This document shows positions 1-41,983 of a stretch of DNA of 41,983 nucleotides, one piece after another. The stretch covers positions 1-41,983 of the forward strand of contig JACQKR010000046.1 in NCBI GenBank assembly GCA_016204425.1, in the 5' to 3' direction. The translations under genes and the position numbers were made by a program. Under the pieces are notes generated by a model that ran no database searches, was not told the DNA's origin, and saw nothing but the letters and a program-made list of their open reading frames with translations. The stretch comes from Candidatus Levyibacteriota bacterium. Its GTDB lineage: Bacteria > Patescibacteriota > Microgenomatia > Levybacterales > UBA12049. Numbering within the stretch: the stretch's first letter is position 1; the number at the start of each line of letters is the position of its first letter.

Positions 1-203
1 GTACTACCTATATAGTACTTCCTATCTTTTTTACTTTGTAATATATAGGCAGTAAACATTGTAATAAGCCACTAGCCCCGACGAATTTCATTCGTGCGGG
101 ATTCCGATGGCAACGACCATCGGAAACGAACGCGGCGAATACCATCAGCCCCGCCTTGCGCGGGACTGAAAGATTATATCCTAAAATCACTCTCGAAACA
201 ATG

Positions 204-869
204 TTACGACCGTAATTTTCTTCGTAATACTTCAAGAAGTGACCGTGCTGTGTCTTGTCCACCAAGACCGAATGCGATTCCTCCTGCAATAGCGATCATC
301 GCCACAAACCCAGTAAAGAGAATGCGAATGAGATCCTGGGCAACGCCAAGCTGATTCAGCACCGCAAGCATTACAAATACGGTGATTGCCCACCGTGTAA
401 TTGATGCGATTGCTTGGGACACGTCTTCTGAAACACCACGAGTTGAGCCAAGGACCACATCATGCGCTAATCGAGCAAAGACGAGTCCGACAAGTGCGAT
501 AATTGCTGCGACAAAAACATTTGGCAAGTACAGCAAGAATGCATTGAGTACGGTGACAATTTGTGGTATTCCCCAGACTTCGGCTGTTGGAATAAGGAAA
601 ATAATGATTACAAACCAGCGAATAATCTCAGCCAAAATATTCGACCAAGAAAATTCTTTTTTCGCCTCCGGCACGCCGTATCGATGCAAAAATCCTTCAA
701 CGTTTAAGGCTTTTGCTATTCCAAGAACGAGGCGTTTCACAAAGGATGCGACGATAAAACCGATGAGAAGAAGGACAACGCCTGCGATCAAGTTTGGAAT
801 AAACGTGGCGGCTGCCAGAAACCCTCTGTTGATTGAGGAAATAAGGGTTTCCCCGACATTTGATGTCAT
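204..869 (-). CDS. Multi-pass membrane protein with repeated 'conserved TM helix' units (MscS N-terminal-like); function unknown
   Basis: 221-aa ORF with ATG at 869-867, preceded by an AAGGGGGGTGA Shine-Dalgarno. Several hydrophobic helices are each followed by charged loops (IAGVVLLLIGFIVASFVKRLV, VAAIIALVGLVFARLAHD, AITVFVMLAVLNQLGV). Family assigned from memory, not searched. Confidence 0.7.
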   Translation of the reverse strand: MTSNVGETLISSINRGFLAAATFIPNLIAGVVLLLIGFIVASFVKRLVLGIAKALNVEGFLHRYGVPEAKKEFSWSNILAEIIRWFVIIIFLIPTAEVWGIPQIVTVLNAFLLYLPNVFVAAIIALVGLVFARLAHDVVLGSTRGVSEDVSQAIASITRWAITVFVMLAVLNQLGVAQDLIRILFTGFVAMIAIAGGIAFGLGGQDTARSLLEVLRRKLRS

Positions 870-1001
870 AGTTTCACCCCCCTTCGCCTCGCCGTAGCTT
901 GAGCGGAGGCGGGTTTATCTACCCTAGCTACTGAGATGTAATAAAGTTTATATCTCATTGCTTCGGAGGGGCACGCCTCTGGACTTATTATTAGGACAGC
1001 T
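870..1001 (-). promoter_or_regulatory. Structured 5' leader, copy 1 of 3 (SD-sequestering GCGAAGGGGGGTGA box)
   Basis: In gene orientation: CCCCTCCGAAGC (rc of 960-971), then 46 nt containing a TGAGAT/ATCTCA hairpin, then CCCGCCTCCGC (rc of 903-913), TCAAGCTACGGCGAG, GCGAAGGGGGG (rc of 877-887), TGAAACT and ATG. It aligns with the leaders at 16129-16223 and 22319-22420. Confidence 0.45.
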
Positions 1002-1008
1002 TTTCTCC

Positions 1009-1037
1009 AGTCTATGACGATATTCTCGTGTTGTCAA
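1009..1037 (-). promoter_or_regulatory. Sigma70-like promoter TTGACA-17-TAGACT for the 204..869 gene and its leader
   Basis: rc of 1032-1037 is TTGACA and rc of 1009-1014 is TAGACT, with a 17-nt spacer. This predicts a leader of about 130 nt. Confidence 0.5.
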
Positions 1038-1128
1038 GATTTACTTTATATATGCTATAATATTTCGAAGCTGATTCTTGGCTAACAAAACAGTTAAGGG
1101 TTAATTGTTAACTGTGAATTGTTATCTT

Positions 1129-1200
1129 GGGCCGTTAGCTCAGCGGTAGAGCAGGAGCCTTTTAAGCTCTTGGTCGGAGGTTCGAATCCTCCACGGCTCA
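1129..1200 (+). tRNA. tRNA-Lys (anticodon UUU), no encoded CCA
   Basis: Hand-folded cloverleaf. Acceptor GGGCCGT/ACGGCTC with one G-U pair, D arm GCTC-AGCGGTA-GAGC, anticodon arm GGAGC-CTTTTAA-GCTCT, T arm GGAGG-TTCGAAT-CCTCC, discriminator A. Confidence 0.9.
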
Positions 1201-1329
1201 CTACAAAAATTTTATGCTTTTGCATGAGATTTTTGTAGATGACTTAATGAGATTTGTCTCGAATCTGGACTTCCTTGATTTGTTACTCAAAATAGCAGGA
1301 CATCCCGCATAGCGGGACTCCACGCTCAC
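1201..1329 (+). repeat. tRNA-Lys trailer element, copy 1, ending in an echo of the tRNA 3' terminus
   Basis: Hairpin CTACAAAAAT..ATTTTTGTAG (1201-1238), ATGAC..AATGAGA..GTCTCGAATCTGGA (TCTCGAATC at 1257-1265), hairpin TCCCGC-ATA-GCGGGA, then CTCCACGCTCAC (1318-1329). This last block repeats the tRNA end CTCCACGGCTCAC (1189-1201) with a 1-nt deletion. Homologous to 23394-23515. Confidence 0.55.
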
Positions 1330-1376
1330 AACGACTAAACATTTAGCCATTAGAAAGTGATAAAAGGAGAAGTTAA

Positions 1377-2810
1377 ATGGAAAATCAGTATGACTTAATC
1401 ATTATTGGTGGCGGAGCAGGCGCATTTGCAGCTGCGATTAAAGCAAATGAGCTTGGAGCAAAAACCCTTATGGTTAATCAGGGACTTCCTTTAGGTGGAA
1501 CCTGTGTGAACGTTGGTTGTGTACCATCAAAAACCCTTCTTTGGGCTGGCGAGGTTATGCACCTTGCCAAAAACCATAAAATTCCAGGAATTGATATTGA
1601 GGTTAAGAATTTTGATTTTGCAACCTTTGTCCAGCATGAAATTGATTTAGTAGCAAAATTGAGAGATGAAAAATACGAGAAAGTATTACGCCAATTAGAA
1701 AATGTCACTCATATAGAAGGAAAAGCAACCTTTCTTTCTCCAATTGAGATTGGAGTGAATGGACCCCACTTCGCTGAAGCTTCGAGGGGCAAGCAAAAAT
1801 ATACTGCCAAGAAGTTTATTATCGCAGCTGGCTCTACTGCTACTGTTCCGCCCATAGAAAACATTAGAGAAGTAGGTTTTATTACCCATATTGAAGCGTT
1901 ACAGCTCAAACAACAACCAAGAGAGCTTATTGTTGTTGGGGCAGGAGCAGTTGGGCTTGAGTTTGCTCAAATGTATGCTCGTTTTGGGACAAAAGTAACA
2001 GTACTTCACAGAGGATCATCTATTTTTCGGGGCGAAGAAGAATTGATTGCAAGATTAGCAGAGGTACTTACAGATGAAGGCATAACTATTAAAACAAATG
2101 CCCAAGTTAAAAGTGCGAGAAAAGAAGGAGATAAAAAAATTGTTTCTTATAGTATTGATGGCAAAACAGAGGAAGTATCAGGAGATGAAATCTTGCTTGC
2201 TGTTGGAAAAACACCCAATACCCAAGGATTAGAACTTGATAAAGTTGGCGTTGCTATCGATGAAAAACAAGCAATCAAGGTAAATCCGCAATTTCAAACC
2301 ACACAAGCTCATGTCTATGCGGTTGGAGATATAACCAATGCTCCACTACGTCTTGAGCCAACAGCTGGAAGAGAAGGCACGCTAGCTGCTGAAAATGCAC
2401 TTAAAGGTGCTCAAAATAGCATTGACTATAACAGCGTTCCTTGGACTATTTTTACAGACCCTCAGCTAGCAGGAGTAGGATTTACTGAGGAGGAACAAAT
2501 GAAAAGATTTGGTACTTGCATGTGCAAGACTGTTTCTTTTAAAGATGTACCAAAAGCCCTGATTCTCAACAGAACTGAAGGATTCATTAAAATGGCAATT
2601 CATCCTGATACAAAGCAAATTATGGGTGTCCATATCTTGGCTCCAAATGCAGGAGAGCTAATAGCAGAAGCGATGGTGCTTATCAAAAATAAAAATACTA
2701 TTGATGATGTAATTAACTCATTGCCAATGTTCCCAACCCTTTCAGAAGCAATTAAAATTGTTGCATTATCGTTTACTAACGATATTAGCAAATTAAGTTG
2801 CTGTGTTTAA
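1377..2810 (+). CDS. merA: Mercuric reductase (MerA core, no N-terminal NmerA metal-binding domain)
   Basis: 477 aa with AAGGAG SD. FAD-binding GGGAGAFAAA, redox-active GGTCVNVGCVPSK, a second GAGAVGLE dinucleotide fold, and a C-terminal vicinal cysteine pair (KLSCCV) characteristic of MerA. Confidence 0.8.
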   Translation: MENQYDLIIIGGGAGAFAAAIKANELGAKTLMVNQGLPLGGTCVNVGCVPSKTLLWAGEVMHLAKNHKIPGIDIEVKNFDFATFVQHEIDLVAKLRDEKYEKVLRQLENVTHIEGKATFLSPIEIGVNGPHFAEASRGKQKYTAKKFIIAAGSTATVPPIENIREVGFITHIEALQLKQQPRELIVVGAGAVGLEFAQMYARFGTKVTVLHRGSSIFRGEEELIARLAEVLTDEGITIKTNAQVKSARKEGDKKIVSYSIDGKTEEVSGDEILLAVGKTPNTQGLELDKVGVAIDEKQAIKVNPQFQTTQAHVYAVGDITNAPLRLEPTAGREGTLAAENALKGAQNSIDYNSVPWTIFTDPQLAGVGFTEEEQMKRFGTCMCKTVSFKDVPKALILNRTEGFIKMAIHPDTKQIMGVHILAPNAGELIAEAMVLIKNKNTIDDVINSLPMFPTLSEAIKIVALSFTNDISKLSCCV

Positions 2811-2934
2811 AGGCTTTGCTTTGGCATTTATCCTTCATGACAGGTAAGTTAATCTAGATGGGTTCGTTGTTAACGCTAAATGTATTCTCTGGATTTTTTA
2901 AGAAAGGCACTAAATCCCGGCAGCTCTCTCTTAC

Positions 2935-3215
2935 CTAGAAGCTAATTCTAACTGACCAATAGCTCTATGAATTAGAGTGAAATCATGAGGTTTCATTTCT
3001 CCAACAATATTTTTCCATCCCAGATCGTTATTATCTGATGGAGGCCAAAACCATGGGAATCGATCGTATCCTTCAAGTGCAGGCCTAGTATCATTAAAGG
3101 GAACTTGAACTCAGGATAAATAATTGTTGAATTGGTAAGAAACTGCTGTGTTTGTTGCATAATGATCTCTGGATAGTCTAAACTACCAATGATTTTCCGG
3201 GAGAAATCATCCTAC
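2935..3215 (-). pseudogene. Possible decayed gene fragment (unknown family)
   Basis: The minus strand reads DDFSRKIIGSLDYPEIIMQQTQQFLTNSTIIYPEFK. After a frame change it reads VQVPFNDTRPALEGYDRFPWFWPPSDNNDLGWKNIVGEMKPHDFTLIHRAIGQLELASR*. The text is protein-like, but there is no start codon and one frame break. Confidence 0.25.
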
Positions 3216-3243
3216 TTAGCGAGAGCCAGATTTTAGCTTCCTC

Positions 3244-3272
3244 TTGATTTTTACTTTCTAACAGCATATAGT
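3244..3272 (+). promoter_or_regulatory. Sigma70-like promoter TTGATT-17-TATAGT for the protease gene
   Basis: TTGATT at 3244-3249, 17-nt spacer, TATAGT at 3267-3272. The GTG at 3271 lies inside the -10, which argues for the ATG at 3286 as the start. Confidence 0.5.
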
Positions 3273-3285
3273 GATAATATCAACT

Positions 3286-4533
3286 ATGTTTAGTGGTAGA
3301 TTTAGATATGTATTCATTGCTTCTCTATTGCTTCTGTTCGTCTTAGGGGGTGTTTTATTATTTCAAGCAGGTCTTAAGGTAAAGGCTCAAGGAAAGCCTG
3401 ATGTTATCCCCAACAACTTTATCGTTGTATTGAAAGACAATGTTGGTAATCCCCAAGATGTTGCAAATGAAATGGCACGTACCCACGGTCTTTCTGTTGA
3501 GCATGTGTACACCACAGCCCTCAAAGGTTTTTCAGCGACAATCCCTCAAGCAAGGCTTATAAAAGTAAAAGGTGACCCTCGTGTTCAATTTGTCTCGGAG
3601 GATAGAGTCGTTGAGGCATTTGCGCAGTCAACTCCGGCCGGGATCAGTCGGGTAAATGCGCCGGTAAATCCCAATAAAGGAACAGGTATCGGAGTGGCAG
3701 TTATTGATACCGGCATTGATTTAACACATCCCGATCTACAAGCCAACATCGTCGCAAACAAAAGCTGTATTAGAGGAAAGAGAACAGGCAATGATGATAA
3801 TGGTCATGGTAGCCATGTTGCTGGAACTATTGCCGCACTTAATAACACCGTCGGCGTCGTTGGAGTTTCTCCTGAGGCAAAACTACTTGCTGTCAAAGTA
3901 CTTAATTCAGCAGGTTCGGGAAGTTGGTCAACGGTTATCTGCGGGGTTGATTGGGTGACAGCAAACGCGGGGACCTACAACATCAAGGTTGCTAACATGA
4001 GCTTAGGTGGCGGTGGTAGTAGTGATAATAATTGTGGGAACACGAACAATGATGCCCTGCATAAAGCAATTTGTAAATCAACTGCCGTAGGCATTATCTA
4101 TGCAGTAGCAGCTGGCAATAGCACCGATGATGCAAGCAAATTTGTTCCTGCTGCCTACGATGATACAGTTATTACTGTATCGGCACTTGCGGATTCTGAT
4201 GGTCAACCAGGAGGATTGGGCGGAGCAACCAGCTATGGAGCAGATGATACCTTTGCCAGCTTTAGCAACTATGGTAATGTTGTTGATCTTGGTGCTCCTG
4301 GAGTTTCCATCTATTCTACTTGGAAGAGTGGCGGATATAATACGATCAGCGGGACAAGTATGGCTAGTCCACATGTGGCAGGATCAGCTGCCCTGTATGT
4401 TAAATCACATCCTGGTTCTACATGGTCTCAGGTACGAGATGGATTAGTAGCTGAGGCAGAAGCTCTCAATGCAGGGCATACAGACTCATCCGGACTTCAC
4501 CCAGAACCTGTGGTGGAAGCAAGTACCCTCTAG
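3286..4533 (+). CDS. Secreted subtilisin-like serine protease (peptidase S8) with I9-type propeptide
   Basis: N-terminal hydrophobic signal/anchor and an inhibitor-I9-like propeptide (FIVVLKD...GFSA). Catalytic triad motifs VAVIDTGID (Asp), GHGSHVAGTIAA (His), GTSMASPHVAG (Ser). The ORF-track start at 3271 is unlikely (see promoter). Confidence 0.88.
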   Translation: MFSGRFRYVFIASLLLLFVLGGVLLFQAGLKVKAQGKPDVIPNNFIVVLKDNVGNPQDVANEMARTHGLSVEHVYTTALKGFSATIPQARLIKVKGDPRVQFVSEDRVVEAFAQSTPAGISRVNAPVNPNKGTGIGVAVIDTGIDLTHPDLQANIVANKSCIRGKRTGNDDNGHGSHVAGTIAALNNTVGVVGVSPEAKLLAVKVLNSAGSGSWSTVICGVDWVTANAGTYNIKVANMSLGGGGSSDNNCGNTNNDALHKAICKSTAVGIIYAVAAGNSTDDASKFVPAAYDDTVITVSALADSDGQPGGLGGATSYGADDTFASFSNYGNVVDLGAPGVSIYSTWKSGGYNTISGTSMASPHVAGSAALYVKSHPGSTWSQVRDGLVAEAEALNAGHTDSSGLHPEPVVEASTL

Positions 4534-4784
4534 CACTTCTTAAATTAGTTTGCATATACAGGAATTTGATCTGGTACCGCTGAAATGAAGCGTTAATTCT
4601 GCTTAAATAGGATTCAAAGGCGTTCCATTCTTGGGGACACCCGGCTCACAAAAAAATTTCGTTCCTTGCTTTATGTGCTACCTGAGTCATGTATGATCCG
4701 GGCAAAGCATAGACATCAATTGGCGTTATCTGAACTTCAGTGCGAGAAAAGGAGTATGTACATCTTATCACTTAATTTGTTGTA

Positions 4785-4813
4785 TTGCTATCCTCAGACT
4801 TTTTCTCTATAAT
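4785..4813 (+). promoter_or_regulatory. Sigma70-like promoter TTGCTA-17-TATAAT upstream of the uvrA uORF
   Basis: TTGCTA at 4785-4790, 17-nt spacer, TATAAT at 4808-4813. Confidence 0.5.
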
Positions 4814-4840
4814 TATTGATTGCACTTTTTCTCATAATTT

Positions 4841-4957
4841 ATGGAAAAAATCGTCATCAAAGGAGCACGGGAGCACCCCACTTCTGCTTACCTCTTCTCG
4901 TGGCCTTCGTCCACGCAGTCGAGGGGCGCATACGAGGGGCAGGTAACCTCAAAGTAA
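4841..4957 (+). other. 38-codon uORF made of a diverged duplicate of uvrA codons 1-12 plus an 81-nt insert; its stop lies 1 nt before the uvrA ATG
   Basis: atggaaaaaatcgtcatcaaaggagcacgggagcac (4841-4876) versus uvrA atggaaaagataattattaaaggagcaagagagcac (4959-4994): 29/36 identical, MEKIVIKGAREH versus [12 protein letters not shown]. The uORF continues [26 protein letters not shown], ends with TAA at 4955-4957, and the uvrA ATG is at 4959. Confidence 0.5.
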
Positions 4958-4958
4958 T

Positions 4959-7856
4959 ATGGAAAAGATAATTATTAAAGGAGCAAGAGAGCACAATTTA
5001 AAAAACATAAACCTGGAGTTACCGAAAGACAAGCTTGTTGTCCTGACGGGTTTGTCGGGGAGCGGGAAGTCATCTCTCGCTTTCGACACGATTTATGCGG
5101 AAGGGCAGCGCCGGTATGTTGAGAGTCTTTCATCCTACGCACGGCAGTTCTTAGGTACAATGAAGAAACCGGATGTCGATCTTATCGAGGGTTTGTCTCC
5201 TGCAATATCGATTGACCAGAAGTCCACGTCTCATAATCCCCGCTCAACTGTCGGGACGGTGACTGAGATTTATGATTATCTCAGGCTTCTTTTCGCACGC
5301 GTGGGGCATCCACACTGCACCAACTGCGGCCGTGAAATAGCGCAGCAGTCAAAAGAACAGATAACGAGCTCGATTCTGAATATGGTCAATACCCACAAGG
5401 AGCATACGAAGCCGAATTTGCCGCTTTTTATTCTCGCCCCACTCGTTAAGGATAGAAAGGGGGAATATGCAGATTTATTTGACTCGCTGAAAAAGCGGGG
5501 GTATAACAAAGTTCGCATTGATAAACAGATTTTTACGCTGGATGAGGATATTGTTCTTATCAAAACAAACAAGCACACGATTGATCTTGTTATCGATACG
5601 GTTTCCTTATCAAAAGAGACTGATAAAACACGTATTGCGACGGATGTCGAACATGCCCTCAAATTCGGTAATGGCGAGATGATGGTGTCGCTCATCAAAG
5701 ACGCGGCGTTCACCATTCCCGACAAGCCGAAAAAAATGGAAGACCATCTATTTTCAGAGAAATTTGCATGCCCCGTGTGCAATATTTCAATTCGGGAGGT
5801 AGAGCCCCGGATATTTTCGTTTAATACACCGCATGGTGCCTGTGCAAACTGTTCCGGAATCGGAAGAGTACTCAGTATCGATAGGGAACTCGTATTTAAT
5901 AGCATTCTTTCCATTAATGAAGGCGGAATTCTCCCTTTCTTTAACCTGACAAATAACGATACCTGGTTCTCGCGTACCTTTAAAACGTTTTGTGAAGACA
6001 ACAGTATTTCGCTTAACCAGCCATTAGGCGAGATGGAGGAGAAGAAAAAAACACTCTTGCTAAACGGTACAGGGAGTAAAGAATATGAAGTATATGGAGA
6101 GAATCGGTGGGGGAAAGGAACAATGATAAAGGAGGCATTTCAGGGTATCGCATATGAGCTGAAGAGGCGGTACAGTGAGTCGGAATCACAATACGTGAGG
6201 ACCCAGATCGAGAAGTTCATGCGCTATGAAACGTGTCCTGATTGTAACGGTGCACGGCTGAAGAAAGAAGCGCTCAGCGTCACCATCAATAAGAAATCAA
6301 TCGTTGATGTTTGTGAGATGTCAATTGAGAACGCTTCACTGTTCTTTGCGTCATTACCCACCGTACTCTCGGATCGGGAGAAAGAGATCGGGAAGCTTAT
6401 TTTTCGGGAGGTTAGTCAGCGGATACAGTTTCTCATCGATGTGGGATTGGAATATCTGACGTTGAACCGGGCGGCAGCGACTTTGGCGGGCGGAGAGGCA
6501 CAGCGAATACGGCTTGCCTCCCAAATCGGCAGCGGTCTGACTGGAGTACTGTATGTGCTTGACGAGCCTTCGATCGGATTGCATCAGCGCGACAATGAGA
6601 AGCTCGTTGAAACACTGAAAAAGTTGCGGGACCTGGGGAACACCGTCGTTGTCGTAGAGCATGATGAGGATACGATGAAAGCTGCAGATTTTATTGTTGA
6701 TTTTGGTCCCGGTGCAGGACTCAATGGAGGAAATGTGGTAGCTCAGGGAACGATACAAGACATAATGAAATCGAAAGAGTCAATCACGGGAAAGTACTTA
6801 TCGGGTGAGAGAAAAATTAAAATTCAAAAACCAGACAAGCTCGCAGGGGCAGCTCCGGATATTGCCTCTCTGAAATTGATCGGGGCATCGGAACACAACC
6901 TGAAGGATATCTCGGTCGAATTTCCTCTTCACAAGCTTATCGTTGTCACGGGAGTGTCGGGAAGCGGCAAGTCGACCTTGGTGAATGACATTCTTCATCA
7001 CGCATTGATGCAGATGCAGAATCCGTTTCACAGGGAGAAGCCGGGGAAGTTTAAAACCATTATTGGTCATGAGTATATCAAACACGTATTCGCGATAGAT
7101 CAATCTCCTATCGGGAGGACTCCACGGAGCAATCCGGCGACGTATACCGGGTGCTTCAGCTACATTCGTGATATTTTTGCCAAAACAAAAGAAGCAAAGC
7201 TTCGCGGCTACGGCCCGGGGCGCTTCTCATTTAATGTTCGAGGGGGTCGGTGTGAAGCGTGTGAAGGTGAAGGACAGATAAAAATAGAAATGCAGTTTTT
7301 GCCCGATGTATATATCACGTGTGAGATCTGTCAGGGAAAGCAATATAACGCAGAAGCACTTGAAGTGCTGTTTCATGAAAAAAATATCGCCGATGTTTTG
7401 GATATGAGTGTTGCAGAAGCGCTTACATTTTTTTCATTTGTTCCCGGCCTCTCGCATAAACTCCAGACCCTCTTTGATGTCGGACTATCCTACATTGGCA
7501 TCGGGCAGCCTGCTCCGACACTGTCCGGTGGAGAAGCACAGCGCGTAAAGCTCGCAACAGAGCTGTCGAAAAAGGGAAGGGATGCGTTGTATCTTCTTGA
7601 TGAGCCGACGACCGGGCTTCACTTTGCAGATTTAGAGAAGTTACTTCTCGTCCTTCGGAAGCTTGTTGATATCGGTAATTCTGTTGTTGTCATAGAGCAT
7701 AATCTGGATGTTATAAAGAATGCAGACTATATTATAGATCTTGGCCCCGAAGGTGGGGACAAGGGTGGAGAAGTCGTTGCGATGGGTACTCCCGAGGAGA
7801 TTGCCGCAAACCCCCGCTCTTACACAGGAAAATTCCTCAAAAAAGTTCTACAATAA
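4959..7856 (+). CDS. uvrA: Excinuclease ABC subunit A (UvrA)
   Basis: 965 aa. Two ABC ATPase modules ([14 protein letters not shown] and [13 protein letters not shown] Walker A; LSGGEAQR signatures twice). Zinc-finger cysteine clusters CPVC..CANC and [12 protein letters not shown]. Confidence 0.97.
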
Positions 7857-7986
7857 AGACTGACTATCACTATGTCATGCTGAAACCGCCCGAGGCGAGG
7901 CTTGCTGTTGGTGGCTTGATTCAGGATCTACTTTATTTGAGATGCTGAAATAAATTCAGCATGACATACCTAACATAGTAATATAT

Positions 7987-9849
7987 ATGAGATCTTTCTT
8001 TCGTTGTATTCTTCTTTTGCTTGTTGGCATTTTCTTTGTAAATTCGCCACGGATCGCATTCGCGAGTGAATATTTCACGACGAAATACGATGTGACCTAT
8101 GCAATCTCTGGAAATGAGAAGACGACAGTCACCACAGAAATAGTGCTCACCAATACGACCGATGATTATTTTGCAGGTTCTTATTCGCTGCAGTTGGGCT
8201 TTGAAAATATCGAGAATATTTCGGCATTCGATACGCTTGGAGTGATAAAACCGCAGGTAATCAAAACAAAAGACGGTAACTCGATTGACATTCCTTTCAA
8301 CAGGCGGGTAATCGGAAAAGGAAACGCCGTAGATTTCACGCTGAAATTCGACACAACTGATGTAGCCAAGAAGCACGGTAGCGTCTGGGAGATCAACATT
8401 CCGAAAATCCCTAAGAACAACGATTTTTCAACCTTCACAGCAAGAGTAACGGTTCCAAAGTCTTTTGGAAAGCCTATCTACATGAAACCCCAGCATCCCG
8501 GATCGGAGCTGGTGTTCAATAAAGAACAGCTGGAGGAGTCCGGGATATCAATGGGATTTGGGGAGAGGCAGGTATATGACTTTACTCTCTACTATCATTT
8601 AAAAAACAAACACCTCTTCCCCATCAGGACAGAAATTGCCGTTCCACCGGCGACTAACTACCAGGATATCCAACTTGAAGCGATGACCCCAAAACCTTAC
8701 AAGATGAGAAAGGATGAAGACGGCAATTGGCTTGCCGAATACCGGCTTGATCCGACAGAAAATGTCACAGTCACTGTGCAAGGGAAAGCGATCATCTCTC
8801 TTTTTCCGAAAACTGAGGAAATAACAAAGCAACAAATTGATGAGTACACAAAAGAAAAGCCGTACTGGCAGGTATCCGACGCAAAAATACAGACTTTGGC
8901 AAAAACACTTAAAACACCTCATGCGATTTATGAGTATGTGGTAAAAAATCTTACCTATGACTTTAGCCGCGTTACCGAGCAGAAAGGCAGAGCCGGTGCG
9001 CTTTTAGCACTACAAGAGCCTACCTCTGCTGTCTGTCTGGAATTTACGGATTTATTTATCTCAATTGCACGTGCCGCCGGAATTCCATCCAGAGAGATTG
9101 AGGGATACGCGTATACGGATAATCCGAAGCAGCGGCCTCTTTCTCTTGTGAAAGACATTCTGCATGCGTGGCCGGAGTATTATGATTTTGAGAAAAAAAC
9201 ATGGATTATGATTGACCCGACATGGGGAAATTCAACTGGTGGAACTGATTATTTTACCCAGCTTGACTTTGACCATTTGACTTTCGTCCGAAAAGGGGTG
9301 AGTAGCGAAATGCCGATCCCCCCAAGCGGGTACAAATATGAGAATGATCCCGACAGCAAGGATGTCCATGTTTCCTTTGCATCATCGTACGCACAAGCGG
9401 CACCTGCAATTCAGGTGGAGTCGATTATCGACAATGCATACCTTTCAGGACTCCCGATAAAAGGGAAGATTATCCTCCGGAACGCCGGAAAGACGATTTC
9501 CCTCCCACAGCAGGTGCTTATCGAATCACAGGATTTGTTGCCAAAGCGTCAACTGATTACGTCTGAGAGTATTTTGCCCTTCAGCTTTGTTGAAATTCCC
9601 ATAGCCTTTCAAAAAAAGCCGCTTTTGACAAATACAAGCGCAACTTTTACAATGAGCTTTGACAAAACAGCCATTCATAAGACAATACGCATTACCCCTT
9701 TTCTCATAAATGAATGGACTATTGCAGGAGGAATTACATTTGGAATTGCTGCCATCATCGTATGCATCATTGCCGTCAGAGCCTGGCGTGTACTGCTTTC
9801 TCAACGAAAGCGGAGCAATCCTTTACGTGGGGAAGGCAAAGGATCTTAA
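7987..9849 (+). CDS. Secreted or membrane-anchored transglutaminase-like (cysteine protease fold) protein
   Basis: 620 aa with a signal peptide (ILLLLVGIFFVNSPRIAFA). Transglutaminase core with Cys (TSAVCLEFTDLFISIARAAGIPSR), His (HAWPEYY) and Asp (IDPTW). C-terminal TM anchor (ITFGIAAIIVCIIAV) followed by a basic tail. Confidence 0.8.
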   Translation: MRSFFRCILLLLVGIFFVNSPRIAFASEYFTTKYDVTYAISGNEKTTVTTEIVLTNTTDDYFAGSYSLQLGFENIENISAFDTLGVIKPQVIKTKDGNSIDIPFNRRVIGKGNAVDFTLKFDTTDVAKKHGSVWEINIPKIPKNNDFSTFTARVTVPKSFGKPIYMKPQHPGSELVFNKEQLEESGISMGFGERQVYDFTLYYHLKNKHLFPIRTEIAVPPATNYQDIQLEAMTPKPYKMRKDEDGNWLAEYRLDPTENVTVTVQGKAIISLFPKTEEITKQQIDEYTKEKPYWQVSDAKIQTLAKTLKTPHAIYEYVVKNLTYDFSRVTEQKGRAGALLALQEPTSAVCLEFTDLFISIARAAGIPSREIEGYAYTDNPKQRPLSLVKDILHAWPEYYDFEKKTWIMIDPTWGNSTGGTDYFTQLDFDHLTFVRKGVSSEMPIPPSGYKYENDPDSKDVHVSFASSYAQAAPAIQVESIIDNAYLSGLPIKGKIILRNAGKTISLPQQVLIESQDLLPKRQLITSESILPFSFVEIPIAFQKKPLLTNTSATFTMSFDKTAIHKTIRITPFLINEWTIAGGITFGIAAIIVCIIAVRAWRVLLSQRKRSNPLRGEGKGS

Positions 9850-11155
9850 GGCACGCGTTTCATCATATTTTCAACCGGGAGCTGTCCTCGGAACAAAAAC
9901 GAGCGTCCTCGTCCACCAAACAAAAAAAGTCAAAATTGTACGTGTTGAGACAGAGGTTGAATCCCTGCTTTTGGAAGCGTTCTATATAAAGAAATATTCC
10001 CCGAAGTACAACGTCCGTCTCACAGACAATAAGTCATACCCGCTCATCAGAATAACGGTGAAAGATGCATTCCCGAAAATACTTCTCGCACGACGCGTAG
10101 ACGACCCGACATCAGCCTATTTTGGTCCGTATCCAAACGCCGGAGCTGTAAAGCTGGTTTTACGCATTATGCGTAGGATTTTCCCGTTTCAATCTGTTTT
10201 CAATCATCCGAAACGAGTCTGTCTCTATAATCATCTTGGTCTTTGCCCGTGTCCTCCGGTGCACAATACCATTGCAGATAAAAAGGAATACAAAAAAAAT
10301 ATCCGGCGGATCATAAAGGTACTCGAAGGAAACGTACGGTTGATTCTCAATGAGCTTGAAAAAGAGCGTAATGCTGCGAGTGTATCTGAAGATTTTGAAA
10401 GCGCACAAAAAGTTCAAAAGCAAATGAACGCGATGAGTGTTATTACGCAGCGAGTCACCAGACCCGTTGAATATGAAGCAAATCCCAATTTACGCGAAGA
10501 CCAAAGACAAAAAGAATTGTATGCCTTACAAAATTTGTTACGACAGAAAGGAGTTCCAGTCCAGTTTCCTCAAAAAATAGAGTGTTATGATATCTCAAAC
10601 ATTCAGGGCAAGTATGCGACCGGTTCGCTCGTTGTTTTCATCCAGGGAGAGAAAGAATCTGCGTTTTACCGGAGATTTCGAATCAGAAGAGAAAATGCAC
10701 CAAATGACTTTGCCATGATGCACGAAGTGTTGACTAGGCGCCTGAAGCACGATGAATGGAAGTTCCCACAGCTCATCGTTGTCGATGGAGGAAAAGGGCA
10801 AATCACAAGTGCTCTGCAGGCGATTGGAGAAGCGGGAATTTCAATTCCCTTGATAGGATTAGCTAAACGCGAAGAAACGATTATAATTCCAAATCCGAAA
10901 TTCGAAACTAGAAATTCGAAACAATATCAAAATACTAATGACAGAAACACAAAACGTTTTAAGCATTCGAAAATTCAAAATTTAGATTTGTTTCGCGCTT
11001 CGAAACTCGATATTCGAAATTTTGTTGAGGTTTCTCTCCCAAAAAACTCTCCAGCGCTTCTCCTGTTGATGCGGATTCGGGACGAAGCGCATAGATTTGC
11101 AATTACGTATCACCGGAATATTCGCTCAAAGGGAAGTATTTTTGAAAATAAGTAG
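9740..11155 (+). CDS. uvrC: Excinuclease ABC subunit C (UvrC), with an internal low-complexity insertion and no C-terminal (HhH)2 domain
   Basis: GIY-YIG motif (PGVYCF..ILYVGKAKDLKARVSSYF..KYNV), UVR-like helix region, and endonuclease-V-like domain (IECYDISN..VVDGGKGQ..GLAKREE..IRDEAHRFAITYHR). The start is uncertain: ATG 9710, or TTG 9740/9746 behind CAGGAGGAA. Every option overlaps the upstream gene by more than 100 nt. Confidence 0.9.
   Translation: MELLPSSYASLPSEPGVYCFLNESGAILYVGKAKDLKARVSSYFQPGAVLGTKTSVLVHQTKKVKIVRVETEVESLLLEAFYIKKYSPKYNVRLTDNKSYPLIRITVKDAFPKILLARRVDDPTSAYFGPYPNAGAVKLVLRIMRRIFPFQSVFNHPKRVCLYNHLGLCPCPPVHNTIADKKEYKKNIRRIIKVLEGNVRLILNELEKERNAASVSEDFESAQKVQKQMNAMSVITQRVTRPVEYEANPNLREDQRQKELYALQNLLRQKGVPVQFPQKIECYDISNIQGKYATGSLVVFIQGEKESAFYRRFRIRRENAPNDFAMMHEVLTRRLKHDEWKFPQLIVVDGGKGQITSALQAIGEAGISIPLIGLAKREETIIIPNPKFETRNSKQYQNTNDRNTKRFKHSKIQNLDLFRASKLDIRNFVEVSLPKNSPALLLLMRIRDEAHRFAITYHRNIRSKGSIFENK
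10890..11018 (+). repeat. Imperfect palindromic, TTCGAA-rich element inserted in frame within uvrC
   Basis: Five (A/C)TTCGAAA units. Arms CGAAACAATATCAAAAT (10917-10933) and AATTTAGATTTGTTTCG (10979-10995) pair perfectly over their outer 8 bp and imperfectly beyond. Translated as PKFETRNSKQYQNTNDRNTKRFKHSKIQNLDLFRASKLDIRNF, between the conserved AKREE and SLPKNSPALLLL..RDEAHRFA blocks. Confidence 0.6.
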
Positions 11156-12505
11156 TCAGTTCCGGGAAATATCGTATTCGTAGGGAAGGTACAGGAAGGT
11201 TGCAGGCGTGGCGTCTGAGAGGTATTTTTGAAAGTCCTCATAAATTTTTCTTCTCTCATTCATATCGACGGTACGTCTCCCATCCTCAAGGAGCTTATCG
11301 ATCCGTTTATTATCAAGCCGTGTAATATTATTTTCATGCGTGGAATGCCAGAGGACGTACTGGTCGGGGTCTTTGGGAATGCTGAAATCTCCCAGATAGA
11401 TCTGAAAGGTGTCAGGCTTTGTGTCTACCTCTTGAATTTTTGCTGTGACTTGTACTTTTTTCCATTCCTGAACGATCTGCTCTGCAACCGAACGGTATTT
11501 TGGAAGTGTTTGAATAGTCAGTGCTGGTATAGTTGTTTTGCTGTCTCCTGCCTGAAGAAGGAGTTTTGCGTGTTCTCTATCCAGGCGCTTGTCATACCGG
11601 TTGGGAATATAATAGAGGGAAGTTGGAGAATAGGAATGATATGTTCTTCTTCCTTCCTTGAATTCATCAGGAAGCGCATAGGAGAGTGATTTTCGTATCT
11701 TGTCGTCTGATAGGACTTTATCTCTCGTATTATAAAAAAGAGCGACGAGCTTCGTATCATTTACCTTTTTTTCTATAGTGACGTTGGGGAACGAGTCAAT
11801 TGATGTGTTCTTTACACGATAGTCGGTCAGGCCGACTGCTTTTGTAATCTCGCCAAGCGCAAAGGCATATTTTACTGCCTCTTCACTCGGATAAAAGTAA
11901 TACGTTTCCGAATAAAACCTGTTTTTGATATTCGTCAGGCGCATAGATTGGACATAATTGCCATTTAACTTCAGGTCGGTAATGCGGAAGTCCCCAAGCC
12001 CGTTGAGCCCTCTCTGAAAAATCGGGCGGGCTACCGTAATGAGGAAAGGCGCATACATGTCTTTCAGGCGAAAAATTATCGTTTGCTTATCGGGATATTC
12101 TATTTTTACGTCTTTAAAATCATACGTGACTTGTTTTGCCGTGAGTAACCGCCCGTCGCTGAATCGTACATCGGGCCTCAGATGAAACACATACGTTTTT
12201 CCGTTATCTTTAATCTCCCAACTTGATGCAATATCCGGCTTGATGCTGCCGTCTTTTTCAATACGTGTTAAGCCATGCGATAGTTTCTGCGAAACAAGAG
12301 ACGGTAAATTGTTGATTCGATATGCGCCAACAATACCGATACTTTCTTTTTTATCGAAAGGAAGCATTCTGAGAAAATAACTTGAGGAGGAAACGAGAAT
12401 AAAAAAAATACCAAGCCCGCCCAGGAAAGAAAAGAAAATTACTTTCCCCCACTTCTTGATATATGCTTTGATGAGCCAAAAAATTAACCGGCGTCGAAAA
12501 ACCAT
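11156..12505 (-). CDS. ABC-transporter substrate-binding protein, family 5 (peptide/nickel type), membrane-anchored
   Basis: 449 aa with an N-terminal TM helix. Typical SBP_bac_5 text (DGSIKPDIASSWEIKDNGKTYVFHLRPDVRFSDGRLLTAKQV). The TGA stop abuts the uvrC stop (convergent genes, no spacer). Confidence 0.78.
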   Translation of the reverse strand: MVFRRRLIFWLIKAYIKKWGKVIFFSFLGGLGIFFILVSSSSYFLRMLPFDKKESIGIVGAYRINNLPSLVSQKLSHGLTRIEKDGSIKPDIASSWEIKDNGKTYVFHLRPDVRFSDGRLLTAKQVTYDFKDVKIEYPDKQTIIFRLKDMYAPFLITVARPIFQRGLNGLGDFRITDLKLNGNYVQSMRLTNIKNRFYSETYYFYPSEEAVKYAFALGEITKAVGLTDYRVKNTSIDSFPNVTIEKKVNDTKLVALFYNTRDKVLSDDKIRKSLSYALPDEFKEGRRTYHSYSPTSLYYIPNRYDKRLDREHAKLLLQAGDSKTTIPALTIQTLPKYRSVAEQIVQEWKKVQVTAKIQEVDTKPDTFQIYLGDFSIPKDPDQYVLWHSTHENNITRLDNKRIDKLLEDGRRTVDMNERRKIYEDFQKYLSDATPATFLYLPYEYDISRN

Positions 12506-12511
12506 ATGTTT

Positions 12512-12727
12512 CTAGGAACGGGGAATGAGTAACGCAATTGAGAGAACCGCAAGGAGTGCTGCGAGTACACACGTTGCGATAATGAGGAGCTTCTCAGCGC
12601 TCTGCTTGCTACGATACATTTCCCCGCCTCCTCCGAAGACAGGCGACAAACCTCCTCCTTGTGCTTGAAGAAGAATGGCAATGATCAGGAGTGCTGCAAC
12701 AATGATTTGTACAATAGCGATTATCAT
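12512..12727 (-). CDS. secG: Preprotein translocase subunit SecG
   Basis: 71 aa, two TM helices flanking a glycine-rich loop (LLQAQGGGLSPVFGGGGEMYRSKQSAEKLL), the classic SecG layout. Confidence 0.8.
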   Translation of the reverse strand: MIIAIVQIIVAALLIIAILLQAQGGGLSPVFGGGGEMYRSKQSAEKLLIIATCVLAALLAVLSIALLIPRS

Positions 12728-12734
12728 GTGTGTA

Positions 12735-13712
12735 TTATACTGCCGTTGCTATCACCTTCGCAAGTTTTTCGGAGTCATGATATAAAGGGAACGTAGTATT
12801 TACCAGATCCGCTGCAATAATCCGTGTCTTACGCGTCGTTTTCTCTTCTTCGAGAGCCTGTTTTACATACGTGTAGTGGTACTTTTTCGGAATTTCGACA
12901 GTATAGTTGTTGTTGGTGACAACGGTATGGAAAGGAAAGGTTCCGAGATGCTTTTCAACTGCATTGATAAAGTCGACTGCCGTATATCCTTTTGTCTCAA
13001 AAGGCTTGTTCGCGACATTGACAACAAAGATTTTTTTCGCTTTTGCAGCAAGAAACGATTGTGCTATTTTTGGGACAATAAGGACCGGAAGGAGTGTCGT
13101 ATATAAGTCTCCGGGTCCGACGATAATGATATCTGCAGCCTCAAGTGCGGAGGTCACTTCGGATGGAACTTTCGGGTCTTTCGGAGTCAGATAAATCCTA
13201 TCAAGCGTTCATTTTCCATTATATTTTCCAAGATCGATGTTCTCTTCACCTTCAACCTTTGTCCCATCAACGGTGAGGGCAGTGAGCCGGACGTGCTCAG
13301 CAGTTGCAGGGTAAATGAAGTCCCCCGTGTTTGTCATTTTTCGGAGAAGGTCGATTGCTTCCTGATAGGAAGAAGAAACACTTTGTGCTGCTACCATCAG
13401 TAAGTTTCCGAGTTTATGTCCTGAAAGCGCGCTATCGTTGCCATACCGGTTTCCCGGGAAACGGTACGTAAGGAGACTCGCATAGGCTTCATCATTGGTG
13501 AGTGCTGCCATGCAGGAGATAAGATCCCCCGACGGGAAGACGTTGTAGAGGCGCTTTAGCCTTCCTGATGAGCCCCCCTCATCCGCCATAGAGACAATGA
13601 CAGTGAGTTTTGCGCCATAGTGCTTCAATCCTTTTAGCAGGTTAACCGTGCCGATGCCTCCACCTAAACACACAATATGCTTTCCTTGTAACGTATTCAT
13701 TTCGTTAACCAT
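12735..13712 (-). pseudogene. YvcK/CofD-family (UPF0052, gluconeogenesis-factor-like) gene interrupted by one in-frame TGA
   Basis: ORFs 13209..13712 (KHIVCLGGGIGTVNLLKGLK..VSMADEGGSSGRL) and 12735..13157 (ADIIIVGPGDLYTTLLPVL) are in the same frame. The 17 codons after the TGA at 13209-13211 read TLDRIYLTPKDPKVPSE, which matches the conserved family segment before ..ADxIVxGPGSLYTS. Confidence 0.65.
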
Positions 13713-14098
13713 GAAAGAGCAGCAATTATACCAGAAAGCGCCACTGCAATCACGAAATATGCCGAGAATATGCCAAAAGTAATTTTCGGAATGATGAAGC
13801 CAGCCAGAGAAAGACCTTGGAAAGTAAAGCTGTGTATCGTTATAGATGGAATGAGGATGGTTAAAAGATAGAGAACTATGACGTTTATGACTGCCGAGAA
13901 GAGTCCAAGCGTCACAATACTGAGCGGAAACGTCACCACTTTGAGGATCGGCTTTATGATAAGTACGATAAAGGTAAGCGTAAAGCCAGCAATCAGATAC
14001 GTTTTAAGCCCTCCTTGAATGGTAAAGCCGGGAAAAATGACCGAGAGAAGGAAAAGGGCAAAGCTATAAAATGCGGTATTCCTGAGCAGGGATTTCAT
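13697..14098 (-). CDS. Small 4-TM membrane protein (DUF360 / YvlD, holin-4_2-like)
   Basis: 133 aa, four hydrophobic helices (GLFSAVINVIVLYLLTILIP motif region). Its 3' end overlaps the YvcK-family start by 16 nt. Confidence 0.6.
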   Translation of the reverse strand: MKSLLRNTAFYSFALFLLSVIFPGFTIQGGLKTYLIAGFTLTFIVLIIKPILKVVTFPLSIVTLGLFSAVINVIVLYLLTILIPSITIHSFTFQGLSLAGFIIPKITFGIFSAYFVIAVALSGIIAALSWLTK

Positions 14099-14284
14099 AT
14101 AGAGAACTGCCCAGAAACGATGGGCAGGATGATGCTAGCAAATACACTCATCCATGTCAATAAAACTAATTTCGAGAGGACACCAAGGTTTCCTCTCGAC
14201 GCAGCTTTGGAAATGGATTCCAATCCGCCAGTTGGCGGAACGCTGCTGCTCTCCTTCCTTTTTCTCCAGGGTTTGATTGGTCTC

Positions 14285-14313
14285 TTGCAATCTGATGACG
14301 GTGGACGTAATAT
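14285..14313 (+). promoter_or_regulatory. Sigma70-like promoter TTGCAA-17-TAATAT for the DUF2130 gene
   Basis: TTGCAA at 14285-14290, 17-nt spacer, TAATAT at 14308-14313. The ATGs at 14317 and 14329 follow immediately, giving a leaderless or very short leader. Confidence 0.45.
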
Positions 14314-14316
14314 AAG

Positions 14317-15426
14317 ATGCTATCTGACATGAATACCGTCGTTTGTCCTCATTGTAAAAAAACTCTGGAAATATCTGAAGCGATTATCCACCAGCTTCAA
14401 GAACAAGTCCGCAAGGAAGAAAGTGACAAGCTACGCGCAGAATTTGCAAAAGAAAACGCGGAAAAAGAGGCCCTTCGTGAAAAAAAGCTCAGGGAGCAAT
14501 TCGAAAACGAGAATAAGGAGCGGGTAAAACAACTTGAACTTGCCAAAAAAAGCGAAAAGGAACTTGAGGAAAAACTTAGGCAAAGCGAATTCGAAACAAA
14601 GAAAAGAGAGGCGAAAGCAAGAGAATTAGCTGAAGAGGAAATTGCTAAAAAATTCCAGCAGGATCTTCTTGAAGAGAAGAAGAAAAATGCTGATATGCAG
14701 AAAGCACTTGAAGAAGCACAGAGAAAAGCAAAACAAAGCTCGCAACAGCTTCAAGGGGAAGTTCTTGAGTTGGACTTGGAAACAAAATTAAAAGAAACGT
14801 TTTTTTCTGATCAATTCACACCCGTACCGAAAGGAGTTCAGGGCGGGGATATTTGGCAGAAGATTGTTTATAAAGGAACTGTCGTAGGATCAATTTTATG
14901 GGAAACAAAAAATACGAAAAATTGGAGTAAGGCCTGGTTAACCAAGCTGAAAGATGATGCCGGACGAATAAATGCTTCTGAATCAATCATTGTCTCACAG
15001 ACCCTTCCCGACGGCGTAAAAATATTCGATAGGAGGGAAGGCGTATGGGTTACGTCATATGAGCATGCGATAAGTACCTGTAGATTTATTCGATTTTTGA
15101 TAACAACCGTGTCGGCAATGAAACTTTCCGCCTCTCAAACAGATGAGGAGTGGGGAAGAGTCCGTGATTATATGCTGAGCGACTCATTCAAACATAGAAT
15201 GCAAACGCATTTCGATGGAATTAGAGTGCTAAGAGAAGGTCTCGATGCGGAAAAGAGAGCAACGATTCTTCGTTGGAAAAAACAGGAAACCCAGATTGAG
15301 AAACTGGATACGAACACGACAAACTTTTATGGTGAGTTGCGGGCAATTGTCCCGGATATCCCCAAAATTGAGGGAGTCGACGCACATCTTCTTGAAGACA
15401 GTAATGAAACTGAAACCATCTTTTGA
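14317..15426 (+). CDS. DUF2130-type protein (N-terminal CxxC, long K/E coiled coil, C-terminal nuclease-like domain)
   Basis: CPHCKK zinc-ribbon-like start, about 130 aa of KE-rich coiled coil, then GGDIWQKIVYKGTVVGSILWETKNTKNWSKAWLTKLKDD, typical of DUF2130 from memory. The start may be the ATG at 14329. Confidence 0.65.
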   Translation: MLSDMNTVVCPHCKKTLEISEAIIHQLQEQVRKEESDKLRAEFAKENAEKEALREKKLREQFENENKERVKQLELAKKSEKELEEKLRQSEFETKKREAKARELAEEEIAKKFQQDLLEEKKKNADMQKALEEAQRKAKQSSQQLQGEVLELDLETKLKETFFSDQFTPVPKGVQGGDIWQKIVYKGTVVGSILWETKNTKNWSKAWLTKLKDDAGRINASESIIVSQTLPDGVKIFDRREGVWVTSYEHAISTCRFIRFLITTVSAMKLSASQTDEEWGRVRDYMLSDSFKHRMQTHFDGIRVLREGLDAEKRATILRWKKQETQIEKLDTNTTNFYGELRAIVPDIPKIEGVDAHLLEDSNETETIF

Positions 15427-16057
15427 TGAGGAGGTAGTTTTATGGAACCGAGGACTAGAGTACGTTGCCGGCATTGACGAAGTCGGTCGGGGAGCATTTG
15501 CCGGTCCCCTCGTCACTGCAGCAGTTATTTTCCCCAAAGATTGCAGGTTTTCAGATCAAGAGCTCTACGGCATCAACGATTCAAAACTCCTTACAAGCAA
15601 GAAGCGCTTTCAATTAGCCCGTAAGATAAAAAAAGAGGCCCTCAGCTTTTCGATATACGAAATACCGGTTTCCTACATTAACCGATACGGGATCGGGAGA
15701 GCGGCACAGTATGGATTTTTCAACGTTGTACAGTCGCTTGATAGAAAACCTGATTTTTGTTTGATCGATGCATTCAGTATCCGGAAGATGAGAAAACAAA
15801 TGCAAAAACCTATTATTCATGGAGACTCTTTATCATTCAGTATTGCGGCGGCATCGATTATCGCAAAGGTATTTCGTGATTATCGTATGGATGAATTAGG
15901 CTTCAGATACAACCAGTACAATTTTTCTCAGAATAAAGGGTACGGAACAGCAGATCACAGACGTGCGTTGGGCAAATATGGCCTTTGCAACATGCATAGG
16001 AAGTCTTTTAATCTGAGCCGGTATCTTCCAGTTCCTCCCATACTTGACAAAGTTTGA
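15404..16057 (+). CDS. rnhB: Ribonuclease HII
   Basis: VAGIDEVGRGAFAGPLV (DEDD catalytic start), DSKLLT, IAAASIIAKV and GYGT..H motifs. I prefer the ATG at 15404 over the 15245 ORF-track start. It overlaps the DUF2130 gene by 23 nt. Confidence 0.9.
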   Translation: MKLKPSFDEEVVLWNRGLEYVAGIDEVGRGAFAGPLVTAAVIFPKDCRFSDQELYGINDSKLLTSKKRFQLARKIKKEALSFSIYEIPVSYINRYGIGRAAQYGFFNVVQSLDRKPDFCLIDAFSIRKMRKQMQKPIIHGDSLSFSIAAASIIAKVFRDYRMDELGFRYNQYNFSQNKGYGTADHRRALGKYGLCNMHRKSFNLSRYLPVPPILDKV

Positions 16058-16128
16058 CAGTTATACAAAGATGAGTATATGTCCGAAAAGTCATCGAACG
16101 CTACATCTTCATCGGAAGAGGAGGCTTG

Positions 16129-16223
16129 CCTCCCGAAGCCCAGCCTCATAGGGCAATTTAATAAATTGAGGAGCGGAACCCCACTTCGCTAAAGCTACGC
16201 GGGGCGAAGGGAGGTGATTTTTA
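16129..16223 (+). promoter_or_regulatory. Structured 5' leader, copy 2 of 3
   Basis: CCTCCCGAAGC (16129-16139), CCTCA..TGAGG hairpin, CCCCACTTCGC (16179-16189), TAAAGCTACGCGGG, GCGAAGGGAGG (16204-16214), TGATTTTTA, ATG at 16224. A possible promoter TTGACA-16-TATATG lies at 16054-16081. Confidence 0.45.
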
Positions 16224-16619
16224 ATGGATTTCAAAAATATCTTGACACCAAGAGGCTTCTTAAGCGTCGGTGGTGTTGTCCTCATTCTTCTCGGCATTCT
16301 CGGTTTTGTCGGTGTAATCGGCCCAACAGCTTCCCAAAGTATATTAGGAACGTTCTGGTGGTTCGATAATGCAGAGAACGTTGCACACACTGTTTTGGGC
16401 GTAGTCGCACTCCTTGCCGTCTATATGGTAAAGGATGCAGCGATACATAAATGGCTTACACTGCTGGTGGGTGCATTTGCCTTGCTTGTCGGACTCTACA
16501 ATCTCGGTGGCGAGACGCTTCTTGCAGGAGCAAATCTTGAATCGCCAGCTGACATGTTTTTACATTTGCTCGTTGGTGTATGGGGACTGACTGCCGGACT
16601 GAAAGGAAAAGCGAAATAA
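16224..16619 (+). CDS. Small 4-TM membrane protein, function unknown
   Basis: 131 aa, four hydrophobic helices with an internally repeated N/D-x-x-H-x-x-x-G pattern (NAENVAHTVLG, ADMFLHLLVG). Confidence 0.7.
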   Translation: MDFKNILTPRGFLSVGGVVLILLGILGFVGVIGPTASQSILGTFWWFDNAENVAHTVLGVVALLAVYMVKDAAIHKWLTLLVGAFALLVGLYNLGGETLLAGANLESPADMFLHLLVGVWGLTAGLKGKAK

Positions 16620-16621
16620 TC

Positions 16622-17800
16622 TCAGCGATTATAATTGAGCCGTGCGTTATTCGTGCGGCTCATTTTCTTGAAAGGCTCAGACTCCCCGAGTGAGAATAGT
16701 GCCAGTGTCAGCAGCAACACCGCTCCATAAAATCCGTGTGAGAGAAAAGGAATAAATGCAATTTTTTGAGGTAGTTCAATGTTTATGCTGATAAGGAGAT
16801 AGGAGAAAAAGAGCACACCTAAAAAGGTATAGTTTTTTTGTCTCCAAAAACGCATACTAAGCGTAATGAATGGAAAGATGAGAAAGACAAAATGGTGCTG
16901 CCAAGCCAAGCTGTCAACAAGCACTAAGACAACAAGAAGCAGATTAAATGCTGCAGTATCGGAAAATCTTCTCATACGCATCCAAACGAGTGAGAAGAAT
17001 AGAAGAGAAAGGCTTATTATATTCGCAGTCATTTTACGCACAGCAAGATCGGGAATGAGTCGTGCAACAAATCCCGTTATCCCCTGGTTGTAATACACTT
17101 CTCTTCCCGAAATCTTAAGCAAATGAGGAATGAGCTCTGTAAGGTAGTAGATATAGATAGTAATGCCATAGGAAAGTATTGTAATGCCAACAAAGATGCA
17201 AACAGTGCTACTGGTAACAAAAAGAAACTTCCATGATTTTCTGAGAAGAAAAAAAAGCGTAAGAACGATAAATAACGGTTTGATGATTACTGCAATGCCA
17301 AAAAGAATCCCCCCTTTGTACAATTTTTTTTGCGTAAACAGATGGAAAGAGTAAAGGAGGATTGCATACGCCAGGAAATTACTCTGACCCATGCCAAGTG
17401 TAAATTGCGTTGGAAATGAAAAGACAATGAATGGGGTAAACAATAAGACAGCAAACGACAGGCTTTTTACCTGAAGATGTTTCAAGATTACATACAGGCT
17501 CAAGAAAATGCTAACAATACTCAATACGGTGAAAAGCGTTTGGGCTGCTGTATAAGGAAACAGTAAAAAAGGAACATAACCTAATCCGGTTACAATAGGA
17601 TATCCAAGCCCGGTAAAAAGTGTCGGGTCTTCATAGGGATTTGTGCCGTTTAGGATATTTCTTGCCGTGCCGTAAAAAACAGTGAAGTCTGGAGCCTTGC
17701 CCAGTGAGATAGATGCTACTGCTTCGCCAAGGTAGAGTATGCTGATCAAAAAAAGCAGCATTATACTCCAACGAACGAGTTGACTTTTTTCCATAAACAC
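16622..17800 (-). CDS. GT-C fold membrane glycosyltransferase (DUF2029 / GT87-like)
   Basis: 392 aa with more than 9 TM helices. N-terminal loop motif APDFTVFYGTARNILNGTNPYED matches the D..Y....G.nPY loop of DUF2029-type mannosyltransferases (from memory). Confidence 0.7.
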   Translation of the reverse strand: MFMEKSQLVRWSIMLLFLISILYLGEAVASISLGKAPDFTVFYGTARNILNGTNPYEDPTLFTGLGYPIVTGLGYVPFLLFPYTAAQTLFTVLSIVSIFLSLYVILKHLQVKSLSFAVLLFTPFIVFSFPTQFTLGMGQSNFLAYAILLYSFHLFTQKKLYKGGILFGIAVIIKPLFIVLTLFFLLRKSWKFLFVTSSTVCIFVGITILSYGITIYIYYLTELIPHLLKISGREVYYNQGITGFVARLIPDLAVRKMTANIISLSLLFFSLVWMRMRRFSDTAAFNLLLVVLVLVDSLAWQHHFVFLIFPFITLSMRFWRQKNYTFLGVLFFSYLLISINIELPQKIAFIPFLSHGFYGAVLLLTLALFSLGESEPFKKMSRTNNARLNYNR

Positions 17801-17869
17801 AGCGTTCTCACGAAAATCTTACGAGATCTACACTGTTTCATCATACAGAACAATTACGATAAATGCGAA

Positions 17870-18124
17870 ATGTATACTACTATGGATCAATACGATAACG
17901 ATTTTAGCTTTGCACGGCGTACACGGGATATCTCTTGGGTTCCGTTTTTATTGATTCCGCTTTTCTTTCTTCTCGGGTGGGTAGCAAATGAGGTATCCGA
18001 AAATCAACAGCAGCAAGAAGGAATAGAGGTGGGTATCGGTGGGGGTCCGGATGTTATCATGCCCCCCGGTCTCATTGACCCTCGTGGAAGCCAGACGAAT
18101 AATGGAAATATTCAAACGCCTTAA
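17870..18124 (+). CDS. Hypothetical small membrane protein
   Basis: ATG at 17870. One TM helix (ISWVPFLLIPLFFLLGWVA) followed by a Q/G-rich tail. Start and reality are uncertain. Confidence 0.4.
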   Translation: MYTTMDQYDNDFSFARRTRDISWVPFLLIPLFFLLGWVANEVSENQQQQEGIEVGIGGGPDVIMPPGLIDPRGSQTNNGNIQTP

Positions 18125-18135
18125 TATAAGTCAAA

Positions 18136-18741
18136 CTACTCTGCGCTTTTTGCAGCATAAGGGGATGGACGAAGCGGTGTAATCTTTGGGAATGTTTTTA
18201 CTTTGTGCTGGTTTTGCGTCGATGCGCCCAGAATAGTGTGTTCTGTATGATCTAGCTGTATGCTTTTGATCGTGACGATATAGTGAATCGGTGACCAAAT
18301 TGAGGCTTGAACGCTTTTAACATCGGTAATGTTTTTGATCCCTTGAAACGTGTTAAGAGGAATCGTTACTGTTTGTTCTCCGTTATAGCAATTTTTTCCA
18401 AAAGAAAATGCATGTACCGCGCCAATGCTATTGTCTTTTGTAATGAGGGTGATCGTTGATGCTTCTTCAGGAAGGAGGCAGGTACCCTGCAAGTCGTAGA
18501 CGACCCTCATAACGTTTGCGTTTGTTTTTCCAAGAGGAGCTATTGTCTGCATTTGTTTCGTGAATGTCTTTGTTCCCGAGAGTACCATGGGGGAAGACAG
18601 GAGTTCTCTTGGCAACGCCGCTTCAATATCTCCTACCGTACGGTACGCAAAGACCGCAATTACGCATACGGCAAAGAAAAGAACCAGAACAAATACATAT
18701 GTCCGTTTGGAGTTCTTCTTTACTGGTATTTCGTCATTCAT
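18136..18741 (-). CDS. Secreted or anchored protein carrying one copy of a Cys-containing beta-domain shared with the upstream gene
   Basis: 201 aa with an N-terminal TM helix. The domain (VYDLQGTCLLPEEAS..FGKNCYNGEQTVTIPLNTF) is paralogous to residues in 18738..20378. Its ATG overlaps the upstream stop (ATGA). Confidence 0.6.
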   Translation of the reverse strand: MNDEIPVKKNSKRTYVFVLVLFFAVCVIAVFAYRTVGDIEAALPRELLSSPMVLSGTKTFTKQMQTIAPLGKTNANVMRVVYDLQGTCLLPEEASTITLITKDNSIGAVHAFSFGKNCYNGEQTVTIPLNTFQGIKNITDVKSVQASIWSPIHYIVTIKSIQLDHTEHTILGASTQNQHKVKTFPKITPLRPSPYAAKSAE

Positions 18742-20378
18742 TGAAGAAACGGTGTTTTATAAAATCGTTGGACATCGGCAAATTGGGGCTTATCCAAGAA
18801 TTGTTCCGTAATGAGCTCTTCGTTGCCGCCAACACCAAAGTGCCAGTAGTTAAATCCAACGACGCTCTGCCGTTTTGAAGCACTCATTGACTGTAAAACT
18901 TGCGTTTTTGTATCTGTGCCGTTAATTGTTCCCCACTCACCGATGACAATGGGTATATTCGGGTACCGCCGTTCCAGCTCATCCAAATCATTTTTCATTG
19001 TATCACCCACAATTTCAGGATAGTGATCAATCGTAATATTACCCATCTTCAGAACCGTCGCATCCTCAAGAATGCCATCCCAGTCCGGGTTATTATCTCC
19101 CCACGCAATGAATCCGTCAAATCCAAAGTACCCTATCTTCATTTTACCTCTCAGACCAATCGTCGCAAAAGACGCTTCTGCAGTATCCATCGCAGCCCGT
19201 AACCACGCATTAAAATCAGCAGCGTTTCTGAAAATACACACGTTTTGCGGACAATAATTGACGCCGTTGATGCCGCCGTTTTGTGGTTCCGGGATTGGGG
19301 TAAATATATCTCCTTCTTGAAAGAATGTCGGATTAGACTTAATGTAGTTTGCAATAAGCGCAAGATAATCAGCTGAAGGATTCTTTGAAGCGTTGTAAAT
19401 TCCCTCAAATGCAAGCGGCATGTGCCTGTGCCATACCCGTATACCCTGTTTTCGTATTGCATTGATCCACTTTGCCGTATATGCCTGTGCATTGCCGCAG
19501 GCAGGGTTATCATATGGAGTTTCAAGCGATACGTAATTTGCACCGAGTTCTTGTGCTTTTGCCGTCCATGTATTGATGAATGCTTCTGACCGCTGTGCAC
19601 ATATCCGGTCCTTTGTTTCCTTCATTGATGATACGCTCTGAATGCTCCATGTGCCGCGGAATGATAGCGTGTGTTGTGCCATAGGAGCGACTGTCGGTTG
19701 CAGGAATGCTTGAGACGATGTTATGAAAGGTGTTGCCGTCTGAAAAGGAGTAGGCGTTAACGTAGGAGTGAAAGTCGGCGTTAAGGAGGGTAAAGGCGTG
19801 AGTGTTGGGAATGTAGTCAGCGTTGGGAAGATAGCAGATGCTGGCGAAGGAGTTGCCTTTGCCTGAGTATTCATGTTTCCGAGCCCCGGCTGCGCCTTGA
19901 CAACAAGTGCGGTTGATGAGAGCAATTCAGCACTGAGGATATCGATATCATACCCTTTGGAATGCCATATCCGGGTATGAAATGTGCCGACTTGTTTGGA
20001 TGCATCCAGTTTGCCAAAATCCCTGAGTGGGATATCGACGATCTGATACCCGTTATAGCAGTTTTTTCCATACCTTGAGAGAGAAATATACCGCCAGGTT
20101 GTATTGATCGGCTGGTCAAAAATAAGTGCTGAGGCATCTCCTCCGAGAAGGCATGCGCCTTTCAGGTTATAGGTAAGCCGTAGTGTCTTTCCCCCCTTCA
20201 GCGCATTCGGGTCAATAAGCTGATATTGCTCTTTCGGCCCGCCCTTTTTTGAAGAAAGTTTCCAGGGCTTGGTCAGAAGTTGTACGCGGGTTTCGGCACT
20301 GACAACGCGAGGGAAAAGCACGGCAGCAAATGCCAATAAGACAACAAAAAACAATAATCGCTTGGGCAGGCAATTCAT
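18738..20378 (-). CDS. Secreted glycoside-hydrolase-like (GH5/TIM-barrel-like) protein with N-terminal binding-like domain and P/T linker
   Basis: Signal peptide MNCLPKRLLFFVVLLAFAAVLFPRVVSA (ATG at 20378 preferred). N-terminal domain TYNLKGACLLGGDAS..YGKNCYNGYQIVDIPLRDF. PT-rich linker. C-terminal region with PEPQNGG and IVIGEWGT (GH5-like acid/base and nucleophile motifs, by eye). Confidence 0.62.
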   Translation of the reverse strand: MNCLPKRLLFFVVLLAFAAVLFPRVVSAETRVQLLTKPWKLSSKKGGPKEQYQLIDPNALKGGKTLRLTYNLKGACLLGGDASALIFDQPINTTWRYISLSRYGKNCYNGYQIVDIPLRDFGKLDASKQVGTFHTRIWHSKGYDIDILSAELLSSTALVVKAQPGLGNMNTQAKATPSPASAIFPTLTTFPTLTPLPSLTPTFTPTLTPTPFQTATPFITSSQAFLQPTVAPMAQHTLSFRGTWSIQSVSSMKETKDRICAQRSEAFINTWTAKAQELGANYVSLETPYDNPACGNAQAYTAKWINAIRKQGIRVWHRHMPLAFEGIYNASKNPSADYLALIANYIKSNPTFFQEGDIFTPIPEPQNGGINGVNYCPQNVCIFRNAADFNAWLRAAMDTAEASFATIGLRGKMKIGYFGFDGFIAWGDNNPDWDGILEDATVLKMGNITIDHYPEIVGDTMKNDLDELERRYPNIPIVIGEWGTINGTDTKTQVLQSMSASKRQSVVGFNYWHFGVGGNEELITEQFLDKPQFADVQRFYKTPFLQ

Positions 20379-20490
20379 CAGTTGGTGCAAGGAACAACTA
20401 CCTGTAGTGTGAAAATCGACCTTGCATACCATTATGCAGGAAATTTTCACAAGATTGCAAGCTCAACAATAAAAAGAGTATAATGCGGCC

Positions 20491-20757
20491 ATGGTGTTTA
20501 TTTATCTACTTATTGGGGCACTTGGTGTCGCTATTTGTTATTTCGGAGTGACTATGGTATTCGGCAGTAAATGGGCTGCAAATATAATGAACTTACTTTC
20601 GATATTAGGCGGAGATCATGTTATTAACCATGAAGATACAGGAAGCAAATCTGTCAAAAAAGAATCATCACAGCTTCTTGGCATTGCACTGCTTGTTATA
20701 GGCATTGGGCTGTTCCTTTACGGAATACTCCAGGTTGCTTCAATATTGAGTAGATAA
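20491..20757 (+). CDS. Small membrane protein, unknown function
   Basis: 88 aa with hydrophobic N- and C-terminal helices and a charged middle. Confidence 0.55.
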   Translation: MVFIYLLIGALGVAICYFGVTMVFGSKWAANIMNLLSILGGDHVINHEDTGSKSVKKESSQLLGIALLVIGIGLFLYGILQVASILSR

Positions 20758-20805
20758 TTTTTCTTTATTTGTATTTTCATTTGCGAGGGCCTATAATGCG
20801 GTTAT

Positions 20806-21375
20806 ATGCTGACCAGAAGTGTTGAAAGTATCGAAGGCAGAGGCTTACCCCAGGGCATAGGAGGCCCGGCACTTCCGGGAGAAGTGCTCGTATCTGCTGA
20901 TTTGGATCTCCAAGAAGCTCCTGTTGCTACCGTAATTTTTCCAGGTACTTTGTCATACGGTGATTATCATGATGCGGGTGGCGTTTTCAATGAAGGTCAT
21001 TATGATGAATTTGTCCGTGCAGGCATAGATGGTTTAAATGGGCACGGGGACTTTCAGCCCGTTCATCTGTCTCAAGCTCGATCACTAGCAAGAGAAGTCA
21101 AATTGACGCCTGGGCAAGAGCACGTTGTCGCAGCTTTTTATGCTGTCTTAATGGAGGCCGATACGCGTGCTCCAAGTCTTGATTCATGGACGGGTGCAAA
21201 TGCCGATCAAATTAAGTTTGCTGAAGCTTTACGCGTCACTCATGGAGGAGAGGTATTCAACGCATTTACCAATAGCTATCCAAATATTTGGAAGGTGAAG
21301 AAGGAAGAGGAGGCAACCCCCATATACGCACCCCGCTCTACAATTTTAGCCGTAGACAGATCTTCCGTTGAGTAA
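20806..21375 (+). CDS. Hypothetical cytoplasmic protein
   Basis: 189-aa ORF, protein-like composition, no motif I recognise. Confidence 0.5.
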   Translation: MLTRSVESIEGRGLPQGIGGPALPGEVLVSADLDLQEAPVATVIFPGTLSYGDYHDAGGVFNEGHYDEFVRAGIDGLNGHGDFQPVHLSQARSLAREVKLTPGQEHVVAAFYAVLMEADTRAPSLDSWTGANADQIKFAEALRVTHGGEVFNAFTNSYPNIWKVKKEEEATPIYAPRSTILAVDRSSVE

Positions 21376-21420
21376 CTGACAAAGTTTCCCTCACATATAC
21401 CATCGAAAGTATCATTCCCG

Positions 21421-21452
21421 CAACAAAAGCCCCCGGCGTCCCGAGGGCTTTG
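21421..21452 (-). terminator. Intrinsic terminator between convergent genes
   Basis: Stem AAAGCCC-C-CGG / CCG-A-GGGCTTT (21426-21451). On the minus strand it is followed by TTTTGTTG. Confidence 0.5.
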
Positions 21453-21481
21453 CTGTGAAAGAGTATCTATAATCAACAATC

Positions 21482-22318
21482 TTAATTGTGATTAGTGTAA
21501 CTGACACATTCCCCTTGATTATTGAATGTAGGATTATTGAATGTTTTCCACCCATCATCCTTACATGCGTCCTTATTAGCTGGCGGTCCAACGACTGGTA
21601 CAATATCAGACTTCTCAGAATTATCAATTGCGAGAAAGCTGAAATCACTCGTAACAAACCAGCCGTACCTGTTGCCACCAACTGTTGAGCCGATGACATC
21701 AGTTGGGTCAGAAAGAGTCCATGAGTGCAGGACTGTACCACTACTATTCAAAACATCCATTACAACTTCCAGAATACCTGAACCGTTGTCTTGGAATGTA
21801 TGGCGGAGTGTATACCACCCTGACTGATTTACGAAAAATGGGTCTCTTCCCGGATTTGATGGCCACCCCGGAGCATTATTGCTCGCGCTCATTGCAAACT
21901 GTCCTGAAACGAGCGGATCTGTACCGACACTAAATATGAAATCTCTTCTATGGGTGTTAGCGGGTGTGCTAATTGCTGAAGAGAAATCGAATCTCTTATC
22001 TGTGCCGATTGTTGGATTCTCTCCCATATCAAGGTAAACATCAATCTTTGTCACGTATCCATTTGTAGGAAAGGTACTTTCATATCCACCCCATTTGGTA
22101 AATGCGTCTGCATCAACCTCGGCATGAAATGAACCATCTGCGGATGTTACTCCATTAGTACCACTTGCAACCCTAGTTATGTTTGTCGGATCAGTAAACC
22201 ATCCGTCCGTATTTATTTCAAATCCTTGGAAAAAATTTGCTGCAAATGCCGGGACAATACTTGCTCCGAGCATTGCTACTGATGCTGCTGTTCCTATTAA
22301 AATTTTTTTAATATTCAT
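21482..22318 (-). CDS. Secreted protein, unknown function, with a C-terminal Cys-pair motif
   Basis: ATG at 22318-22316 behind AAGGGGGGTGA (the ORF-track GTG at 22327 lies inside the SD). Signal peptide MNIKKILIGTAASVAMLGASIVPAFA. C-terminus KDACKDDGWKTFNNPTFNNQGECVSY. Confidence 0.68.
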   Translation of the reverse strand: MNIKKILIGTAASVAMLGASIVPAFAANFFQGFEINTDGWFTDPTNITRVASGTNGVTSADGSFHAEVDADAFTKWGGYESTFPTNGYVTKIDVYLDMGENPTIGTDKRFDFSSAISTPANTHRRDFIFSVGTDPLVSGQFAMSASNNAPGWPSNPGRDPFFVNQSGWYTLRHTFQDNGSGILEVVMDVLNSSGTVLHSWTLSDPTDVIGSTVGGNRYGWFVTSDFSFLAIDNSEKSDIVPVVGPPANKDACKDDGWKTFNNPTFNNQGECVSYTNHN

Positions 22319-22460
22319 AGTATTCACCCCCCTTCGCCCTCCGAAGCTTTATGCGTAGGAGGGTTTCGCACCTCTATTTTCTCTTAATGATATCTCAGTT
22401 GAGGTTCTGAGCTTCGGGGGATCTCCGGCTTATGCCTTCGACCTCCTTTCACCGGAAGTT
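22319..22460 (-). promoter_or_regulatory. Structured 5' leader, copy 3 of 3
   Basis: In gene orientation: CCCCCGAAGC (rc of 22411-22420), 47 nt containing CCTCA..GAGG, CCCTCCTACGC (rc of 22353-22363), ATAAAGCTTCGGAGG, GCGAAGGGGGG (rc of 22327-22337), TGAATACT, ATG. Confidence 0.45.
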
Positions 22461-22717
22461 GATGTAAATGTTTTTGTAAGTTTGAAAAAGCGTTTGAGTT
22501 AAGCAAAAGAAAAGAGGAAATAAAGAAGGAGCGCACGAAAATCCTGCCATTTTCATAATACAGTTGTACTCCTTTCAGCCCGTCCTGTCAATCCCATAGA
22601 AAACCGTAAATTGTGAGCGGAGGATAATTTTTGACATTCAAAACCTCTACAAGTTTCTGATATAATGTGATCAAATTTGAAAGAATAATAGTGCAAGATG
22701 GAAGGAGGTAAGAAAAA

Positions 22718-23098
22718 ATGATTCAAGGAATTGAAAGTATTGTGCTCTTCAGCGAAAATCCACAAGCGCTTGGTGCGTTTTATTCCCAAAAAGTCGGATT
22801 AAAGCGAACCATGGAAATGGAGGTTGGAGAAAAAGGAGAAAAGGGTTTTGCATTTGAAATGAAAGGTTGCAGTCTTTATATAATGCATCACTCGAAAGTG
22901 TCCGGCAAAAACAAGGAGTCAGAAAGAATCATGTTTAATTTGGAAACCGATAACATTGAAGAGGAAGTAAAAAAACTCGATAAAGCAGGAGTGAAGAAAG
23001 TGCAAGACACGTACCATATGGAAAACTACGGTCATATCGCAACCTTTGAAGATGTAGACGGCAATTATTTCCAGCTGGTACAAGTTCGAGCGAGTTAG
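22718..23098 (+). CDS. Glyoxalase/bleomycin-resistance/VOC family protein
   Basis: 126 aa with GGAGG SD. Paired beta-alpha-beta-beta-beta text (IESIVLFSENPQALGAFYSQKVGLK ... HIATFEDVDGNYFQLVQ). Confidence 0.8.
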   Translation: MIQGIESIVLFSENPQALGAFYSQKVGLKRTMEMEVGEKGEKGFAFEMKGCSLYIMHHSKVSGKNKESERIMFNLETDNIEEEVKKLDKAGVKKVQDTYHMENYGHIATFEDVDGNYFQLVQVRAS

Positions 23099-23321
23099 AA
23101 AAGTACTCAAGTAGCAGATCGATTTTTCAGAATATTGCTAGCACTTGGCGATAGGACGTTTGTTAATGCTGCATATACACAGGCTTACGGTGCGAAGTAT
23201 CCTGATATTAGTGTAACTGTTTTCCCAAATCAAAAAATTTAAGGAATCCTCTTTTAAGTTTTACTCAATATAAGTAAGCTGAAAAACTGCGTGAATTTTG
23301 TTACAATACTACGTGATTCTC

Positions 23322-23393
23322 GGGCCCGTAGCTCAACGGTAGAGCACTACCCTCTTAAGGTATTGGTTAGAGGTTCGAATCCTCTCGGGCTCA
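23322..23393 (+). tRNA. tRNA-Lys (anticodon CUU), no encoded CCA
   Basis: Acceptor GGGCCCG/CGGGCTC, D arm GCTC-AACGGTA-GAGC, anticodon loop CTCTTAA, T arm AGAGG-TTCGAAT-CCTCT, discriminator A. Confidence 0.9.
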
Positions 23394-23515
23394 CAACGAA
23401 AAATCTTGTGCTTTAGTACGGGATTTTTCGTTCATGACAATGAGAGAATCGTCTCGAATCCGGAGCTCCGCAGAGCGACGTCCTGGAACGAAGCGAACGG
23501 GACTCTCGGGCTCAC
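23394..23515 (+). repeat. tRNA-Lys trailer element, copy 2, ending in a perfect 13-nt echo of the tRNA 3' terminus
   Basis: Hairpin AACGAAAAAT..ATTTTTCGTT, whose stem changes compensate relative to copy 1. Then CATGACAATGAGAGAATCGTCTCGAATCCGGA (TCTCGAATC at 23452-23460), ..CGGGAC, and CTCTCGGGCTCAC (23503-23515), identical to 23382-23394. Confidence 0.55.
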
Positions 23516-23526
23516 TGCATTCCTGA

Positions 23527-23554
23527 TTGCATTTTGTCTAAACATGAGTATAAT
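23527..23554 (+). promoter_or_regulatory. Sigma70-like promoter TTGCAT-16-TATAAT for the T-box leader operon
   Basis: TTGCAT at 23527-23532, 16-nt spacer, TATAAT at 23549-23554. Confidence 0.5.
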
Positions 23555-23560
23555 ACTCAA

Positions 23561-23816
23561 AGAGGCGTCGAAGCTCAAAACAGAGCTGAGCCAGGGGAAG
23601 AAATCCCGCCATTAGGCGGAAGAGTAGAACCCTTCGGGAGTGCCCGTAACAGCACTGAATGAGAAGTCCGCCTTCTCCCGATTACATCGGGATTCGGCGA
23701 GACGAAGTAAGGTGGCACCACGAACAAAGTTCAAAGTTTAAAGTTGAAAGTACAAAGTTAAACCTTGAAAATGATCGTCCTTGCGAAAGCTAAATGCTTT
23801 TGAGAGGGCGTTTTTT
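23561..23816 (+). promoter_or_regulatory. T-box-like riboswitch leader (tRNA-sensing) with an enlarged antiterminator loop
   Basis: T-box sequence AAGTAAGGTGGCACCACG (23705-23722). Antiterminator: A1 GTAAGG (23707-12) / CCTTGC (23779-84), 7-nt bulge TGGCACC, A2 ACGA (23720-23) / TCGT (23775-78). The competing hairpin CGTCCT..AAAGC-TAAAT-GCTTT..AGGGCG (23776-23810) contains the GAGAGGG SD and is followed by T6 and the ATG at 23817. AGTA and CCGTAA (F-box-like) elements lie upstream. Specifier codon not identified. Confidence 0.65.
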
Positions 23817-24998
23817 ATGAGCAAAAAGAAAATATTTTCAAAACGTGCAGACGAACTGTCACTTTCGCCGACTCTCGCATTTGATGCAAAAGTCCGAATG
23901 CTTCAGAAAAAGGGGAAAGAAGTCCTCAATCTCACCTTGGGTGAGCCTGATTTTGCAACACCCGAATACATCCAGGACGCTGCAATTGGTGCGATAACGA
24001 GTGGCTTCACGCACTATACGCTCGTTGGCGGCATAGAAGAATTGCGAAAAGCGATCAGCAAAAAACTGCGAAAAGAAAATAATATTCGCTACGATTCGTC
24101 TGAAATTATTGTCGGAGCAGGAACAAAATTTCTTCTTTATGAGCTGTTTCAAGTGCTACTTGATAAAGGGGACGAGGTGATTCTTTCTTTGCCGACGTGG
24201 AGCACGTACGTTGAGCAAATCAAGCTCGCAGAGGGGAAGCCGGTTACGATCAAGCTCATGCCGCCTTTCCAGCTCACCGCAGAAGCAGTTGAGAAGAAAC
24301 TGAGCAAGAAAACCAAAATAATTCTCCTGAATTCTCCCGCCAATCCTACGGGTGCAATTATTTCGAAAAAAGAATTGCAAAATATCGTCCGACTGGCAAA
24401 GAAACACAAACTGTACATCATCAGTGATGAAATATACGAAAAAATCACCTATGGAGCAAAATTTGTTTCCCCGGCGTCGCTTCTGACCTCTATGCGGGAG
24501 CATATTCTGACGGTAAACGGATTTTCGAAAGCATATGCGATGACCGGCTGGAGGCTCGGGTATGTTGCGGGCTCTCAGGAAATCATCGCAAAAATGAATG
24601 CACTCCAGAGTCAAACGACGTCAAATGCGACATCTATTAGTCAAAAAGCAGGCGTTACAGCGCTCACCGGCCCCCAGCAGTCAATAAAAGATATGGTAAA
24701 AGAATTTACCAGGCGCCAAAACTATCTTGTGAAAGAATTCTTAACGATTCCGAATCTCTCGTTTACCCCGCCTGAAGGGGCATTTTACCTATTTGTCTCT
24801 GTTGAGCGAATGTTAGGCAAAAAGTTTCCATCATCTGAGGCGTGGTGCCGGCGCTTACTTGAGGAGGAAGGTGTCCCGGTCATTCCCGGAGAAGCATTCT
24901 ATTATCCCGGATATTTCCGCCTCAGTTTTGCCTCCTCCATGGAGATCCTGGAAAAAGCAACAGAAAAAATACGGAGGTTCTGCAAACGGTATGCCTAG
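23817..24998 (+). CDS. Class I pyridoxal-phosphate aminotransferase (aspartate aminotransferase-like)
   Basis: LNLTLGEPDF, NPANPTG, SDEIYEKITY and the NGFSKAYAMTGWRLGY (PLP-lysine) motifs. The ATG at 23817 is preferred because the TTG at 23781 lies inside the leader hairpin. Confidence 0.85.
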   Translation: MSKKKIFSKRADELSLSPTLAFDAKVRMLQKKGKEVLNLTLGEPDFATPEYIQDAAIGAITSGFTHYTLVGGIEELRKAISKKLRKENNIRYDSSEIIVGAGTKFLLYELFQVLLDKGDEVILSLPTWSTYVEQIKLAEGKPVTIKLMPPFQLTAEAVEKKLSKKTKIILLNSPANPTGAIISKKELQNIVRLAKKHKLYIISDEIYEKITYGAKFVSPASLLTSMREHILTVNGFSKAYAMTGWRLGYVAGSQEIIAKMNALQSQTTSNATSISQKAGVTALTGPQQSIKDMVKEFTRRQNYLVKEFLTIPNLSFTPPEGAFYLFVSVERMLGKKFPSSEAWCRRLLEEEGVPVIPGEAFYYPGYFRLSFASSMEILEKATEKIRRFCKRYA

Positions 24999-26499
24999 AA
25001 AAATTCCGGCGACTATTGTCACACAACACCCCGATCATGCCAGAAAACCATACTGGCTTGATGAAGCATTTATCAGTACGCGGTATGAATCAGATGAGTG
25101 TTTTCGTTCATTTTCAGAACTAGGTGCGACCGAGTACAAATGGGACTGGGAGGGGAAACTCGTTGATGAGTCTGTTCTTGAACGGTTATATAGCGAACAC
25201 TATGATTATTTCAAAAGAAGCCCGATTGGCAAAGAGAAATTTCTCACATTCAGGCTACCAAATCCAAAAGTTGAATCGGAGTTTCGCATCGGACGTGCGT
25301 TTATGAGCATCATGGGGGCAGCGTCGATGACAAAGCAGCTTGAGCTGCATTCACCGCCCCTTTTTGAAGTGATTTTGCCTATGACCGAATCGGCCGATGA
25401 AATGCTGGCTATTCAGGAAGCATTTTCACAAATGCATTCCTTAAAACATGATCTCTATCGTTTTGACCCGTTACTCTTGCAGAATTTAGAGATGATTCCG
25501 CTTTTTGAGCAAGTCCCGACCATCTTTCGATCGCATGAGATTTTAGAGGAGTATATACAGAAACACGAAAAGATCTTTGGCTTCAGGCAAAAATATATCC
25601 GGCCGTATGTTGCGCGCTCCGATCCGGCGCTCAATTCGGGTGTCGTACCGACAGTTTTGGCGATCAAGGTTGCGTTATCTCGCTATAAACAACTGGAAGA
25701 GAAAACAGGAATAAAGTTCTATCCTATGATCGGCGCCGCTTCTCTTCCCTTCAGAGGTGGTCTTACGCCATTTACCGTACGCGATTTTGCAAAAGAGTAC
25801 ACAGGTATCAGGACGACGACCCTGCAGAGTGCTTTCAGATATGATTACGATATTGACGATGTGAAAGAAGGAATACGGAAGTTAGAATCCCTGCTTCCGA
25901 AAGGAAAAGCGGTGATTATTTCCGAGAAGGATATCCAACAGATCGGCAAGCTAATTCACCCGTTTGAGCGGTATTATAGAAAATCAGTTGAACATATTGC
26001 GCCACTTGTGAATGAAGTGGCGGGCTTTTTGCCAAAAAGACGGGAACGTGTCCAGCACGTAGGGCTATTTGGATATTCACGGGGTGTTGGAAGGGTGAAA
26101 TTGCCCCGGGCAATCGGATTTACCGCCGCGCTTTATTCTTTGGGCGTTCCGCCTGAAATGATTGGTATGGGGAGGGGACTGGAGGACGCGAAAAAACACG
26201 GCCACCTTCCTGTTATAGAAAAATACTACCTTAACATAAAGAAAGACCTGCTGAGGTCGGGAAAGTACCTGAATAAGAAGCAAATTGTGCAAAGAGCAAG
26301 AGGGAGTACTGCCTGGCAGGAAATCCTCCATGACGTCAGGATAATTGAAAATTACCTTGAGGCTCCTCTCGCTCCCGAGACAGATGAAGAGCAGGAGCAC
26401 CTGATTTTGACCAATGCGATTAGCAAGCGTTTGCAAGATAAGTTGCCAATAGGAGATTTTATTGATGAAGCAGCGCGACTCAGAAGAAGTTTAGGATAA
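24991..26499 (+). CDS. ppcA: Archaeal-type phosphoenolpyruvate carboxylase
   Basis: Starts MPRKIPATIVTQHPDHARKPYW, the hallmark N-terminus of the ~500-aa archaeal-type PEPC family (from memory). The ATG overlaps the aminotransferase stop (ATGCCTAG). Confidence 0.8.
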   Translation: MPRKIPATIVTQHPDHARKPYWLDEAFISTRYESDECFRSFSELGATEYKWDWEGKLVDESVLERLYSEHYDYFKRSPIGKEKFLTFRLPNPKVESEFRIGRAFMSIMGAASMTKQLELHSPPLFEVILPMTESADEMLAIQEAFSQMHSLKHDLYRFDPLLLQNLEMIPLFEQVPTIFRSHEILEEYIQKHEKIFGFRQKYIRPYVARSDPALNSGVVPTVLAIKVALSRYKQLEEKTGIKFYPMIGAASLPFRGGLTPFTVRDFAKEYTGIRTTTLQSAFRYDYDIDDVKEGIRKLESLLPKGKAVIISEKDIQQIGKLIHPFERYYRKSVEHIAPLVNEVAGFLPKRRERVQHVGLFGYSRGVGRVKLPRAIGFTAALYSLGVPPEMIGMGRGLEDAKKHGHLPVIEKYYLNIKKDLLRSGKYLNKKQIVQRARGSTAWQEILHDVRIIENYLEAPLAPETDEEQEHLILTNAISKRLQDKLPIGDFIDEAARLRRSLG

Positions 26500-26547
26500 A
26501 TAGTACAACAAGTGCTGAGACGTAAAATTTGAATGATTTGTACGCGG

Positions 26548-26620
26548 CGCGCCTGAAGGGAATCGAACCCCCAACCTAGTGGTCCGAAGCCACTTGCTCT
26601 ATCCGTTAAGCTACAGGCGC
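26548..26620 (-). tRNA. tRNA-Arg (anticodon UCG)
   Basis: rc reads GCGCCTG TA GCTT AACGGATA GAGC A AGTGG CTTCGGA CCACT AGGTT GGGGG TTCGATT CCCTT CAGGCGC G. Confidence 0.9.
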
Positions 26621-26799
26621 ATGGGATGTTTTCTGTGGCAATTGTATACCACTCCGCAATCATTTTGCAAATATTTGGTGTATACCTACCGGAGCCCCGC
26701 TAAGCGGGGCAGAGGGGTATATCAGAGTATCAGGCTGAATTCAAACAAATTAGCATACTTTCGTTCTAGACTTTCACCTATTGATGCGTTAAGATACGA

Positions 26800-27993
26800 A
26801 TGATCATGAAGGCAAGTACCGGGTTTGTTCTGCTTATTGTGACGCTTCTCACGGGTGCTTTTTTCTACGGGCTCACCCGCTATATCGAAAACAGTAATAA
26901 ATCGATCTATATCCCATCGAGAAAAGTGGAAATTCTCCCAACGGGCACAAACAAGGGAGGCGAAACTGTTTCTCTAAGCATTAATCCGCGATTCAGGATA
27001 CGGCTGTTTGCTTCAAATTTGGGAAATGCACGTGATCTCACTTTTACCGATTCGGGAACCCTGCTTGTCTCGACTCCCGCATCAGGAGAAGTGGTGGCAT
27101 TGCCTGATCGTAACAATGACGGTGTTGCTGATGAAGCAAGAGTTATCATACGCGGGAAAAATAAGCCGCATGGACTGGCATTCCGGTCAGGCAAACTCTT
27201 TGTCGCAGAGGTGAATCGCGTCGCCCGGTATACGTGGAATGAGCAGACACTTCAGGCAACTGAGGAAAAAGAGCTGTTTTCACTACCGGGAGGCGGAAAT
27301 CACTTCGCAAGATCACTCGTTTTTGACAAGCAGGGAAAATTGTATGTCTCTATCGGATCAACGTGTAATGTCTGTTTTGAGAAGCATTCGTGGATTGCAG
27401 GTGTTATTGTATCCGATGCAGAGGGAAGAAGCCCGAGGCTTTTTGCAAAAGGGCTTCGAAACGCACCGTTTCTGGCACTAAATCCACAATCGGGAGCAGT
27501 TTGGGTCACGGAAATGGGAAGAGACTATCTGGGAGATAATCTACCACCCGATGAGATCAATATGCTCCAGGATGGGAAAGATTATGGCTGGCCTTTGTGT
27601 TACGGCAAGAAACAGCACGATGCGGAGTTTGACAAGAACGTCTATACGGATGATCCCTGCTTATTTACTGAAGCGCCGATTTTTGAAATTCCGGCTCACT
27701 CGGCACCGCTTGGTCTGGCGTTTATCGCGTCAAGTCAGTTTCCAAAAGACTGGCAAAATGATTTGCTCGTTGCATACCATGGTTCATGGAACCGCTCCGA
27801 GCCTACCGGGTATAAGATAGTCCATATGGTCGTACGGGGGAATACGATACTAACAGCAGAGGATTTTCTGACCGGGTTTCTGCAGGATGGCAAAAAAATA
27901 GGGCGTCCTGTCGACGTAGTGTTTGACAGGCAGGGCAATCTTTTTGTATCGGACGATGAAGCGGGAATGGTATATATTATTCAGCAAGGATAG
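26800..27993 (+). CDS. PQQ-dependent sugar (glucose/sorbosone) dehydrogenase-like beta-propeller, membrane-anchored
   Basis: N-terminal TM helix, then PHGLAF, GKLYVSIGSTCNVC, GLRNAPF, GRDYLGDNLPPDEIN and DYGWPLCYG motifs typical of soluble PQQ sugar dehydrogenases. Confidence 0.78.
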   Translation: MIMKASTGFVLLIVTLLTGAFFYGLTRYIENSNKSIYIPSRKVEILPTGTNKGGETVSLSINPRFRIRLFASNLGNARDLTFTDSGTLLVSTPASGEVVALPDRNNDGVADEARVIIRGKNKPHGLAFRSGKLFVAEVNRVARYTWNEQTLQATEEKELFSLPGGGNHFARSLVFDKQGKLYVSIGSTCNVCFEKHSWIAGVIVSDAEGRSPRLFAKGLRNAPFLALNPQSGAVWVTEMGRDYLGDNLPPDEINMLQDGKDYGWPLCYGKKQHDAEFDKNVYTDDPCLFTEAPIFEIPAHSAPLGLAFIASSQFPKDWQNDLLVAYHGSWNRSEPTGYKIVHMVVRGNTILTAEDFLTGFLQDGKKIGRPVDVVFDRQGNLFVSDDEAGMVYIIQQG

Positions 27994-28061
27994 ACCGCTT
28001 TGGAGTTTTTCACAAAATCTGCTACAATAAATGCTCACTTCGCCACAAAGCAACTTATAGT

Positions 28062-28667
28062 ATGGAAAAAGTGCGAAAAGCCTTACATCATGTGCAAACG
28101 CTCCCGGACAAGAAACGGTACGTTGAATTTTTTACTGCAATTCTTTCTGTTCCCGTTCTTATTACGGTGATTATTCTCAATGTAGCGAGCCTGCGATCCG
28201 AAAAAGCGGAGAAAAAAGAACCTGATCAAAAGCAGGTTATCGTCACAATTCCATCAGTCGGTACAAAAGAAGACACGAATAACGACCGTGAACCGACCCC
28301 CAAAGAACCGTCACCGACCGGTGAACAGTGCAAAAAAGAAATTGGTCCTATATCTATTTCTTACCCGGAAGAGTCAACGCGTGTCAGCGACAACCCCGTG
28401 CAAATCTCAATTTCCTATGAAAAAGACGGCACATATTGTGCTGCTGTATGGTCTTACCGGATAAATGCAGGGCGTTGGTCTGATTATGATGATAAGTCAA
28501 TTGCGCTGTATAATCTGCCAAAAGGCGACATCAATTTTGAACTTCGGGTAAAAAGCATCGTTACCGGAGAAGAAAAAGTGCTTTCCCGTTCATTCACCTA
28601 TGACGGCGACGGTTCTGAGCCGAAAGCGACTGATACGCCAACGGTAACACCGGCAACGCCACAGTAA
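28062..28667 (+). CDS. Membrane-anchored extracytoplasmic protein, unknown function
   Basis: 201 aa with one TM helix (FFTAILSVPVLITVIILNVA), a charged linker and a beta-rich C-terminal domain. Confidence 0.6.
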   Translation: MEKVRKALHHVQTLPDKKRYVEFFTAILSVPVLITVIILNVASLRSEKAEKKEPDQKQVIVTIPSVGTKEDTNNDREPTPKEPSPTGEQCKKEIGPISISYPEESTRVSDNPVQISISYEKDGTYCAAVWSYRINAGRWSDYDDKSIALYNLPKGDINFELRVKSIVTGEEKVLSRSFTYDGDGSEPKATDTPTVTPATPQ

Positions 28668-28691
28668 TTCCTTCATTATACCCGGTAAACC

Positions 28692-31085
28692 ATGTACAAT
28701 GAGCGTATGCGGACATCAATGTTTCGGATTATGCAGTACGCCATTGGCTGGCCGTTATCTCTTGTCGCTCTGTATTTCATTTTCACCCGAATTTTTCCTG
28801 AGTTTTCGACTGTACGGCGCTTACTACAAGAAGCAAATCTCCCCTTACTCGTTTATGCAATTTTCTTTTTTGTATCGTATTATCTGCTTCGCTGTGTGCT
28901 TTGGCATGCAATACTCAAGGCATTGTCTCATGAGATTTCTCTGAAAAAGACGACAAGGCTCTGGGCATTGTCTGAGGTAAATAGGTATATACCGGGAAAC
29001 GTCTGGTCGTTTCTTGGAAGAACAGTGCTTTTCAATCAGGAGAATATTCCCAAAAAAGATATTGCAACTGCCTTACTGGTTGAGGCACAGCTTGTTTTAA
29101 TCGGTGCTGTTGTCGTCTCGCTTCTTGCCGCATCGTTTATCCTGCACCAATTTATTCCATCGTTTGAAAATCCAATAAGCGTTTTATTGCTTACCGTTTC
29201 CATGTTTCTTCTTACTTTTCTTTATATTTTCCAGGAAAGACTTTTTCAGCACGTTTCTTTTTTGAAACACCGGTATCTTACTCATTTTTTCCCAAAATTC
29301 CCATCCAACCGGCAAGCGACCTTAGTGGGAATAAGCATATTGACCATGGTTGCTTTTGGATTAGGCTATTTTTTTGCAATCACTGCAGTTATTTCCCTTG
29401 ATATCACCTATGTGTATACGTTTATTGGTGTTTTTGTTTTCTCGCTTCTTGCCGGGTATGTATCTGTGATCACGCCTACCGGGCTGGGCGTACGAGAGGG
29501 GGTAATCGTACTGTTACTTACGCCATTCACGACATTTTCTGTTGCCGGATTCGCTTCAATTTTCGCCAGAATTATTCTGATCCTTTCAGAGCTTCTTTTT
29601 ATAGTCAGTGTCACTATCGTAAGTAGTTTCAAGTTTCCTTTGATGACGGAGCTGGGACGAAAAATACGAACACACCCTTTTGAGCTGCTCCTTGCTTTGT
29701 CAGTACTTGTTTACTCGCTTTATTTCAGTACGGCAAGCATCCTTCGTTTTGAAAATTTTTATGCGGGACGGTTTGATCTGGGAAATATGGCGCAGACGGT
29801 GTGGAACTCGTCACAGGGAAGGCTCTTTGAATTTACCGATCCGGACAGCACGCAGGAAATCTCCCGGCTTGTCTATCACGCCGATGTGATCCTCGTGCTT
29901 TTGGTGCCCTTTTATCTTCTTTTTCCATACCCGGCAACACTTCTTGTCATCCAGGCATTTGTGGTCGGGTGTGGAGCTTTCTTTGTCTACGCAATCGCGA
30001 AGCACGTACTACGGTCAAATAGCGTTTCTTTTGTTTTTGCTATTGCATATCTTCTCAACCCGAGCGTACAGAGAGCAAACCTGTATGATTTTCATGCTGT
30101 TGTTCTCGCGACAACATTTCTTCTCGGCACGTTTTATTTTATGGTAAAGAAGCGGTATGTTTGGTTTGGTGTGTTCGCACTTCTTGCCGGGATAACAAAA
30201 GAACACGTATGGGCAATTACCGCACTGTTCGGTTTGTATATCGTCTTCGTGCAGAGACGATTCAAGGAGGGACTCGTGACACTCGCTCTCTCAACAGTAC
30301 TGATCTATTTTCTTATTTGGCACGTGATACCCTCAGCGCGGGGTGGAAATCATTTTGCACTTGAATATTACAGCGATTTTGGAGACAGCCCGTCGTCTCT
30401 TATAAAAAACATTTTTTTGTCTCCCGTTAAGACACTCCAGGTGCTCCTCCAACAAGACCGCATCGAATACATAAAACAATTATTCGGTCCTCTTGGCTAT
30501 ATTCCGTTTCTTGCGCCGGTATTTCTTATTTTTGCAGCTCCCGATTTTTTGATCAACATGCTCAGCAGTAATCAGAATTTGCATCAGATTTATTACCAAT
30601 ACACTGCGACAATTACTCCGTTTCTTTTTATTGCAGGCATATACGGCTTTTCTCTTTTCCTGAAATTCCTCCCTTTCATTGATAAGAGATTTCTGATGGG
30701 AGTATTGGTCTTTTTTGTCATTCGGGGAGCATATCTGCACGGCCCGCTTCCCGGAAGTAAGAGCGCAAATCTGGACATGTTCACAAAACAGCTTCCGTAC
30801 CGGCACGACATTAAACAGGTGCTGGCGGGTATTCCGGAAAGATACAGTGTCGCTGCCAGCAACAACATTGGTGCGCATCTCTCCAATAGGCAAAGGCTGT
30901 ACACAATTCCCGTAGGAGTAGACAGCGCAGATGTCGTTGTCTTTCTCCTCACCGATAAAGGTGCGCAGCCCTCACTCCTTGCGCAAAAAGAAATGGCAAT
31001 GCGGCTTCGCTATAATCCGGCATTCGTTATTCTTTATGAAACGGGAGATTTTGTCGTATTTCAAAAACGTGAAAGGGCACTTTGA
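28692..31085 (+). CDS. Large polytopic membrane protein: UPF0104/LPG-synthase-TM (flippase-like) N-terminal half fused to a DUF2079 (GT-C-like) C-terminal half
   Basis: 797 aa with more than 15 TM helices. The N-terminal half resembles the lysyl-PG synthase TM/UPF0104 family (..TPTGLGVREGV..). The C-terminal half has the DUF2079-like signature RFDLGNMAQTVWNSSQG..YHADVILVLLVPFY. Confidence 0.68.
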   Translation: MYNERMRTSMFRIMQYAIGWPLSLVALYFIFTRIFPEFSTVRRLLQEANLPLLVYAIFFFVSYYLLRCVLWHAILKALSHEISLKKTTRLWALSEVNRYIPGNVWSFLGRTVLFNQENIPKKDIATALLVEAQLVLIGAVVVSLLAASFILHQFIPSFENPISVLLLTVSMFLLTFLYIFQERLFQHVSFLKHRYLTHFFPKFPSNRQATLVGISILTMVAFGLGYFFAITAVISLDITYVYTFIGVFVFSLLAGYVSVITPTGLGVREGVIVLLLTPFTTFSVAGFASIFARIILILSELLFIVSVTIVSSFKFPLMTELGRKIRTHPFELLLALSVLVYSLYFSTASILRFENFYAGRFDLGNMAQTVWNSSQGRLFEFTDPDSTQEISRLVYHADVILVLLVPFYLLFPYPATLLVIQAFVVGCGAFFVYAIAKHVLRSNSVSFVFAIAYLLNPSVQRANLYDFHAVVLATTFLLGTFYFMVKKRYVWFGVFALLAGITKEHVWAITALFGLYIVFVQRRFKEGLVTLALSTVLIYFLIWHVIPSARGGNHFALEYYSDFGDSPSSLIKNIFLSPVKTLQVLLQQDRIEYIKQLFGPLGYIPFLAPVFLIFAAPDFLINMLSSNQNLHQIYYQYTATITPFLFIAGIYGFSLFLKFLPFIDKRFLMGVLVFFVIRGAYLHGPLPGSKSANLDMFTKQLPYRHDIKQVLAGIPERYSVAASNNIGAHLSNRQRLYTIPVGVDSADVVVFLLTDKGAQPSLLAQKEMAMRLRYNPAFVILYETGDFVVFQKRERAL

Positions 31086-31116
31086 AAGATAGTGCAATTT
31101 CCGTTATTATAAATAC

Positions 31117-31938
31117 ATGGTTCAGGTAATCAAGGCAGACGGTTCAAAAGAAGCGTTTGATGAACAAAAAGTAGTCCACTCGATTCAGCGGGCAAAAATT
31201 CCAGCTGATTTGCATCCCCAAGTGCTTGCCCATGTAAAAAACAAGCTTTATGAAGACATCCCGACAGCTGAAATATATCACCATATTATAGAATTCTTGG
31301 GAAAAGCGCCAAATCCCTATGTACACTCACGATACAGCCTTAAGCAGGCGCTCATGGCACTAGGACCGTCAGGTTACCCGTTTGAGGACTATGTCGCAGA
31401 AATATTGAAAGATCACAAATTTACCGTTTCGGTACGGCAAATACTCCTTGGAAGATGTATCAGTCATGAGATTGACGTTATAGCAGAAAAAGACAAGTGG
31501 AGGGTTATGGTTGAGGTGAAGTTTCACAATAGCCCCGGAGTGCGCTCGGATGTGCATGTCCCGCTGTATACAAAAGCTCGATACGAGGACTTAAGGGACA
31601 AACACAATCTCCATGAAGCGTGGATTGTGACGAATACGAAAACAACATCCGACGCAATTGCTTACGCACATTGTATTGAAATGAAGGTGATCAGCTGGAG
31701 TTATCCTGAGGGTGAAAGCCTCCGGGACCTCATCGAAAAAGCACACCTGTATCCTATCACGATGATGTCGACACTTTCGGAATCCTCCAAAATCACGCTT
31801 TTGAATAACCATATCGTTCTCTGTAAAGATATCTGCAAGGATCATAAAAAAATTGATGTTCTTGAGATAAGCGCAAAGGAGAAAGAGCAGATCCTGGCTG
31901 AAATCGAATACATTTGCATGGATAAAGTCCCACAGTAA
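31117..31938 (+). CDS. ATP-cone domain fused to a PD-(D/E)xK restriction-endonuclease-like (Mrr-cat type) domain
   Basis: The N-terminus VIKADGSKEAFDEQKVVHSIQRA..IPTAEIYHHIIEFL is an ATP-cone. The middle GYPFEDYVAEILKD..ISHEIDVIAEKDKWRVMVEVKFHN carries D..E-V-K nuclease motifs. Confidence 0.7.
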   Translation: MVQVIKADGSKEAFDEQKVVHSIQRAKIPADLHPQVLAHVKNKLYEDIPTAEIYHHIIEFLGKAPNPYVHSRYSLKQALMALGPSGYPFEDYVAEILKDHKFTVSVRQILLGRCISHEIDVIAEKDKWRVMVEVKFHNSPGVRSDVHVPLYTKARYEDLRDKHNLHEAWIVTNTKTTSDAIAYAHCIEMKVISWSYPEGESLRDLIEKAHLYPITMMSTLSESSKITLLNNHIVLCKDICKDHKKIDVLEISAKEKEQILAEIEYICMDKVPQ

Positions 31939-31978
31939 ACACTTTCTTTCTCGGCAAAATTTCGTTACTATACCGGAT

Positions 31979-32425
31979 ATGGAGTTCTGGCAAAAAATAT
32001 TTATCATCGGCTTTACCGCAATTTCACTGATCGGATTCGCACGCAGCCTGTATGAATGCAAGGAAAAAAAGAATCCGTACGGTGTGACCTACTTCTACCG
32101 GTTGTTCGGCGCATTTGTCTGGGCAGACTTGGTCGTCTTCAGCGTTTTTTGGATACTGGCATCCCTTATCAGCTTTGCGCTAAACAGTTGGGTGCTCTTT
32201 CTCCTTTTTATCGCACTGTTCTGGGTGGTAAGGAGTATTGGGGAGACACAGTACTGGTTCCATCAGCAGTTTTCAACGATCCAGCGCAACCCGCCTGAAA
32301 AATTCTGGTTTCATAAAATCTTCCACAACGATTCTGTCTGGTTCGTCTACCAAATCTTCTGGCAGTGCGTTACCGTGATAAGTAGTATTATTTCCCTTTA
32401 CTTGGCAAAGCTCTGGCTCTTCTGA
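31979..32425 (+). CDS. 4-TM membrane protein, unknown function
   Basis: 148 aa, hydrophobic helices, Trp/Phe-rich. Confidence 0.6.
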   Translation: MEFWQKIFIIGFTAISLIGFARSLYECKEKKNPYGVTYFYRLFGAFVWADLVVFSVFWILASLISFALNSWVLFLLFIALFWVVRSIGETQYWFHQQFSTIQRNPPEKFWFHKIFHNDSVWFVYQIFWQCVTVISSIISLYLAKLWLF

Positions 32426-32527
32426 TTATTTTCAAATGTTAATCCGCCAATACGATAAATATAGCGAAAAACTCCAATAGTATCGATAAAAATGCGATTA
32501 TCATGTGCACCATAATGTCTGTTTCTT

Positions 32528-33805
32528 TCATTTCATCGTTGCCAATTCAGCAAGTGCTTTTTCAGCAAGAATTTTGCGTTCGTAGCGGTCTGCCATAAAA
32601 CCATTTGGTACGGTTGTTAATTTATGGGCATACAGTAAGTATGCGTTTCGAATTGTGTGATCTCCATACTTTTCATTGAGAGAGTCGACTGTCCTGACGA
32701 GACCTGGATTTTTGATACCACGGTCAAACATCGATGCAGAAAGCGTATCGTCATCCCGCAGATTTGCCACCCATACGCCAATTTGTCTCACATAGCCATC
32801 TGAAGGGATGCGAACATGGAGTGAATACAGAGCGGCATGGAAAATATCCCGCCCCGTATTCGCATAAAAACCGTACGTTCGCCTTCCAAACAGTTCATGC
32901 GTACCACGAAGGGAAAGACCAACAGTTCTGGCTTTCTTTTTCAAACGCCGAAGTTTTATCCCTATCTCTTCACTCAACTCATAAATATTTTGAAAAACAA
33001 TCCGTTTGTCATACTCGTTTTGGGGAAGGCAATAGTTTCTTCCGACCGACTTCACTTCCGGGGATTGGGTATAGGAAGTAACATCAGACGGATCAAGCCA
33101 GAGGCCAAGATTTTTGAGAAAATGCCCCTCGACATTGCCAAATTCCGCTCGGAGCGCTTCCAGTGGTGCACGGCGAAGCTGCAGGAGGGTATAAATACCC
33201 ATTGCATGCAGCCTGATTTTTATCCGTTCTCCTATGCCGCACATGTCTGTAAGTTTTGCTATTTTATACACTTGCTCAACGTGTGAGGGTTGAATGAGAA
33301 AAACGCCATTTGGTTTTTTGAGTCCTGATGCCAATTTGGCAAGTAATTTGTTGTGTGCGACGCCAACAGAAACGGTGATATACTCACCGATTTCCTCCTG
33401 AATTCGTTGTTTGATGTGTTCAATGAGCCGTTTGGTGCCGCCGAACAAGTGATTTGTTTTCGTCACATCCATAAATAATTCATCGATCGAAAACACCTCA
33501 ACGAAAGGCGAGAAGTCTTTACAGATACTGACGAACTTCTGGCTAATATCCCAATACCTGGTAAAATTCGCTCTGGTAAATTGCATCGTCGGGCAGATAC
33601 GAAGGGCGTCATAGGTCCGGTAAATATTGGGGATGCCAAGTCTTTTTGCCTCACGAGAAGCGGCAATAATAGCGGTTCTTCCATTGGACGCTGTGACGCC
33701 GAGTGGCTTTCCCCGAAATTCAGGATGGTCCTGCTGTTCAACACTTGCAAAGAAACTGTCAAAATCTATGTGCAAGATGATCCGTCGTGGCGCAGCCCCA
33801 ATCAT
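32528..33805 (-). CDS. dinB: DNA polymerase IV (Y-family translesion polymerase)
   Basis: ILHIDFDSFFASVEQ, SIDELFMDVT and VSVGVAHNKLLAKLAS motifs, 425 aa. Confidence 0.9.
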   Translation of the reverse strand: MIGAAPRRIILHIDFDSFFASVEQQDHPEFRGKPLGVTASNGRTAIIAASREAKRLGIPNIYRTYDALRICPTMQFTRANFTRYWDISQKFVSICKDFSPFVEVFSIDELFMDVTKTNHLFGGTKRLIEHIKQRIQEEIGEYITVSVGVAHNKLLAKLASGLKKPNGVFLIQPSHVEQVYKIAKLTDMCGIGERIKIRLHAMGIYTLLQLRRAPLEALRAEFGNVEGHFLKNLGLWLDPSDVTSYTQSPEVKSVGRNYCLPQNEYDKRIVFQNIYELSEEIGIKLRRLKKKARTVGLSLRGTHELFGRRTYGFYANTGRDIFHAALYSLHVRIPSDGYVRQIGVWVANLRDDDTLSASMFDRGIKNPGLVRTVDSLNEKYGDHTIRNAYLLYAHKLTTVPNGFMADRYERKILAEKALAELATMK

Positions 33806-33927
33806 GTTACATAAAAAATACCAGAAAAATAGTAGAAAAAAAAGAGAACAAAAAGAAACAATCTAGGTCAATATTGAGTTTATTTTTATGCAGCCTCAGC
33901 GGTTTTGGAGACAGATTTTGCCGTTTT

Positions 33928-34521
33928 TTAAAGCGTCGGCTCGAGGAGCACCCAGTTATGTGACACAGAGGGTTCGGAGCACAGATTGCGGTTAAAGCAG
34001 CAAGGCCTTCTCATGCCTTTGTTGAGTTTTGACAGGGCAACTTCAATATGCTTTTGGCGCGTTTCCGGAGTTTTGACAGCGCGTATCCAGCGAATCCAAT
34101 CCCAGCGTGCAATTGGGGTAATATCCTTCCATAAAGCCTCGGCTTTTGGGGAAGTAGACAGCGCTTTTTTTAGATCATCAGGCACTTCCGGTTCTATCCA
34201 TTCTTTGGTCGGTTCAAGCGAGACCTCTACAGTATCTCCTGCCGTGGCGTGAGCATCATCCAGTAACTTTTTGTCAGGGGCAAACCAGTGACTCGGTTTT
34301 ATTCCTGGTCCATACTTGCCGTCGGGTTCAAGCAAAGTTTTAAAAGGAACACCACCTGCCTTGCTCGCCTCGCGGCGAAGCGGGCCGGCAGGCAGGTTGA
34401 TTGCTCCCTTAACCATTGTCATACCTCTTGACGGAAGCTTTGCGGAAGCACTCTCAGGCAGTCTGAGAATGGTCCATGAGTTGATTTTAGACAGCTTAGC
34501 TTCAAAACGGATTTTCGACAT
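33928..34521 (-). CDS. DUF1905 plus YdeI/OmpD-associated family protein
   Basis: N-terminal FEAKLSKINSWTILRLPESASAKLPSRG (DUF1905-like). C-terminal ARWDWIRWIRAVKTPETRQKHIEVALSKL (YdeI-like). Confidence 0.72.
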   Translation of the reverse strand: MSKIRFEAKLSKINSWTILRLPESASAKLPSRGMTMVKGAINLPAGPLRREASKAGGVPFKTLLEPDGKYGPGIKPSHWFAPDKKLLDDAHATAGDTVEVSLEPTKEWIEPEVPDDLKKALSTSPKAEALWKDITPIARWDWIRWIRAVKTPETRQKHIEVALSKLNKGMRRPCCFNRNLCSEPSVSHNWVLLEPTL

Positions 34522-34566
34522 ATTTCCTTCGACTGGAAGCCATGAGCGAACAAAGTGAATCGAATG

Positions 34567-34639
34567 GGTGGAAGACGGGTGCTGCCCCCGCGACCTTCAG
34601 GTCCACAACCTGATGCTCTACTGTTGAGCTACATCCACC
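34567..34639 (-). tRNA. tRNA-His (anticodon GUG) with G-1:C73 and non-canonical D and T loops
   Basis: rc reads G GTGGATG TA GCTC AACAGTA GAGC A TCAGG TTGTGGA CCTGA AGGTC GCGGG GGCAGCA CCCGT CTTCCAC C. The extra 5' G pairs with C73, which is His identity. The T loop is GGCAGCA instead of TTCRANY, and the D loop has AG instead of GG. Confidence 0.7.
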
Positions 34640-34743
34640 AAATTAACGTAACGCAAAGCTCTCTGGGATGCGCATTTCCGAATCTCTTGAAGCTTCGCTT
34701 CCTGTTGACCCCGCTTTACGGGACCTTCGGGATACATCCACCA
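34640..34743. repeat. Insert between the tRNA-His promoter region and tRNA-His, bounded by an 11-nt direct repeat of the tRNA 5' end
   Basis: TACATCCACCA occurs at 34630-34640 (part of the tRNA) and again at 34733-34743. The interior contains CGAATCT, TTCCTG and the hairpin CCCCGC-TTTA-CGGGAC. A TATACT -10-like hexamer (rc of 34754-34759) lies 10 nt beyond the outer copy. Confidence 0.5.
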
Positions 34744-34849
34744 GGTAATAAAAAGTATACCATATCCGAGGCTGTTTCACTACGTCTCCTCTTTAAAAGC
34801 AACGTGTACAACTTCTTATAACCCCCATAAACTGTCTATTGTATTTTAG

Positions 34850-34871
34850 TTTAATTATTCGAATAATTAAA
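34850..34871. promoter_or_regulatory. Perfect 22-nt palindrome (putative operator) overlapping the TrpR/YerC-like gene promoter
   Basis: TTTAATTATTCGAATAATTAAA is its own reverse complement. It overlaps a putative TTGTAT-18-ATAATT promoter (34839-34868) that places the start at the ATG at 34876. Confidence 0.55.
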
Positions 34872-34875
34872 CTAT

Positions 34876-35333
34876 ATGGGAAGAGTTTCCAGGAGACAAA
34901 TCAACCCTGAAGTTGAGGAACGAATTTATGAAATATTTTTGATTACTTTCGAACATTCAAAAGTCCTTCTGAGGTAAAGGTATTTCTGTTGAGTCTACTT
35001 TCTTTCACTGAACAAACAATGTTGGCCAAGCGTTTAGCGATCGCTGTGCTTTTAGAGAAAGGGTATACATACGACCTAATCGACGAGGTTCTCAAAGTCT
35101 CAAAAGCAACTATTGCCACAGTTCATAAACAATGCATATCAGGCGCACCTGGATACAAGCGGGCAATAACACACATTCTCAATACAGAAAGAAAAGAAAA
35201 TTTATGGAATGAACTTAATCGGCTAATCCTCGCGTTATCTCCACCAAAGTCATATGGTTCGGTATCTTGGGAAAGAAAACGTGGAGCTGGGAAGCGACTC
35301 GCAAAGCGGAAAAGACAACTTACATCTTTGTAA
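34876..35333 (+). CDS. TrpR/YerC-YecD-like small DNA-binding protein, apparently frameshifted at a T5 run
   Basis: Frame 1 from ATG 34876 reads MGRVSRRQINPEVEERIYEIF.. and stops at 34975. The -1 frame, open from 34932, reads ..FDYFRTFKSPSEVKVFLLSLLSFTEQTMLAKRLAIAVLLEKGYTYDLIDEVLKVSKATIATV.. to 35333. The two join cleanly at TTTTT (34936-34940). The ORF track lists only 34989..35333. Confidence 0.62.
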
Positions 35334-35336
35334 TAC

Positions 35337-35358
35337 TTCAATTGTTCGAATAATTGAA
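35337..35358. promoter_or_regulatory. Second, near-perfect copy of the 22-nt palindrome
   Basis: TTCAATTGTTCGAATAATTGAA has one asymmetric position and shares the ATT-TTCGAA-TAATT core with 34850-34871. It lies between the convergent TrpR-like and DUF2905 genes. Confidence 0.45.
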
Positions 35359-35365
35359 CTAATTG

Positions 35366-35569
35366 TTATTTTCGGAAGAAAAAGTGGAGAACGATAGTGA
35401 GGAAAATACTGATCACAACGGAGGTGACGATAGGGAAGTAAAACGTAAAATTGTCACGTTTGATATAAATATCTCCGGGAAGTCTTGGAAGCCCGGAAAT
35501 ATTGCTGAATAAGAATCCAAAGATGATAAGAATTATTCCGGTGGCAATAAGCATTTTCCCTATATCCAT
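35366..35569 (-). CDS. DUF2905 family small membrane protein
   Basis: 67 aa with LPRLPGDIYIKRDNFTFYFPIVTSVVISIFLT, the family signature from memory. Confidence 0.75.
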   Translation of the reverse strand: MDIGKMLIATGIILIIFGFLFSNISGLPRLPGDIYIKRDNFTFYFPIVTSVVISIFLTIVLHFFFRK

Positions 35570-35571
35570 AC

Positions 35572-36240
35572 TTATCCTTCTGCAATTTCCGGCAGGTTTT
35601 TATACGCGAAGAACTTTGCAAAAATGATACCGAAGACGAAGCCGCCGATATGTGCGAAAAACGCAATACCACCTGTCTCACCGGAGAAGGGCAGAGACGC
35701 CGCGCCGGATATGATTTGCAAGAGAAACCAGTATCCGAGCATAAATGATGCACTAATATTTATGACCGTAAAAAAACCAAATAACGGTACAAGCGTTTTT
35801 ATCTTATGGTGTGGGAAGAGCATATAGTACGCACCCAAAACTCCGGCTACTGCCCCTGAGGCGCCGAGCATCGGAATATCGGAATTGGGCATGAAGAAAT
35901 ACTGTGTCAATGCGCCAACGATTCCGGAGCCAAGGTAAAGAATCGGATAGAGCAAGAGGTGCATGTAGCCTTCGACGTTGTCTCCAAAAACCCAGAGAAA
36001 CAACATGTTTGAGATGATATGAAGGAAGCCTCCATGAAGAAATATTGCGGTAATAAAAGGAATAAGTGTTAGCCAATTACTGAAATCGATCTCAGACGGG
36101 ATAAGTGCCCACCGGTAAACAAACGCTTCAGGATCTGGTGTGACATACTGCTGAAAGAACACGTATACTGTGATACCAATAAGCAATATATTAATAAACG
36201 GAAATCTTTGCGATTTTACTGAATCGGAAAGAGGTATCAT
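35572..36240 (-). CDS. Rhomboid family intramembrane serine protease
   Basis: HGGFLHIISNMLFLWVFGDNVE and the GASGAVAGVLGAY (GxSG) motifs, six TM helices. The ATG at 36240 is preferred over the ORF-track 36339. Confidence 0.85.
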   Translation of the reverse strand: MIPLSDSVKSQRFPFINILLIGITVYVFFQQYVTPDPEAFVYRWALIPSEIDFSNWLTLIPFITAIFLHGGFLHIISNMLFLWVFGDNVEGYMHLLLYPILYLGSGIVGALTQYFFMPNSDIPMLGASGAVAGVLGAYYMLFPHHKIKTLVPLFGFFTVINISASFMLGYWFLLQIISGAASLPFSGETGGIAFFAHIGGFVFGIIFAKFFAYKNLPEIAEG

Positions 36241-36304
36241 TAAGACTATTATAAAAAGTAAATGTAAAAATAGTGTAATAATTGTTGAGTTTGCATTGGC
36301 ATTT

Positions 36305-36333
36305 TTGCACTCGATTGATAATATTGGTAAAAT
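36305..36333 (+). promoter_or_regulatory. Sigma70-like promoter TTGCAC-17-TAAAAT for tRNA-Arg(UCU)
   Basis: TTGCAC at 36305-36310, 17-nt spacer, TAAAAT at 36328-36333. The tRNA starts at 36350. Confidence 0.5.
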
Positions 36334-36349
36334 ACACACAGTTGCTTAT

Positions 36350-36422
36350 GCCCCTGTAGCTTAACGGATAGAGCGAGTGCGTTCTAAGCACCAGGTTGGG
36401 GGTTCGATTCCCTCCAGGGGTA
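36350..36422 (+). tRNA. tRNA-Arg (anticodon UCU)
   Basis: GCCCCTG TA GCTT AACGGATA GAGC G AGTGC GTTCTAA GCACC AGGTT GGGGG TTCGATT CCCTC CAGGGGT A. G1-U72 wobble and an A-C mismatch at the top of the anticodon stem. Confidence 0.85.
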
Positions 36423-36498
36423 CCGCGCACCATTCGGTACACGGCTTCGCCACTAAATAGGAAAGTCGTGATTTACAGTAATCTCTCGAAATATAGTT

Positions 36499-36825
36499 GT
36501 GCGCGTGGGATGCACCGACTGGTGCGTCCCATTCCTTACATCTAAGATTTTTTATTATGTCTACGTACTCCACAATTCCCCAAAAAATTTTCTATATGTT
36601 GGTTATTCTGGAGATTTGAAGCAAAGGCTTACTTCGCATAATAACGGTGAGAATAAATCAACAAAAGCATTTGTACCACTTGAACTAATTCACTATGAAG
36701 CATATAGAAATAAAAAAGACGCTAAACGGAGAGAAACTTATCTAAAAACTACAAAAGGAAGAACCACATTACGATCAATGCTTAAAGAATACTTATCAGA
36801 TACGAAAAACCCAAAAAACTTGTGA
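36499..36825 (+). CDS. Small stand-alone GIY-YIG nuclease domain protein (copy 1), immediately 3' of tRNA-Arg
   Basis: YYVYVLHNSPKNFLYVGYSGDLKQRLTSHNNGENKSTKAFVPLELIHYEAYRNKKDAKRRETYLKTTKGR is a complete GIY-YIG core. There is no ATG next to YYVYVL. The only in-frame start is the GTG at 36499, which lies inside a strong hairpin (GGGATGCACC-GACT-GGTGCGTCCC), so the start is uncertain. Confidence 0.8.
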   Translation: MRVGCTDWCVPFLTSKIFYYVYVLHNSPKNFLYVGYSGDLKQRLTSHNNGENKSTKAFVPLELIHYEAYRNKKDAKRRETYLKTTKGRTTLRSMLKEYLSDTKNPKNL

Positions 36826-36875
36826 CTCGAACCTCTCCGGGGCATGCTCTGAGAGATAGCATGGCTATCAAATGT
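36826..36875 (+). repeat. Degenerate tRNA 3'-end echo plus direct-repeat copy A
   Basis: It starts at the GIY-YIG stop codon: TGA-CTCGAACCTCTCCGGGGCA, compared with the tRNA-Arg end TTCGATTCCCTCCAGGGGTA. It continues TGCTCTGAGAGATAGCATGGCTATCAAATGT, and copy B at 37806-37859 shares the blocks CGGGG, GAGAGATAGC and GCTATCAAA. Confidence 0.5.
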
Positions 36876-37389
36876 TTGCTTCATCTAGAATATTTGGTGC
36901 TTGACTCTGACTACTAGACTGTAAGTCAATTGCATTATCTTTCGGCGGTTTGAGAAAGGCATACAAAGGATTATTCTGAACCATTTGCAAGATTTCACCA
37001 GTCGGAATATCAGAATTAAATGCTGCAAGATAAACTACCAGATCATCAAATAGCTTTTGTCTATCAGCAACAACACCCATTGTAATAACGAATAACATCT
37101 CCTTATCTTTTCTATTAAATTCAAATGTGTGGGTCCAAAATCCATCTTCTGGACGACCAACAAGAATCGAGATATTAGGAGATTTTTCTGGGTTCTCGTA
37201 TATATTTTTTCCAGATGAAAGCTCGCCGACTGCTTCATCAAAAGTATCTCTTGGCTTTGTAGGAATTACATCATCACCATCGGGTGATCTAAGTGCTTCT
37301 ACTGTAAATTGCATGCCTTTTGGTACGAGATTATCACCTTGAGTCATAAAGAACCCTTGAGATGCAGCAACAATACCCTCAAGATTCAT
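36868..37389 (-). CDS. Hypothetical acidic protein (second gene of a two-gene cassette)
   Basis: 173-aa ORF with protein-like composition. Its start overlaps the upstream stop (ATGA). No motif recognised. Confidence 0.6.
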   Translation of the reverse strand: MNLEGIVAASQGFFMTQGDNLVPKGMQFTVEALRSPDGDDVIPTKPRDTFDEAVGELSSGKNIYENPEKSPNISILVGRPEDGFWTHTFEFNRKDKEMLFVITMGVVADRQKLFDDLVVYLAAFNSDIPTGEILQMVQNNPLYAFLKPPKDNAIDLQSSSQSQAPNILDEANI

Positions 37390-37646
37390 CTCATCTCCTC
37401 CCTCAATACCTCATTCAATACGTCAATCGAATTGACAACACCTTCATCAATTGACATGGGAATTCTTGCAAATCTTACATTAAGTATTTTTCTAGAGTCT
37501 TTTCCGGTAGAAGTGGCTGTTGCTAATATTCCTTCTATAGAATCAGCTACATCACTCAGTGGCGTTTGTGACAATTCTTTTCCAATGGAGAGCATAAAAC
37601 CATTGCTTATGGGTTCAGGTACCGACATCTCATTTCCTATCGACAT
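37386..37646 (-). CDS. Hypothetical small acidic protein (first gene of a two-gene cassette)
   Basis: 86-aa ORF. The ATG at 37646 lies 6 nt downstream of a TTGAAA-17-TATAAA promoter, so the mRNA looks leaderless. Confidence 0.55.
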   Translation of the reverse strand: MSIGNEMSVPEPISNGFMLSIGKELSQTPLSDVADSIEGILATATSTGKDSRKILNVRFARIPMSIDEGVVNSIDVLNEVLREEMR

Positions 37647-37652
37647 AAAAAC

Positions 37653-37681
37653 TTTATATCACATTTAGACTATCATTTCAA
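37653..37681 (-). promoter_or_regulatory. Sigma70-like promoter TTGAAA-17-TATAAA for the two-gene cassette (leaderless)
   Basis: rc of 37676-37681 is TTGAAA and rc of 37653-37658 is TATAAA, with a 17-nt spacer. The ATG begins 7 nt after the -10. Confidence 0.5.
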
Positions 37682-37805
37682 CTAAAACGTTTAAGACATA
37701 ATATCCAATAAGCTCTTTTAAGAACTCGAACAATCTGGTAAAATAAGTCTAGTTAACAACACGAGTGTACGCACGCATAATTCTATCGATCCAAGCTAGA
37801 AAGTG

Positions 37806-37859
37806 TTCGAATAGAAGTGCATCGGGGGTACTTGGAGAGATAGCGTTGCTATCAAACGT
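37806..37859 (+). repeat. Degenerate tRNA 3'-end echo plus direct-repeat copy B
   Basis: TTCGAATAGAAGTGCATCGGGGGTA followed by CTTGGAGAGATAGCGTTGCTATCAAACGT. The hairpin core is GATAGC-NNN-GCTATC, as in copy A. Confidence 0.45.
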
Positions 37860-37910
37860 ACGAATAGCTCGATATATCGGCTAATCGTATGGTATATAGA
37901 TAATTACATC

Positions 37911-37938
37911 TTGCAATTTATTATCAAATCGTTATAAT
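37911..37938 (+). promoter_or_regulatory. Sigma70-like promoter TTGCAA-16-TATAAT for the toxin-antitoxin operon (leaderless)
   Basis: TTGCAA at 37911-37916, 16-nt spacer, TATAAT at 37933-37938. The ATG at 37947 is 8 nt downstream. Confidence 0.55.
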
Positions 37939-37946
37939 TATAACAT

Positions 37947-38237
37947 ATGCAGAAAACCATTCTTCAAGTTCCATTAAATCAGCAACTCAAAAGCGACGCA
38001 GAGAGAGTAGCCCTATCTCAAGGCTTTTCTTCTCTTCAAGAAGTAGTCAGGGTTTTTTTGACAAAACTCGCGACACAAAAAATTGAAGTGTCATTACAAG
38101 AATCTGTACCCCTCTCTGAAGAGAATGAAATGCGATACCTTCAACTAACGAGAGACTTTCAGAAAGGTAAGAATGTATATTCTGCAAAAAATGCTGACGA
38201 TTTAATAAAACAGCTCAATGAAAGTTCGGTATCATAA
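37947..38237 (+). CDS. Type II antitoxin (RelB/DinJ-like)
   Basis: 96 aa. N-terminal ribbon-helix-helix-like text (ILQVPLNQQLKSDAERVALSQGFSSLQEVVRVFL). It overlaps the toxin gene by 20 nt. Confidence 0.7.
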   Translation: MQKTILQVPLNQQLKSDAERVALSQGFSSLQEVVRVFLTKLATQKIEVSLQESVPLSEENEMRYLQLTRDFQKGKNVYSAKNADDLIKQLNESSVS

Positions 38238-38481
38238 AACGTTTCTTAAGAACTACAAGAAGCGAATTGCCACGAATAAAAGGCTAGAAAGAAAATTTCT
38301 TCAACAACTTGAGCACTTTCTCAAAAATCCAACCAATCCTTCTCTTCGGGATCACAAACTTGTTGGTAAAAAGAGTAGTTACAGAGCGTTCTCTGTCACT
38401 GGAGATATTCGAGTGATTTACAGAACTGTCGAGGGTGAATTGTGGCTTTATGATATTGGCAGCCATAATCAAGTGTATTAA
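38218..38481 (+). CDS. Type II toxin, RelE/YafQ-family mRNA interferase
   Basis: 87 aa with KTFLKNYKK..LRDHKLVGKKSSYRAFSVTGDIRVIY..LYDIGSHNQVY, a typical RelE/StbE/YafQ C-terminal signature. Confidence 0.8.
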   Translation: MKVRYHKTFLKNYKKRIATNKRLERKFLQQLEHFLKNPTNPSLRDHKLVGKKSSYRAFSVTGDIRVIYRTVEGELWLYDIGSHNQVY

Positions 38482-38817
38482 ATCCTACGTACGTTTGGCA
38501 TGATCAATACATGGGATTCGCAGAAGCAGGAGCTGGCAATTGGTCCTTTGTTGGTAATGTCTTTACAAAAATATTTTCTCTTCAATGATCGTTTGCTCTC
38601 TTTAGTTTAGAATGTATTGGATTTTTAATCGGTTTCTTGTTTTCTACAAAGAAAAAATAAGGATTAAACTTTTCTTAATTTATTCTTCCTGGTCAGGTTG
38701 ATATACCATCATCAGCCTGATAAAATGGGCATGAAGCGGTTCAAAATAAGAATCGCCAAATGTAAACATCTCAGCCTCATTGACAAAGCTTCATCGACTT
38801 CGTATAGTAGAGGAGGT

Positions 38818-39819
38818 ATGCTGCACCGATTCTTCTCATATCTTCTCAAAAATCAGGTTGTACTCGTTTTTTTCTTAGTGATCGCGGCGTGGTTTATTTT
38901 TCAAATTCGGGGCATTCTCACCTCAATTTTCATTTCATATATCATCATGGCGGCACTCAATCCGTTTGCGACACAACTTCGAAATAGACGTGTTCCTATG
39001 GTATTGTCTGTTGCTATTCCTTATTTATCAACGATTCTTATTGTCTTTCTCCTCGTTTTTCCGCTTATTCCGTTTATTTTCTCGCAGGTACAATCACTGT
39101 TAACAAGTCTTCCGGTTTTTCTCAATGAGTCGGGAAAAGCATTCGGTTTTAGTATCGATGCCAAACAAATACAGAGCATTGTCGCAAATGAATTGAATAA
39201 CATCGGACGAAATGCGTTTGCTGTTACCAGTGCAGTATTTGGCGGAGTTTTCTCAGTCCTCACGATCCTTATCGTCAGCTTCTATCTCATGCTCTATCAC
39301 GACAAGTTCAAACACCGCGTTGCAGAATTATTTCACAAAGACCTTCATCAAAAGATCTATTCTACATTGACCAGGATAGATTTTAAGCTCGGTGCGTGGT
39401 TACGAGGGCAACTTGTACTAATGGTTTTCATCGGCGTTCTCACCTGGCTTACCCTTACCGCACTTGGCGTCCCCTACGCATTGCCACTTGCGATACTGGC
39501 TGGAATTTTGGAAGTTATACCGACACTTGGACCGACGATTTCGGCAATTCCGGCAGTCATCGTCGCAATAACGATTTCACCATCTCTGGGATTAATTGTC
39601 GCTTTGTCATATTTTGTGATTCAAATGATAGAAAATAATTTCCTCGTGCCAAAGATTATGGAGAAAGCAGTAGGACTTAATCCTGTTTTCGTCATCTTAG
39701 GTGTCATGATAGGAGCAAGTCTTATGGGCATCACAGGTGCATTGTTATCGATTCCATTCTTATCATTTCTGATCGTTCTCTTCAAAAGCATCGCAGACGT
39801 AGAGTCGGAAAAAGTCTAA
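38818..39819 (+). CDS. AI-2E family transporter (PerM/UPF0118)
   Basis: The ATG at 38818 behind AGGAGG is preferred. 7-8 TM helices and LGAWLRGQLVLMVFIGVLTWL..LAILAGILEVIPTLGPTISAIPAVIVA, the family signature. Confidence 0.85.
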   Translation: MLHRFFSYLLKNQVVLVFFLVIAAWFIFQIRGILTSIFISYIIMAALNPFATQLRNRRVPMVLSVAIPYLSTILIVFLLVFPLIPFIFSQVQSLLTSLPVFLNESGKAFGFSIDAKQIQSIVANELNNIGRNAFAVTSAVFGGVFSVLTILIVSFYLMLYHDKFKHRVAELFHKDLHQKIYSTLTRIDFKLGAWLRGQLVLMVFIGVLTWLTLTALGVPYALPLAILAGILEVIPTLGPTISAIPAVIVAITISPSLGLIVALSYFVIQMIENNFLVPKIMEKAVGLNPVFVILGVMIGASLMGITGALLSIPFLSFLIVLFKSIADVESEKV

Positions 39820-40416
39820 TTATCTTTTTGACGTTATAAGCATTGTCCAGGGGAATGGCTGCCTGATTGCATCCACGACAAAATACTTGCTCACCAATTT
39901 TACAAACGCATTCGTTGACCAGTGCTGGATATGTTCAACATCGTTACCCCATCTGCTCAGGTTTTTCCCCCGCAAAAAATTCGAGAGCATAAACCAAGGC
40001 TCATTCGGTACGGAGAGAATGCAGTGCTTTTTTGTTACCCTGGATAATTCTTGCAAACCCTTTTCAGGAGTATCGATGTGTTCCAATACTTCGCAACACA
40101 TCACAAGATCAAATGAGTTATCGGAAAACGGAATGTCATAGATATTGCCTTTCTTGAGGTCTAGGTGAGGACGTTCTTTTTTGCCGATTGTGATTGCCGT
40201 ATCAAGAAAATCGATGCCGACGAGCTTCTTGCCAATCAGTTGTGTATGAAATCGATCGAGCGTGAATCCTTCCCCGCACCCGACATCAAGAATAGACTCC
40301 GGATGAAGCAATCCGGCCTCGTGGAGAAGATTCTTAAAGAAATTATCGATAAGAAACCGTTGAGCGGGATTTGTCGTTGTATGTTTTCTGTAGTTGTCGG
40401 TCGTCATGTGACTCAT
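39820..40416 (-). CDS. Class I SAM-dependent methyltransferase
   Basis: ILDVGCGEGF (motif I), GIDF, FDLVMCCEVLEHI. 198 aa. Confidence 0.8.
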   Translation of the reverse strand: MSHMTTDNYRKHTTTNPAQRFLIDNFFKNLLHEAGLLHPESILDVGCGEGFTLDRFHTQLIGKKLVGIDFLDTAITIGKKERPHLDLKKGNIYDIPFSDNSFDLVMCCEVLEHIDTPEKGLQELSRVTKKHCILSVPNEPWFMLSNFLRGKNLSRWGNDVEHIQHWSTNAFVKLVSKYFVVDAIRQPFPWTMLITSKR

Positions 40417-40422
40417 AGGTAC

Positions 40423-40684
40423 TCAATATGACCTTAATGTGTTTTTAAATGCAATCTTTATCTGATTCCGCCCAAATCCACTCTTTAGAAATACCTCTCT
40501 CGTTTTTGCATCCTTTTCGTCAACAAAATATTCGTAATGGATTAGTTTCAGTGGTCGACGATGCTTTGTTGAGCTCACATCTCCTCGAGCGTGTTCAGAT
40601 AGTCTTTTTTTTTAGATCTGTTGTAAATCCAGTGTAAAATTTTCCGTCTAATAAACTTATAAGTATATAAACGTAATACTTCAT
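40423..40684 (-). pseudogene. Small GIY-YIG nuclease gene (copy 2), 3' of tRNA-Gly, frameshifted in an A9 run
   Basis: From ATG (rc of 40682-40684): MKYYVYILISLLDGKFYTGFTTDLKKK. After a 1-nt shift in the A9 run (T9 on the plus strand, 40605-40613): RLSEHARGDVSSTKHRRPLKLIHYEYFVDEKDAKTREVFLKSGFGRNQIKIAFKNTLRSY*. The 262-nt span equals 87 codons plus 1 nt. It is not in the ORF track as a single ORF. Confidence 0.7.
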
Positions 40685-40716
40685 CAAAAAGTCGAACTTT
40701 TTCGTTTATATATACA

Positions 40717-40743
40717 GTAAAAGGAAGGCAAGTCTGACTTGCC
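40717..40743 (-). terminator. Intrinsic terminator after tRNA-Gly
   Basis: On the minus strand, GGCAAG-TCAGA-CTTGCC is followed by TTCCTTTTAC. Confidence 0.5.
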
Positions 40744-40776
40744 ACCTCGCTAACTCGTAACCGAGTTAGACTCGGG

Positions 40777-40847
40777 AGCGGGTGAAGGGAATCGAACCCT
40801 CGTATCAACTTTGGAAAAGTTGTGTTCTACCATTGAACTACACCCGC
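40777..40847 (-). tRNA. tRNA-Gly (anticodon UCC)
   Basis: rc reads GCGGGTG TA GTTC AATGGTA GAAC A CAACT TTTCCAA AGTTG ATAC GAGGG TTCGATT CCCTT CACCCGC T. Confidence 0.9.
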
Positions 40848-41118
40848 GAGCATATGCTTGGAGAGACACCCCTGGGTTTCTCTCCACCTCTCTTCCTCTA
40901 TTTGTTGTGCTGTCGCGGTGATCCTAATGCGAGCGCGACGGCGCACGTGTTCTTACATTTTACCCAATCCTTGTACTTACAAGAGCTGTGTAAGCGGACA
41001 ATTTTAAAATTACCACATCATCGATTCCAAATTGATCGGTAATTTAGAGTTAATTTTATATGAATCATGGTGCAAATGCAAAAGCACATCATACTGATGT
41101 ATATGTTATAATAATATT

Positions 41119-41919
41119 ATGGGACTTGAAATAAGATCGGGAGGAGAATTTTCTACTATTCCAAGGCAACCCGCTCCTGTTGATCGTGAGCGTTTTCTAC
41201 ACCAAGTACAGGTTGAGATGGGAATTCGAGAATCGCTCATGAGTGGGCCACAAACCTCTGCTATTGTTACGCCAGAAAGGCACGACGAACTATTTCATGA
41301 TATAGCTTTCATAGGGGAGCTTCTTGTGAATTCTGGAGTACCGTTTTTTCTTGGCGGAGGAGCAGGAGTAGCTCTGGCGGGCGAAGAAGACTTGCATCGC
41401 GATCAGTACGATCTCGATTTTAAAGCGTATGCACATCATGCAACTCTACTCATTCCTTTTTTAAACAATGCAGGCTTTCGAACTCTTGATCCTGAAACAC
41501 GTAGATGGTTATTTACAGGAAATAAGATTCCAAAAAAAATTATGGCTTTTAAAACAAATCCAGAGCTCACTGTCGGTCCGGGCCGTTTTGATATCTATTT
41601 AATGGAAAATAGTGATGAAACTATCAGGGAATACCGTAACCTACCAATTCCAGAAGCTGTGTATACCAACGGTACTCGACATGTTGATATCAATGGAGTA
41701 ACGATTCCTGTTGCCCCTCTCCAGGTAACGCTTCTTTACAAATTATGCAGTATTGCAGCGGCTGAACCACCAAGAGGCGCTGATCGAGACGATTTTGCGA
41801 GATATTTCCCAACGCTGTCTGATGAACAGTTTGCTGAATTTTGTGTACTATATAGCTCTATAAAAGATAAATTTCTTTTAGACCTAGAAGCGGAGAAGAG
41901 CCAAACCTTTGATGCATAA
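41119..41919 (+). CDS. Hypothetical protein, possibly a minimal nucleotidyltransferase-fold (pol-beta superfamily) protein
   Basis: 266-aa ORF. FFLGGGAGVALAGEEDLHRDQYDLDF resembles the hG[GS]..D-x-D NTase motif. The assignment is weak. Confidence 0.5.
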   Translation: MGLEIRSGGEFSTIPRQPAPVDRERFLHQVQVEMGIRESLMSGPQTSAIVTPERHDELFHDIAFIGELLVNSGVPFFLGGGAGVALAGEEDLHRDQYDLDFKAYAHHATLLIPFLNNAGFRTLDPETRRWLFTGNKIPKKIMAFKTNPELTVGPGRFDIYLMENSDETIREYRNLPIPEAVYTNGTRHVDINGVTIPVAPLQVTLLYKLCSIAAAEPPRGADRDDFARYFPTLSDEQFAEFCVLYSSIKDKFLLDLEAEKSQTFDA

Positions 41920-41925
41920 AATGTG

Positions 41926-41983
41926 TCGGGGAGAGAGGACTTGAACCTCCGACCTCACGGTCCCAAACCGCGCGCTCTAGCCA
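41926..41983 (-). tRNA. tRNA-Pro (anticodon UGG), 3' portion only; the 5' end lies beyond the window
   Basis: rc reads ..TGGCTAGAGCG CGCGG TTTGGGA CCGTG AGGTC GGAGG TTCAAGT CCTCT CTCCCCG A. Confidence 0.8.

Follow-up and report, generated by a model that had tools for sequence, protein, structure and literature searches.

Trailers that end in copies of the tRNA 3' end follow both tRNA-Lys genes of a Levybacteria contig and may be copies of a small insertion module

Elements at tRNA 3' ends

Mobile DNA classically lands at the 3' ends of tRNA genes. Direct repeats of tRNA 3' ends (att sites, reaching from the T-loop to the 3' end) are left by integrative elements and genomic islands, and CIMEs are cis-mobilisable, integrase-less derivatives of streptococcal ICEs. 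Casposons are Cas1-dependent, insert at the 3' ends of tRNA genes and generate target-site duplications of 14-15 bp. GIY-YIG cuts leave 2-nt overhangs. Genomes of the Candidate Phyla Radiation (CPR) are tiny and their single-copy tRNA genes are not dispensable; to our knowledge, almost nothing is known of the mechanism of tRNA-3'-end insertion in this group. T4 segB is a free-standing GIY-YIG homing endonuclease cassette in a tRNA cluster (PMC2330249).

The window analysed here is the whole 41,983-nt stretch of DNA from a Levybacteria genome. The host (Levyibacteriota, Microgenomates; CPR) is a tiny, groundwater-type bacterium. An earlier note on this DNA had reported that the genes for tRNA-Lys(UUU) and tRNA-Lys(CUU) are each followed by a trailer that ends in an echo of the tRNA's own 3' terminus. 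The observation is real and extends beyond the window. The two trailers, T1 (after UUU) and T2 (after CUU), are best read as a miniature element or an integration footprint, and most likely as a DNA-level insertion module or footprint rather than an RNA signal. Our confidence is about one half that each is a copy of a small DNA insertion module that has no ORF and is specific for tRNA-Lys 3' ends in Levybacteria, because there are no terminal inverted repeats, the right end is ragged and no empty site is demonstrable.

The module resembles several described systems in part. Like att-flanked islands and CIMEs, it lies directly 3' of an intact tRNA gene, between direct repeats of the tRNA 3' end. 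It shares with CIMEs the lack of a recombination gene of its own, and with integrative elements a tRNA-Lys hot spot that is also used by recombinase-bearing elements. Unlike islands and CIMEs, it measures only about 100-116 bp. No integrase or recombinase lies in the insert or among its neighbouring genes (MS-channel-like, oxidoreductase, glyoxalase and aminotransferase), which sets it apart from att-flanked islands, and its repeat equals the host allele across hosts and two isoacceptors, which is unexpected if one copy is element-borne. We know of no parent element. The module is like casposons in targeting tRNA genes at their 3' end and duplicating about 13 of the last tRNA nucleotides, but it is about 100 bp long rather than kilobases, has no terminal inverted repeats and has no cas1 or polB nearby. 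Like MITEs and miniature transposons, it is short, non-coding and patchy, with diverged copies and a target duplication; unlike MITEs, it lacks terminal inverted repeats, is strictly specific for a single site, has a duplication of 13 bp, is poorly conserved at its right end and has a very low copy number. GIY-YIG homing cassettes share its tRNA neighbourhood; the host genome has GIY-YIG genes beside tRNAs, and some relatives (locus L109) have displaced tRNA fragments as well. The module differs from such cassettes in having no ORF and no sequence similarity to them, and a homing-endonuclease cut would not give a duplication of this geometry. A presumed 13-bp duplication of host DNA, the lack of inverted repeats and a T-loop-like internal site are the source of our interest in the locus.

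The two trailers and their tRNA genes

The features that bear on the trailers are listed in order of position.

204-869, minus strand: MS-channel-like gene, adjoining tRNA-Lys(UUU) in divergent orientation
1129-1200 (C74 at 1201), plus strand: tRNA-Lys(UUU), called by ARAGORN and by the Rfam tRNA model (72.4 bits), discriminator A at 1200
1189-1201, plus strand: left repeat copy at the UUU gene (CTCCACGGCTCAC), tRNA positions 62-74
1201-1238, plus strand: T1 hairpin with A-tract and U-tract, directly 3' of the tRNA, from the fold (whole T1 trailer z=-5.9)
1202-1329, plus strand: T1 trailer with echo, 116 nt before the echo
1240-1266, plus strand: T1 block TGAC-N13-TCTCGAATCT, from alignments of members
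1267-1317, plus strand: T1 variable segment, ending in AGCGGGA, with a local hairpin TCCCGC-ATA-GCGGGA
1318-1329, plus strand: right repeat copy (T1 echo, CTCCACG-CTCAC), positions 62-74 with one G deleted
1377-2810: pyridine-nucleotide disulphide oxidoreductase gene, the first gene beyond the T1 echo
23322-23393 (to position 74: 23394), plus strand: tRNA-Lys(CUU), called by ARAGORN and Rfam
23382-23394, plus strand: left repeat copy at the CUU gene (CTCTCGGGCTCAC), tRNA positions 62-74
23395-23515, plus strand: T2 trailer with echo, 108 nt before the echo
23395-23432, plus strand: T2 hairpin (AACGAAAAATC..GATTTTTCGTT), homologous to the T1 hairpin and terminator-like
23435-23461, plus strand: T2 block TGAC-N13-TCTCGAATCC, from alignments
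23462-23502, plus strand: T2 variable segment, ending in AAGCGAACGGGA
23503-23515, plus strand: right repeat copy (T2 echo, CTCTCGGGCTCAC), perfect (13/13)

T1 and T2 align locally with a score of 52, and the maximum in 1000 shuffles is 26. The trailers are homologous far beyond chance, as the earlier note had claimed. Its blocks at like distances from the tRNA are also present: both trailers run through a 17-18 bp hairpin, TGAC, exactly 13 nt, TCTCGAATC(T/C), CGGGA and the echo. Exact matches to GTCTCGAATCYGGA in the window occur in T1 and T2 only, and covariance models of the trailers, run on the window, likewise match only there, giving two copies in 42 kb. The module starts at the first base past tRNA position 74. 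Upstream of that point the sequence is GAATC-CTCCACGGCTCAC for T1 and GAATC-CTCTCGGGCTCAC for T2; the left ends after the repeat begin TACAAAAATT and AACGAAAAATC, and the sequences beyond the echoes begin AACGACTAAAC and TGCATTCC, respectively. The right-end motif before the echo is (A)GCG(AA)CGGGA in the window trailers. The left ends, (T/A)AC(G)AAAAA, were read directly against the reverse complements of ..GCGGGA, ..AATGTA and ..AGAGGG, and terminal inverted repeats were not found. Direct reading of the trailers also found no conserved ORF or peptide. The ATG-initiated frames of T1 and T2 are unlike each other, and the idea of a conserved small peptide was rejected on this ground.

The sequence TGAC-N13-YCTCGAATCY is the conserved internal site of the module. 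Its CTCGAATC block resembles the tRNA T-loop (TTCGAATC). A promoter reading of TGAC-N17-AATCYG was rejected, since the -10 element is poor and a promoter scan gave no plus-strand site in either trailer.

The echo spans the 3' strand of the T stem, the 3' strand of the acceptor stem, the discriminator and one further base. CCA is encoded by neither tRNA-Lys gene (ARAGORN, Rfam). The T2 echo is significant within 1 kb (p=0.002), and of the seven tRNAs in the window none but the two tRNA-Lys is followed by a significant echo. The earlier claim that each echo matches its own tRNA thus holds without exception for T2 and with the loss of one G for T1. In both cases the tRNA is left intact, and a direct repeat of its 3' end stands on both sides of the insert.

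The first hairpin was compared among four full members, namely T1, T2 and the copies at loci L231 and L235 of other Levybacteria described below. In this comparison 88.9% of cells are paired, and both sides have changed in five pairs, in agreement with the compensatory stem changes first noticed in the window. The observed pairing and covariation score is reached by 0 of 500 shuffles and the both-side changes by 1 of 500, and slid controls for covariation collapse. The stem-loop is strong, and U4-U6 follows it in all members. These features suggest that it is probably an intrinsic, bidirectional terminator carried by the module. A rule-based terminator scan did not call the T1 and T2 hairpins, for lack of at least three G-C pairs in the stem. 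Like rho-independent bidirectional terminators, the first 38 nt of the module consist of an A-tract, a stem-loop and a U-tract after the tRNA; unlike in ordinary terminators, the outer stem (ACGAAAAA..TTTTCGT) is common to different loci and genomes, which indicates that the hairpin travels with the module. The A-tract, stem-loop and U-tract design also lies 3' of tRNA-Lys in relatives without the module (L238, L144) and in L113.

Covariation is limited to this hairpin. When the members were compared, a consensus structure was not found in the 3' two-thirds of the trailer (-0.34 kcal/mol), and an Rfam search of the trailers gave no family match at gathering or E-value thresholds. These results speak against a structured non-coding RNA, and a reverse-strand RNA was rejected after neither conservation nor a fold was found. 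Because the terminator precedes them, the TGAC-N13-CTCGAATC block and the echo would act, or have acted, as DNA. The processing or decoy RNA that the earlier note had offered as an alternative is weakened to the extent that only a terminator-like hairpin is conserved. For annotation, echoes of tRNA ends and T-loop-like motifs of this kind would be DNA scars rather than RNA genes.

Copies, alleles and empty loci in relatives

Fetching by tRNA sequence gave 71 tRNA-Lys loci. The syntenic MS-channel-like gene, whose relatives at 60-75% identity come nearly all from Levybacteria MAGs, gave 80 loci; these hold 57 tRNA-Lys(UUU) genes, of which 53 have the divergent orientation of the window (orthologous). 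In two other Levybacteria the orthologous tRNA-Lys(UUU) is followed by the full module (L231 and L235). The L231 copy has the hairpin GAAAAATCTCC..GGAGATTTTTT, then ..CGTCTCGAATCT.., then ..AAAGCGAATGTA in the place of AAGCGAACGGGA in the variable segment of T2, and the echo CTGTACGGCTCAC. The L235 copy consists of the hairpin TACGAAAAAATC..GATCTTTTCGTA, GCTGAC-N13-CCTCGAATCC and the echo CCGCCCGGCTCAC. Members range from 99 to 116 bp. CTCGAATC is invariant in T1, T2, L231 and L235, and the 13-nt spacing after TGAC is identical in T1, T2 and L235. The variable segment is 33-52 nt long by member if the right-end motif is included, with an unalignable stretch of roughly 30-45 nt, and the right end is poorly conserved. 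Divergence between members is about 27% or more where the module can be aligned, and the middle cannot be aligned.

Each of the four full members has an echo that reproduces positions 62-74 of its resident tRNA, and the 52 nt in question include a single indel. It is perfect in T2, L231 and L235, and the exception is the G missing from T1. The four tRNA alleles differ (CTCCACGG.., CTCTCGGG.., CTGTACGG.., CCGCCCGG..). Across Levybacteria, positions 8-48 of tRNA-Lys(UUU) are invariant; the T stem and the 7-66 pair are hypervariable with compensation, even between close relatives. The identity of the echo points to insertion because it covers this fast-evolving strand yet fits the resident allele while the module has diverged. 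We estimate the probability that a neutral echo of single old origin would keep such identity at the order of 1e-3 or less. These comparisons support an echo made locally from the resident tRNA, one of the two origins proposed at the outset; the other, an echo kept matched, is taken up below. Both the tracking of the tRNA sequence and the existence of further copies, on which the earlier note had staked its reading, are borne out by L231 and L235 with their own alleles.

Two more loci show variants of the layout. L214, again from Levybacteria, is a decayed orphan copy with GGCTCAC, a hairpin, TCGAAT, GCGAAGGAGGCGGGG and a 19-nt echo, and no tRNA gene is called there. An analogous insert follows the tRNA-Lys(CUU) gene of L113; its terminator hairpin and its echo of 17 nt are about 50 nt apart. 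The duplication is thus 13 nt in T1, T2, L231 and L235, 17 nt in L113 and 19 nt in L214. We also considered a split echo, in which CTCGAATC and the 13-nt echo form one interrupted copy of tRNA positions 55-74. It was rejected, as the middle part shows similarity only at p=0.12-0.89 and L214 has an internal TCGAAT in addition to a complete CGAATCC..CTCAC echo.

The module is present at 2 of the 57 tRNA-Lys(UUU) genes in relatives. Its distribution is patchy, since some 55 orthologous loci are without it, the nearest relatives included. Carriers are scattered on a neighbour-joining tree of the adjacent MS-channel-like protein, in which the window's nearest relative, L181, and the close sister of L231, L225, both lack the module. 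Occupancy also differs within genomes. The genome of L235 has the module at its UUU gene and none at its CUU gene (L121), and the genome of L113 has the analogous insert at its CUU gene and none at its UUU gene (L207). Strict searches for AATGAGA..GTCTCGAATCYGGA added no members: the genome contig collection gave 3 matches, all coding or chance and none by a tRNA; the metagenome contigs gave 16 at about 9 loci, none by a tRNA and equal to chance expectation; and the viral contigs gave 1, which is coding.

The comparison of orthologous loci that the earlier note had proposed has two outcomes. Loci without the module abound, but the flanks are not continuous in the pairs compared. No empty and filled pair with continuous flanks was found, as L231 and L225, and the window and L144 or L181, share nothing downstream of the tRNA. 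A clean insertion is not demonstrated, because the DNA downstream of the tRNA differs entirely in these pairs. L144 has the hairpin and the 14 nt ACTTAAT(G/A)AGATTT as in T1 (p=0.011), with nothing beyond and no echo, and part of what we call the module could for this reason be native flank.

The same loci bear on gene duplication, in which one tRNA-Lys gene was copied together with its flank and then diverged under concerted evolution. The repeat scan fits this, as its repeats D1 and D10 show tRNA and trailer as one long diverged repeat. The tRNAs do not. The two tRNA-Lys genes of the window match each other at only 58 of 72 positions. The UUU gene is identical (72/72) to tRNA-Lys(UUU) of L144 and L148, and the CUU gene matches tRNA-Lys(CUU) of L133, a locus without the trailer, at 71 of 72. 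Judged by these identities the genes are old paralogues, and plain gene duplication is excluded on this account. Relatives with the same tRNAs lack the trailer, and further genomes whose tRNA alleles are different carry the module too. Simple tRNA-Lys duplication, which had been named as a possible limit of the similarity, falls away, and we find any duplication scheme scarcely credible.

Origin of the module and the tRNA-Lys hot spot

Under the insertion reading, the 13-bp repeat would be copied from host DNA at insertion, by target-site duplication or equivalent repair synthesis, and would be neither brought in by the element nor held by selection. The conserved internal site would be the recognition site of a recombinase or nuclease acting in trans. 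The module's hairpin would take over from the tRNA gene's own terminator, with the result that the tRNA stays functional. The window copies may be immobile relics. If so, a module with its own terminator and a 13-bp copy of the host allele offers a sequence-defined handle on tRNA-end insertion in CPR bacteria.

The main rival is that selection or conversion keeps the echo matched. The module would then be a selected unit whose echo imitates the tRNA-Lys 3' end, as RNA or as DNA, and co-varies with the tRNA. It could serve in processing, as a decoy for RNase Z or the CCA enzyme, or as a DNA decoy for recombinases and nucleases. Several observations suit such a unit. Three of the four echoes are perfect despite strong divergence elsewhere in the module, the echo tracks a hypervariable T stem, and the TGAC-N13-CTCGAATC blocks look constrained amid free-running sequence. 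In addition, a fold of the full T2 precursor pairs the echo with the 5' acceptor strand of the tRNA. Against this, the terminator-like hairpin stands between the tRNA and the remainder of the module, so low co-transcription is expected, and the 3' two-thirds have no conserved structure. The G lost from the T1 echo would bulge the acceptor-like pairing, about 55 related genomes do without the module, and the downstream genes differ in every case. Insertion is favoured over selection or conversion because the T1 echo lacks this G and many genomes have no module. We consider a selected module unlikely.

A wider claim, to which we assign a similarly low probability, is that the trailers are either an undescribed miniature element or a copy of the tRNA-Lys 3' end that is selected as a decoy. 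As a miniature element, judged from sequence, it may have neither ORF nor inverted repeats, insert after position 74, duplicate positions 62-74 and bring its own terminator, and it may be mobilised by an enzyme that reads the T-loop-like CTCGAATC site. As a decoy, it may co-evolve with the hypervariable T stem and shield an essential tRNA gene from serine-recombinase and GIY-YIG elements.

The insertion reading gains a setting from the relatives, where the 3' end of tRNA-Lys has demonstrably served as a hot spot of integration. Large serine recombinase genes overlap tRNA-Lys in at least nine of the fetched loci; they are convergent and read through the tRNA in antisense. In L101 the recombinase ORF has 625 aa and an N-terminal Resolvase domain, and no echo was found within 7 kb as an attR of this element. 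Unrelated short inserts with echoes occur at other tRNA-Lys loci. Many CPR and Chloroflexi loci consist of the tRNA, an unrelated short spacer and an echo that starts from C56 of the T-loop (L090, L096, L124, L105, L143, L149). Fragments of foreign tRNA-Lys alleles are present at L092, L131 and L240.

These loci also speak for a different origin, in which the trailers are decayed attL-attR remnants of integrase-borne islands. Site-specific recombination in the T-loop or 3' end would have been followed by deletion of almost the whole element, the repeat would be the att core and the remnant would not be mobile. The spacer-and-echo loci, the foreign allele fragments and the serine recombinase genes over tRNA-Lys all agree with it, as does the DNA to the right of the T1 echo, which looks acquired. 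Independent decay, however, would not give two loci of the window and two other genomes identical breakpoints and blocks in an identical order. An element-borne copy of the repeat, as in a Campbell-type integrase model, predicts mismatches at positions 62-67 after a switch of host or between UUU and CUU, and none is seen in four of four members. When the trailers were compared by nhmmer with the end of the serine-recombinase elements that lies next to the tRNA, no similarity was found; the idea that the trailer is the decayed 3' end of a recombinase gene abutting tRNA-Lys was rejected on the same result. A tblastn search of the window with the relatives' serine recombinase found nothing, and the insert itself has no ORF. 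An origin as att remnants is therefore rather improbable in our judgement.

The acquired appearance of the DNA beyond T1 comes from the oxidoreductase gene. Its protein is 80-86% identical to homologues in a mixture of CPR and other MAGs, and two other window proteins that were checked have best relatives at 58-75%. Because the homologues come from assorted MAGs at this identity and their upstream context is unrelated, the T1 module appears to stand at the edge of acquired DNA. Upstream of the homologues there is no tRNA-Lys, the gene seems to have spread horizontally, and synteny by way of it was given up. The same happened with the aminotransferase gene, whose closest homologues are just 57-59% identical and have no upstream tRNA-Lys. 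All its relatives are at 59% identity or less, save three short contigs of one sequencing project (SRR121133xx/SRR121134xx). Two same-population Logan contigs (L171 and L172) reach the T2 region and are identical to the window across T2, so polymorphism at T2 is not visible. Contigs with the MS-channel-like gene are only 1.1-1.4 kb long and stop before the trailer, which makes them of no use for T1 variants.

The earlier note had proposed that the trailers are ORF-less miniature derivatives of an element that targets tRNA 3' ends, and had linked them to a GIY-YIG gene. The first part agrees with the echo, the patchiness and the presence at two loci; for the link to GIY-YIG cassettes no significant sequence similarity was found. 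In this genome, small GIY-YIG genes do adjoin Arg-UCU, Gly-UCC (frameshifted) and a tRNA-Glu just beyond the window, three cases that would suit an ORF-less cassette derivative. Yet comparison of the trailers with every GIY-YIG leader and trailer in the window gave no significant similarity (p 0.03 uncorrected to 0.87), and the covariance models pick out none of them. The motif TCTCGAA(A)T after tRNA-Arg(UCU), cited as a third instance, has no significant similarity to the trailers (p=0.14-0.30). The tRNA-end-like echo said to lie behind the GIY-YIG gene is at chance level, as the tRNA-Arg 3' end scores 12 against 1 kb downstream (p=0.95). Cuts with 2-nt overhangs would not account for a 13-bp duplication either. 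Descent of the trailers from GIY-YIG cassettes is, in sum, very improbable.

Such cassettes nevertheless appear active beside tRNAs here, because GIY-YIG genes flank three tRNAs and one such gene in L109 separates tRNA-Lys(CUU) from a displaced pseudo-tRNA of nearly full length. The tRNA-Lys hot spot would then be common to at least three kinds of insert, namely the module, the large serine-recombinase elements and the GIY-YIG cassettes, and this sharing may be the reason why the T stem evolves, with compensation, at an unusually fast rate. At the left edge of the window, a GC-rich fold at 60-185 (minus strand) has at its start 11 nt from the 5' end of tRNA-Glu. Between this fold and tRNA-Glu lies a putative GIY-YIG-like reading frame; both would suit a cassette of this type.

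Variation in tRNA-Lys(UUU) and recombinase genes beside tRNA-Lys

In the tRNA-Lys(UUU) genes of Levybacteria (loci L177-L256), positions 8-48 are invariant. Compensated variants of the T stem number at least 10, and the 7-66 pair switches among T-A, G-C, and A-T. The T stem and pair 7-66 are exactly the part copied in the echoes, the short tRNA copies that close the trailers, and their evolution is unusually fast.

A large serine recombinase gene lies convergent to tRNA-Lys in the relative locus L101 (763-2640, minus strand), and the full-length L101 ORF contains the Resolvase N-terminal domain. The same arrangement is found in L121, L179, L181, L182, L186, L188, L212, and L232. In L101 and these eight further loci, the 3' end of the recombinase gene crosses the tRNA-Lys gene in antisense. 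This arrangement suggests that Levybacteria and Gottesmanbacteria harbour a family of elements with the 3' end of tRNA-Lys as their integration site.

GIY-YIG genes and displaced tRNA fragments

GIY-YIG reading frames also accompany tRNA genes in and beside the window.

GIY-YIG reading frames next to tRNA genes
36499-36825, plus strand: small GIY-YIG gene after tRNA-Arg(UCU)
40423-40687, minus strand: small GIY-YIG gene with a frameshift in an A9 run, after tRNA-Gly(UCC)
L258 1100-1340, just outside the left edge of the window: GIY-YIG-like reading frame ahead of tRNA-Glu, judged by eye without a Pfam run

A GIY-YIG gene separates tRNA-Lys(CUU) from a displaced pseudo-tRNA spanning positions 8-76 in the relative locus L109. 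Perfect GC-rich palindromes (CCTGCCTGCCGGCAGGCAGG; TCCGCCAGCTGGCGGA) form insertions within displaced tRNA fragments, namely the L143 echo region and the L109 pseudo-tRNA.

Downstream of the MS-channel-like gene, window positions 60-185 (minus strand) are GC-rich and fold strongly (z = -5.2), and the fold has no match among Rfam families. Its opening sequence, GCCGCGTTCGT, is that of the 5'-terminal 11 nt of the tRNA-Glu located ~340 nt further on in L258, and the region looks like a displaced, remodelled pseudo-tRNA. The short-read (Logan) contigs with the MS-channel-like gene (L258 and L259) are only 1.1-1.4 kb long and end near the start of tRNA-Lys(UUU), short of its trailer. A tRNA at 34567-34638 (minus strand) was identified by Rfam (50.5 bits) and was not called by ARAGORN. 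Its T arm is aberrant (GCGGGGGCAGCACCCGTC), and it may be non-canonical or decaying.

Oxidoreductase gene and leader sequences

The oxidoreductase (1377-2810) has homologues at 80-86% identity in MAGs labelled Daviesbacteria, Microgenomates, Patescibacteria, and even 'Gammaproteobacteria', compared to 58-75% for the best relatives of the two further window proteins examined. The upstream context of its homologues is different everywhere, which makes horizontal spread of the gene probable. The exact 477-aa product has no record in the protein-position index.

Leader-type sequences in the window
870-905, 16178-16217, and 22324-22351: repeated GC-rich leader (..AAGCTnCGnnGGGCGAAGGGnGGTGA, then ATG) ahead of three genes
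1763-1790: similar 28-nt copy (ACCCCACTTCGCTGAAGCTTCGAGGGGC) within the oxidoreductase reading frame
23560-23810: T-box-like leader (..AAGGTGGCACCACG..) ahead of the aminotransferase/PEP-carboxylase pair, with its terminator at 23775-23815

Against the Rfam T-box model, the T-box-like leader reaches only 10.2 bits and is therefore divergent. A promoter, TTGCAT-N16-TATAAT, begins 12 nt past the echo that closes the tRNA-Lys(CUU) trailer.

Follow-up and report, generated by a model that had tools for sequence, protein, structure and literature searches.

Why should a DNA-repair gene be preceded by an old copy of its own 5' codons? This question is raised by uvrA of a groundwater CPR bacterium (Levybacteria), which lies in a stretch of 41,983 nt that was analysed as a whole and that we call the window. 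CPR bacteria are uncultured and, to our knowledge, their gene regulation is almost wholly uncharted, with many classical regulators seemingly missing. Our best explanation, to which we give a probability of roughly 45%, is that the copy belongs to an old, vertically inherited, uvrA-specific 5' leader of many CPR (Patescibacteria) lineages, in which a translated leader and an RNA hairpin control uvrA translation. Hereafter, W denotes the locus in the window and L-numbers denote the loci of relatives. The locus is built up as follows.

4785 to 4813, plus strand: promoter of the sigma-70 type, TTGCTA-17-TATAAT, matching 10 of 12 consensus positions
4841 to 4876, plus strand: the echo, an upstream copy of uvrA codons 1 to 12 (MEKIVIKGAREH), which opens the uORF
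4841 to 4957, plus strand: uORF of 38 codons, ending with TAA (4955-4957) 1 nt before the ATG at 4959
4877 to 4944, plus strand: GC-rich insert of 68 nt with a rod-like hairpin (the rod), separating codon 12 from codon 13 in the upstream copy; pairing spans 4876-4939
4945 to 4958, plus strand: the tail, AAC CTC AAA GTA AT, a remnant of duplicated codons 13 to 16 (from N-L-K-N) that includes the uORF stop
4959 to 7856, plus strand: uvrA, 965 amino acids, with the downstream copy as its first 36 nt (4959-4994)

The original prediction had described a repeat of the first 36 nt of uvrA behind a good promoter, and both hold. The echo (nucleotides ATGGAAAAAATCGTCATCAAAGGAGCACGGGAGCAC) is identical to the real start at 29 of 36 nt, and the promoter has the hexamers and spacing that had been read from the sequence. 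The seven differences are distributed as reported too, five at third codon positions and the other two at the first positions of GTC/ATT (V/I) and CGG/AGA (Arg/Arg). What needs correcting is the length of the duplicated unit, which is 16 codons instead of 12, the tail representing codons 13 to 16. The uvrA product itself has full-length matches with 73-80% identity to UvrA of Candidatus Levybacteria and contains the Pfam domains UvrA_inter and UvrA_DNA-bind.

The two copies differ mainly at silent sites, as alleles would, and a recombination junction between two diverged uvrA alleles had indeed been proposed; a chimeric or collapsed assembly is a kindred reading. One relative (L083) moreover has genes for an IS-like transposase and a relaxase-like protein immediately upstream. 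We consider this reading scarcely credible. Logan contigs from four groundwater metagenome runs (two studies) cover the region independently, and none has a gap or joint: two contigs, spanning 4600-5291 and 4784-5291, show no difference from the window, one over 4789-5042 shows a single difference, and a strain variant over 4600-5149 shows nine. The layout is also orthologous across many lineages, with a homologous covarying hairpin in 13 distinct loci from at least two UvrA clades, the upstream copy keeps a sequence identity of its own (L088 and L093, see below), and the resident promoter stands before the echo. Thus, independent contigs and orthologous loci together rule out an artefact or allele chimera.

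The same layout is found in 16 loci (13 of them distinct) of CPR bacteria, solely at uvrA. It comprises a start codon and 12 codons (MxxIxI[KR]GAREH), a CCC codon, a GC-rich hairpin of either 68-70 nt (long form) or 35-38 nt (short form), the N-L-K-N remnant of codons 13 to 16 and the real start. The layout is thus a 48-nt tandem duplication of the uvrA 5' end, in whose upstream copy the hairpin sits precisely at the junction of codons 12 and 13. Two loci with this layout, L001 and L081, were found through UvrA similarity alone, and all 13 metagenome loci matching an echo-plus-CC pattern have it as well. Among 76 uvrA N-termini scanned, an echo occurs in CPR loci only. The 12 Levybacteria loci comprise three occupied ones, eight empty ones and one hairpin-less tandem (L083), in which the duplication is in frame and 13 of 48 nt differ, all silently. 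The identities of rod and echo track that of uvrA, and the long form occurs in other UvrA clades than the short form. On sequence grounds, the leader is vertically inherited, with losses.

The window promoter is homologous to the uvrA promoter of leader-less relatives. The same promoter block was found in L001, L004, L002 and L099, and the ATTGAT 3' of it is common to relatives. From the -10 element to the upstream start codon (ATG1) there are 27 nt, which is comparable to the spacing between the -10 element and the sole ATG in most empty loci (~13-22 nt; it is longer in L082, L004 and L002). The echo start is the positional homologue of the ancestral uvrA start codon, with promoter and leader homologous to those of the empty loci. 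That ATG1 might instead open one continuous uvrA frame had been named as a possible objection, and this is not so in 11 of 12 complete loci. Gene callers mis-annotate such loci with false N-terminal extensions (e.g., P0076).

The echo could also have come with a mobile element, and insertion of a small element was in fact among the explanations first offered. Such an element finds no support, as the rod occurs only before uvrA in ~168 kb and its divergence tracks that of uvrA. More precisely, covariance model R1, run on the window and 19 loci (167,749 nt), matched solely at the uvrA leader, and a repeat search of the window (42 kb of this genome) returned no second rod. A dispersed mobile repeat (MITE, REP or RPE-like) is therefore rejected for want of multiple copies at unrelated sites in the window and the 19 loci. 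The 9-mer CCCCACTTC at the 5' end of the rod does recur four times in the window; elsewhere it falls in small hairpins of another kind or in ordinary coding sequence. A site-specific integrative element with 5'-end replacement is discarded because just 35-70 nt lie between the copies, no recombinase is present and rod identity tracks uvrA. None of seven occupied loci has a recombinase or homing-endonuclease gene adjoining uvrA, which also speaks against a homing-endonuclease footprint; L102, moreover, has an HNH gene before tRNA-His but no echo.

An echo is not a general phenomenon either: a scan of ORF starts gave uvrA only (no peptide echo at other ORF starts in the window and 10 CPR loci), and a scan of tRNAs gave tRNA-His only. 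At tRNA-His (34567-34638, minus strand), TGGTGGATGTA recurs 103 nt upstream (shuffle p ~0.001), and the other five of the six tRNAs in the window lack an echo. A parallel between both sites had been drawn from their topology. The echo and the shared topology stand, yet the kinship does not: the inserts are not homologous, and in L102, the single relative that was compared, an HNH endonuclease gene takes the place of the tRNA-His insert. Although genuine, the echo at tRNA-His has no relation to the uvrA leader.

Is the echo a decaying relic? In the window, four of its codons differ silently from the real start and one by V/I; when seven random substitutions were simulated, none of 5000 trials changed one amino acid or fewer. 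Across the 13 distinct loci the echo follows the consensus M[DE]xIx[IV][KRH]GAREH, with third codon positions free. Most metagenome examples came from a pattern that imposes the echo amino acids, so only W, L001 and L081 are unbiased for a constraint test; in this trio, echo codons 8 to 12 changed silently only (3, 3 and 2 changes), and the whole-echo P versus random substitution is 0.009-0.065 (0.0000-0.065 over all echo comparisons). L088 and L093 have UvrA proteins that are 99% identical (80% at the DNA level), and their echoes differ at 7 nt, all seven silent. Their echo peptide MDEIRIKGAREH differs from the real UvrA start of the same loci and therefore does not reflect recent copying. 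To judge by these patterns, the 12 codons of the echo have evolved as genuine coding sequence does. Conservation of the uORF at the amino-acid level, which characterizes the leader-peptide class, is thus seen here as silent-only change, and the view that the repeat is no decaying duplicate is borne out: the start codon is kept and the upstream copy is constrained at the amino-acid level. The differences follow codon periodicity and the longest exact match between echo and target is too short for a CRISPR-like or guide RNA. A profile search for annotated uORF peptides yielded no candidates, a search of RNA runs for the window sequence gave no match, and the metatranscriptomes of the study holding L096 contained nothing from the locus.

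The second component is the hairpin. The stem CGTGG (4899-4903), loop CCTTCGT (4904-4910) and CCACG (4911-4915) noticed at the outset is present (helix P3) and proves to be the tip of a longer rod, whose foot (P1) pairs CCCC at 4876-4879 with GGGG at 4936-4939. The rod begins at the last base of codon 12, and the first triplet of the insert (4877-4879) is the invariant CCC (Pro) codon. GC content is 0.60 in the insert versus ~0.35-0.45 in the flanks. RNAalifold predicts 20 pairs, 11 of which show compensatory changes. In the alignment, 91.5% of the cells are paired, a value reached by 0 of 500 shuffles, with slid controls at 34-54%. Model R1 scores 78 bits on the window at 4874-4956, and the long-form covariance model also finds the short forms (E = 3e-4 to 0.025). 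No U-tract follows the rod, which argues against an intrinsic terminator or attenuator. A known RNA family was sought as well: Rfam 15 at gathering thresholds gave only tRNAs in the window, and a permissive scan of 4780-5010 gave chance-level minus-strand matches (E >= 2), none on the rod. In the predicted structure the real uvrA start (ATG2) is unsequestered, the rod having no pairing to its surroundings.

Downstream of the rod, the tails of 12 loci read NLKN, NLKH, NLKS, NLNN, NLK and similar, and codons 13 to 16 of the gene itself read NLKN. In 11 of the 12, skipping of the rod lets the tail continue the codon-12 frame as N-L-K(N), and likewise in 11 its Leu is encoded by CTC, CTT, TTA or TTG. 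ATG2 has no SD in any locus, and the tail is an A/U-rich leader. It had been proposed that termination and reinitiation are coupled, and the uORF of the window does end 1 nt before ATG2; the tight form is not conserved, however, the TAATATG overlap being confined to the window and L001. Elsewhere, the uORF stops from 37 nt before to 71 nt after ATG2 (in 10 of 12 loci, between 37 nt before it and 8 nt beyond the first base of ATG2). The uORF of L090 overlaps uvrA by ~70 nt, and that of L085, a locus without a second ATG, has no stop. The uORF frame relative to ATG2 is +1 in nine loci, +2 in two and 0 in one. A looser coupling may still operate, and a +1 frameshift at the rod-end TAA is rejected because that stop is not conserved.

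How might these parts work together? Of the three explanations first offered, a regulatory leader peptide fits best. The first 16 uvrA codons would have been tandemly duplicated, with native promoter, short leader and ATG staying with the upstream copy. This copy would be translated for 12 codons and then, via the invariant CCC codon, into the hairpin, and the remains of codons 13 to 16 would now serve as the A/U-rich, SD-less leader before the real start. Ribosomes would load at the upstream ATG and have to melt the hairpin, and in most loci those on the leader would terminate close to the real ATG. Leader translation and hairpin would thereby set the number of ribosomes that reach, or re-start at, the real ATG. 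In addition, the nascent peptide ending in GAREH, with Pro in the A site, may pause the ribosome at the hairpin foot. The outcome would be that UvrA synthesis is controlled translationally. We infer the use of ATG1, the action of the hairpin as sense RNA, and the regulatory output or signal. Counting against the translated leader are the variable stop and frame of the uORF, the unsequestered ATG2, the better folding of the hairpin on the antisense strand (see below) and the eight of 12 Levybacteria loci that have no leader.

A reading that we find unlikely, though by no means far-fetched, is that the insertion is tolerated baggage with no regulatory role. A hairpin segment would have arisen in or entered the uvrA 5' end (through fold-back or template switching that duplicated local sequence, or as a selfish insert resembling an rRNA IVS or byp), and the duplicated 5' end would supply the new start. 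There is a resemblance between the 3' half of the rod and uvrA codons 8 to 13 (GCAAGAGCGCAAT versus GCAAGGGAGCACAAT), a hint of local origin, and the insert sits at a precise codon boundary within a highly conserved motif. Direct repeats flanking a hairpin are a classical deletion substrate, so the leader would easily be lost through recombination between the copies, which agrees with the patchy distribution among Levybacteria. A relic start should decay, however, whereas change in the echo is silent-only and about as fast as in the real gene. Compensatory changes keep the hairpin (between L088 and L093 the rod, at 86%, is better conserved than the silent sites of uvrA, whose overall nucleotide identity is 80%), and no further rod copies were found in the 168 kb searched. 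It is improbable, in our view, that the hairpin is skipped by ribosomal bypassing or mRNA removal, so that codons 1 to 12 and the N-L-K-N tail are decoded as one frame, giving a short peptide or an alternative or extended UvrA N-terminus as in L083. This would account for an echo that obeys the constraints of the real N-terminus, and for an N-L-K that is kept in the codon-12 frame solely upon skipping while the rod length is not divisible by 3 in all but one of the 12 loci. The skipped tail is in frame with downstream uvrA in seven of the 12, including L085 with its missing ATG2; L083 carries the hairpin-less in-frame form, and the stable hairpin at the take-off codon and the conserved nascent peptide recall T4 gene 60. 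Yet the rod 3' end offers no matching landing codon (CAY; the last triplets are AGT, GGT, AGC, GGC or AAT, with no CAY before the AAY codon) and no stop follows the take-off codon. Known bypass gaps are ~50 nt, shorter than the rods of 68-70 nt. In W, L086, L087 and L091 the frame of the tail does not match that of ATG2. The second copy retains its ATG in all but one of 12 loci and shows coding constraint of its own, and we know of no bacterial machinery that removes such an mRNA segment.

Quite improbable, finally, is an action of the structure on the other strand or as DNA, i.e., as an antisense RNA hairpin or as a template-strand extruded hairpin that might be recognized by a protein. UvrA binds distorted duplexes, and its binding here would give autoregulation. 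The antisense strand gives the more stable fold in 11 of the 12 loci (summed energies -329 versus -283 kcal/mol), with 22 G.U pairs in its minimum-energy folds versus nine for the sense strand, and the consensus pairs contain more A.C than G.U (eight versus four). The loci are phylogenetically related, though, so that 11 of 12 overstates the evidence, and three of the eight A.C cells come from one outlier (L085). Neither an antisense promoter nor an antisense terminator was found in the window, and the coding constraint on the echo would be left unexplained. Returning to the translated leader, a pure role in ribosome delivery does not explain why its peptide keeps the residues of the real UvrA N-terminus. 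One conjecture, which strikes us as fairly improbable, is that the echo is constrained since it is used as UvrA N-terminus, the hairpin of 35-70 nt being skipped by the ribosome or by RNA processing (a chromosomal bypass or "spliceless intron"), or that the nascent N-terminus copy is the sensor of a new arrest-peptide feedback loop.

As far as literature searches and Rfam show, the combination of a covarying hairpin and a preserved copy of the enzyme's N-terminus before a core repair gene is undescribed. Literature searches gave nothing on a uvrA leader, on an N-terminus-mimicking uORF or on a UvrA N-terminal ClpXP degron (which would have given a motive for a decoy model). If regulatory, the leader would offer a compact, testable model of translational control in CPR bacteria and show how a control element can arise from a partial gene duplication. 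Should the hairpin be skipped in decoding, this would be a rare example of chromosomal recoding. The uvrA leader could also join RNA family libraries.

Several known systems share features with this locus. Intervening sequences (IVS) of bacterial 23S and 16S rRNA are excised by RNase III, and Rickettsia palindromic elements are multi-copy and translated in frame. Both resemble the rod as extended imperfect hairpins at fixed sites of conserved genes with a patchy presence among relatives, whereas the rod is single-copy, uvrA-specific and for the most part out of frame, and it comes together with a duplication of the gene start. SXT/R391 integration in prfC replaces the 5' end of the gene, and there, as here, the first codons remain upstream with the original promoter while a new 5' copy restores the gene downstream. 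Unlike in SXT/R391, the uvrA copies are separated by just 68 nt (short form, 35-38 nt), with no integrase, cargo or other copies and with vertical descent, and the repeats are 48 nt of coding sequence instead of a short crossover core.

With T4 gene 60 and mitochondrial byp, the locus shares a GC-rich hairpin insert at an exact codon boundary inside a frame of a genome that is richer in AT. Pairing sets in at the final base of the codon that would serve for take-off, the upstream nascent peptide is conserved and reading-frame sense is kept on both sides of the insert. It differs from them in being longer than known gaps, without a matched landing codon or a stop after take-off, and in the complete second start that follows, so that bypassing is unneeded for UvrA. 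Leader-peptide devices with RNA structure include the ermC and ermB leaders, secM-secA, mifM-yidC2 and tnaC. Like these, the uvrA leader has a short uORF directly before the regulated gene, amino-acid conservation near its 3' part and an mRNA hairpin that a translating ribosome would have to enter, and like SecM (GIRAGP) it has a Pro codon at or after the peptide end (GxRxxP). Unlike in these devices, no masking of the downstream start by the hairpin is visible, arrest and inducer are putative, and the peptide would be just 12-13 residues long at the putative pause. What further sets it apart is that its leader peptide is a paralogue of the N-terminus of the regulated protein, with the same constrained residues.

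The first 12 codons of uvrA (4959-4994) occur a second time at 4841-4876 (MEKIVIKGAREH), with 29 of 36 nucleotides identical, just as the original prediction had described. Four of the changed codons differ silently and one conservatively (V/I); when seven substitutions were placed at random, none of 5000 trials left so few as one codon or none altered in its amino acid. The proposed upstream open reading frame (uORF) likewise stands: it runs for 38 codons from the upstream copy (hereafter the echo) to a TAA at 4955-4957, a single nucleotide ahead of the uvrA ATG (4959). Between the two copies the GC content is 0.60, against 0.35-0.45 in the flanks. The other parts of the arrangement in the window are the following.

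4785-4813, + strand: promoter TTGCTA-17-TATAAT, 27 nt ahead of the echo
4876-4879 with 4936-4939: hairpin helix P1, CCCC with GGGG
4899-4903 with 4911-4915: hairpin helix P3
4945-4958, + strand: tail between insert and second ATG, AAC CTC AAA GTA AT

This arrangement is real DNA and no assembly product. The region is reproduced in independent contigs from four groundwater metagenome runs of two studies; two of four such contigs are identical to the window, one differs at a single position and a strain variant at nine, and none of the four has an indel or joint over the region. An allele junction or misassembly is excluded. The earlier observation is confirmed and extended: what precedes uvrA is an undescribed, conserved and uvrA-specific leader of CPR bacteria, in which a duplication of the gene start is combined with a covarying hairpin.

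The UvrA of the window (965 aa) is 73-80% identical to that of Candidatus Levybacteria/Levyibacteriota, which belong to the CPR bacteria. Among 12 Levybacteria-type uvrA loci gathered via the protein alone, three carry the arrangement (the window and the relatives' loci L001 and L081) and eight lack it (L002, L003, L004, L082, L098, L099, L100, and L101); in L083 the first 16 codons stand twice in frame, one copy directly after the other. Two of the empty loci, L002 and L004, carry the label ‘uncultured Gammaproteobacteria’, although uvrA and promoter of both resemble those of Levybacteria. Scanning metagenomes with a degenerate echo pattern followed by CC yielded 13 loci (10 distinct), in all of which echo, GC-rich insert, and uvrA follow one another in that order. 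The echo is confined to CPR loci among 76 uvrA N-termini from other bacteria and CPR, and uvrA is the sole ORF start with an echo among all those in the window and ten CPR loci. Gene callers run uvrA upstream through the stop-poor, GC-rich rod in the wrong frame, which creates false N-terminal extensions (L081 498-3545, protein P0076, 1015 aa; also protein P0041 and locus L092).

In the upstream copy, the insert falls precisely at the boundary of codons 12 and 13; it comes in two forms, which belong to different UvrA clades.

Long form, 68-70 nt: window, L001, L081, L085, L087, L088, L092, L093, L097
Short form, 35-38 nt: L086, L089, L090, L091

The tail reads AAY YTN AAR AAY, that is N-L-K-N, or uvrA codons 13-16 (NLKN, NLKH, NLKS, NLNN, and similar in the other loci), so that the whole unit amounts to a tandem duplication of 48 nt from the uvrA 5′ end. 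L083 shows the same duplication without insert (ATG...GAGCAT AAT CTT AAA AAT ATG...), its two copies differing at 13 of 48 nt, all silently. The hairpin-less, in-frame double start there gives a 980-aa UvrA with the 16-residue start twice, and positions 1-1600 of that locus hold a 263-aa IS-like transposase ORF and a relaxase-like gene directly upstream of the uvrA promoter. Since the promoter and short leader before the upstream ATG are homologous to those before the sole ATG of empty loci (window versus L099 and L004), the upstream copy marks the ancestral start position. In several uvrA leaders, both with and without echo and rod, a short repeat (CGAATACATCC / TACGAAT) stands in two or three copies between promoter and start codon (L001 2790-2876; L004 2912-3000; L002 30-120; L090 about 9290-9342).

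In all instances the echo encodes M-[DE]-x-I-x-[IV]-[KRH]-G-A-R-E-H with freely varying third positions; the metagenome pattern itself imposes much of this peptide, and the fair tests are the pattern-free trio (window, L001, and L081) and the pair L088/L093. Within the trio, codons 8-12 change silently only (3, 3, and 2 changes), and amino-acid changes are far fewer than under random substitution (P = 0.009, 0.012, and 0.065). The UvrA proteins of L088 and L093 are 99% identical but only 80% so in DNA; their echoes are 81% identical, 7 of 7 differences are silent, and the echo peptide that both share (MDEIRIKGAREH) does not resemble the real start of either. The echo has therefore been under purifying selection since the arrangement arose, and its similarity is not maintained by copying from the real start. 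Past codon 13 the uORF has no protein conservation, the frame of the window differs, and the stop falls as early as codon 15 (L091) and as late as 71 nt inside uvrA (L090).

From nine long-form sequences, a consensus rod emerges whose three helices total 20 pairs. Compensatory changes occur at 11 pairs (e.g., CGTGG/CCACG, CGAGG/CCTCG, CATGG/CCATG, and TGTGG/CCACA), and 91.5% of rod cells are paired, compared with 34-54% when the structure is slid by 1-3 columns; none of 500 shuffles matches the observed values. P1 begins with the last base of the His-12 codon, and the three bases after it form a CCC (Pro) codon that is invariant. Within the 167,749 nt searched, a covariance model built from the long-form sequences matches only before uvrA, so the rod is not a dispersed repeat. 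The long-form model also detects the short forms (E = 3e-4 to 0.025), and no Rfam family matches the rod.

Other small hairpins occur in the window. The 9-mer CCCCACTTC is found at 1764, 4876, 12447, and 16179 (4 copies versus 0.24 expected; 0 of 100 shuffles reach 4), one copy being the 5′ end of the uvrA rod, in the window genome only; chance, or else exchange among small hairpins, may explain this recurrence. A GC-rich segment of 28 nt that resembles a hairpin (1763-1790; ACCCCACTTCGCTGAAGCTTCGAGGGGC) lies in frame within a pyridine-nucleotide disulphide oxidoreductase gene (1377-2810), to which it contributes roughly PHFAEASRG, and has an 89% identical copy in a 5′ UTR at 16178-16205. The 5′ UTRs at 16178-16223 (+) and 22319-22351 (-) share one design, a CCCC...GGGG hairpin followed directly by CGAAGGGRGGTGA and ATG; in contrast to the uvrA starts, CGAAGGGRGGTGA is a strong Shine-Dalgarno sequence.

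How might the leader work? The upstream ATG has native expression signals; the real uvrA ATG has no Shine-Dalgarno sequence in any of the loci and lies 8-18 nt behind the stable rod. In 10 of 12 loci the uORF stops between 37 nt before this ATG and 8 nt past its first base. In the best-supported reading, whose mechanism we infer, the translated leader and the RNA hairpin would set the number of ribosomes initiating at the real start. Such a delivery or coupling role leaves unexplained that the echo keeps exactly the residues constrained in the real UvrA N-terminus, and that the N-L-K of the tail is kept (its Leu being CTC, CTT, TTA, or TTG in 11 of 12 loci) in a frame read only if the rod is skipped, the rod length being indivisible by 3 in all but one of the 12. 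Skipping of the rod, by bypassing or RNA removal, would account for both and, in the seven loci whose tail is in frame with downstream uvrA, would make an L083-like protein. Against skipping speak the absence of a landing codon and of a stop behind the take-off codon, rod lengths beyond those of known bypass gaps, the out-of-frame tails of four loci, and the presence of a complete second start that is itself under selection; we regard skipping as very unlikely.

Action of the rod through the other strand or as DNA is, taken jointly, also very unlikely. The reverse complement (window 4876-4944) folds better in 11 of 12 loci, by 2-8 kcal/mol (in total -329 versus -283 kcal/mol for sense), and the consensus pairs include eight A.C and four G.U; however, no antisense promoter was found in the window and the 12-locus sample is small and related, so the acting strand is not proven. 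That the insert is neutral baggage, merely tolerated, would agree with the patchy distribution but is at odds with the selection seen on echo and rod, and we regard it as unlikely.

Rod and echo identity track uvrA identity, and the size classes follow the UvrA clades. In seven occupied loci the leader stands without any accompanying integrase, transposase, or homing-endonuclease gene. Most simply, duplication and hairpin are old, have been handed down vertically, and were frequently lost. Recombination between the direct repeats flanking the hairpin makes loss mechanistically easy, which fits the eight empty loci among 12. About 2.7 kb upstream of the short-form leader, L086 has an ORF (10062-10730) starting MRKTELAKGEYYHVYNRGVDKRNIF, which we take to resemble an IS200/RAYT-type Y1 transposase.

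The parallel drawn with tRNA-His holds for the topology only.

34567-34638, - strand: tRNA-His, anticodon GTG (Rfam 50.5 bits; missed by ARAGORN)

Its 5′ end indeed has an exact echo of 11 nt (TGGTGGATGTA) 103 nt upstream, right behind a TATACT box, but the insert is unrelated to the uvrA rod. The T-loop of the tRNA (GGCAGCA) is unusual, its acceptor stem contains a T.T mismatch, and in the minimum-energy fold of 34567-34745 (-) the 3′ acceptor strand pairs with the echo in place of the true 5′ end. In the one relative examined, the genome of L001, the tRNA-His locus (L102) has no echo; directly upstream of the tRNA, in the stretch 658-1180, lies a 156-aa HNH_3 endonuclease ORF that ends 23 nt inside the tRNA 5′ end. 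In Levybacteria, the region before tRNA-His seems to be a hot spot for insertions, and we treat the echo there as a separate local duplication at an insertion-prone spot.

Returning to the proposed translated leader of uvrA, ribosomes would possibly pause at the foot of the rod via the conserved peptide ...GAREH with Pro next. The arrest motif of SecM, GIRAGP, has the same spacing as the leader's GxRxxP. A leader ORF combined with RNA structure is a known kind of device; here, unusually, a preserved copy of the enzyme's own N-terminus serves as the leader peptide.

Follow-up and report, generated by a model that had tools for sequence, protein, structure and literature searches.

A modular RNA leader predicted to mask the Shine-Dalgarno sequence of diverse genes in Microgenomates-type bacteria

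Introduction

What is the sequence that recurs immediately upstream of three otherwise unrelated genes in the 42 kb stretch of DNA analysed here (the window), does it fold as RNA, and what would its folding do to the ribosome-binding site that it contains? The question has a wider bearing, as the genomes of CPR/Patescibacteria are tiny and encode few recognisable regulators and, to our knowledge, almost nothing is known about the control of gene expression in this group. The original prediction described a structured leader of envelope-protein genes with five ordered blocks (A, a spacer, B, A' and B') in a riboswitch-like layout, in which pairing of B with B' would bury the Shine-Dalgarno sequence (SD). 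The analysis presented here indicates that the leader is a real folded RNA, apparently undescribed, located 5' of the three window genes and of no fewer than 75 further genes in uncultivated relatives. Most likely, it acts as a translational gate for highly expressed genes and not as a metabolite sensor.

Leader copies in the window

Three diverged copies of roughly 100-110 nt are present in the window, with their 3' ends 5-7 nt from the start codons at 869 (-), 16224 (+), and 22318 (-) (Table 1). The motif GCGAAGGGRGGTGA occurs exactly three times in the 42 kb, every time just 5' of an ATG; the longer pattern AAGCTNCGNNNGGCGAAGGGRGGTGA matches two of the copies and finds no match in 100 shuffles, copy 1 falling outside it because of one additional base. 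The ordered blocks that the original prediction placed in the reverse complement of 870-1001, in 16129-16223, and in the reverse complement of 22319-22460 are all present in the sequence, together with the differing spacer hairpins (TGAGAT/ATCTCA versus CCTCA/TGAGG). The proposed start, conversely, has to be moved: the element begins about 10 nt further upstream in copies 2 and 1, where an SD-like GGAGG and the C-rich part of block A fold into a hairpin. Over the aligned leader, the mean column identity among the three copies is 68% and their flanks are unrelated; therefore, they are not recent duplicates, and an origin by recent duplication or as a mobile promoter with identical flanks is ruled out. 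A covariance model (CM) trained on copies from other organisms recognises all three, and the same search, with filters off, finds no leader beyond them in the window. The best homologues of two of the window proteins belong to Candidatus Levybacteria and other Patescibacteria.

Table 1. Positions of the leader copies, their parts, their target genes, and a stand-alone hairpin in the window
Feature	Position	Strand	Details and basis
Leader copy 2, whole (SD-like Seg0 to the base before ATG)	16120..16223	+	Sequence; CM R1 core match 16165-16230; CM 72.7 bits
Copy 2 target gene, DUF4383 protein	16224-16619	+	Pfam
Copy 2 P1 hairpin	16120..16134	+	Seg0 GGAGG 16120-16124, CUUG loop 16125-16128, SegA CCUCCC 16129-16134 (anti-SD strand); -7.6 kcal/mol
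Copy 2 middle domain	16135..16178	+	Starts with GAA linker, ends with AGCGGAA 16172-16178
Copy 2 middle domain, S1	16138-16141 with 16151-16154	+	GCCC with GGGC; read from sequence
Copy 2 middle domain, S2	16144-16148 with 16167-16171	+	CCUCA with UGAGG; pseudoknot order relative to S1
Copy 2 P3 hairpin	16179..16204	+	B CCCCAC 16179-16184, UUCGC, loop UAAAGCUAC, A' GCGGGG 16199-16204
Copy 2 CGAA linker and extended SD GGGAGGUGA	16205..16217	+	SD at 16209-16217
Copy 2 SegA:SD pairs (predicted)	C16129-G16214 through C16134-G16209	+	Including U16131-A16212; SegA 16129-16134
Leader copy 1	870..980	-	5' of gene 204-869; sequence; CM 54.8 bits
Copy 1 target gene, MS_channel_1st_1 TM-helix protein	204-869	-	Pfam
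Copy 1 5' parts	980-976; 972-965; 964-960	-	Weak Seg0; SegA GCCCCUCC; GAAGC
Copy 1 middle domain	957-952/937-932	-	Simple hairpin
Copy 1 3' parts	913-908 with 893-887; 882-874	-	P3, B with A'; SD GGGGGGUGA
Leader copy 3	22319..22420	-	5' of gene 21482-22318; sequence; CM 79.1 bits
Copy 3 target gene, secreted signal-peptide protein	21482-22318	-	No Pfam match
Copy 3 5' parts	22420-22416; 22415-22411	-	No Seg0; SegA CCCCC; GAAGC
Copy 3 pseudoknot layout	S1 22411-22407/22398-22394; S2 22404-22401/22374-22371	-	Layout detected computationally
Copy 3 3' parts	22363-22358 with 22342-22337; 22332-22324	-	P3, B with A'; SD GGGGGGUGA
Stand-alone P3-like hairpin, CCCCAC UUCGC UGAAGC UUCG AGGGG	1764..1790	+	Inside ORF 1377-2810; CM E=6e-6; a related module and not a leader

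Distribution and anatomy of the leader

Further copies were sought in metagenome contigs with the pattern AAGCTNCGN{2,5}GGCGAAGGGNGGTG, which specifies only the 3' 20 bases and leaves block A, the spacer, and block B free. The scan returned 104 matching stretches against about 4 estimated by chance; about 90 of them are true copies, 78 being non-redundant, and 75 of these compose the core alignment (A3). All 75 sit 3-11 nt 5' of a start codon (ATG, GTG, or TTG). The conservation of AAGCUNCG, GGCGAAGGG, and the SD is partly a matter of ascertainment, because the pattern fixed these 3' 20 bases. The RpoA encoded by one carrier contig is closest to that of Woesebacteria, and the motif therefore spans Microgenomates lineages; the leader is best read as lineage-restricted, its carriers being CPR bacteria of the Microgenomates type, Levybacteria-like in the window and Woesebacteria-like elsewhere. 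A scan of viral contigs gave no match.

The element has no counterpart among the families searched, in keeping with the original remark that it resembles no named riboswitch class. Specifically, only tRNAs of the window reach the gathering score of Rfam 15, no match appears at E<=10 over the region surrounding copy 2 (15900-16400) or at E<=1 on 12 motif-bearing metagenome loci, and the literature on leader motifs of CPR and Microgenomates yielded no description of it.

In its consensus form, the leader opens with a 5' domain composed of an SD-like segment (Seg0, GGRGG), a small loop that is usually CUUG, a C-rich segment (SegA: CCUCCC, CCCCCC, or CCACCC), and GAAGCC. A middle domain of variable form, after which (A/U)GCGAAA often comes, leads to the hairpin P3, in which strand B (CCNNNC-UNCGC) is followed by NUAAAGCUNCG and by strand A' (GNNNGG; the 3' arm also reads GCUNCG-GNNNGG), and then come CGAA, the SD (GGGRGGUGA), a spacer of 5-9 nt, and the start codon. 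The architecture is modular: Seg0, SegA, and GAAGCC are present in 51 of 76 copies, and the remaining 25 consist of the core only, namely P3 and the SD. The middle domain shows no conserved sequence across copies and occurs as a mini-hairpin of a few nucleotides (CC-CGAA-GG and similar), as a simple hairpin such as that of window copy 1, or as two stems (S1 and S2) in H-type pseudoknot order, the form taken by window copies 2 and 3; sometimes it is absent. The S1/S2 layout, detected by a script, is found in 37% of the copies with a long middle domain versus 11% of shuffles.

Helices and covariation

Covariation backs three helices, P3, SegA:SD, and, moderately, P1, so that both the further copies and the covariation on which the original prediction had staked itself were found in relatives. 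P3 is paired in 96.2% of cells and accumulates 35 compensatory cells at three pairs, which none of 500 shuffles matches, and its covariation score is 0.199 compared with 0.063 in shuffles. Its variants include CCCUCC:GGAGGG, CCAUCC:GGAUGG, CCCUAC:GUAGGG, CCCGCC:GGCGGG, CCCACC:GGUGGG, and CCCCAC:GUGGGG, and RNAalifold independently returns exactly this B:A' helix. The original prediction gave A' two alternative partners; B is confirmed by these changes, and pairing with block A (GAAGC with GCUWC) finds no support, as it shows no covariation (Fisher p=0.5) and its commonest combination is mismatched.

The second helix connects SegA to the SD across the middle domain and P3. In a spliced alignment, from which the middle domain was cut out, it is 95% paired with 14 compensatory cells, a number reached by 0/500 shuffles, and comprises C-G (25), U-A (13), A-U (1), and U·G (3) pairs. 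Tolerance of U·G together with avoidance of C·A places the pairing in the sense-strand RNA. SegA follows the type of SD: GGGAGG copies carry CCU... in 17 of 17 cases, GGGUGG copies, which amount to about three independent loci, carry CCAC in four of four, and the 29 GGGGGG copies carry mostly CCCC and in some cases CCUC (U·G), an association that common descent of part of the leader sequences could inflate and that concerns the only position at which the SD could covary, as the scan pattern fixes the 3' 20 bases. In three metagenome copies (L100, L117, and L123) SegA complements the SD and not Seg0, and window copy 3 keeps the SegA:SD pairing without any Seg0. On 20 full-length copies (the unspliced alignment A6) RNAalifold predicts the same long-distance helix and extends it by GCC:GGC across a symmetric GAA/GAA loop.

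The third helix, P1, is formed by Seg0 and SegA. It shows 18 compensatory cells over 50 copies, a level reached by 1 of 500 shuffles, and its support is moderate because the signal is largely coupled to the SD type. P1 hairpins are found in most copies that have the 5' domain, with a median of -7.5 kcal/mol; in window copies 1 and 3 the hairpin is weak or missing. SegA is thus a strand with two mutually exclusive partners, Seg0 and the SD.

Moreover, a pairing termed Palt, between xGCGA and UCGCy, covaries in the GCGAAA-bearing subclass (A-U 15, U-A 5, C-G 2; Fisher p=0.003), with inner compensatory changes in L094 and L100, and in combination with P3 it would generate an H-type pseudoknot topology adjoining the SD. 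An upstream GCGAA:UUCGC hairpin, evaluated over all 75 copies, finds no support and covaries only within that subclass.

The helix originally held responsible for burying the SD, B:B', fares differently from B:A'. Its complementarity is genuine (87.8% paired), but it displays no compensatory change, does not exceed shuffles, and is unpaired in 42 of 75 copies at the sole free SD position; selection is visible on B:A', not on B:B'. Nearest-neighbour folding nevertheless favours B:B' over SegA:SD in 24 of 51 copies, many of them of the GGGGGG type, and B:B' may therefore form in some copies. The overall proposal of a recurrent structured leader with alternative pairings holds, and the covarying partner of the SD is the C-rich run of block A.

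Predicted masking of the Shine-Dalgarno sequence

Energies were computed with a nearest-neighbour model without pseudoknots. The SD is predicted to be masked in the leader folds, as the original prediction had it: its probability of being unpaired averages 0.16, and the best SD-open fold lies at a median of 7 kcal/mol above the MFE. In 38 of 47 copies, the fold containing the long-distance SegA:SD interaction (LDI) has a lower predicted energy than the SD-open fold; all three copies of the window are among them, with margins of 10 (copy 2), 7 (copy 3), and 6 kcal/mol (copy 1).

These results bear on the reading that the leader is a constitutive expression or stability module devoid of switching, in which structure 5' of a long SD would block 5'-dependent decay and hold ribosomes, and the alternative pairings would be by-products of SD-like and anti-SD-like words in all segments. 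Complementarity between the extended SD GAAGGGAGGUGA and a typical 16S 3' tail would span about 12 nt, as judged from the anti-SD that such tails generally carry and not from the tail of this organism; 16S 3' ends, sought in the motif-bearing loci for confirmation of the anti-SD, were not found there. The retention of just P3 and the SD in the core-only copies, the strong SD kept by orthologues that have no leader, and the abundant proteins encoded downstream (HU, L7/L12, S21, RpoA, AtpE) would suit such a module as well. A mere 5' structure, however, has no need for a SegA that follows the SD base for base, including the CCAC/GGGUGG copies in which Seg0 is mismatched, and an SD predicted to be mostly masked would be odd for a pure enhancer. 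The rpoA copies described below are also at variance with a 5'-end stabiliser. This explanation is distinctly unlikely as the whole account.

Genes downstream of the leader

The downstream proteins do not delineate a pathway. Sixty-nine of them match 40 Pfam families, led by the DUF5679 Zn-ribbon (seven genes), HU (five), DUF4870 (four), and Camelysin-like secreted proteins (three); LemA, RpoA, DUF378, ATP synthase c (ATP-synt_C, atpE), L7/L12 (rplL), S21 (rpsU), AhpC, and MS_channel_1st_1 are matched by two genes each, and a response regulator, NYN, cupredoxin, and a transglycosylase-associated protein are among the single matches. The envelope-protein link of the original prediction applies to the three window genes and does not extend to the family, which includes HU, RpoA, L7/L12, S21, ATP synthase c, and DUF5679. 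The set is diverse and mostly highly expressed, neither envelope-specific nor confined to a single pathway, and what its members share is that their proteins are abundant and often small. The rpoA copies sit between rpsD and rpoA, which are conserved neighbours in the ribosomal-protein operon of related contigs; therefore, the element is not always at the 5' end. A fixed promoter-to-Seg0 spacing, which would put P1 at the 5' end, was not found.

A true sensor, either a riboswitch or a site for a protein or sRNA, would use one global effector (an alarmone, a nucleotide, an ion, or a dedicated RNA-binding protein) to shift the P1/LDI equilibrium and so define a post-transcriptional regulon, with the conserved GAA, GCGAAA, UNCGC-NUAAAGCU, and CGAA elements and the pseudoknots as its pocket or docking site. 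The two alternative partners of every conserved segment, as in expression platforms, are in line with this idea, and so are the compensatory changes of Palt and the H-type topology it would form with P3 beside the SD, the second pseudoknot-like module (S1/S2) in its excess over shuffles, and the occurrence of a single leader on many growth-related genes, which would suit a global signal. Riboswitches are expected upstream of one coherent pathway or transport function, and 40 Pfam families are found here. As to an aptamer core, P3 and its loop are conserved, partly through the scan pattern that set the conserved 3' nucleotides, and 25 of 76 copies, one third of the total, are without the 5' domain. 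The middle domain is without conserved sequence and often tiny or absent, the orthologous genes of close relatives do without the element, and the Rfam searches described above gave no relative. A sensor is hence a doubtful explanation, and the metabolite-riboswitch reading of the original prediction, in particular, is unlikely because of the diversity of the genes, the variable or absent middle domain, and the copies devoid of the 5' domain.

Patchy occurrence and the stand-alone P3-like hairpin

The leader is unevenly distributed among orthologues. The closest Levybacteria-type DUF4383 orthologues among 80 CPR loci have only a promoter, a short leader, and a strong SD, and a CM search of all 80 loci detects no full leader and one weak look-alike (L054). 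Four Levybacteria orthologues of gene 204-869, 67-80% identical, do not carry the element; 5' of them lie only a promoter, some 70 nt of unstructured leader, and a strong SD; a tRNA-gene fragment, as beside the window gene, accompanies three of the four within the 230 nt upstream shown. At the rpoA orthologues of four Woesebacteria-like contigs, the leader is missing from three to four of the four, and what is present is only GGAAGGUGGUGA or a different leader. L142, a more distant orthologue, does have a leader, and this one is closer to window copy 2 than to copy 1. This patchy presence characterises the leader as an add-on module gained or lost gene by gene.

The CM also finds hairpins of the form CCCNCC-UUCGC-URAAGC-UUCG-GNGGG that stand alone. 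The one in the window (Table 1) coincides with a 10-residue in-frame insertion, PHFAEASRGK, relative to the mercuric reductase structures 4ywo and 5x1y. Further examples are found within rplL (L117) and immediately following tRNA genes (L171, L071). A multi-copy hairpin in varied contexts with in-frame insertions into ORFs is the hallmark of REP- or RPE-like elements, and among the parts of the leader it is displayed by the P3-like hairpin only.

These hairpins, the patchy occurrence (no leader at the four Levybacteria orthologues and at three of four rpoA orthologues), and the several copies per genome at unrelated genes, three of them in the 42 kb window, are what a mainly selfish dispersed palindromic cassette (MITE-, REP-, or RPE-like) would leave behind when landing near SDs, with any regulation incidental. 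Full leaders, however, are always oriented and positioned so as to incorporate the SD, compensatory changes maintain three helices, and the asymmetry between G·U and C·A is specific to the sense RNA. Neither identical copies nor common flanks are seen, a non-systematic look identified no target-site duplications or transposase, and the viral contigs are free of the motif. As a main explanation, the selfish cassette is improbable; it and the constitutive stabiliser may each hold in part.

Proposed mechanism

The upstream C-rich strand pairs with the ribosome-binding site, and for this reason the leader most likely gates translation. The reading preferred here, to which a probability of roughly 55% is assigned on sequence and folding models, is that of a two-state, lineage-restricted, and modular 5' leader that masks a very strong SD. 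In the closed state, the long-distance SegA:SD helix would enclose the middle domain and P3, and translation would be absent or weak. Formation of the Seg0:SegA hairpin (P1) would define the open state, leaving the SD free behind P3 and translation on. The gate would act on the initiation, and probably also on the stability, of mRNAs for abundant proteins. Its trigger would most likely be general and physical or kinetic, such as co-transcriptional trapping of SegA in P1, temperature, competition by the 30S subunit, or 5' processing that removes Seg0; a metabolite particular to each gene is a less probable trigger. Since 25 of 76 copies have neither Seg0 nor SegA, masking by SegA cannot be a function common to the whole family.

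A broader version of this mechanism would be a Microgenomates-wide post-transcriptional regulon, in which a bistable RNA with two pseudoknot modules and a three-way junction, spread between genes as a portable unit with its origin in a dispersed palindromic hairpin, would respond to one global signal (an alarmone, a nucleotide, an ion, temperature, a dedicated RNA-binding protein, or ribosome availability). It would jointly gate the translation of the most abundant proteins of the cell (HU, RpoA, L7/L12, S21, AtpE, and small membrane and stress proteins) in bacteria whose transcription factors are very few. At this breadth the proposal is speculative and unlikely to hold in full. If the two-state masking is correct, these bacteria would have, in a portable leader shared by many of their most highly expressed genes, a simple and lineage-specific means of adjusting or co-regulating protein levels post-transcriptionally. 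With about 110 nt, the leader is also a well-defined RNA for which the effects of mutations can be clearly predicted, and it is amenable to work in vitro despite its uncultivated hosts.

Comparison with known systems

SAM-II and preQ1-II are riboswitch classes built on H-type pseudoknots, and the leader shares with such SD-sequestering platforms the mutually exclusive SD helices, the pseudoknot-like modules by the SD, and the segments with two partners. Unlike them, it shows no clear aptamer core common to all copies, its middle domain is variable or absent, no pathway is common to the genes downstream, and no ligand suggests itself. RNA thermometers of the ROSE and fourU types likewise keep the SD under an imperfect helix with G·U pairs that could melt; the leader differs from them in not being located on heat-shock or virulence genes and in forming a multi-helix junction rather than a single hairpin, and the Rfam searches gave no ROSE or fourU match. 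Autoregulatory leaders of ribosomal proteins are confined to the cognate ribosomal-protein operon, whereas the leader precedes rplL, rpsU, and rpoA as well as HU, atpE, and genes for membrane and secreted proteins.

Among 5' stabilisers, the STAB-SD of B. thuringiensis cryIIIA and the gsiB and aprE leaders of B. subtilis resemble the leader in having an SD-like GGAGG far 5' of the start codon together with a very strong ribosome-binding site on highly expressed genes; we know of no covarying anti-SD or conserved hairpin in these elements. Dispersed palindromic repeats such as Rickettsia palindromic elements and REP elements are also found as in-frame insertions in genes. The P3-like hairpin likewise turns up by itself, in frame within ORFs, following tRNAs, and in leaders, and it is much shorter (about 27-30 nt); the full leader departs from palindromic repeats in its fixed orientation and position relative to the SD and has no associated transposase known to us. 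This tie to a hairpin that inserts in frame suggests a route by which such regulatory modules could originate and disperse.

Of the documented mechanisms, that of the maturation-gene 5' UTR of the Levivirus MS2 comes closest, although the comparison concerns the way of working and not homology, for which the Rfam searches and the viral contigs gave no match. In MS2, an upstream complementary sequence (UCS) that adjoins a 5' hairpin reaches across about 80 nt to pair with the SD; the UCS:SD helix encloses three arms and covaries, and a metastable local hairpin can sequester the UCS, which frees the SD and delays closure (PMC4615214). Similarly, an upstream strand of the leader pairs with the SD with covariation, and P1 is the candidate for the local hairpin on that strand, its covariation being coupled to the SD type. 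In the leader, unlike in MS2, the anti-SD would be the 3' arm of the 5' hairpin itself, and an arrangement that serves one gene in the virus would be cellular, multi-copy, and deployed upstream of many genes.

Extended Shine-Dalgarno sequences and alternative leaders

Among orthologous loci lacking the structured leader, which is predicted to mask the Shine-Dalgarno sequence (SD), three (L186, L189 and L192) keep very long SDs (GCGAAGGGAGGTGA, GGAAGGTGGTGAA), which argues that the extended SD is a lineage trait that preceded the structured leader. The rpoA gene of L192 appears to have been called with its start ~42 nt too early, the SD supporting an ATG downstream of it. At another rpoA orthologue, the motif is replaced by a GC-rich structured intergenic leader, and similar GGCC-rich leaders precede genes at two further loci (Table). 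Just upstream of leader copy 3 of the window, which lacks the canonical Seg0 (the SD-like GGAGG of the leader 5' end), an extra hairpin provides a further SD-like/CGAAG word.

Other candidate regulatory elements

A conserved (A)AAGGTCG box, often immediately preceded by TATAMT, occurs in the 130 nt that precede the start of DUF4383 at 35/80 loci (including L007, L009-L011, L013, L015, L020, L023, L024, L029, L030, L032 and L035), against 0.01 expected per such region. Its carriers are DUF4383 genes of Parcubacteria- and Saccharibacteria-type genomes, and the box is a candidate cis-regulatory motif of this family, distinct from the structured leader.

In the window, a region preceding genes for a class I/II aminotransferase and then an archaeal-type PEP carboxylase folds strongly (z=-4.2, computed over 23400-23740) and has a promoter-like site, TTGCAT-N16-TATAAT, on its 5' side. 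It contains AAGGTGGCACCACGA, which resembles T-box sequence, and the T-box match in Rfam is weak only (10 bits, E=6.6); the region is a candidate for a diverged leader of T-box type or for an ncRNA of some other kind.

Table. Coordinates of leaders, SDs and hairpins
Feature	Location	Strand	Context
Strongly folding intergenic region	window 23555-23740	+	between tRNA 23322-23393 and ORF 23781-24998
Extra hairpin ACTTCC…GGAGGT, then CGAAGGC	window 22439-22460	-	upstream of leader copy 3
P3-like hairpin, 27 nt, CCCCAC TTCGC TGAAGC TTCG AGGGG	window 1764-1790	+	within ORF 1377-2810
Very long SD	L186:9967-10007		no leader motif
Very long SD	L189:4902-4936		no leader motif
Very long SD	L192:10014-10048		no leader motif
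GC-rich leader (…CCCAGGGGCTTTAGGACCATAGGGCCTTAGACCCGGAGGGAGGTGA)	L190:8330-8409	+	rpoA orthologue
GGCC-rich leader	L107:439-506		upstream of gene
GGCC-rich leader	L130:1854-1920		upstream of gene
Stand-alone P3-like hairpin	L171:1660-1683	-	directly 3' of tRNA gene
Stand-alone P3-like hairpin	L071:2038-2068	+	directly 3' of tRNA gene
Stand-alone P3-like hairpin	L117:763-823	-	within rplL ORF
Stand-alone P3-like hairpin	L011:16658-16684		elsewhere in CPR contig
Stand-alone P3-like hairpin	L108:2791-2818		elsewhere in CPR contig

P3-like hairpins outside the leader

Hairpins resembling P3, the conserved hairpin of the leader core, also stand alone in five other CPR contigs, sharing the conserved loop TTCGC-TRAAGC-TWCG and covarying stems. 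The window holds one within the gene of a mercuric-reductase/Lpd-like protein; compared with PDB 4ywo and 5x1y, this protein has ten additional residues inserted in frame at that site (PHFAEASRGK). This hairpin has the appearance of a small gene-inserting palindrome, comparable to the Rickettsia palindromic elements.

Follow-up and report, generated by a model that had tools for sequence, protein, structure and literature searches.

Why do two small GIY-YIG nuclease genes lie directly behind tRNA genes within one short stretch of a bacterial genome? The window analysed here, 41,983 nucleotides of contig JACQKR010000046.1 from a Candidatus Levyibacteriota bacterium, carries one such gene 3' of tRNA-Arg(UCU) and another 3' of tRNA-Gly(UCC), each on the same strand as its tRNA (Table 1). 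A preliminary description, made from the letters of the window, had called both genes and considered their products to be related; indeed, both match PF01541 (the Gly copy, with its frames joined, at E 3e-15, unrounded 3.1e-15), and the two proteins are homologous, with 43% identity. We consider it probable, at roughly 60%, that the two genes are copies of small selfish cassettes residing at tRNA gene ends in CPR bacteria, a reading in which mobility is predicted from sequence comparison. The Arg-type cassette measures ~0.4 kb and consists of a leader, a single-domain GIY-YIG gene of ~90 aa and a copy of the tRNA end, and sister subfamilies are arranged as its mirror image at the 5' ends of tRNAs.

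Table 1. Features of the two tRNA-linked nuclease loci in the window.
Feature	Position	Strand	Basis or remark
tRNA-Arg(UCU)	36350..36424	+	ARAGORN; Rfam tRNA 60 bits
Segment of tRNA-Arg duplicated behind the cassette (last ~20 nt, T loop to 3' end)	36405-36424	+	
Structured leader, Arg cassette	36425..36543	+	starts at first base after tRNA
GIY-YIG nuclease ORF, Arg cassette (93 aa + stop)	36544..36825	+	PF01541 E 5e-16 (5.4e-16)
Diverged tRNA-Arg 3'-end echo CTCGAACCTCTCCGGGGCA	36826..36844	+	directly after stop codon
36-nt direct repeat, copy 1	36840..36875	+	repeat search; 78% identical to 37824-37859
GIY-YIG ORF, Gly cassette (+1 frameshift in A9 run 40605-40613)	40423..40684	-	Pfam
Leader of Gly cassette, second leader family	40685..40774	-	sequence
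tRNA-Gly(UCC)	40775..40847	-	ARAGORN; Rfam 73 bits

At the Arg locus, the nuclease ORF begins farther from the tRNA than the 76 nt initially given, a spacer that had been counted to a GTG at 36499 inside the conserved structured leader; the conserved start lies at 36544, 119 nt 3' of tRNA-Arg. This start codon is mutated, reading AAG in the window and ATG in relatives. The catalytic-motif residues are all retained, and the protein is 83% identical to that of locus L123 (L-numbers denote loci and G-numbers the relatives' genomes). The Gly copy becomes readable throughout upon removal of one A from its A9 run. Contigs of two sequencing runs (X1 and X2, from one study and possibly the source samples) cross this run without a gap, so the frameshift cannot be put down to this assembly alone. 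With the Arg start codon lost and the Gly gene frameshifted, both window copies are decaying. Four of the eight GIY copies in this genome are defective, and truncated ORFs are also present in relatives.

A census of small GIY-YIG genes relative to tRNA genes, which had been proposed as a check, revealed strong enrichment. Across 21 Levybacteria genomes, 56/105 such genes have a tRNA within 200 nt, against an expectation of roughly 2%, and these 56 partner 29 tRNA species. The tRNA is upstream in 28 cases, downstream in 27, divergent in one and convergent in none, such that 55/56 are co-oriented with it. About 40% of all copies have no nearby tRNA. The Arg-type subfamily is stricter: CPR-wide, a co-oriented tRNA lies directly upstream at 50 of ~80 loci, other geometries are absent, and the gene follows 11 or more different tRNA species across many CPR lineages. 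These loci were retrieved with a subclade alignment (A2), a broad alignment (A1) being too diverse. The spacers measure 0 to 50 nt. Hence the proposal of a family that targets tRNA 3' ends needs widening: the tie to tRNA ends stands and Arg-type genes always sit 3', but about half of the tRNA-linked Levybacteria copies lie 5' of the tRNA, between copies of its 5' end.

Could this pattern reflect nothing more than limited space? CPR genomes are gene-dense and tRNA flanks are operon boundaries, so small ORFs might survive in only a few tolerant spacers that happen to flank tRNAs. We find this hardly credible, given that ~53% of copies are tRNA-adjacent against roughly 2% of the sequence or, by estimate, ~7-17% of spacers, that orientation is biased 55 to 1, and that junctions are exact to the base and tRNA ends duplicated.

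The duplicated tRNA ends, or echoes, require care in the window itself. The preliminary description had the Arg-copy stop codon run straight into a diverged copy of the tRNA end. This echo is present at 36826-36844, yet with about 14/20 matches it attains a local score of 6, a score reached by 247/418 window blocks. We therefore rejected it as stand-alone evidence, the score being at chance level. What makes it credible, and the only thing that does, is that two other tRNA-Arg(UCU) loci carry tRNA-end copies in the corresponding position, behind an identical ...CTTGTGA stop (L161, 21/21; L193, 17/18), to which the window echo is homologous in position. Further echoes behind a stop codon were seen at L072 (17/17), L128 (17/17) and L177 (13/13). 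In well-kept copies, such echoes are perfect and span 13-21 nt from the T loop to the tRNA 3' end. The 5' class provides its own examples: L094 (25/25), L012 (17/17), L084 (17/17), and L036 and L037 (16/16 each). Overall, 8/75 loci with a GIY gene behind a tRNA score above the 99th percentile of 5096 mismatched controls and about 10/75 have a clear echo, most being without a recognisable one. The repeats always match the resident tRNA, which itself stays intact, so that an intact cassette sits between two copies of the tRNA end. Behind the Gly cassette we found no echo, its stop codon lying 7 nt before the start of a methyltransferase gene, and comparison with the empty tRNA-Gly>methyltransferase site of G011 did not give clear boundaries.

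A tRNA 3' end repeated directly from its T loop onward is the classical mark of an att site, which raises the possibility that the cassettes are passive cargo. A recombinase acting in trans, either Xer-type or the integrase of a phage or plasmid, would then insert small circles at tRNA att sites, with the GIY-YIG gene carried along or serving as an addiction or defence gene. Compatible with this are other small inserts found between tRNA and echo in relatives (L135, L143, L182, L183), as is the stacking of units behind tRNA-Arg, where the GIY cassette is followed by a two-gene cassette and each is followed in turn by tRNA-end-like strings. The pair of 36-nt repeats (36840-36875 and 37824-37859) flanks this two-gene cassette, and a TCGAA..CGGGG(C/T)A string precedes each repeat copy; these repeats are context for stepwise insertions behind tRNA-Arg. 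However, the cassette comprises a single ORF, no integrase is encoded in or near any cassette, and a search for tyrosine recombinases returned one PF00589 gene in the whole genome, on another contig (C27:3480-4010). The earlier suggestion that the elements are integrative is accordingly unlikely to apply in the integrase sense. Moreover, since the repeats follow the resident tRNA although one GIY lineage uses at least 11 different tRNAs, an integrase with a fixed attP would not give rise to this pattern. The mirror-image cassettes at tRNA 5' ends, an arrangement not known for integrases, and the fact that nuclease and leader are the sole constant parts also argue against passive carriage, which we regard as very improbable.

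If the cassettes are selfish, their presence should vary among relatives, and this comparison of occupied and empty tRNA loci bears out what the preliminary description had anticipated. tRNA-Arg(UCU) is occupied downstream in the window and at L123, L161, L173 and L193, has another GIY gene on its upstream side in G018 and G020, and is without a GIY gene in 11 relatives. Each GIY lineage is found in a minority of genomes only. The tRNA partner has changed at least 28 times among 55 tips of the tree (36.1 +/- 1.8 for shuffled labels), and several lineages have kept the same partner across families (Asn, Ser-UGA, Glu, Ile). Mobility may thus be rare, because such conserved pairs of lineage and tRNA also fit long vertical inheritance. 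At the level of populations, contigs of four groundwater runs contained no joint that skips the cassette and were all occupied, the 34-mer of the L161 empty site was absent from the metagenome contig collection, and no otherwise identical pair of occupied and empty alleles was found here.

Another explanation is that these are resident host genes and not mobile DNA: UPF0213/Slx1-like repair or recombination nucleases placed in tRNA operons for constitutive expression, the repeats being by-products of recombination. The strict tRNA orientation and tiny spacers fit such genes, as do the paralogue-tRNA pairs conserved across families, an Arg-type protein that remains 60-84% identical across CPR classes with 24 invariant columns, and the retention of 3-11 copies in every one of the 21 Levybacteria genomes. 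Less easily reconciled with a host function are the restriction of each lineage to a minority of genomes, the many broken copies, the frequent change of tRNA partner, and boundaries that fall exactly at the tRNA end and the echo. The leaders, too, behave in ways not expected of a resident gene, as they are multiplied in tandem and nested, and foreign tRNA 3' fragments travel with them (L133, L134, L208, L217). Where these fragments lie ahead of the leader (L133, L134), they could reflect co-conversion. Taken together, we judge residency to be distinctly unlikely and continue with the selfish cassette as the preferred reading.

The leader constitutes the second defining part of such a cassette. 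Arg-type leaders are ~75-120 nt long, and conservation begins at the last base of the tRNA. An alignment of 31 leaders yielded a structure in which, in window coordinates, P1 pairs 36425-36430 with 36498-36503 and encloses the P2 hairpin, followed at ~36505-36532 by the P3 hairpin, GUGGGAUGCACC-GACU-GGUGCGUCCCAU; the 5' hairpin of the leader and P3 are inverted copies of one another. This structure is supported by covariation, with 86.7% of cells paired (27-42% in controls with the partner slid) and changes on both sides in 14/19 pairs. The window leader has a minimum free energy of -42.6 kcal/mol (z -3.6), and P3 pairs better on the sense strand than on the opposite one (96.4% vs 88.8%). No Rfam family matched the leader, neither at the gathering threshold nor at E up to 10. 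The Gly cassette has a different layout: from the tRNA end onward come a CCGAGTCTAACTCGG hairpin, its inverted partner in partly decayed form, a GGCAAG/CTTGCC hairpin and, immediately ahead of the ATG, an A/T hairpin. The same layout recurs in L068, L089, L085 and L104.

Leaders without an ORF occur behind other tRNAs in relatives. For this genome, the preliminary description had proposed that the trailers of the tRNA-Lys genes are miniature derivatives, a candidate that we discarded: a covariance model of the leader (R1), searched against the whole genome, matches only the window leader at 36424-36535 (51.8 bits, E 3.7e-10). The 9-mer GTCTCGAAT, said to be common to the Arg leader and the Lys trailers, is likewise at chance level, occurring 13 times with up to one mismatch where 10.9 are expected, with the Arg leader not among the matches. 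The ACGAAAAA..TTTTT hairpin noted in the Gly and Lys trailers fared somewhat better, being present at two loci against 0.1 expected, but the pattern was set post hoc and its positions differ. Dispersed copies of the P3 hairpin number only 2-5, so REP-like expansion is absent in this genome.

As for the nuclease, the window proteins belong to the GIY-YIG superfamily (PF01541) and, within it, to the UPF0213/Slx1 (URI) branch. Residues Y7, Y18, G20, R28, H32 and E64 are invariant across 45 sequences, and a single Pfam domain spans nearly all of the 93-aa Arg-copy protein, with no DNA-binding domain joined to it. NCBIfam gave only weak, sub-threshold matches, to a group I intron endonuclease model. 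An AlphaFold2 model of the Arg copy (pLDDT 93.9) shows three strands plus helices, and Foldseek matched it to UPF0213, Slx1, I-TevI and UvrC domains. The closest solved structures overall are UPF0213 (1ZG2) and Slx1, with TM about 0.5-0.66; the Slx1 nuclease domain aligns with TMq 0.55-0.66 and an rmsd of 2.2-4 A, and I-TevI and UvrC rank lower. UPF0213 structures are also matched at the sequence level (1ZG2, E 1.7e-7; 1YWL, E 5e-6). In the tree, a separate Ssn-like clade of 13 members (support 97) carries a sequence signature like that of cd10448 and may correspond to this family; the window types fall outside it, and 12/13 of its copies in these genomes are not tRNA-linked.

How might such a cassette live and spread? 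It would be made as part of the tRNA transcript and freed when the tRNA is processed; we infer co-transcription because the short spacers leave no room for a promoter of its own. To spread, the nuclease may nick or cut the DNA of tRNA genes both within a loop and where the gene ends, probably on a folded or single-stranded substrate, judging from the likeness to Ssn nucleases and Slx1, and repair or fill-in would then duplicate the stretch between the cuts. Counting against the selfish cassette, GIY-YIG enzymes are hydrolytic nucleases with, to our knowledge, no strand-transfer activity.

Comparison with known systems places the cassettes closest to the Ssn hairpin nucleases, UPF0213/Slx1 and phage SegB. 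SsnA of Neisseria meningitidis (cd10448) demonstrates that site specificity on hairpin-forming ssDNA is within reach of a single-domain GIY-YIG enzyme of 94 aa, and Ssn genes are flanked by SRM/NTS hairpin repeats (Chenal et al. 2025, PMC11893778). Common to both systems are a single-domain enzyme of about 90-95 aa lacking a DNA-binding domain, conserved hairpin-forming repeats that flank the gene, a dependence on orientation, and an insertion-sequence-like architecture. Ssn enzymes cut ssDNA exclusively, beside their hairpin. In contrast to the Ssn genes, the window proteins lie outside the Ssn-like clade of the same genomes, the cassette hairpins are distinct, with one leader in place of dispersed repeats, and Ssn genes have not been reported beside tRNAs. 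The published SRM pattern, HGTCWYN(0-2)YYVSBRHN(0-5)WNVSBRGN(0-2)RNCYNB, was found within 300 nt of 0/85 GIY copies outside the Ssn-like clade and at one locus inside it (L010, two matches).

SegB is a free-standing GIY-YIG homing endonuclease in the tRNA gene cluster of phage T4 (PMC2330249). Like the cassette genes, it occupies a spacer among tRNA genes and is optional among relatives, and it presumably spreads by cleaving alleles from which it is missing. The cassettes differ in that their host is a CPR bacterium instead of a phage, in their conserved structured leader, and in being bracketed by 13-25-nt tRNA-end repeats, whereas homing leaves no target duplication. Seg proteins exceed 200 aa and include DNA-binding modules, while the cassette protein is the catalytic domain alone, at ~90 aa.

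UPF0213/YhbQ (1ZG2, 1YWL) and the Slx1 domain are nearest to the window protein in both sequence and fold. Slx1 is a structure-specific nuclease acting on branched or hairpin DNA and has a RING-type zinc finger, a domain that the window proteins lack. The UPF0213 genes of model bacteria are, as far as we know, single-copy and not tRNA-linked, and multicopy cassettes with leader and echoes have not been described for that family.

Genomic islands inserted at tRNA genes by integrases resemble the cassettes in that the tRNA 3' end is repeated directly, starting in the T loop, the tRNA stays intact and units accrete stepwise behind it. They differ in having an integrase and in measuring kilobases instead of 0.4 kb; in addition, one cassette lineage uses many tRNA species, and mirror-image insertions occur at 5' ends. 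IS200/IS605 and REP/RAYT elements are likewise hairpin-centred, strand-specific and minimal, with a single gene and solo hairpin derivatives, yet they rely on HUH transposases with covalent intermediates and produce no target duplication, unlike the cassettes with their hydrolytic GIY-YIG nuclease and long duplications.

Our literature search found no paper connecting bacterial GIY-YIG genes with repeats of tRNA ends, and the ~0.4-kb tRNA-end nuclease cassette is apparently undescribed. A tentative and, on balance, unlikely extension is a new class of mobile element with a nuclease as its only enzyme, made up of the leader hairpins and the ~90-aa GIY-YIG domain and able to land at any tRNA gene. 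Its enzyme would recognise single-stranded DNA of the tRNA gene in folded form (T arm or D arm) as well as its own hairpins, and would nick one strand within the loop and the other where the gene ends. Once the cassette has been joined, fill-in of the resulting 13-25-nt stagger would leave tRNA-end repeats and an intact tRNA. Such an element would be transposon-like without a transposase, integrase or reverse transcriptase.

Should the selfish cassettes propagate themselves, they would be among the smallest protein-coding mobile elements known, and a GIY-YIG domain on its own, together with folded DNA or RNA, would be enough to target the most conserved genes of the cell. They would also account for the echoes of tRNA ends, the pseudo-tRNA fragments and the assembly breaks that recur in CPR genomes, and their enzymes, like Ssn, are candidates for small, programmable structure- or site-specific nucleases. 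On a practical note, the comparison flags annotation errors, as the ORFs are routinely given the generic name 'GIY-YIG nuclease family protein' or, when frameshifted, are overlooked.

Small GIY-YIG genes lie beside tRNA genes in the window, as the preliminary description of its two loci had it, and the association is general in the Levybacteria and highly non-random. Surveying 21 Levybacteria genomes with a purpose-built HMM and ARAGORN, we found 105 small GIY-YIG domains, 56 of which have a tRNA within 200 nt, compared to ∼2% expected by our own estimate from tRNA density. These 56 copies involve 29 tRNA species at gaps of 0 to 177 nt, with the tRNA upstream in 28 cases, downstream in 27, divergent in one, and convergent in none; these geometries and short gaps would place the GIY-YIG genes inside tRNA transcription units. 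The proposed association with tRNA 3′ ends holds for the Arg-type subfamily (that of the tRNA-Arg(UCU) copy), which, where a tRNA adjoins it, always lies 3′, but not for the mirror-image loci at 5′ ends. As anatomy and distribution, an element that targets tRNA ends is well supported; cleavage by its own nuclease, and the way in which the tRNA-end repeats arise, we infer. In a tree, the GIY-YIG proteins form three groups: an Ssn-like clade of 13 copies (12 without a tRNA), a mixed UPF0213-like group, and the group of the window proteins, which is mostly tRNA-linked and whose subclades tend toward one tRNA partner and one geometry.

In the window, tRNA-Arg(UCU) and tRNA-Gly(UCC) are each followed 3′ by a GIY-YIG ORF on the strand of the tRNA. 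Both products match the domain PF01541 (Arg, E 5.4e-16; Gly, with its two frames joined, E 3.1e-15) and are 43% identical to each other. The Gly ORF reads MKYYVYIL...DLKKK and continues into ...RLSEHARGDVSSTK only when one A is removed from an A9 run (40605-40613). Since contigs from two public groundwater runs, X1 and X2, span this run with zero gaps or differences, the frameshift lies in the DNA, with the proviso that both runs belong to the same study and possibly represent the source samples of the window. For the Arg copy, the longest ORF starts at a GTG (36499), while comparison with 50 relatives places the true start of the family at M[KQ]F[YF]YVY, the ATG of which has become AAG at 36544. 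Both genes are therefore damaged, and the two copies are degenerate examples of a cassette made up of a structured leader and a ∼90-aa single-domain GIY-YIG ORF. The tRNA-Lys trailers, previously taken for miniature derivatives, are not linked to these cassettes.

Features of the window
Feature	Position	Strand	Basis
tRNA-Arg(UCU)	36350-36424	+	ARAGORN, Rfam
Leader of Arg cassette	36425-36543	+	Leader model, 51.8 bits
Candidate decayed echo	36826-36844		Offset past stop codon
36-nt direct repeat, first copy	36840-36875		78% identity
36-nt direct repeat, second copy	37824-37859		78% identity
tRNA-Gly(UCC)	40775-40847	-	ARAGORN, Rfam

Some cassettes are bounded by an echo, that is, a copy of the tRNA end. 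Comparing the last 25 nt of the tRNA with the 200 nt past the stop codon at loci where the tRNA comes first, we found clear 3′ echoes that reach the last base of the tRNA and lie 1 to 40 nt past the stop (L161, 21/21; L072 and L128, 17/17 each; L193, 17/18; L177, 13/13), with further clear cases at L197, L099, L158, L163, and L200; 8 of 75 loci scored above the 99th percentile of 5096 controls in which tRNA and locus were mismatched. At L161, an apparent second tRNA gene (GGTGGATGTAGCTCAGTGGTAGAGC..., gene not called) begins 8 nt past the echo, and relative G016 carries a tight tRNA-Gly(UCC), tRNA-Arg(UCU), tRNA-His cluster; the cassette thus appears wedged into a tRNA-gene end within a tRNA cluster. 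The echo proposed at the window's Arg locus is at chance level taken alone, but its offset past the ...CTTGTGA stop is identical to that of the L161 and L193 echoes, and we read it as a probable decayed echo. Loci in which the tRNA follows are the mirror image, with tRNA nt 1 to 11-25 copied just upstream of the ORF (L094, 25/25; L012 and L084, 17/17 each; L036 and L037, 16/16; further L134, L143, L019, L110, and L058). The copy on contig C16 of the window's own genome has two 5′ echoes, their D loop swapped for a CCGCCAGCTGGCGG palindrome. At this locus (L117, C16:540-1190), the anticodon loop of tRNA-Asn(GUU) is split by an intron of the group I family (RF00028 in Rfam, 80.9 bits), and the GIY-YIG gene lies upstream, flanked by a pair of pseudo 5′ tRNA-Asn halves with the CCGCCAGCTGGCGG D loop.

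The Arg-type cassette is widespread. Scanning one genome per species, we found 259 relatives of the Arg-locus protein (60 to 84% identity) in Levy-, Gottesman-, Woese-, Curtiss-, Yanofsky-, Nealson-, Staskawicz-, Wolfe-, and Saccharibacteria, among others. Of ∼80 Arg-type loci, 50 have a co-oriented tRNA directly upstream, and no other tRNA geometry was seen among them; these upstream tRNAs are specific for Trp, Gln (two anticodons), Met, Asn, Arg (two), Glu (two), Asp, and Ser. Between tRNA and ORF lies a conserved leader whose first base directly follows the tRNA (consensus GGCACCATTCGGCGCCTnGCTTCGCC...AGAATTGTGACGCAGnCAGGTACCGACTGGTACCTG); it matched no Rfam family. Compensatory changes back both its long-range helix P1 and its second hairpin P3: the paired fraction of cells is 86.7%, versus 27 to 42% with the partner slid, both partners vary in 14 of 19 leader pairs, and none of 500 shuffles reached the observed covariation. 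Pairing in P3 is more complete on the sense strand (96.4% versus 88.8%; 27 G.T versus 6 A.C cells), which argues that the fold matters in the transcript or the sense DNA strand; the leader may act as RNA or as DNA. The window's leader has an MFE of −42.6 kcal/mol (z −3.6). The 5′ hairpin and P3 are mutually inverted copies, and leaders occur in tandem at L130, L140, L156, L165, L187, and L200. In the closest relative (L123:1330-1500, Levyibacteriota JACPGQ010000065.1), two extra P3-like hairpins (GGGATGTACCATCTGGTACATCCC) sit within P3 and within the loop of P2, the helix inside P1, suggesting that the hairpin unit is able to insert into its own copies. P3-like hairpins (CAGTCAGGTACCGAATGGTACCTGGC) also lie beside an apparent 16S rRNA gene 5′ end, on the opposite strand, at L210 (G013:C4) and L216 (G003:C35), so the hairpin is not restricted to tRNA flanks.

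The Gly-cassette protein falls in a separate subclade with L068, L089, L085, and L104, whose leader differs in sequence but shares the design: a CCGAGTCWAACTCGG-type hairpin at the tRNA end, its inverted partner farther along the leader, and a short A/T hairpin immediately ahead of the ATG. L104 carries a 9/10 echo past the stop; none was recognizable at the window's Gly cassette.

Presence/absence variation at orthologous tRNAs was borne out: tRNA-Arg(UCU) stands without a GIY-YIG gene in 11 relatives, and in G018 and G020 another GIY-YIG subfamily lies upstream of it. At L032, L033, L041, and L045, the flanks are conserved, with a leftward permease gene followed by rightward tRNA-Arg(UCU) and rhomboid genes. 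In the window (35572-39819 compared), the orientation of the tRNA is reversed with respect to these two neighbors, and the ∼2.3 kb between it and the permease comprises, in order from the tRNA, the GIY-YIG cassette, a two-gene cassette bracketed by repeats, and a RelBE pair. The 36-nt direct repeat bounds the two-gene acidic-ORF cassette, each copy preceded by a tRNA-3′-end-like TCGAA...CGGGG(C/T)A string; judged from sequence, this suggests that insertions may have occurred stepwise behind tRNA-Arg. Within the Arg-type subfamily, we count at least 28 tRNA partner switches among 55 tips (label shuffles, 36.1 ± 1.8), a rough figure given the poor resolution of the tree. At L133, L134, L208, and L217, a tRNA 3′ fragment of foreign or orphan type precedes the leader. 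Solo leaders without an ORF lie behind tRNA-Ala (L203, G003:C11:934-1015) and tRNA-Asp (L209, G010:C12), and at L215 the ORF is reduced to a stub. ORF-less leaders also occur at L205, L214, and L222; among all five solo leaders, one follows a tRNA 3′ fragment that is orphaned, and another has no tRNA beside it.

AlphaFold2 (45 homologues) predicts a confident GIY-YIG fold (pLDDT 93.9). Among solved structures, the UPF0213 proteins 1ZG2 and 1YWL are nearest by sequence; for the predicted fold, 1ZG2 ranks at the top together with the nuclease domain of Slx1, ahead of I-TevI and UvrC. Homing is not known to leave a duplication, and SegB of phage T4 carries DNA-binding domains. SegB is a GIY-YIG homing endonuclease within a tRNA cluster (PMC2330249). 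Biochemically, the closest precedent is the Ssn family (PMC11893778), whose members are GIY-YIG enzymes of 94 aa with a single domain; they bind a hairpin repeat next to the gene that encodes them and cleave ssDNA adjacent to this repeat. That paper does not mention tRNAs; the window proteins fall outside the Ssn-like clade, and the Ssn SRM pattern was absent around the cassettes. Integrase islands share the tRNA 3′-end repeat but require an integrase. We found no description of tRNA-end GIY-YIG cassettes in the literature.

The window's own genome (778 kb, 73% complete; the window is contig C30) has a single tyrosine recombinase, on another contig, and eight small GIY-YIG loci, UvrC excluded; its closest relatives in the database assign it to the Levybacteria, a lineage of the CPR. 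Four adjoin tRNAs (Arg, Gly, Glu on C11, and the intron-containing tRNA-Asn on C16) and four are defective; three of the eight start <1 kb from a contig end. The stop of the C11 copy abuts the tRNA-Glu 5′ end: this frameshifted remnant (L119, C11:1-270), cut by the contig end, stops 9 nt before tRNA-Glu(UUC). G015 and G020 have orthologous GIY-YIG/tRNA-Glu pairs in this order. Copies not linked to tRNAs at C57:270-660 and C11:27640-27790 are bounded by CTTCGGCAAGCTCA / TGAGCTTGCCCCGAA-type inverted repeats, and a related string, AAGCTTGTCGAAGG, lies inside the C16 group I intron. A truncated Ssn-like GIY-YIG fragment (L121, C2:9430-9640) has a nested hairpin resembling the SRM (CGTCATTCTGG...CCGGAATC) ahead of it and TTAATTGTTAATTGTTAACTG-type repeats behind it; this repeat type also occurs upstream of tRNA-Lys(UUU) in the window (1100-1128).

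What the first reader, a model, noticed from the sequence alone, without database searches (positions are those of the whole stretch)
36838..37859. Repeat-flanked, leaderless two-gene cassette of unknown function in an islet next to tRNA-Arg
Two co-oriented ORFs (86 aa then 173 aa, ATGA overlap, both acidic, no recognisable motifs) are driven by a TTGAAA-17-TATAAA promoter that starts transcription at the ATG. The unit is bracketed by a direct repeat of about 37 nt. The shared blocks are CGGGG, GAGAGATAGC-NNN-GCTATCAAA-N-GT (36838-36875 and 37823-37859). Each copy is preceded by a degenerate tRNA T-loop/acceptor-like string (CTCGAACCTCTCCGGGGCA and TTCGAATAGAAGTGCATCGGGGGTA).

The layout is tRNA-Arg, GIY-YIG, echo, cassette, echo, RelE/antitoxin pair. 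That is the pattern expected from serial integrations at a tRNA gene. By eye (not computed), the segment 36430-38700 is more AT-rich than its flanks. Small two-gene cargo in such islets is often a toxin-immunity or anti-phage module, which makes this the best protein-coding candidate for something undescribed in the window.
Basis: partly seen in the sequence, partly recalled or inferred. Interest (0 to 1): 0.62.

Follow-up and report, generated by a model that had tools for sequence, protein, structure and literature searches.

The report
Orphan gene pair between repeated genes
A real but functionally unknown two-gene operon in a groundwater Parcubacteria genome sits between two decayed copies of a small multi-copy gene, in the position where related genomes carry toxin-antitoxin pairs; the "flanking repeat" is those two gene copies, not a tRNA integration scar.

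Summary
On the minus strand there are two ORFs: orfA (37646..37386, 86 aa) and orfB (37389..36868, 173 aa). They share an ATGA overlap, both are acidic, and both lie in an AT-rich islet. A genuine 36-nt imperfect direct repeat brackets them.

The interpretation needs correcting.
- The tRNA-like "echoes" are no better than chance.
- The repeat is coding sequence of a small multi-copy gene, here called X. One copy is a 39-codon relic (37865..37749). The other is a 12-codon stump (36875..36840).
- In related genera, X copies recur every 0.9-1.5 kb with a variable module between them, mostly type II toxin-antitoxin pairs. One relative has X, then Phd-like, then ParE, then X, at the same spacing as here.
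- So orfA-orfB is the cargo of one slot in an X-punctuated array.

orfB has only two detectable relatives among 1.84 billion cluster representatives. Both are single proteins of 258-260 aa, and orfA plus orfB makes 259 aa. The pair is therefore probably a split version of that protein, but orfA itself shows no similarity to it.

Pfam, NCBIfam, PHROGs, PADLOC, PDB sequences and Foldseek gave no hit for either protein, and both AlphaFold models were poor. Function remains unknown. Interest is moderate to low, mainly for the X-array context.

The parts
36350..36424 (+). tRNA-Arg (anticodon TCT); marks the left edge of the AT-rich islet.
   Evidence: ARAGORN; Rfam tRNA, 60 bits.
36499..36825 (+). 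Small GIY-YIG nuclease gene of homing-endonuclease type. One of about 9 copies in the genome. Its 3' end overlaps, in antisense, the decayed remainder of X''.
   Evidence: Pfam PF01541, E 5.4e-16. Genome-wide copies. Three copies lie within 200 nt of a tRNA gene.
36840..36875 (-). Left repeat copy, called X'' here. It is a 12-codon stump of gene X (..QTFDSHAISQSMP). It overlaps the last codons and the stop of orfB.
   Evidence: the repeat finder D1. Protein alignment with X homologues. It is 28/36 identical to X' and less similar to X copies of other genera.
36868..37389 (-). orfB, 173 aa, pI 4.4. It is homologous to residues ~130-255 of two orphan 258-260-aa proteins. It has a GGAGG Shine-Dalgarno motif 9 nt upstream and an ATGA overlap with orfA.
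   Evidence: phmmer against 1.84 billion representatives: E 1.5e-6 and 9.3e-6. hhalign 98.2%, E 3.7e-14. Codon score 0.21, in the upper range of real genes. Sequence of the junction.
37386..37646 (-). orfA, 86 aa (80 aa if started at the ATG at 37628), pI 4.5. No homologue was found anywhere.
   Evidence: Only self-hits among 5.8 billion clusters. Codon score 0.10, above the 95th percentile of shadow ORFs (0.057). No similarity to the N-termini of P0003 or P0004.
37653..37681 (-). Sigma-70-like promoter: TTGAAA, 17 nt, (TGa)TATAAA. The -10 element ends 6 nt before the orfA ATG, which is leaderless geometry.
   Evidence: Sequence. The same -35/17/-10/6/ATG geometry precedes P0003 and, more weakly, P0004. 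Not experimentally shown.
37749..37865 (-). X', a 39-codon relic of small gene X (PIYRAIRTFDSNAISPSTPDALLFEHFLAWIDRIMRAYTRVVN*). It has no canonical start codon and an in-frame TAG lies just upstream. About 22 residues are missing compared with full-length X.
   Evidence: blastn hits in 12 other genomes of the order. Homologous ORFs in the relatives L039-L043. Alignment A3. tblastn E 8e-7.
37824..37859 (-). Right repeat copy. It lies inside X' and encodes TFDSNAISPSTP.
37947..38481 (+). RelB/DinJ-like antitoxin (37947-38237) and RelE/YafQ toxin (38218-38481). The pair is divergent from X'.
   Evidence: Pfam YafQ_toxin, E 1.5e-11. NCBIfam RelE_StbE, E 1.9e-10; RelB_DinJ, E 0.013, below the family cut-off.

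Best explanation
orfA-orfB is the cargo of one slot in an array punctuated by copies of a small gene, X.

**What X is.** X encodes about 50-80 aa. Its consensus is ..IYQQIRxFDD..SAPDxLSFEHFLPWIxKIMxAYQ...YYTKKVN. It is patchy and multi-copy in this Parcubacteria family.

**How the array looks in other genera.** Successive X copies lie 0.9-1.5 kb apart. One variable module sits between them: BrnT/BrnA, Phd-ParE, AbrB-like plus PIN, an XRE regulator, or a secreted protein.

**How it looks in the window.** Reading the minus strand, the order is X' (relic), promoter, orfA, orfB, X'' (a stump truncated by the GIY-YIG gene). It is not an att site, a terminator or a tRNA echo.

**Expression (inferred from sequence only).** The operon has its own sigma-70-type promoter, positioned for a leaderless or very short-leader mRNA. 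orfB is translationally coupled to orfA through a GGAGG motif and the ATGA overlap.

**What the proteins are (inferred).** orfB is the C-terminal two-thirds of a very rare, acidic, cytoplasmic protein. That protein exists elsewhere as a single chain of 258-260 aa. orfA (86 aa) most likely supplies the fast-evolving N-terminal part as a separate polypeptide. If so, the pair is a gene fission whose two products reassemble.

**What is shown and what is not.** Shown: the repeat is X; X arrays with toxin-antitoxin cargo exist in relatives; orfB belongs to the 260-aa family; both ORFs look coding. Inferred: recombination between X copies exchanges or captures modules; orfA corresponds to the N-terminal domain; any function. 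The biochemical function is unknown. Given the company it keeps, I guess an accessory, conflict-type role (addiction, defence or counter-defence).
For: **The repeat is X.**
- The right copy lies in a 39-codon frame homologous to small ORFs in other genera.
- The left copy encodes QTFDSHAISQSMP, against RTFDSNAISPSTP in the right copy.

**X arrays in relatives.**
- X occurs in 25 of 194 genomes of the family, with up to 4 copies per genome.
- L056: XRE | X | BrnT-like/BrnA (only the antitoxin has a Pfam hit) | X | BrnT'-like/BrnA'-like (by sequence, no Pfam run) | X | 424-aa protein | X.
- L058: BrnT/BrnA | X | AbrB-like plus PIN | X.
- L057: X, then Phd-like (91 aa), then ParE (83 aa), then X, all on one strand and about 1,000 nt apart. 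The window spacing is 984 nt.

**orfB homology.**
- phmmer E 1.5e-6 and 9.3e-6 against 1.84 billion representatives.
- hhalign 98.2%, E 3.7e-14. orfB residues 26-151 match profile positions 132-255.
- 86 + 173 = 259 aa, against 258 and 260 aa for the homologues.

**Shared promoter geometry.**
- The -35/17/-10/6/ATG layout precedes orfA and P0003 (10 of 12 consensus positions each) and, more weakly, P0004.
- Fixed-register identity over the 36 nt upstream is 22/36, 18/36 and 21/36.

**Coding signal.** orfB scores 0.21 and orfA 0.10. The 95th percentile of shadow ORFs is 0.057.

**Population data.** The locus is identical in Logan contigs of at least 5 groundwater runs from two studies.

**Foreign composition.** GC 36.7%, in the lowest 0.4% of genome windows.
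Against: - orfA shows no detectable similarity to the N-termini of P0003 or P0004. BLAST found nothing, Smith-Waterman shuffle tests gave p 0.09-0.32, and hhalign found nothing. The fission rests on length, position and promoter geometry only.
- Most of the promoter matches fall in consensus elements, and about 5% of long ORFs in this genome share that geometry. The resemblance could be convergent.
- X'' is only 12 codons long. It could be a local partial duplication rather than the remnant of a full X copy.
- The two homologues are not next to X. One is instead bracketed by a duplicated rpoD 3' end. The X-array model does not explain that.
- There is no expression data.
- Both AlphaFold models are poor (pLDDT 48 and 45), and Foldseek returned nothing usable.
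Confidence: 0.5

Rival explanations
1. It is a new type II toxin-antitoxin or toxin-immunity pair. orfA (small, acidic, upstream) would neutralise orfB. orfB would be a truncated, free-standing version of the C-terminal domain found in P0003 and P0004.
For: - The architecture fits: a small upstream gene, a 4-nt overlap and its own promoter.
- The equivalent slot between X copies in relatives holds Phd-ParE, BrnT/BrnA or PIN modules.
- A RelBE pair lies next door.
- orfA has no similarity to the N-terminus of the fused homologues.
Against: - No toxin or antitoxin domain was found in Pfam, NCBIfam or PADLOC.
- orfB is acidic (pI 4.4), unlike most type II toxins (own knowledge).
- The homologues carry the domain inside a single 258-260-aa chain with no partner gene.
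- The length sum of 259 aa fits a fission.
Confidence: 0.22
2. It is a frameshifted pseudogene. A once-intact ~260-aa gene was broken by a single indel at the ATGA junction and is decaying. The two ORFs would have no function.
For: - 86 + 173 = 259 aa, against 258 and 260 aa.
- The neighbours are relics: X' has no start codon, X'' is a stump, and another GIY-YIG copy in the window is frameshifted.
- The islet looks like a graveyard of selfish elements.
Against: - Both frames stay open over their full length and show coding-type codon usage.
- orfB has a strong GGAGG motif at the right distance and its own ATG.
- The sequence is identical in at least 5 runs from two studies, with no variant.
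- A single indel would have to have created a perfect coupling site by chance.
Confidence: 0.15
3. The cassette is an integrated element at tRNA-Arg, and the repeats are attL/attR sites derived from serial site-specific integrations.
For: - It lies next to a tRNA gene and has low GC.
- A repeat brackets the unit.
- A distant homologue (P0004) is bracketed by a duplicated 3' end of rpoD. That does look like an integration scar.
Against: - The repeats are not tRNA-derived. They are X coding sequence.
- X' continues to its own stop codon after the repeat. That is not the topology of a target-site or att duplication.
- No recombinase lies on the 42-kb contig. The genome has one tyrosine and two serine recombinases, all on other contigs.
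- No empty-site or excision joint appears in 4 metagenome runs. These are contig data, which miss rare variants.
Confidence: 0.06
4. The repeat is a functional DNA or RNA site, such as an operator for a dimeric regulator or a small terminator hairpin. It would have been kept because of the GATAGC-N3-GCTATC palindrome.
For: Both copies keep the 6-bp palindrome, and 2 of the 8 differences between the copies fall in its 3-nt loop.
Against: - Folding energy does not differ from shuffled sequence (z -0.5 to -1.1), and there is no T-run.
- Only two copies exist in the genome.
- The genome's ordinary dispersed hairpin repeat is a different family, TGTCATSCTGAA..TTCAGSATC, with at least 24 copies.
- Protein-level conservation of X explains the sequence.
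Confidence: 0.05

Closest known systems
Toxin-antitoxin cassette arrays in chromosomal (super)integrons (from own knowledge, not tested here)
   Same: Both are strings of small, variable, often toxin-antitoxin-type modules. In both, the modules are separated by a recurring sequence element and sit in an AT-rich variable region.
   Different: - Here the recurring element is a protein-coding gene (X, with protein-level conservation), not an attC hairpin site.
- No integron integrase is present and there is no GTTRRRY core.
- The modules carry their own promoters and can lie on either strand.
tRNA-associated genomic islands or islets with att direct repeats
   Same: It lies next to a tRNA gene, has low GC, carries accessory and selfish cargo, and is bracketed by a direct repeat.
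   Different: The repeat is not derived from the tRNA 3' end. There is no integrase. The unit is only ~1 kb.
Type II toxin-antitoxin operons (Phd-ParE, RelBE, BrnTA)
   Same: Two small genes with a stop/start overlap and their own promoter. The upstream product is acidic. The pair occupies the slot that toxin-antitoxin pairs occupy in relatives.
   Different: No recognisable toxin or antitoxin fold or domain was found. The downstream product is acidic. Its homologues are single-chain proteins without a partner.
Split genes (gene fission) with translational coupling
   Same: The sum of the two ORF lengths equals the length of the single-chain homologues. There is an ATGA overlap and an internal Shine-Dalgarno motif. 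orfB aligns only to the C-terminal ~125 residues of the homologues.
   Different: Homology of the upstream half (orfA) to the N-terminal part could not be shown.
Orphan proteins P0003 (260 aa, JGI metagenome 3300037810) and P0004 (258 aa, Logan SRR22388305)
   Same: They share the C-terminal domain, including the motifs DGDD, DRQKLFDD and YxAxFNxDxP. All are acidic. They share the leaderless-type promoter geometry.
   Different: They are single chains. P0003 lies directly upstream of a thiamine pyrophosphokinase gene. P0004 lies after an rpoD 3' end that is duplicated on its far side. There is no X gene nearby.

Membership tests
Type II toxin-antitoxin system | Two small adjacent co-transcribed genes, often overlapping | tested here: met
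   ATGA overlap, a single promoter-like site upstream, and a GGAGG motif before orfB.
Type II toxin-antitoxin system | A recognisable toxin domain (RelE/ParE, PIN, MazF, Fic, HipA, BrnT and so on) | tested here: not met
   No Pfam, NCBIfam or PADLOC hit for orfB. No PDB sequence hit for the family profile.
Type II toxin-antitoxin system | An antitoxin with a DNA-binding domain (RHH, HTH, AbrB, Phd) | tested here: not met
   orfA has no family hit. PDB phmmer gave only chance-level hits, E >= 0.47.
Type II toxin-antitoxin system | Growth arrest by the toxin and rescue by the antitoxin | not testable with these tools
   Needs expression in a laboratory host.
tRNA-targeted integrative island | Flanking direct repeats that copy the 3' end of the tRNA gene | tested here: not met
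   Alignment scores to the tRNA-Arg 3' half are matched by 2.9% and 8.5% of random windows. There is no blastn-short hit.
tRNA-targeted integrative island | An integrase or recombinase gene within the island | tested here: not met
   PF00589 and PF00239 hit only contigs C27, C56 and C7, not the window contig C30.
Integron gene cassette | An attC site (imperfect inverted repeats with a GTTRRRY core) at the cassette 3' end, and an IntI integrase | tested here: not met
   The repeat holds only a 6-bp palindrome and has no GTTRRRY core (by eye). It is coding sequence of X. No integrase lies on the contig. No attC covariance model was run.
Known anti-phage defence systems (PADLOC-DB 2.0) | A match of either protein to a defence-system model | tested here: not met
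   The only hit is a chance-level one to Dsr2 (E 0.031, 10 bits) for orfA. orfB has none.
P0003/P0004 orphan protein family | A significant alignment to the conserved C-terminal domain | tested here: met
   orfB: phmmer E 1.5e-6 and 9.3e-6; hhalign 98.2%, E 3.7e-14.
P0003/P0004 orphan protein family | An N-terminal ~100 residues homologous to the family (needed to call orfA the split-off half) | tested here: inconclusive
   No similarity was found. However, the two full-length members are themselves unalignable over their first ~45-57 residues. The lengths and the promoter register agree.
Small gene family X | Protein-level similarity to the FEHFLPWIDKIM.AYQ core | tested here: met
   X' (37865..37749): tblastn E 8e-7, 53% identity over 32 aa; alignment A3. 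X'' matches only over 12-13 residues.

The most novel reading that the evidence does not exclude
The X-punctuated arrays are a previously undescribed cassette-exchange system of Parcubacteria. Copies of a small protein gene (or a DNA site inside it, such as the 42 nt at 37798-37839 that are identical between organisms) would act as portable recombination anchors. These anchors would capture and shuffle ~1-kb modules, including toxin-antitoxin pairs and orphan genes like orfA-orfB. That would be an integron-like gene-capture device without an integron integrase or attC sites. The duplicated rpoD end around the homologue P0004 would be another footprint of duplicative capture by the same cargo family.
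Probability: 0.1. Interest if true: 0.75.

Novelty: new member of a known kind. Interest (0 to 1): 0.38.

Why it matters
Candidate Phyla Radiation (CPR) genomes are tiny. Accessory DNA that persists in them is therefore informative.
- This locus shows that one of the few variable islets in such a genome is organised around repeated copies of a small gene, with exchangeable ~1-kb modules between them.
- It also shows that an extremely rare protein family (three members found among about 15 billion proteins searched) travels as such a module.
- If the X arrays turn out to be a real capture or exchange device, they would explain how streamlined Patescibacteria acquire and turn over toxin-antitoxin and orphan genes. 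A published survey of 125 aquifer Patescibacteria genomes attributes up to 13% of genome length to horizontal transfer (PMC12455944).
- For the cassette itself, the practical value is a corrected annotation: a probable split gene and a gene-derived repeat, not an att site.

Tried and rejected
**Homologue searches**
- The word-indexed search of 5.8 billion clusters found only self-hits for both proteins.
- A profile search with A1 returned only the two proteins already in the profile.
- The search for related loci found nothing in genome, viral or metagenome contigs.
- Six-frame searches of 60 relatives found nothing real. The weak G023 hit lies antisense inside an MFS transporter gene.

**Family, structure and RNA searches**
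- Pfam, PHROGs, PADLOC and NCBIfam gave no hit for the two proteins or their two homologues.
- PDB sequence searches gave nothing usable.
- AlphaFold2 on orfB alone and on P0004 with a 3-sequence alignment gave pLDDT 48 and 45.
- Foldseek against the PDB gave no hit with E <= 0.001, so those matches were disregarded.
- Rfam found only the tRNA.

**The repeat**
- The core pattern in 185,000 species genomes hit only single chance copies, in Campylobacter and others.
- The conserved block 37798-37839 was not found by exact search in the genome or metagenome collections.
- Folding of the repeat region was not better than shuffles.

**Mobility and expression**
- Reads or contigs supporting an empty site or excision: none. 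The one joint seen (36419 to 38938) has a 24-nt side and involves the tRNA, so it was dismissed.
- No RNA runs hold the stretch.

**Other**
- An rpoD-end remnant upstream of P0003 gave shuffle p 0.0055. Equal scores occur elsewhere in that contig, so it is treated as weak.
- orfA versus the N-termini of the homologues was not significant.
Full report
**1. What is at the coordinates**

The window is contig C30 of a 778-kb, 64-contig, 73%-complete genome. Its RpoD is 91% identical to that of a MAG labelled Candidatus Parcubacteria. The same sequence is held by groundwater metagenome runs.

The two ORFs of the finding lie on the minus strand.
- orfA is 37646..37386 (86 aa).
- orfB is 37389..36868 (173 aa).
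- The orfA stop overlaps the orfB start as ATGA.
- Both products are acidic (pI 4.5 and 4.4) and mildly hydrophilic (GRAVY -0.03 and -0.31), with no hydrophobic segment evident by eye.

Upstream of orfA lies TTGAAA (37681-37676), then 17 nt, then TGaTATAAA (-10 hexamer at 37658-37653). Six nucleotides separate the -10 element from the ATG. That geometry fits a leaderless mRNA. However, a second ATG at 37628 is preceded by AGGAAA, and a gene caller used it (80 aa). No RNA run holds the stretch, so the start is unproven.

orfB has GGAGG 9 nt before its ATG. Its frame is closed 7 codons upstream of that ATG. This is classic translational coupling.

A codon-usage log-odds score was trained on 302 long ORFs of the genome. 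It gives orfB 0.21 and orfA 0.10. ORFs of 150-300 aa have a median of 0.15. Shadow ORFs have a 95th percentile of 0.057. The neighbouring GIY-YIG, antitoxin and toxin genes score 0.07-0.13. Both ORFs therefore look coding.

**2. The repeat and the composition**

The repeat finder reports 36840-36875 against 37824-37859, 36 nt and 78% identical.
- The core GAGAGATAGC-N3-GCTATCAAA occurs only at these two places in the window and in the genome, even allowing 3 (window) or 2 (genome) mismatches.
- A genome-wide scan for direct repeats of this strength, 200-2,500 nt apart, finds 47. Most are coding repeats. About 0.3 are expected in block-shuffled genomes. The repeat is therefore real.

The segment 36430-38700 has 36.7% GC against 43.0 +/- 2.0% for same-size genome windows. 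That places it in the lowest 0.4%. The AT-richness seen by eye is confirmed.

The 'tRNA T-loop/acceptor-like strings' are not confirmed.
- Local alignment to the tRNA-Arg 3' half gives scores that 2.9% and 8.5% of random 32-nt windows of the contig reach.
- blastn-short with the tRNA 3' region finds other tRNAs but not these strings.

**3. What the repeat really is**

Contigs from four metagenome runs were laid on the region. The stretch 37732-37839 is shared with other, more abundant organisms of the same samples. Within it, 42 nt (37798-37839) are identical.

A blastn of 37725-37865 against 245 genomes of the order hit 12 genomes other than the window's own, in several genera. In those loci the match lies in a small ORF, for example MKEGEALNYIISLLYQSRSFGNIIASSGAPDAHSFEHFLPWVDKIMLAYQGENDT...YYTKKVN in L040.

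The window's minus strand reads, stop to stop, PIYRAIRTFDSNAISPSTPDALLFEHFLAWIDRIMRAYTRVVN* (37865..37749). I call this X'.
- It is 53% identical to the L040 protein over 32 residues (tblastn E 8e-7).
- It lacks a start codon.
- It lacks about 22 residues before the C-terminal KKVN motif.

The right repeat copy encodes TFDSNAISPSTP within X'. The left copy encodes (K)QTFDSHAISQSMP. This is X'', a 12-codon stump. It overlaps the orfB stop and then runs antisense into the 3' end of the GIY-YIG gene. X'' is closer to X' (28/36) than to X copies of other genera.

**4. X arrays**

X is patchy (25 of 194 genomes of the family, 18 of 89 genera) and multi-copy (up to 4 per genome). Many copies are truncated or carry stops. 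Protein-level conservation, such as YYTKKVN and FEHFLPWI, across divergent DNA shows that X is a real protein family. It has no Pfam match.

Copies are strung out at 0.9-1.5-kb intervals with one variable module between them.
- G137 (L056): XRE | X | BrnT-like/BrnA (only the antitoxin has a Pfam hit) | X | BrnT'-like/BrnA'-like (by sequence, no Pfam run) | X | 424-aa protein | X.
- G024 (L058): BrnT/BrnA | X | AbrB-like plus PIN | X.
- G151 (L057): X, then a Phd-like gene (91 aa), then ParE (83 aa), then X. All are on one strand, about 1,000 nt apart.

The G151 arrangement is the exact structural analogue of the window: X', then orfA, then orfB, then X'', with 984 nt of spacing. The 'repeat-flanked cassette' is therefore one slot of an X-punctuated array. 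Its downstream X copy has been eroded next to a GIY-YIG gene. That GIY-YIG gene is one of about 9 copies in the genome, three of them within 200 nt of a tRNA gene.

No recombinase lies on the contig. The genome has one tyrosine and two large serine recombinases on other contigs.

**5. What the cargo is**

Word-based searches of 5.8 billion clusters found only the proteins themselves. An exhaustive phmmer search of 1.84 billion representatives found two relatives of orfB.
- P0003: 260 aa, E 1.5e-6.
- P0004: 258 aa, E 9.3e-6.

The two are 27% identical to each other. hhalign of orfB against their alignment gives 98.2%, E 3.7e-14, with orfB residues 26-151 matching profile positions 132-255. Conserved motifs include DGDD, DRQKLFDD and YxAxFNxDxP.

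orfB thus corresponds to the C-terminal two-thirds of a single-chain protein. Also, 86 + 173 = 259 aa. orfA, however, shows no similarity to the N-termini. Those N-termini are themselves barely alignable between P0003 and P0004.

All three loci share the same promoter layout in front of the first ATG: -35, 17 nt, -10, 6 nt, ATG.
- Window: TTGAAA and TATAAA.
- P0003: TTGTCA and TATAAG.
- P0004: TTGCTA and TAAATA, which is weaker.
- Fixed-register identities over the 36 upstream nt are 22/36, 18/36 and 21/36. Shuffle p is below 5e-5 (0 of 20,000 shuffles) for the window/P0003 and P0003/P0004 pairs and 0.002 for window/P0004.

Many of these matches lie in consensus elements, and about 5% of long ORFs in this genome have this geometry. 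I count it as supportive, not decisive. I therefore favour a gene fission (about 55%) over an unrelated partner gene.

No function could be assigned. Pfam, NCBIfam, PHROGs, PADLOC and PDB sequences gave no hit for orfA, orfB or their two homologues. The AlphaFold2 models are poor and the Foldseek hits are noise.

**6. Context of the homologues**

P0003 lies immediately upstream of a thiamine pyrophosphokinase (TPK) gene.

P0004 lies on a 911-nt contig between two copies of the 3' end of an rpoD gene (..RHPSRGNKLKDYLG*).
- The two copies are 35 nt and 91% identical to each other.
- The downstream copy matches a genuine rpoD end at 42 of 47 positions.

In a Parcubacteria MAG, and in the window's own genome, rpoD is followed directly by TPK. 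That is an empty site. So this cargo family has been inserted at least once with duplication of a host gene end. The X-array model does not explain that, and I leave it as an open observation. No X copy is present at those loci.

**7. Population data**

Logan contigs from at least 5 runs in two studies carry the cassette with zero differences, at 3-13x depth. Depths left and right of the shared 42-nt node co-vary across samples, which argues against a chimeric join. No excision or empty-site joint was seen. Contig-level data would miss rare variants.

**8. Verdict**

The tRNA-integration reading is wrong. The repeat is two neighbouring copies of a small gene family that punctuates arrays of ~1-kb modules in this bacterial family. 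The cassette is the cargo of one slot.

It is a genuine, extremely rare orphan operon. It is most likely a split version of a 260-aa acidic protein. Alternatively it is a new toxin-antitoxin-like pair (about 0.2) or a dead frameshifted gene (about 0.15). Genomic islands are already known to be common in groundwater Patescibacteria (PMC12455944). The new element here is the X-punctuated organisation, which deserves a dedicated survey.

Noticed in passing
Relatives: L056 (G137:C14:25500-32500), L057 (G151:C48), L058 (G024:C102), L059 (G138:C91): Small gene X (about 50-80 aa, no Pfam family) recurs every 0.9-1.5 kb. One variable module sits between copies: BrnT/BrnA, Phd-ParE, PIN, XRE, Fic or a secreted protein. 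This is an array organisation I do not know from the literature.
   Followed up: partly
window 37798-37839: A 42-nt stretch inside X' is identical in contigs of other organisms from the same groundwater samples. Those organisms are 3-7 times more abundant, and their flanking sequence is only ~76-85% identical or unrelated. This may be recent gene conversion or exchange, or a conserved DNA site.
   Followed up: partly
L012 1-60 and 856-911 (Logan SRR22388305 contig): The distant homologue P0004 is bracketed by a duplicated 3' end of an rpoD gene. Related genomes, and the window's own genome (C64, about 20148/20099), have rpoD directly followed by thiamine pyrophosphokinase, which is an empty site.
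   Followed up: partly
window 7873 (+) and 7955 (-); at least 24 copies genome-wide: A dispersed REP-like palindromic repeat, TGTCAT[CG]CTGAA-N-TTCAG[CG]ATC, lies in intergenic regions next to ordinary genes (aspartate-semialdehyde dehydrogenase, DapA and DnaX-like genes, named by eye). It is unrelated to the cassette repeat.
   Followed up: partly
window 36499-36825, 40423-40684 and 9782-10012; other contigs: There are about 9 small GIY-YIG nuclease genes in a 778-kb genome. Three lie within 200 nt of a tRNA gene. The copy at 40468-40681 is interrupted: the frame holds two TGA codons.
   Followed up: partly
window 37947-38481: A RelB/DinJ-like antitoxin and a RelE/YafQ toxin overlap by 20 nt. 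The pair is divergent from X'. A TTGCAA-16-TATAAT promoter-like site ends 8 nt before the antitoxin ATG.
   Followed up: partly
L011 1-338 (JGI 3300037810 contig): An unannotated 109-aa ORF with no Pfam hit precedes P0003. A weak rpoD-end-like string (AATAAGTTAGAGATTATCTTGGATAG) begins at its stop codon and runs just downstream. Its significance is marginal.
   Followed up: partly
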